A stretch of DNA of 43,716 nt. Source: Salpingoeca rosetta (Eukaryota > Protista > Choanoflagellata). The position numbers were made by a program, and so were the translations under genes. The stretch is from the NCBI GenBank assembly GCA_033442325.1, contig JAWQFM010000030.1:508361-552076 (forward strand), in the 5' to 3' direction. The stretch's first letter is position 1. Each line of letters opens with the position of its first letter. The notes under the pieces were generated by a model. It had not been told where the DNA came from, searched no databases, and saw only the letters and a program-made list of their open reading frames with translations. Shown here piece after piece: positions 1 through 43,716 of this stretch.

Positions 1-99
<99 letters not shown>

Positions 100-201
100 G
101 TGGTGTTGAGAGGTGTCCGGCAAGGCCGTGCGTGAAGCTGTGCTGTTCACACGCAAACACGCAAACACGCATGCTCTCCGTCCGTCCGTCCTTCTCCTGA
201 C

Positions 202-6534
<6,333 letters not shown>

Positions 6535-6876
6535 GGTGTGTGCCTCGTGTGCTCAAGGTCACCATGAGCTGCGCCTGCTGGTGGAGTGAGGGGACGATGG
6601 GGGACACAGCGTGGAAGGAAGGCAACGTGTTGTTTGTTTGCTCCTCTCGCCGTTGCTGTTTGTTGTTCGTCGTCGTTGTTGGTATTGTTTGGCTGGGTTG
6701 TTTCTGCTGATGCATCTAAATGCACAAAATGCTCCATTTGAGATCAAAATAATGCATTTTGTGCTGTCCGAACAGGTCCAGCGAGGACAACAGCGCGACA
6801 AACACCACCACACCCTGCTCCAACTCCAATTGACAGCAGCAGCGAGGCAACAACCCCTTCAGCCCCAGTGGACGAG
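6535..6876. promoter_or_regulatory. Putative bidirectional promoter, RhoGAP / FERM gene
   Basis: ~340 bp between divergent ATGs. The AT-richer core has an inverted repeat, GCACAAAATGC (6722-6732) / GCATTTTGTGC (6754-6764). Confidence 0.5.
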
Positions 6877-7077
6877 ATGCCGAAGCGCCAGCGGAATGCA
6901 GAGTACAAGGTCGTCCTGGAGACGGGCGACGTCCACATTGTCACAAAAGAAGTGACGACGGGGCTGGTACGTGTTGCTGTTGTTGTTTGTTGTGTGTGTG
7001 TGCGTGTGTGTGTTGTTCGTGTCTACTTTGTGGTGTTGCTCATCGAAACAAGCAATTGACAAGGCCTGCTGCTCAAT

Positions 7078-7133
<56 letters not shown>

Positions 7134-7930
7134 TGTGCACTGCTGTGGGACAACAGGACCTTGTGAAAGAAGTGACACACTCCATGGGCATCACTGCACA
7201 CTTTGCCAGGTGTGTGCATGTGTGTGTGCATGTGGGATGAGAAGCGCAAGCCAGTGAGTGCACTGCTTCATTTCAGCACAGTATGCATAACCCGAGCTTC
7301 CTTGTGTCTGCCATTTCTTGTCACTCACCGTCGTACCATTGCCGCCCCCCCCCCTCCTGCACTCGTCACTTGTCTACCGCACCTGTCCTGCGCCTGTCGC
7401 TTGCTCCCCCCCCCCCTCTGCCCTGCCTGCACCCGTCCTTTCCTTGCCATCAATCGCCTCCAGCTTGTTTGGCCTGTTTCGAAAGATGTCCGTGGACACG
7501 CCAAACGAGTGGGTGTACCTCAACCGCCCGCTCTCCCCCTGCACCGTCCACGCCGCCCAGACGCTGCGCCTCTTCCTCAGGGTGTGGATGTGCGATTGCC
7601 TGTGTATGCTTGTGTGTGCTTGTGTATGCTTGTGTATGCTTGTGTGTGTGTGTGTGTCTGTGTGTTGTTTGTTGTGTACGTGTGTGTGTGTTGTTTGTTG
7701 TGTACGTGTGTGTGTGTGTTTGTGTGTCTGTCTGTCTGTATGTGTGCGTCCGTGCGTGGATGTTGTCGTCCCTGCGTGCGCGTGTCTGTGTGTATGTGCG
7801 CGGTGCCTCTACGTCCACTGATACATCACATCACACCACCCTCTGCGTCGCCACATGCAACAGATGCGGTGCAAACCAGACGACGTGCGGCAGCTGTGCG
7901 AGCGCGACCCAACAGCCGCCATCTACTTGC

Positions 7931-7980
<50 letters not shown>

Positions 7981-8066
7981 GTGTGTGGTGTAAGGTGTCG
8001 TTCATCGTGTTATGTATCCACAAACGTTTCCAATCCACATTTACGCTCACATGTACACATTCACAC

Positions 8067-8119
<53 letters not shown>

Positions 8120-8297
8120 AAACGCACACGCTTGCATCTACATGTACACACGCCATGTCCAGAACCAAATTGCACGCCAGATCTCGACGGGCGGTGTCCC
8201 CGTCAACGACGTGCAGCTCGGAGCCAACATCTGCGCACTGCAGGTGATGATGGCAACGGCACTGGTGATAGTGATGATGATGATGATGATGATGACG

Positions 8298-8330
<33 letters not shown>

Positions 8331-8331
8331 C

Positions 8332-8362
<31 letters not shown>

Positions 8363-8613
8363 TGTTCTTGTGGAACAAGTGTTGACACTGGGTGGTGCTG
8401 ACAAACGCACGCGCACACGTGTACACGACACACACTCACGTACACGCACACTTTCATATGCAAACACACACTCGCACACATCCACGCGCTCACGGTCACC
8501 TTCCAATGCCATGGTGCCGATGTGCAGATTGTGCTGCATCTGATTGAGGACTACCACCGCCGTCACGTGCGCTGCTCATCCGTTCGCGCAGCAGACATGC
8601 TCTCATACTTCAA
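6877..8613 (+). CDS. N-terminal FERM domain exons (F1 lobe and part of F2), FAK/JAK-type; no natural stop; probably the 5' part of the kinase gene at 17000-25530
   Basis: GT-AG exons 6877-6966, 7157-7209, 7464-7581, 7864-7932, 8163-8243, 8528-8613 join in frame: MPKRQRNAEYKVVLETGDVHIVTKEVTTGLDLVKEVTHSMGITAHFASLFGLFRKMSVDTPNEWVYLNRPLSP..TLRLFLRMRCKPDDVRQLCERDPTAAIYLQNQIARQISTGGVPVNDVQLGANICALQIVLHLIE.. The LFGL / W...N / LR.R..P / D.....YL..Q / ALQ pattern is typical of FERM F1-F2. Confidence 0.75.
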
Positions 8614-8796
8614 GTGCGATGACATGTTTGTGGTGCTACTGCCGGTGATGGTGGCCGTGATGGTGGTGATGATGATGATGGTGGTTGTGGTGGTGGTGAT
8701 GGTGATGATAGTGATGATGCTGCTTGGGGGGGGGGGACTTTTGGCTGGAATCACGTCGACCTGCCTATCTCACTGCACATGCACACATGCACACAC

Positions 8797-8864
<68 letters not shown>

Positions 8865-8869
8865 CGCAT

Positions 8870-9154
8870 CACGCCACATCGGCATTGAACGCCACATCCT
8901 CGCTCTCTGGCCAATCAGGTGATCGTGCTGCTGCTGCTGGTGGTGGTGTGTCTTCACACCGTGGCTCAACGTCTTCTCCAGCAGCAGCAGCAGCTGGCGT
9001 TGTACAGTGGTGATGTATGCAATGGTGGCGGTGGTTGTGGTGGTATGGAGTGATGGTAGGGTGAAGCGTGTAAGGACGAAGAGATACAGAAGACCGTCGT
9101 AAACACACACACACACACGCGCACACACACACACACACACGCACACACACACAC

Positions 9155-9198
<44 letters not shown>

Positions 9199-10112
9199 GG
9201 TGCAAGGGTCTGTGCGTCTCTGTGAGGGTGCCGGCCAGCCCGACACTCGACTCAATCAACGTCTTCACCGCAATCTTGCTCATGTTCAGCTGCAGGCATG
9301 ATGCAATCATGTGGAAGCGGAGACGTGTGTGAGTGTGCGAGTGAGTGAGTGAGTGAGTGTGCGAGTGAGTGAGGGTGCGAGTGAGTGAGTGTGCGAGTGA
9401 GTGAGTGAGTGACTGAGTGACTGACTGAGTGAGAGAGTGAGTGTGAATGTGGGTATGTGTGCAGATGTGTGAACACGAGCGACCCTCACGCCACCCCGCT
9501 CAACACAACAAAGTACAACAACAACAACCACGACGCCCACATACCACCACCACCACCACCTTCAGCACTTCAGCCTTCATCTATATCATCACGATCAGGA
9601 ATGTCGACTGACGAGGTTGGCGCGCTGTCGCCTATGTGTCTCCATCTCGGCCTCATGCAAGAGCTGTGCACGCCGCTGAGCAGCCGCCCGCTGTTGCTGT
9701 TGTCGCAACGCGCACACGCAATCACACACGCATTCACGATACATAGCAAGGACGGCGTAAGTGCTCGCGTGTATGCACACACACACGCACACGCACATAC
9801 ACACACACACATGCACACACACGCACGCACGTCATCAGCAACACAACAGCCACTCACACACATGCACAACCACGAACAGACGCATACGCATACACAAATC
9901 ACACCACATCACCGTCAGCGTCACACCTGCAGTGCCGCCTGTTTCTGTGGATCTGTTGTTCCGCTCAACCATTTCATAAACCCGCGCGGGCCTTTGTCTA
10001 TGCGGTGGTGGTAATGGTGGTGGTGGTGGTGGTGGTGGTGGTGGAGTAAGCAGACGGAGTGAAACTGCGTTCGATCGAAGAACGGCGCGCAGCTTCCACT
10101 TATGCAGAAACA

Positions 10113-10197
<85 letters not shown>

Positions 10198-11313
10198 GCA
10201 GCACAAGCACACGTGCAGACAAGCACATGTCCTCACTCTGCACGACGACGATGGACGGGCTACCGCTACCGCTGGCCGTGCTCGCCGTCCGACTGCGGTT
10301 TGTTCCGCTTGATGAACTCAGCACGCTCCCCGTACGGCTGCCTCGGCCCTCCTGTTGTTGCTGGTTGGAGTGCTGCTGCCTTGCGCCGTCTGCGTGGCCG
10401 GTGCTGTCTGCGCCGTGACCATTGGCGACGAATACGCTCGAGTCATCCGTGTCGCCCCTATTGTTGCTGCCACTGCCGGTTTCGTGACCATCCGCCTCGT
10501 TGCCGCCAGCCATGCCATCACCGCCCTCAGATGCGCGCTTCTTTCGTAGCTGCAGACGTTCCAGCGCCTGCGCTCGCCGCGCCTCTGCCTGACCGACCTG
10601 CCAGACAAAGTGAGAGGAGGTGGGGAGGAAGAGCGTGTGGAAGGGTGCAATTGCGCAGTTGGCTGTGAGTGAAAACAGCATGGTATCGGTCGCCCACGCA
10701 TGCTGCAGTAGCTATATCCCACATGTTGCGCATGCTGTAGTAGCTATATCCCACATGTTGCGCGCACACACACACATACACACACATACACACACACGTA
10801 CACACACACACGTGCACACACACACACACACACAAGTACGCGCACACATACACGCATACGTACAATGGAGGAGGACGACTGTTGGGACTGCGCATTGGTG
10901 TCCTCTGCGTCATCTGTGGCAACTGCTTCTGCACTAGCTGAAGCAACAGCGCTCGCCTCATCCTGCTGCTGGGACCCATTATCCGCACCGCCACCGCTGC
11001 CACCACCACTGTTGGCATCATCACCATCATCATCGTCATGATCATCGTCATGATCATCGACGTGGCCAGCAGCAGTGGAATCATCGGGCTGCGTTGGCAC
11101 GGCCTGTTCCTCCATGTCAGCGGTGTTGCCCTGTTGTTCATCTTCAACATTGACATTGTCAACACCAGCGTCGTTCCCTTGTTGCGCCGCACTATCGCCA
11201 CTCCCGTTGTCGCCAGTGTCAGGTGCCCCCTGCACCTCTTCACTGTCCACCGTCACAGCAGCGTCCGTGGTAACCGTGCCCTCCTCAGCCGCCTTCACTT
11301 CTTGTTCGTCCAT
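8870..11313 (-). CDS. RUFY-like RUN-domain protein with an acidic N-terminal extension, 5' part only
   Basis: Exons 11313-10864 (MDEQEVK.., D/E-rich), 10597-10237, 9997-9927, 9696-9613, 9289-9197, 8993-(8960 or ~8870). Spliced RQRANLLNMSKIAVKTLIESSVGLAGTLTETHRPLHQLLLLLEKTLSHGVK matches the RUFY1-3 segment ER.NL.NMAKLSIKGLIESAL.LGRTLDSD..PLQQFFVVMEHCLKHGLK. The rest of RUN, the coiled coil and FYVE are not found; the gene stops at the (CA)n at ~8790-8862. Confidence 0.8.
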
Positions 11314-11445
11314 CTCTGCTGGCTGTTGTGCTGTTGTTGTGCTGTCTTAGCTAGAAGTCTCTCTTGTTTGGGTTCATATGGGACTACAGTTTATGCTGTC
11401 GCGATCAAAAAACGAATCTGCTGCTGTTGGTGGCGGCGGAGCAAG
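11314..11445. promoter_or_regulatory. Putative bidirectional promoter, RUFY-like / SUN-like
   Basis: Only 132 bp between divergent ATGs, free of dinucleotide microsatellite. Confidence 0.5.
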
Positions 11446-16584
<5,139 letters not shown>

Positions 16585-16626
16585 GTAGGACTGGCGCTAT
16601 GTAGATGTGTGTGTCGCTGTGTAGAC

Positions 16627-16657
<31 letters not shown>

Positions 16658-16670
16658 TGTGTGTGTGTGT

Positions 16671-16704
<34 letters not shown>

Positions 16705-16804
16705 NNNNNNNNNNNNNNNNNNNNNNNNNNNNNNNNNNNNNNNNNNNNNNNNNNNNNNNNNNNNNNNNNNNNNNNNNNNNNNNNNNNNNNNNNNNNNNNN
16801 NNNN
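16705..16804. other. Assembly gap (exactly 100 N, often a placeholder for unknown size)
   Basis: N run between (GT)n and (CCT)n; separates the truncated SUN-like gene from the FERM-F3/SH2/kinase exons. Confidence 0.99.
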
Positions 16805-16999
16805 CCTCCTCCTCCTCCTCCTACCTCCTCCTCCTCCTCCTCCTCCTCCTCCTCCTCCTCCTCCTCCTCCTCCTCCTCCTCCTCCTCCTCCTCCTCCTCC
16901 TCCTCCTCCTCCTCCTCCTCCTCCTCCTCCTCCTCCTCCTCCTCCTCCTCACCACCACCACCATGATCATGTCCGCTGCAGCCCATTGCGTTTGATCAG

Positions 17000-25530
<8,531 letters not shown>

Positions 25531-25674
25531 CACAACGACCGCGGTCGTGGCCTGCCTGGCTGGTCGTTGTGGATTGTGTGCTGTAGATTGTGTGTGTGTG
25601 TGTCAATGTGTGTGCGTGTGCGTGTGCGTGTGTGTGTGTATGTGTGTGTGTGTATGTGTCTGTGTCTGTGTGCG

Positions 25675-25713
<39 letters not shown>

Positions 25714-26359
25714 TTGTGTCTGTGTGCTGTGGGGCGAGAGAAAGGACGCCATGCAATGCCGTCTGTCGGTGGTCTCTTGTTGCAACTCTTTGACCTATGT
25801 TTGGGGCGAGCCACTTTCTGGTCGTGTTACTTGACTTGTTTTGTTTTCGTTGCCGTTGCCCTGTGTGCGAAACACAAGACTGGCACAACGTGGTTGGCTG
25901 TTGTTTCATTGCGCCTCTCTCCCGATTCCGTCCCACGTTACGCGCTTGCCATACACGATAACAGCCCTGCCCATGGTTACAGCTGTCAAGACAAACACAT
26001 GAAACAAGGAACACGCATGCGCTTGCGTGACGACACAGTTCGCCCACATTCAGCTTCACCCCCAACGGTGGCAGTGACACACACGTTCGCGCACGCCCTC
26101 GCACCACGTCTGGCTGCTGCACAACGTTCGTTAAGTTCTGGTTTATGTCACATCACATCAAAAAACTTCGAAACGCCATTCATGCAACACCGTGACCCCA
26201 CACGCCCCGTCGAACATACACGCACACGCACACGCACACACAAGCATCTGCATAAAGAGAGGGAGGTATAATGTGTCGCTTGTGTTGCATGTGTGCACGT
26301 GTGTTTGCACACGGGTGTATGTGTTGCACATGTGCACGGGTGTATGTGATGCGTGCATG

Positions 26360-32821
<6,462 letters not shown>

Positions 32822-32828
32822 CGCCGGT

Positions 32829-33238
<410 letters not shown>

Positions 33239-33435
33239 ATGGCAGAGAATACAGCAGCGAGCAACGGCCGTGAGGTCAAGGTTGTGATTGGCAATCAGGC
33301 CGCCTTTGATGAGAAGGTCGCCAAGCTCAAGAAGGACGGCGCCAAGAATCTGCAGGTGTGGTTGTGTGTGTGTGCGTTGTGCGTTGTGTGTGTGTGCGTT
33401 GTGTGTGTGTGCGTTGTGCGTTGTGTGTGTGTGCG

Positions 33436-33481
<46 letters not shown>

Positions 33482-34736
33482 TTGTGTGTGCGCGATGGTG
33501 GGGTTGATGTGTGGTGGTCCTTCATATGCGTCTGTTGACAACCATGCACTCATATGCGTCTGTTGACAACCAAGCATACATGGACTGCTGTTCTTCGCTC
33601 ACACATGCACACACACACACATATGCACACACATATGCACACACATGCAAACGCACACGTACTCACGCCCACCCACACAACAATGAATTATAGGTGATTG
33701 CGGACTTTGATTACACGCTGACGCGGTTCCGCCTGGACGATGGGAAGCGCAGCGCAAGTACGCACGCAGCAATCGAGATGTCAAAGCTGATGAGCGAGCA
33801 GTTTGCCACGGAGACGCGCGCCAACTTTGAACACTACTACCCCATTGAGGTGTCGGACATTCCTCACGAGGACAAGGAAAAGGCCATGATCGAATGGTGG
33901 ACCAAGGTGTGTCGTGCGTGGTGCAGGCGTGGGTGTTTGTGCATGTGCGTCAATGTTCATGAATGAACGCACGCAGGTGCTGCAGGAACCCATCTGCTCT
34001 TGTTTATTGTTGTTGCTTTAGTTCAACGTGAGGTTGCTTTAGTTCAACGTGAGGTTGCTTTAGTTCAACGTGAGCCAAACCACTCACTCACTCCCACTCA
34101 CTCCCACACACACACACGCACACACACACACGCACTCATACACACACGCACATACACACACGCACACACACGCACATCCCACGTGCCTTCACGTAGAGCC
34201 ACGAGCTGATGATCAAGCACGACCTGCGGCGCGAGTACCTCGAGGACATGGCGGGCAGCGACCGGCTGGTGCTGCGCGACGGCGTGAAGGAGTTTCTGCA
34301 GTCTCTCAAGGACAAGGGCGTCCCCATCCACATCTTCTCCGCGGGGCTGTACGACATCATCCACGTGTACCTGCGGCTGCACGGCTTGGAGGGCATGGCG
34401 CACGTGGTGTCCAACATGATGACGTTTGATGACGAAGGAAAGCTCACCGGCTTCAAGGGCGAGCTCATCCACACCCTCAACAAGAACAGCAAGGCCCTGC
34501 GTGACTCGCCAGAGTGGCAGCAGGTGCAGGAGCGCACCAACGTGCTGCTGCTTGGCGACAACGCCGGCGACATTGGCATGGCCAAGGGGCTTGACCGCCA
34601 CACCGTGCTCAGCGTTGGCTTCCTCAACGACCGCGAGGAGCGGCTCGAGCTGTACAAGCAGCGGTATGACGTGGTGCTGCTTGGCGATGGCGACATGACG
34701 TACGTCCGCAACCTCCTCGCCGACATTGTTGGCTGA
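33239..34736 (+). CDS. NT5C3: Cytosolic pyrimidine 5'-nucleotidase 3 (UMPH-1, HAD superfamily)
   Basis: Exons 33239-33355, 33694-33906, 34197-34736. LQVIADFDYTLTRF (HAD motif I), HYYPIE, MIEWWTKSH, IFSAGL, VVSNMMTFD..G.L.GFKGELIHTLNKN, RTNVLLLGD..GDIGMA, VGFLND, YDVVL.GD. Confidence 0.95.
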
Positions 34737-35546
34737 TGTGGGCGAGGGTGAGGGAGAGGGAGGGAGGGAGAGGGGGGTGTGTGTGTGTGTGCGTGTGTGT
34801 CTGGTTGTGTGCGTGTGATCGCTTTTATGCGTTCGCCCACGTGCGTGTGATCCCGTTCATGTGTTCACGCACGTGTGTACTTGAAACGCGCTGCCAACAA
34901 CGTCCGCATGTTGAGAGTCCAGGCTCGTGATAAATACAACCAAGCCAGTGTTGGCAGTGTTTCTTTTGTGTGTTCGGTTTGGTGCAGACTACACGCGATA
35001 ATAACAGACCCAATGGTTGGGGGTGAGACATGTAACGAAGCACAACAGCGGCATGTGAGATGTAACAAGTTATGCGTGTGCGTGTGCGTGAACAATGTGA
35101 CAACATACTGGTCGTGGTGTGCGTGCGTATCACACAAAACGTGCGCGCGAGAGAGACAGAGAAAGACAGACAGAGAGACAGAGAGAGAGAGAGAGACAGC
35201 GAGAGACAGAGAGAGAGAGAACACCCGCACAGAGCACGCAACACAATGTGCAACAACAACGACAGTGGATGTGTAGATAACGGCGTCGTAACCGTAACTG
35301 ACGCAGACAAAATGACGATTGAATATGCCCGGCAAAGCATGTTGAAGCAAAGAAGCAACAAAGCAAAGCGCGGCAACAGCGCAAGAGGTGACAACAGCTT
35401 GAAGCAAGGGGCGACGCTTGAAAAAAAAAAAACCGTGGAGACAAGGCTACAAGGAGAACATGTAAGAACAACGCCATGCGAGGAGAGTGGACCTTCGTAT
35501 CAACCCCGCAAGCGCTTGCCCTCTTGCCAGGCTTCTTTGTAAAAGG

Positions 35547-35600
<54 letters not shown>

Positions 35601-35629
35601 GCACGCACACACGCACGCACACACGCATC

Positions 35630-37595
35630 CTAGCACTCTTCAGGGCAGTTGATGAGGGACAAGCCGGAGTGAGTATCCACACACGTGGCATTCACGTTCT
35701 TGCAGTCCACGTGAGTCAACGCGCGGGTGAAGAAGAGGTCAATCTTTCCACCCACATGCGTCATGTTGCCAAAATCAATGCTGGTGAGCATATCGTTAGC
35801 AGAGATGATAATGTCTCCATCCACGCTGGTGATGTGGCCAAAGTCGACGGTTGTGAGGATGTCATTGCTGTAGAGCTTAATGTCCCCGCCCACGCGCGTC
35901 ACGTTGCCAAAGTCAATGCTGGGCAGAGCGGCGTTGTCGATAAGTTTGAGGTCTCCATCTACGCTGAGAGCACCGCGAAAGGCCACATTGGTCAGGGCGA
36001 CGTTGTAGGACAGGCTGATGTCTGTCCTCACACGCATGAAACTGCCAAAGTCAATCGTGGTGAGGGCATCGTTGTTGTGGAGGTAGATGTGTTTCCTCAC
36101 GTCTCTGAGCCCGCCAAAGTCAATCGTGGTGAGCGCGTTGTTGTGGCCAAAGAAGACGTATTCGGCCACATTGGAGAGACTGTCAAAGTTGGCGGTGGTG
36201 AGGTTGTCGTTACCGAGGATGGAGACATATTCCCCCACGCTTGTGAGACTGCCAAGGTCAATGCTTGTGAGCGCGTCGTTGTGTTCAAGCCGGACGCAGC
36301 CTCCCACGTGCGTGATGGCTGGAAAGCTGATACTTGGGAGGGCAGCGTTGAACCGAAACATCAAATCCTCGCCAACGCTGGCAAGACGGCCAAAGTTGGC
36401 GTTTGTCAGCGCATCGTTGCCGACGAAGTCGATGCCGCCGTCAAAGCTGGCGGCAAGTCTGGCAAAGTTGACGCTTGTGAGCGCTCGGCAGGAGGAAAAG
36501 CGTATGTACCCGCCCAAGCTGGTGATGTTGTCGACGACAACCTGGGTGAGACTGGAGCTTTGGTAGAATCTGATGTCTGCACCGACGCCGACCATGCGAC
36601 CAAAGTCAACGCTGGTCAGGGCCGGGTTGTCTTCGAAGTGCACGTATCCATCCACGCTTACAATGCGATCAAAGTCAACGCTGGTCAGGGCGACATTGTC
36701 TTGAAGACGCACGTCGCCACGCACGTGCTTGATGCTGACAAAGTCAACACACGTCACCTGCCTGCTGGAATAATCCAAGGCGGAAATCTCCCCATGGGTG
36801 CCGTAGAAGTGTTTGCAGCGGTCCATCGACAAGACGACGGGCACAGCAACGCACACCGCGGCAACCACAGCAATCAAGACGGCCAGGAGGGCTTTGGCCT
36901 TCCAGCTCGTCCAGCTCGTCCAGCTCGTCCAGCTCGTCCAGCTCCAAGCATGCTTTACTGCAATGTCGGCCAAGTTGTCGTCGTCAGAATCATCCTCGAC
37001 CAGGTGCTTGCCGGCAATGACAATGGGCTTGACGAGGCGGCTGCTGTCGCTGATGGCACGTGCTCCGCGGTTCTTGTCTGCATGTACGTCGGCGGAGGCT
37101 GAACCGAGTTGCTCGTACCACAAGGCATTGGCGCCACGGCCAGTGGCGTTGTGCTCATAGCCCAGCAAAGGAAAGCTGGCGCTCACCCTTGCGTCGGTTT
37201 CAGATGCAGCAAACGAAGGGTTTTGTAGGTCCGTGACCGACTCGGGCACTGGCCCTGGCTGGTGTGTGGCCCGTGAGGCGACGACGGTGATGGGCTGCCA
37301 GTACGGACGTGGTGCCGCAGCGTGTGCGCCACTCTGCTGCCCCACATCGTGTTCGGTCGAGACCCATACTGCCTGCTGCAACGATGAACAACGATGAACA
37401 ACGCAGCATTCGCGCCAAAGGCATAGCCCGTTGCACACATGTGACCGCAATTGTGTTTACAAGCAGCACATGACACGAGCGAAATATCCATAGGGAACAC
37501 GCATGACGTGTGAGATGATGCGCAATTCAATTGGAAATCCTCCAAAAGGCACGCACTAAGAGGCATGAAAGCCACATGCACACAATTAAACAAAT

Positions 37596-37648
<53 letters not shown>

Positions 37649-38170
37649 ACAAACACAAACAGACAAACACAAACAAATAACAAACACACAAACAACCGCA
37701 CACACCTGAAGCTTCGCCAGGATTTGGTCCACCATGTCTGCGGGCACTGGCATGGCTGGCGTGTCTCCGCGCTCAGGCACCCAGCGATATTGCGCTGCGC
37801 CGCTGGTGGTCAGATAGAACTGTGCCTCGGGCTCAGCAAAGTCACCGTCGCACATGCGCACGAGGAAGAACGGCTTGTGTTGGTTGACGACGTACTTGAG
37901 GATGCGGTTCGTGTTGAACGTGCTATTGGTTTGCTGTCCGTAGGTGCGTGTGCCCAGCAGCACAGCCAGCTTGCATGTGTGCAAAGCTCTGATCGAAGCC
38001 GCGGCAGCGTTGTCATCCGGCACGCTCTCGCACAAAAACACGCGGAGGCCATGCGCCCTGAGTGCGTCCGCCAGGCCTCGACCGGCATGCCCTGCCTCCG
38101 CAATGCGCAGGGAGATGAAGATGTCATAGCCCTCGAAGCTGCTCATGCTCTTGCTGGCGTGGTGTGCCAT
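35630..38170 (-). CDS. TIR domain - transmembrane helix - ~15 x 23-aa LRR / receptor-L-like repeats (type II membrane protein)
   Basis: Exon 1 38170 (or 38146)-37706: YDIFISLR..AGRGLADALRAHGLRVFLC..IRALHTCKLAVLLGTRTYG..KPFFLVRM (TIR_2-like). Phase-0 GT-AG intron. Exon 2 37375-35630: linker, KAK, ALLAVLIAVVAAVCVAVPVVLSM (TM), then repeats of consensus [DY]-[IV]-x-[LF]-x-x-N-x-A-L-T-[ST]-[IV]-D-F-G-x-[LI]-x-x-V-G-G and a Cys-containing C-terminal cap. Confidence 0.8.
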
Positions 38171-38537
38171 CGTCTCATCCAAGAGCAGGCTCACGTACGT
38201 CGTGGAGGTGTGCTCGCTGTGCTGGGTGTGTGTTCAGCCAGGCAAGAAGGCAACTCCTGCCAGCAGCAAAATGGCGAGTGATTTGAGAAGTGCCACGGAT
38301 GAATCAAAATGCTTGCAAGCAGGCAAAGGCAACTTTCCTCTTTGCCACACAAGTCAATTTTGCCTTTCGCGTGTTTCCTGACCAAAACAACGAACGAGAG
38401 CGAGTGGAGTTGTTGCCAAGCACAACAAGAAGGAACACAGCATCGACGCCAACCAAGCTGCACCAGCAGTCCTCATCGTTCCTGCCTCTGTGTGTGTATG
38501 TGTGTGACAAGCTACCTGACCACGGTGACAACAAAGA
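38171..38537. promoter_or_regulatory. Putative bidirectional promoter, TIR receptor / STPG1-like
   Basis: Divergent starts. AAGTCAATTTTGCCTTT at 38351-38367 and X-box-like GTTGCCAAGCACAAC at 38412-38426. Confidence 0.5.
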
Positions 38538-38676
38538 ATGATGCACCAACAGCAGATGGGATCGACGCGATCCATTCGCGCCTCTCGCACGTCCTCCGCG
38601 CGACCGCCGCCAACCCTGCTCGTGGTGCGTGTGTGTGTGTGTGTGTGTGAATGCTCTGTGTGTGTGTGTGTGAATG

Positions 38677-38724
<48 letters not shown>

Positions 38725-39740
38725 TGTGAGAGGAGCTATGAGCCTTTCTTGTGCCTTGTTTCTTGTGCCTTGTTTCTTGTGCCTTGTTTCTTGTGCCATG
38801 TTTCTTGTGAATTGACACCCCGTCATCACGCGCCACCACAACCCCTCTGCCACCGCGTTATGTCTTGCCTGACATCCGTCGCAACCAACACGTGCGTTAC
38901 CAACGACAGCAACGTGGTCCGCCATCGATTCCGCCGGGCACGGCCTCCAACGCGCCCATCAAGCACGTGATGATGAACAATGCCGCAGGCTCCTCGCCAA
39001 AGGGGTTCTCCTCCACCGCGCGCCGGTTTCAGCAGCAAGCGGCATCGGTATGTTCTGGTGTTGGTTGCACACTACGCGTGTCGGCAATGCAGTGCGTTCG
39101 TGTGTGCACATGTGCGTTCATGTGTGTGTGCATGTACGTTCATGTGTGTGCACATGTGTGTGTGTGTGTAACGCACAGCTTTCATCGTTGCAAGAGCGCA
39201 CCGTCTTACCGTGCCTCGACTGTGTGTACCCCTACTCTTGCGTGTGTACGTGGGGATGCTTGCTTGTTCACAGCCAACGCCGCCTTCGACAACGTACAAT
39301 GCCCACAAGCGGCTCGGCGCCTTGCAGGTGCACCCGGAGTCCACCTCCAAGAAGGGCTCCGGCTCCTTTGCCTCCAAGGTGCGTGCATGCGTCCGTCAAT
39401 GTGTCTCTGTGTGAACGTTGAATGTGTGTTCCATCCGCTAGCCACACCAGTGTATCTGCCTCCCCCATCACTCATCCTTGCCCTCGCTTCCCCTCCTTCC
39501 TTTTTTTTTCTCCTCATCCTCACCATCGTCATCACACCATCATCACCATCGTCACCACCACCACCACCACCAGAGTCGTCGGTTTGTGAAGAAGAAGCCT
39601 GTGCAAGGGGGCGAGCCAGGCTCATATGACCTCCCCACCGCTTTTACCTGCAAGCAAACAAACGCCACAAACTCGTCAGCGTCCATGGGCAGGGTATGTT
39701 GGGCAAGGAACAGAGAGAAGCACAACAAGAGGAGAGTGTA

Positions 39741-39771
<31 letters not shown>

Positions 39772-39790
39772 ATGTGTATGTGTATATGTG

Positions 39791-39877
<87 letters not shown>

Positions 39878-40254
39878 NNNNNNNNNNNNNNNNNNNNNNN
39901 NNNNNNNNNNNNNNNNNNNNNNNNNNNNNNNNNNNNNNNNNNNNNNNNNNNNNNNNNNNNNNNNNNNNNNNNNNNNNNNNNNNNNNNNNNNNNNNNNNNN
40001 NNNNNNNNNNNNNNNNNNNNNNNNNNNNNNNNNNNNNNNNNNNNNNNNNNNNNNNNNNNNNNNTCACACATTGGCACTACAACCCATGACCTTGGTTTAC
40101 CCAGGGAGTGCGTTTCAGTCCAAGTCAACCCGTCTTGGCCTGGCTCCAGCCGCACACACGCCGGGACCAGGTGAGGCCCCAGCCGTGTTCATGATCGCGA
40201 TATCGTGATATCGTGGTGGTGCTGCTGTGATGCATCATATGTGTACGTGTGTAC

Positions 40255-40293
<39 letters not shown>

Positions 40294-40300
40294 TGTGTAC

Positions 40301-40346
<46 letters not shown>

Positions 40347-43071
40347 ACGTTGAAGTTGAGGTGACACATTGAACAGCATTCCCCTCTTGTCCCCGTGTTC
40401 TCCTCCCCCTCCCTCCTTCCCTCCCGCCTCGATTCCCGATCCTTGCCCGATCTTTGCCCGCCATGACCTCGCTCCGTCGTGTTCACGCCATGCGTAACGC
40501 CGATTCCACAAACAGGCTCGTACAACCTCCACGCAACACCGCCCGCACCCTCCACTTCCCCTTCCCGCTCCCCACACAATCAGCGCCATGGACAACAACA
40601 GCATCAACACCACCATCAGCAGCATCAATTGCACCAACATCAACAACAACATCAACACCATCAGCAGCAGCATCAACAGCAGCATCAACTGCAGCATCAA
40701 CAGCCCACTTCCAGCTTCCGCTCGGCTGTTCAGCGGGAATCGCCATTGCCTCCAACAGCACACACGCCGGGACCAGGTGCACACATGTCAATGCACACGT
40801 TGACACACGCACACATGCACATAGATGTACATGGAATCACCCACACGCTCTCATTCACACACACATACACACGTACACACACGTACACACACATGCACTC
40901 ACACACGCACACATACACACACATGCACTCACACATACACCCACACATGCACTAACATACACCCACACATTCACACACACTCACACAATACAATAGGGTC
41001 GTATAACGTGGCATCGGACACCCCCGCGTCCAAAGCGAAACAGCAGCAGCACGTTGCTCTCCTCGCAAAGTAAGCACAGCACAGCGCACACAGGGCACAC
41101 TGCCTGGCATTATTATCCGTTTCAGGGCAATGCAGGACGCATGCTCCTTTTCATTACCCCTCCCCCTCTTTCATCCACTCACTCACTCACAAACCCTCTC
41201 CTTCTCGCCCTCGTCTCACTCAATCGCCCATCAACACGCAACGCACATTCCCACACTCACCCTCACCCTCTGCTTCTCCTCCCCTCACCCGTGTCCAGGC
41301 TGCGCGGGCCCTGCCTCCCGTCTGGCCAACACCGTGGCGGCACGCGGCAGCGAAGCGCTCATGTACTCCCAATATGGACAGCTTCACGCAGACGCCAGCC
41401 CTGCTCGCATGCGCGACACAGACCACCAACACTACGGCGGTGGTGGCGGTGGCGGCGGATATCAGCGTCGCGGTGGCAGTGGCGGTGCGCACGCTGACGC
41501 TCGCTACTACTACGACACGGCCAGCAGCACGTACAGCAGCAGCCGTGGATATGGCGATGGGTATGAGTATGGTGGCAGCAGCGACGTGTATGATCAGTAC
41601 GCGGGGTACAGCGACCGCTACCACCACCAGCATCGCCAGCGTCACAGCGTGAGCAGCAGCACGCGCAACTGGTCGCCACAGGCCCGCCGCAAGTTTCTTG
41701 CGTCAACACAAGTGCCGTCCACGCCAGGCCCAGGCGCCTATGAAGTGACGCAAGATGGCGGCAACAGCCCCGCGCACAAGGGGCGTGGTACATCCAGTGT
41801 CTTCAAGTCCAACACCCCACGCACAGGTGATAAAAGGGGCGTGTGTTTTGAAGGGATGGCGGTCGGCGATGGCGAGTGTACACGTGTGTCTGTCTGTGTG
41901 TCTGTGTCTGTGTCTGTGTCTGTGNNNNNNNNNNNNNNNNNNNNNNNNNNNNNNNNNNNNNNNNNNNNNNNNNNNNNNNNNNNNNNNNNNNNNNNNNNNN
42001 NNNNNNNNNNNNNNNNNNNNNNNNTGTGTGTGTGTGTGTGTGTGTGTGTCCCTGACCCTGCATCACAACGCGTGCTCATCTACCTCGCCCCTTCCCCCTT
42101 CATCACCACCACCATCACCACTACCACCACCACCACCACCACCACCAGGCATGGACCAGCAGCTTCAGCGCTTGGCCAAGGACGCCTTTCCCTCGCCAAC
42201 CAACTACCACCGCAGCCAGCACCAGCTCCCGTCAAAGTACAGACCAGGCAAAGGCTCGCTTAGGTCCACCTCGCTCGCCCGCACATACGCCGCTGCCGCC
42301 GCCGCCACATCTGTGCTGCCGTCTGTGCCATCAACCGCACCGGCTGCATCAGCATGCGAGCGCACGTCCAACAACCCGAGCCTCGTCACCCTGAGTGCCG
42401 GAAGCGGTCGCCACCCCCACGGCCGTCGAGGCAATGACGATGTGAGTACGATGCGTGTGAGCGGAGTTGGCTCCACATCACCGTCCGCCCGAACAGACCA
42501 ACACCAACACCATAATGGTCAGCGTTCGCGGTCCGGTTCGCTCGCAAGTGCACAGCACCGCAGACACCAGCGCCAGCAGGAGCATGGCGAGGGGAGTGGT
42601 GGCGTGTCCAAGAGTGCAACCAACATGCGAGCGGCATCAAAATCGTCATCAGCATCGTCGCTGGCACGACAGAAGCACGCGTCGCAACAGCCTGGTGTTG
42701 CTGCGTTTGAGTTTGGGATTGAGCCCCATCACACAACACCGTCATCGGCACCATCGGCACCATCATCACCTGCCACATCGTCACACCACGCTGGCCCGCG
42801 CCACCGCGAGCATGCCAGACATGTTTACCCGCACGGACAGCAGCGCCCAGCCCACCCGAGCAGCCACGGCAACAGCGCAGCCACCACGACGACAACAACA
42901 CGCACCACCAGCCCACAGGCACGCCACCCCTTTGGTGGCGGTCGCGCTGGGGATGGGATTGTAGCTGGGGATGAGGGTGGGAGCCCGTTGTTGGTGAAGC
43001 AGGCATCCTTCAGCTCTGCACCGACGCAACATCAGTTTGGCGTGGGTGCTGTTGGCGTCTCTGCACAATAG
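38538..43071 (+). CDS. SHIPPO (PGP) repeat flagellar protein, STPG1/MAPO2-like
   Basis: Approximate exons 38538-38624, 38910-39047 (KGFSSTARRF), 39274-39378 (PTPPSTTYN..SKKGSGSFASK), 39574-~39692 (EPGSYDLP), [gap], 40104-40170, 40516-40776, 40997-41069, 41299-41826, 42149-43071. Repeated F.S...R....TPGPG[SA]Y units are the SHIPPO/ODF3/STPG signature; KGF.S...RF and SKKG.G.F.S resemble STPG1. Confidence 0.78.
39878..40063. other. Assembly gap within the STPG1-like gene (second gap at 41925-42023)
   Basis: N runs; the first may hide a small exon. Confidence 0.99.
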
Positions 43072-43262
43072 TCAACAGTGAGAGGGGGGAAGAGGAGTTG
43101 GAAAGCAGGATGGCAGCTATGGTGACGTGGTGGTTGAATGATTTTGTGCGTGTGCGTGTGTGTGTGTGTGTGCGTGCGTGTGGTTTGGTGTCGAATAGAC
43201 AAACGTTCTGACAAGGGCCCTTGCTTGCTTGCAGTGGCCAATGAAATGCTGCTATGCTACAC

Positions 43263-43356
<94 letters not shown>

Positions 43357-43682
43357 TTGAATTTGGCGGCAGACTGCCCTCCACAATAAAAATTCTGTAT
43401 TCTCGCTCGATTCCAGCTCACCACACACCCATACAACACACACCACACTGCATACAAAGCACAAGAAGCCTGCCTGTCCTTCTCCTCCCAGCCTCCCACA
43501 CACAACCAGTGTTGCGCCCTATCGCTTCAGCAGCAGCCTTCACCACCACCACACCGTCTTGTGCTTGTTCCGCTGGGTAGCGGTAAGCCGCCACGACGCA
43601 TTCGCCAGAGGAGTCGCCACTGCCGCCCCTGTGGGCTTGTTCGCACGCATCCGTCTCACTGCGGCTGAGGTGTGCGTGTGTG

Positions 43683-43716
<34 letters not shown>

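What the first reader, a model, noticed from the sequence alone, without database searches (positions are those of the whole stretch)
35630..38170. Inverted Toll-like receptor: N-terminal TIR, type II transmembrane helix, C-terminal LRR-like solenoid
Seen: a TIR-like exon splices in frame (phase 0, GT-AG) to an exon with a linker, basic KAK before a 23-residue hydrophobic helix (positive-inside, so N-terminus cytosolic), and ~15 regular 23-aa repeats with flanking cysteines. There is no signal peptide. Established: TLRs are type I LRR-TM-TIR proteins. This protein has the same functional parts in the opposite order and uses a receptor-L/Ecm33-like repeat. Inference: an independently evolved pattern-recognition or cue-sensing receptor in a bacterivorous animal relative.
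Basis: partly seen in the sequence, partly recalled or inferred. Interest (0 to 1): 0.85.

Follow-up and report, generated by a model that had tools for sequence, protein, structure and literature searches.

The report
Type II TIR–membrane–LRR receptor-like gene
A two-exon gene of the choanoflagellate Salpingoeca rosetta most likely encodes a single-pass membrane protein with a TIR signalling domain inside the cell and a bacterial-type leucine-rich-repeat solenoid outside, the reverse order of a Toll-like receptor; it belongs to a small undescribed family, but its splice junction was not verified with RNA.

Summary
On the minus strand, an ATG-initiated 155-codon exon (38170-37706) joins in phase 0, through a GT...AG intron of 330 nt, to a 581-codon exon (37375-35633).

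- **Exon 1 is a TIR domain.** The AlphaFold2 model has pLDDT 86, and all 50 best Foldseek matches are TIR domains.
- **Exon 2** holds a 158-residue linker with no detectable domain, the motif KAK, one 23-residue hydrophobic helix, and about 15 repeats of 23 residues capped by cysteines.
- **The repeat region is an LRR solenoid.** It is modelled at pLDDT 94.7 as an all-beta solenoid, closest to BspA-type (LRR_5) leucine-rich-repeat proteins (4fs7, Z 22.8).
- **The architecture recurs.** The genome is S. rosetta. Six of at least 32 loci with this TIR subtype have the same repeat domain downstream on the same strand, against about 0.15 expected by chance. Two of them are public gene models with the same order, PTSG_02597 and PTSG_03080.
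- **Topology.** N-in/C-out is inferred from several concordant features; it was not measured.
- **Catalytic residue.** This copy has Ile where 22 of 26 paralogues keep the TIR catalytic Glu, so it is probably not an NADase.
- **Not shown.** The RNA junction was not tested, because the one read-laying run failed. No ligand or function is known.

My verdict is a new variant of a known kind, of moderate to high interest.

The parts
37706..38170 (-). Exon 1 CDS, 155 codons: N-terminal TIR domain (strand A begins YDIFISL at residue 15; helix E ends ...ILAKLQ)
   Evidence: Translation. TIR_2 24.9 bits. AF2 pLDDT 86. Foldseek top 50 all TIR domains. Paralogue profile hits Roq1 and SARM1 TIR domains.
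37901..37906 (-). Codons R89-I90 in helix C: the position of the TIR catalytic Glu, here Ile
   Evidence: Alignment A1. Column counts E22/Q3/I1. hhalign of A1 against canonical S. rosetta TIR domains (prob 93%) puts their invariant Glu on this column.
37376..37705 (-). Intron, 330 nt, GT...AG, phase 0. Its 5' part is a (GT)n-type microsatellite, and the AG-free tract before the acceptor is about 75 nt
   Evidence: An intron sits at the same codon boundary in paralogues L002-L005, C10 and C6, and the public model PTSG_02597 uses it.
35630..37375 (-). Exon 2 CDS with stop codon, 581 codons
36902..37375 (-). Cytosolic linker, residues 156-313: no detectable domain; three Tyr (PYWQP, GYEHN, WYEQL)
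   Evidence: No Pfam hit. No similarity to the SH2-bearing linker of PTSG_02597.
36901..36944 (-). Perfect 9-nt tandem repeat (4.9 copies) encoding (WTS)4-W next to the membrane helix
   Evidence: translation
36824..36892 (-). Single transmembrane helix, residues 317-339, preceded by KAK (314-316)
   Evidence: Hydropathy scan: the only segment with Kyte-Doolittle mean above 1.5, peak 3.1
36716..36823 (-). Ectodomain N-cap, residues 340-375, with C342 and C364 and a degenerate first repeat
35705..36715 (-). 15 repeats of 23 aa (consensus x-I-x-L-x-x-N-x-A-L-T-S-I-D-F-G-x-L-x-x-V-G-G), three beta-strands per turn
   Evidence: AF2 pLDDT 94.7. VIA-align 4fs7 Z 22.8, rmsd 4.0, 345 residues aligned. 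LRR_5 26.6 bits and Recep_L 21.3 bits.
35633..35704 (-). C-terminal four-Cys cap (C713, C720, C732, C736; ...NCPEEC), conserved in all paralogues examined
35547..35624 (.). (AC/GT)n microsatellite just 3' of the stop codon

Best explanation
The locus is one two-exon gene of Salpingoeca rosetta. It encodes a 736-aa type II (N-in, C-out) single-pass membrane protein made of:
- a cytosolic N-terminal TIR domain;
- a 158-aa linker with no detectable domain;
- a signal-anchor helix;
- a C-terminal extracellular BspA-type LRR solenoid of about 15 turns, closed by a four-Cys cap.

It belongs to a family of at least six such genes in this genome. That family arose by joining an expanded N-terminal TIR module to an expanded family of type II LRR_5 surface proteins.

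The most likely mechanism is inferred, not shown. The solenoid binds an extracellular ligand such as a bacterial or conspecific surface molecule. Binding clusters the receptors and brings the cytosolic TIR domains together. Assembled TIR domains then signal.

Most paralogues keep the catalytic Glu and could act as NAD-cleaving enzymes. Several carry an SH2 domain, which links them to phosphotyrosine signalling. This copy has Ile at the catalytic position and no SH2 domain. It more likely acts as a non-enzymatic scaffold, co-receptor or decoy that pairs with catalytic TIR partners.
For: **Gene model**
- ATG, GT and AG signals with a phase-0 join.
- Exon 2 has no Met before the helix.
- The same intron position occurs in 6 other paralogues and is used in the public model PTSG_02597.

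**TIR domain**
- TIR_2 E 3e-5 in this copy. 19 of 26 paralogues hit TIR_2 and six pass the curated cut-off.
- The paralogue profile hits Roq1, SARM1 and SIGIRR TIR domains.
- AF2 pLDDT 86 with a five-strand beta-alpha fold.
- The 50 best Foldseek matches are all TIR domains, probability 0.99-1.00.

**Ectodomain**
- AF2 pLDDT 94.7.
- Every listed Foldseek match is an LRR protein. The best VIA-align match is the LRR_5 protein 4fs7, Z 22.8.
- Paralogues pass the LRR_5 cut-off (110 and 54 bits) and the Recep_L cut-off (58, 45 and 30 bits).

**Architecture**
- 6 of 32 TIR loci have the repeat domain 0.9-3.4 kb downstream on the same strand, against about 0.15 expected by chance.
- Each has one helix between the two parts.
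- PTSG_02597 (728 aa) and PTSG_03080 (860 aa) are public models with the order TIR, SH2, TM, repeats. The SH2 hit is sub-threshold in PTSG_02597 (18.9 bits, cut-off 21). In PTSG_03080 it rests on the UniProt name only; my Pfam scan listed none.

**Topology**
- Basic residues lie just before the helix in all copies.
- Thr-rich mucin-like stalks follow the helix in paralogues.
- The four-Cys cap is conserved, and five of the seven N-x-S/T sequons lie after the helix.
- The same domain sits behind a signal peptide in PTSG_04244 and occurs with type IX secretion sorting domains in bacteria.

**Catalytic residue**.
Against: - No RNA evidence for the junction or for expression of this copy.
- The word shares in public runs are ambiguous. 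Runs X4-X8 hold 0.86 of the gene's words, which equals the exonic share. Run X16 also holds 0.86 and does hold the intron.
- No public protein containing exon 2 (searched at 320-1017 aa) or exon 1 (85-271 aa) was found. This copy may be unannotated.
- All three Pfam hits of this copy lie just below the curated cut-offs.
- K/R counts on the two sides of the helix of this copy are equal (2 and 2). Orientation therefore rests on the family context.
- Ligand, signalling output and any link to bacteria are pure inference.
Confidence: 0.68

Rival explanations
1. These are two separate transcription units: a small soluble TIR-only protein from exon 1, and an unrelated surface-protein gene whose true first exon lies elsewhere.
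For: No RNA junction was seen. Most members of the type II LRR_5 family have short non-TIR cytosolic tails, and most TIR-family members have other partners.
Against: - No ATG lies in the exon 2 frame before the helix, and no other candidate first exon lies between the two.
- The splice signals are phase-compatible, with an AG-free tract before the acceptor.
- The donor falls at exactly the codon used in PTSG_02597.
- Six same-strand TIR-repeat pairs against about 0.15 expected by chance.
Confidence: 0.1
2. It is a decaying or silent paralogue: a recent duplicate that lost the catalytic Glu and the SH2 domain and is no longer used.
For: Ile replaces the Glu kept by 22 of 26 paralogues. It has no SH2 domain, unlike its closest TIR relatives. 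No public protein model was found. Microsatellites lie in and around the gene.
Against: - 736 codons are open with intact splice signals.
- Both domains are modelled at high confidence.
- All cap cysteines and the repeat consensus are intact.
- Loss of the Glu is normal for scaffold TIR domains; I state this from general knowledge, not from a test here.
Confidence: 0.12
3. It is an adhesion or cell-surface structural protein. The LRR_5 solenoid mediates attachment (to prey, substrate or sister cells), and the TIR domain is only an oligomerisation or anchoring module, not a signal generator.
For: The closest solved folds are bacterial cell-surface LRR_5 proteins and adhesin-like solenoids. The ectodomain family has at least 44 loci, often with mucin stalks. 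This copy lacks the catalytic Glu.
Against: TIR domains are known as signalling or NAD-cleaving modules (general knowledge). Four of the six TIR-TM-repeat paralogues keep the Glu. An SH2 hit or an SH2 annotation in two of them points to signalling.
Confidence: 0.2

Closest known systems
Toll-like receptors (animal and choanoflagellate type I LRR-TM-TIR; Richter et al. 2018, PMC6040629)
   Same: A single-pass membrane protein that pairs an extracellular LRR-superfamily solenoid carrying Cys caps with a cytosolic TIR domain.
   Different: - The domain order and topology are reversed: N-terminal TIR, a signal anchor, and no signal peptide.
- The LRR is BspA/LRR_5-type, with 23-aa all-beta turns, not LRR_8/LRR_4.
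- The TIR subtype sits nearer plant NLR and SARM1 TIR domains in Foldseek rank than TLR TIR domains.
- The same genome has a true type I LRR_8-EGF-TM-TIR gene.
PTSG_02597 and PTSG_03080 (S. rosetta hypothetical proteins; the latter is named 'SH2 domain-containing protein' in UniProt, F2U468)
   Same: The same TIR subtype (45-55% identity), the same intron position after ...KL(K/Q) in PTSG_02597, one TM, and the same repeat domain and four-Cys cap.
   Different: Their linkers carry an SH2-like region, and they keep the catalytic Glu. In PTSG_02597 the Pfam SH2 hit is sub-threshold (18.9 bits); in PTSG_03080 the SH2 rests on the UniProt name. This copy has neither an SH2 domain nor the Glu, and it has more repeats than PTSG_02597.
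BspA-type LRR cell-surface proteins (Pfam LRR_5; e.g. BACOVA_04585, PDB 4fs7) and Receptor L domains
   Same: The solenoid fold: Z 22.8, rmsd 4.0 A over 345 of 398 residues. Sequence homologues are mostly bacterial Recep_L/LRR_5 proteins carrying type IX secretion sorting domains.
   Different: This is a eukaryotic type II membrane protein with a cytosolic TIR domain and its own four-Cys C-terminal cap.
Kinase TLRs and Kinase TIRs of choanoflagellates (Richter et al. 2018)
   Same: Choanoflagellate-specific rearrangements of TIR domains with receptor or signalling modules.
   Different: Those are type I receptors or soluble proteins and contain kinase domains. This gene has no kinase domain and the opposite topology.

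Membership tests
TIR domain superfamily (Pfam TIR_2 PF13676 / TIR PF01582) | Five-stranded parallel beta-sheet with alternating helices (flavodoxin-like TIR fold) | tested here: met
   AF2 pLDDT 86 with the order bA-aA-bB-aB-bC-aC-bD-aD-bE-aE. The 50 best Foldseek matches are all TIR domains.
TIR domain superfamily (Pfam TIR_2 PF13676 / TIR PF01582) | Score above the Pfam curated cut-off | tested here: not met
   24.9 bits against a cut-off of 28 for this copy. Six paralogues pass, including the 61%-identical C14 copy. PTSG_02597 passes PF01582.
TIR domain superfamily (Pfam TIR_2 PF13676 / TIR PF01582) | Strand A motif (F/Y)D(V/I)F(I/L)S and a Pro-containing BB loop after strand B | tested here: met
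   YDIFISL at residues 15-21 and FLCESVPDD at 45-53. The family consensus for the latter is FLCxVxPG.
Catalytic (NAD-cleaving) TIR domains | Conserved Glu at the start of helix C | tested here: not met
   This copy has Ile90 (and Arg89). 22 of 26 paralogues have Glu. hhalign at prob 93% places the invariant Glu of canonical S. rosetta TIR domains on this column.
Toll-like receptors | N-terminal signal peptide, extracellular LRRs, TM and a C-terminal TIR domain (type I order) | tested here: not met
   The TIR domain is at residues 15-155, the only hydrophobic segment is 317-339, and the repeats are C-terminal.
BspA-type LRR (LRR_5, PF13306) / Receptor L domain (PF01030) | Pfam score above the curated cut-off | tested here: not met
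   LRR_5 26.6 bits (cut-off 27.7) and Recep_L 21.3 bits (cut-off 21.8) in this copy. Paralogues pass both cut-offs clearly.
BspA-type LRR (LRR_5, PF13306) / Receptor L domain (PF01030) | Right-handed all-beta solenoid with turns of about 23 residues, superposable on solved LRR_5 proteins | tested here: met
   pLDDT 94.7 with three strands per turn. 4fs7 Z 22.8; 4h09 Z 18.3; 4gt6 Z 16.4.
Type II (signal-anchor) membrane proteins | No cleavable signal peptide and a single internal hydrophobic helix | tested here: met
   Hydropathy scan.
Type II (signal-anchor) membrane proteins | N-terminus cytosolic and C-terminus outside | not testable with these tools
   Inferred from a folded 316-aa N-terminal part and basic residues before the helix across paralogues. 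Also from mucin stalks and Cys caps after it and secreted homologues of the repeat domain.

The most novel reading that the evidence does not exclude
S. rosetta has a lineage-specific family of type II TIR(-SH2)-TM-LRR_5 receptors. It was assembled independently of TLRs and couples extracellular recognition, for example of bacteria, to TIR-based NAD-derived signalling and to phosphotyrosine signalling. The copy in this window is a catalytically dead co-receptor or decoy that modulates its Glu-bearing paralogues.
Probability: 0.3. Interest if true: 0.8.

Novelty: new variant of a known kind. Interest (0 to 1): 0.6.

Why it matters
TLR-type receptors are the textbook way to join an LRR sensor to a TIR signalling domain. 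Their origin near the root of animals is an active question. This genome holds an ordinary type I LRR-TM-TIR gene and also a family that builds the same pairing in the opposite membrane orientation. That family uses a different LRR class and a different TIR subtype.

This would be a clear case of convergent receptor assembly in the closest relatives of animals. It also adds candidate receptors for the known bacterial cues of S. rosetta.

The family escaped domain-based surveys because its TIR and LRR hits fall at or below the Pfam cut-offs. S. rosetta is genetically tractable, so the idea can be tested.

Tried and rejected

**Word shares in public runs.**
- Runs X4-X8 hold 0.86 of the gene's words, which is what exons alone would give (2151 of 2511 words).
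- They are not among the holders of the intron.
- Run X16 also shows 0.86 yet holds the intron, so I do not count this as splice evidence.

**Searches that found nothing.**
- A single-sequence phmmer search of exon 1 against PDB sequences gave only chance hits.
- Searches for a public protein of this very gene found none.
- A look for an SH2 remnant in the linker was negative.
- The genomic context of a metagenomic TIR-WD40 relative (P0123) did not show whether it is bacterial, viral or protist.
- Literature searches for the paralogue names, for Receptor L domain in choanoflagellates and for N-terminal TIR type II proteins found nothing relevant.
- The S. rosetta TIR domain shown to make cADPR in the 2026 preprint (F2UB80) is a different, C-terminal TIR domain.

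**Corrected reading.** The 2367-aa open frame at C10 looked like an intron-free fusion. It reads through a (GT)n intron at the same donor position, so I count it as conserved gene structure, not as an intronless fusion.

Full report
**Observation**

The gene lies on the minus strand.

- Exon 1 runs from an ATG at 38170 (context acgATGg) to 37706, 155 codons, and is followed by GT.
- The acceptor AG at 37377-37376 ends an AG-free, pyrimidine-rich tract of about 75 nt.
- Exon 2 runs from 37375 to 35633, 581 codons, with the stop at 35632-35630.
- The join is phase 0 and gives 736 aa. A second AG three bases on (a NAGNAG acceptor) would give 735 aa in the same frame.
- The intron (330 nt) is largely a (GT)n-type microsatellite.
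- The N-terminus is hydrophilic. The only hydrophobic segment is residues 317-339, preceded by KAK.
- Fifteen 23-aa units follow at residues 376-712. Two Cys lie before them and four after.
- Exon 2 has no Met before the helix, so it needs an upstream coding exon.

**Organism and family**

Protein hits name Salpingoeca rosetta. The genome holds at least 32 copies of the exon 1 domain and at least 44 loci with the repeat domain.

Six TIR copies have the repeat domain 0.9-3.4 kb downstream on the same strand. They lie on C30 (this gene), C4, C8, C9, C10 and C35. About 0.15 such pairs are expected by chance. Each has a single helix between the two parts, preceded by basic residues.

Two of the six are public gene models with this order:
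- PTSG_02597 (728 aa): TIR PF01582 21.5 bits, above its cut-off; SH2 18.9 bits, below its cut-off; then a TM and the repeats.
- PTSG_03080 (860 aa), named 'SH2 domain-containing protein' in UniProt. My Pfam scan of it listed no SH2 hit at E 0.01 or better.

The donor site after ...KL(Q/K/E) is shared by paralogues L002-L005, C10 and C6. The PTSG_02597 model uses it, with an intron of about 320 nt.

**TIR domain**

- This copy scores 24.9 bits on TIR_2, below the cut-off of 28.
- 19 of 26 paralogues hit TIR_2, and six pass the cut-off in the genome scan.
- A profile of the 26 paralogues finds Roq1 (E 5e-4), SARM1 and SIGIRR TIR domains as its best PDB sequence matches.
- The AlphaFold2 model (pLDDT 86, pTM 0.83) has the five-strand beta-alpha order.
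- Its 50 best Foldseek matches are all TIR domains (plant NLR, SARM1/TIR-1, TLR1, TLR15, bacterial), at probability 0.99-1.00.

Profile-profile alignment with eight canonical S. rosetta TIR_2 domains gives prob 93% and E 3e-7. It puts their invariant Glu on the family's conserved Glu column. That column is Glu in 22 of 26 paralogues, Gln in 3, and Ile only in this gene. From established knowledge of SARM1 and of plant and bacterial TIR domains, this Glu is needed for NAD cleavage. This copy is therefore probably not an enzyme.

**Ectodomain**

- Residues 339-736 are modelled at pLDDT 94.7 as an all-beta solenoid with three strands per 23-aa turn.
- Foldseek lists only LRR proteins.
- The exhaustive VIA-align search ranks the BspA-type LRR_5 protein 4fs7 first (Z 22.8, rmsd 4.0 A, 345 residues aligned). 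Other LRR_5 structures follow: 4h09 at Z 18.3 and 4gt6 at Z 16.4.
- The Pfam hits of this copy are just sub-threshold: LRR_5 26.6 against 27.7, and Recep_L 21.3 against 21.8. Paralogues pass both.
- Sequence relatives are mostly bacterial Recep_L/LRR_5 proteins, many with type IX secretion sorting domains.

**Topology (inferred)**

In this copy alone, K/R counts on the two sides of the helix are equal. Across the family, the evidence for N-in/C-out is consistent:
- Basic clusters precede the helix.
- Thr-rich mucin-like stalks follow the helix in the C8, C10, C15, C3 and C35 copies.
- A four-Cys cap ends every copy.
- Five of the seven sequons of this copy lie after the helix.
- The same domain sits behind a signal peptide in PTSG_04244.
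- Other members of the ectodomain family have short N-terminal cytosolic tails and the same type II layout.

The 'inversion' therefore follows from the TIR module being joined to an inherently type II surface-protein family.

**Context**

The TIR module is also fused to other partners in S. rosetta: a tetraspan LHFPL-like domain plus SH2 (PTSG_05359), DUF5074 (PTSG_02868), and COR and ARM parts (PTSG_12838 and PTSG_08034, by their UniProt names). In Microstomoeca roanoka it is fused to ARM repeats. A search of 1.84 billion representatives found 597 proteins at E 1e-10 or better. Among the best 150, only the two S. rosetta models show TIR-TM-repeat.

The genome also encodes type I receptors:
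- SP-LRR_8-EGF-TM-TIR at C17.
- Furin-repeat-TM-TIR at C20.

Richter et al. 2018 (PMC6040629) defined choanozoan TLRs by the order LRR, TM, TIR and described Kinase TLRs. I found no paper describing the reverse order.

**What is missing**

RNA support for the junction is missing, because the single read-laying run was lost. Word shares in public runs are compatible with spliced transcripts but ambiguous. No public protein model of this copy was found. Orientation, ligand and output are untested.

**Verdict**

This is a real, intact gene that very probably encodes a type II TIR-TM-LRR_5 membrane protein. It is one of a small undescribed family in S. rosetta. It is not a TLR by membership but resembles one in logic. 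This particular copy is likely non-catalytic.

Noticed in passing
L068:1487-5209 (G000 C17:943986-947708, + strand): A single 1241-aa open frame with a signal peptide, nine LRR_8 hits, an EGF-like Cys region, a TM (followed by QRERLKK) and a TIR_2 domain with the LLEYE catalytic motif. This is a canonical type I TLR-like gene in the same genome.
   Followed up: partly
L069:270-3548 (G000 C20, - strand): A 1093-aa open frame with furin-like Cys-rich repeats, a TM at residues 496-524 and a TIR_2 domain at 536-644: a type I furin-repeat-TM-TIR receptor.
   Followed up: partly
L070:1604-4363 (G000 C26, + strand): A 920-aa open frame with Ras/Roc GTPase, PH, protein kinase and TIR_2 domains and no TM. 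It resembles the 'Kinase TIR' class of Richter et al. 2018, with an added GTPase.
   Followed up: no
L016 (G000 C14:1316000-1323000) = PTSG_05359: The closest TIR paralogue (61% identity) is fused to an SH2 domain and a four-helix LHFPL/claudin-like tetraspan domain instead of the repeat ectodomain.
   Followed up: partly
L063, L064, L065, L066 (G000 C15, C3, C29, C14): There is a large family (at least 44 loci) of LRR_5/Recep_L surface proteins. The C15, C3 and C29 copies are type II, with short Tyr-rich cytosolic tails. The C15 and C3 copies have long poly-Thr mucin stalks, and all four loci end in the same Cys cap. C29 carries two such genes in tandem.
   Followed up: partly
window 36901-36944: A perfect 9-nt tandem repeat (4.9 copies) inside the CDS encodes (WTS)4-W directly before KAK and the membrane helix. 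It could be a length-variable Trp-rich juxtamembrane segment.
   Followed up: no
window 37370-37380: A tandem NAGNAG acceptor (gcagCAGgca): either AG keeps the frame, and the products differ by one Gln.
   Followed up: no
P0123-P0134, P0215 (metagenome proteins); L067: TIR domains 50-60% identical to the S. rosetta N-terminal TIR module occur in metagenomic proteins fused to WD40, ankyrin, Sel1, beta-helix, kinase or MORN parts. The organism of origin could not be told from a 10.6-kb locus of one 42.8-kb contig.
   Followed up: partly
I worked beside them and sent none of their letters to any tool afterwards.
   Followed up: no
window 35630-38170: No public protein containing exon 2 (searched at 320-1017 aa) or exon 1 (85-271 aa) was found, although paralogues are annotated. 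This copy may lack a gene model.
   Followed up: partly
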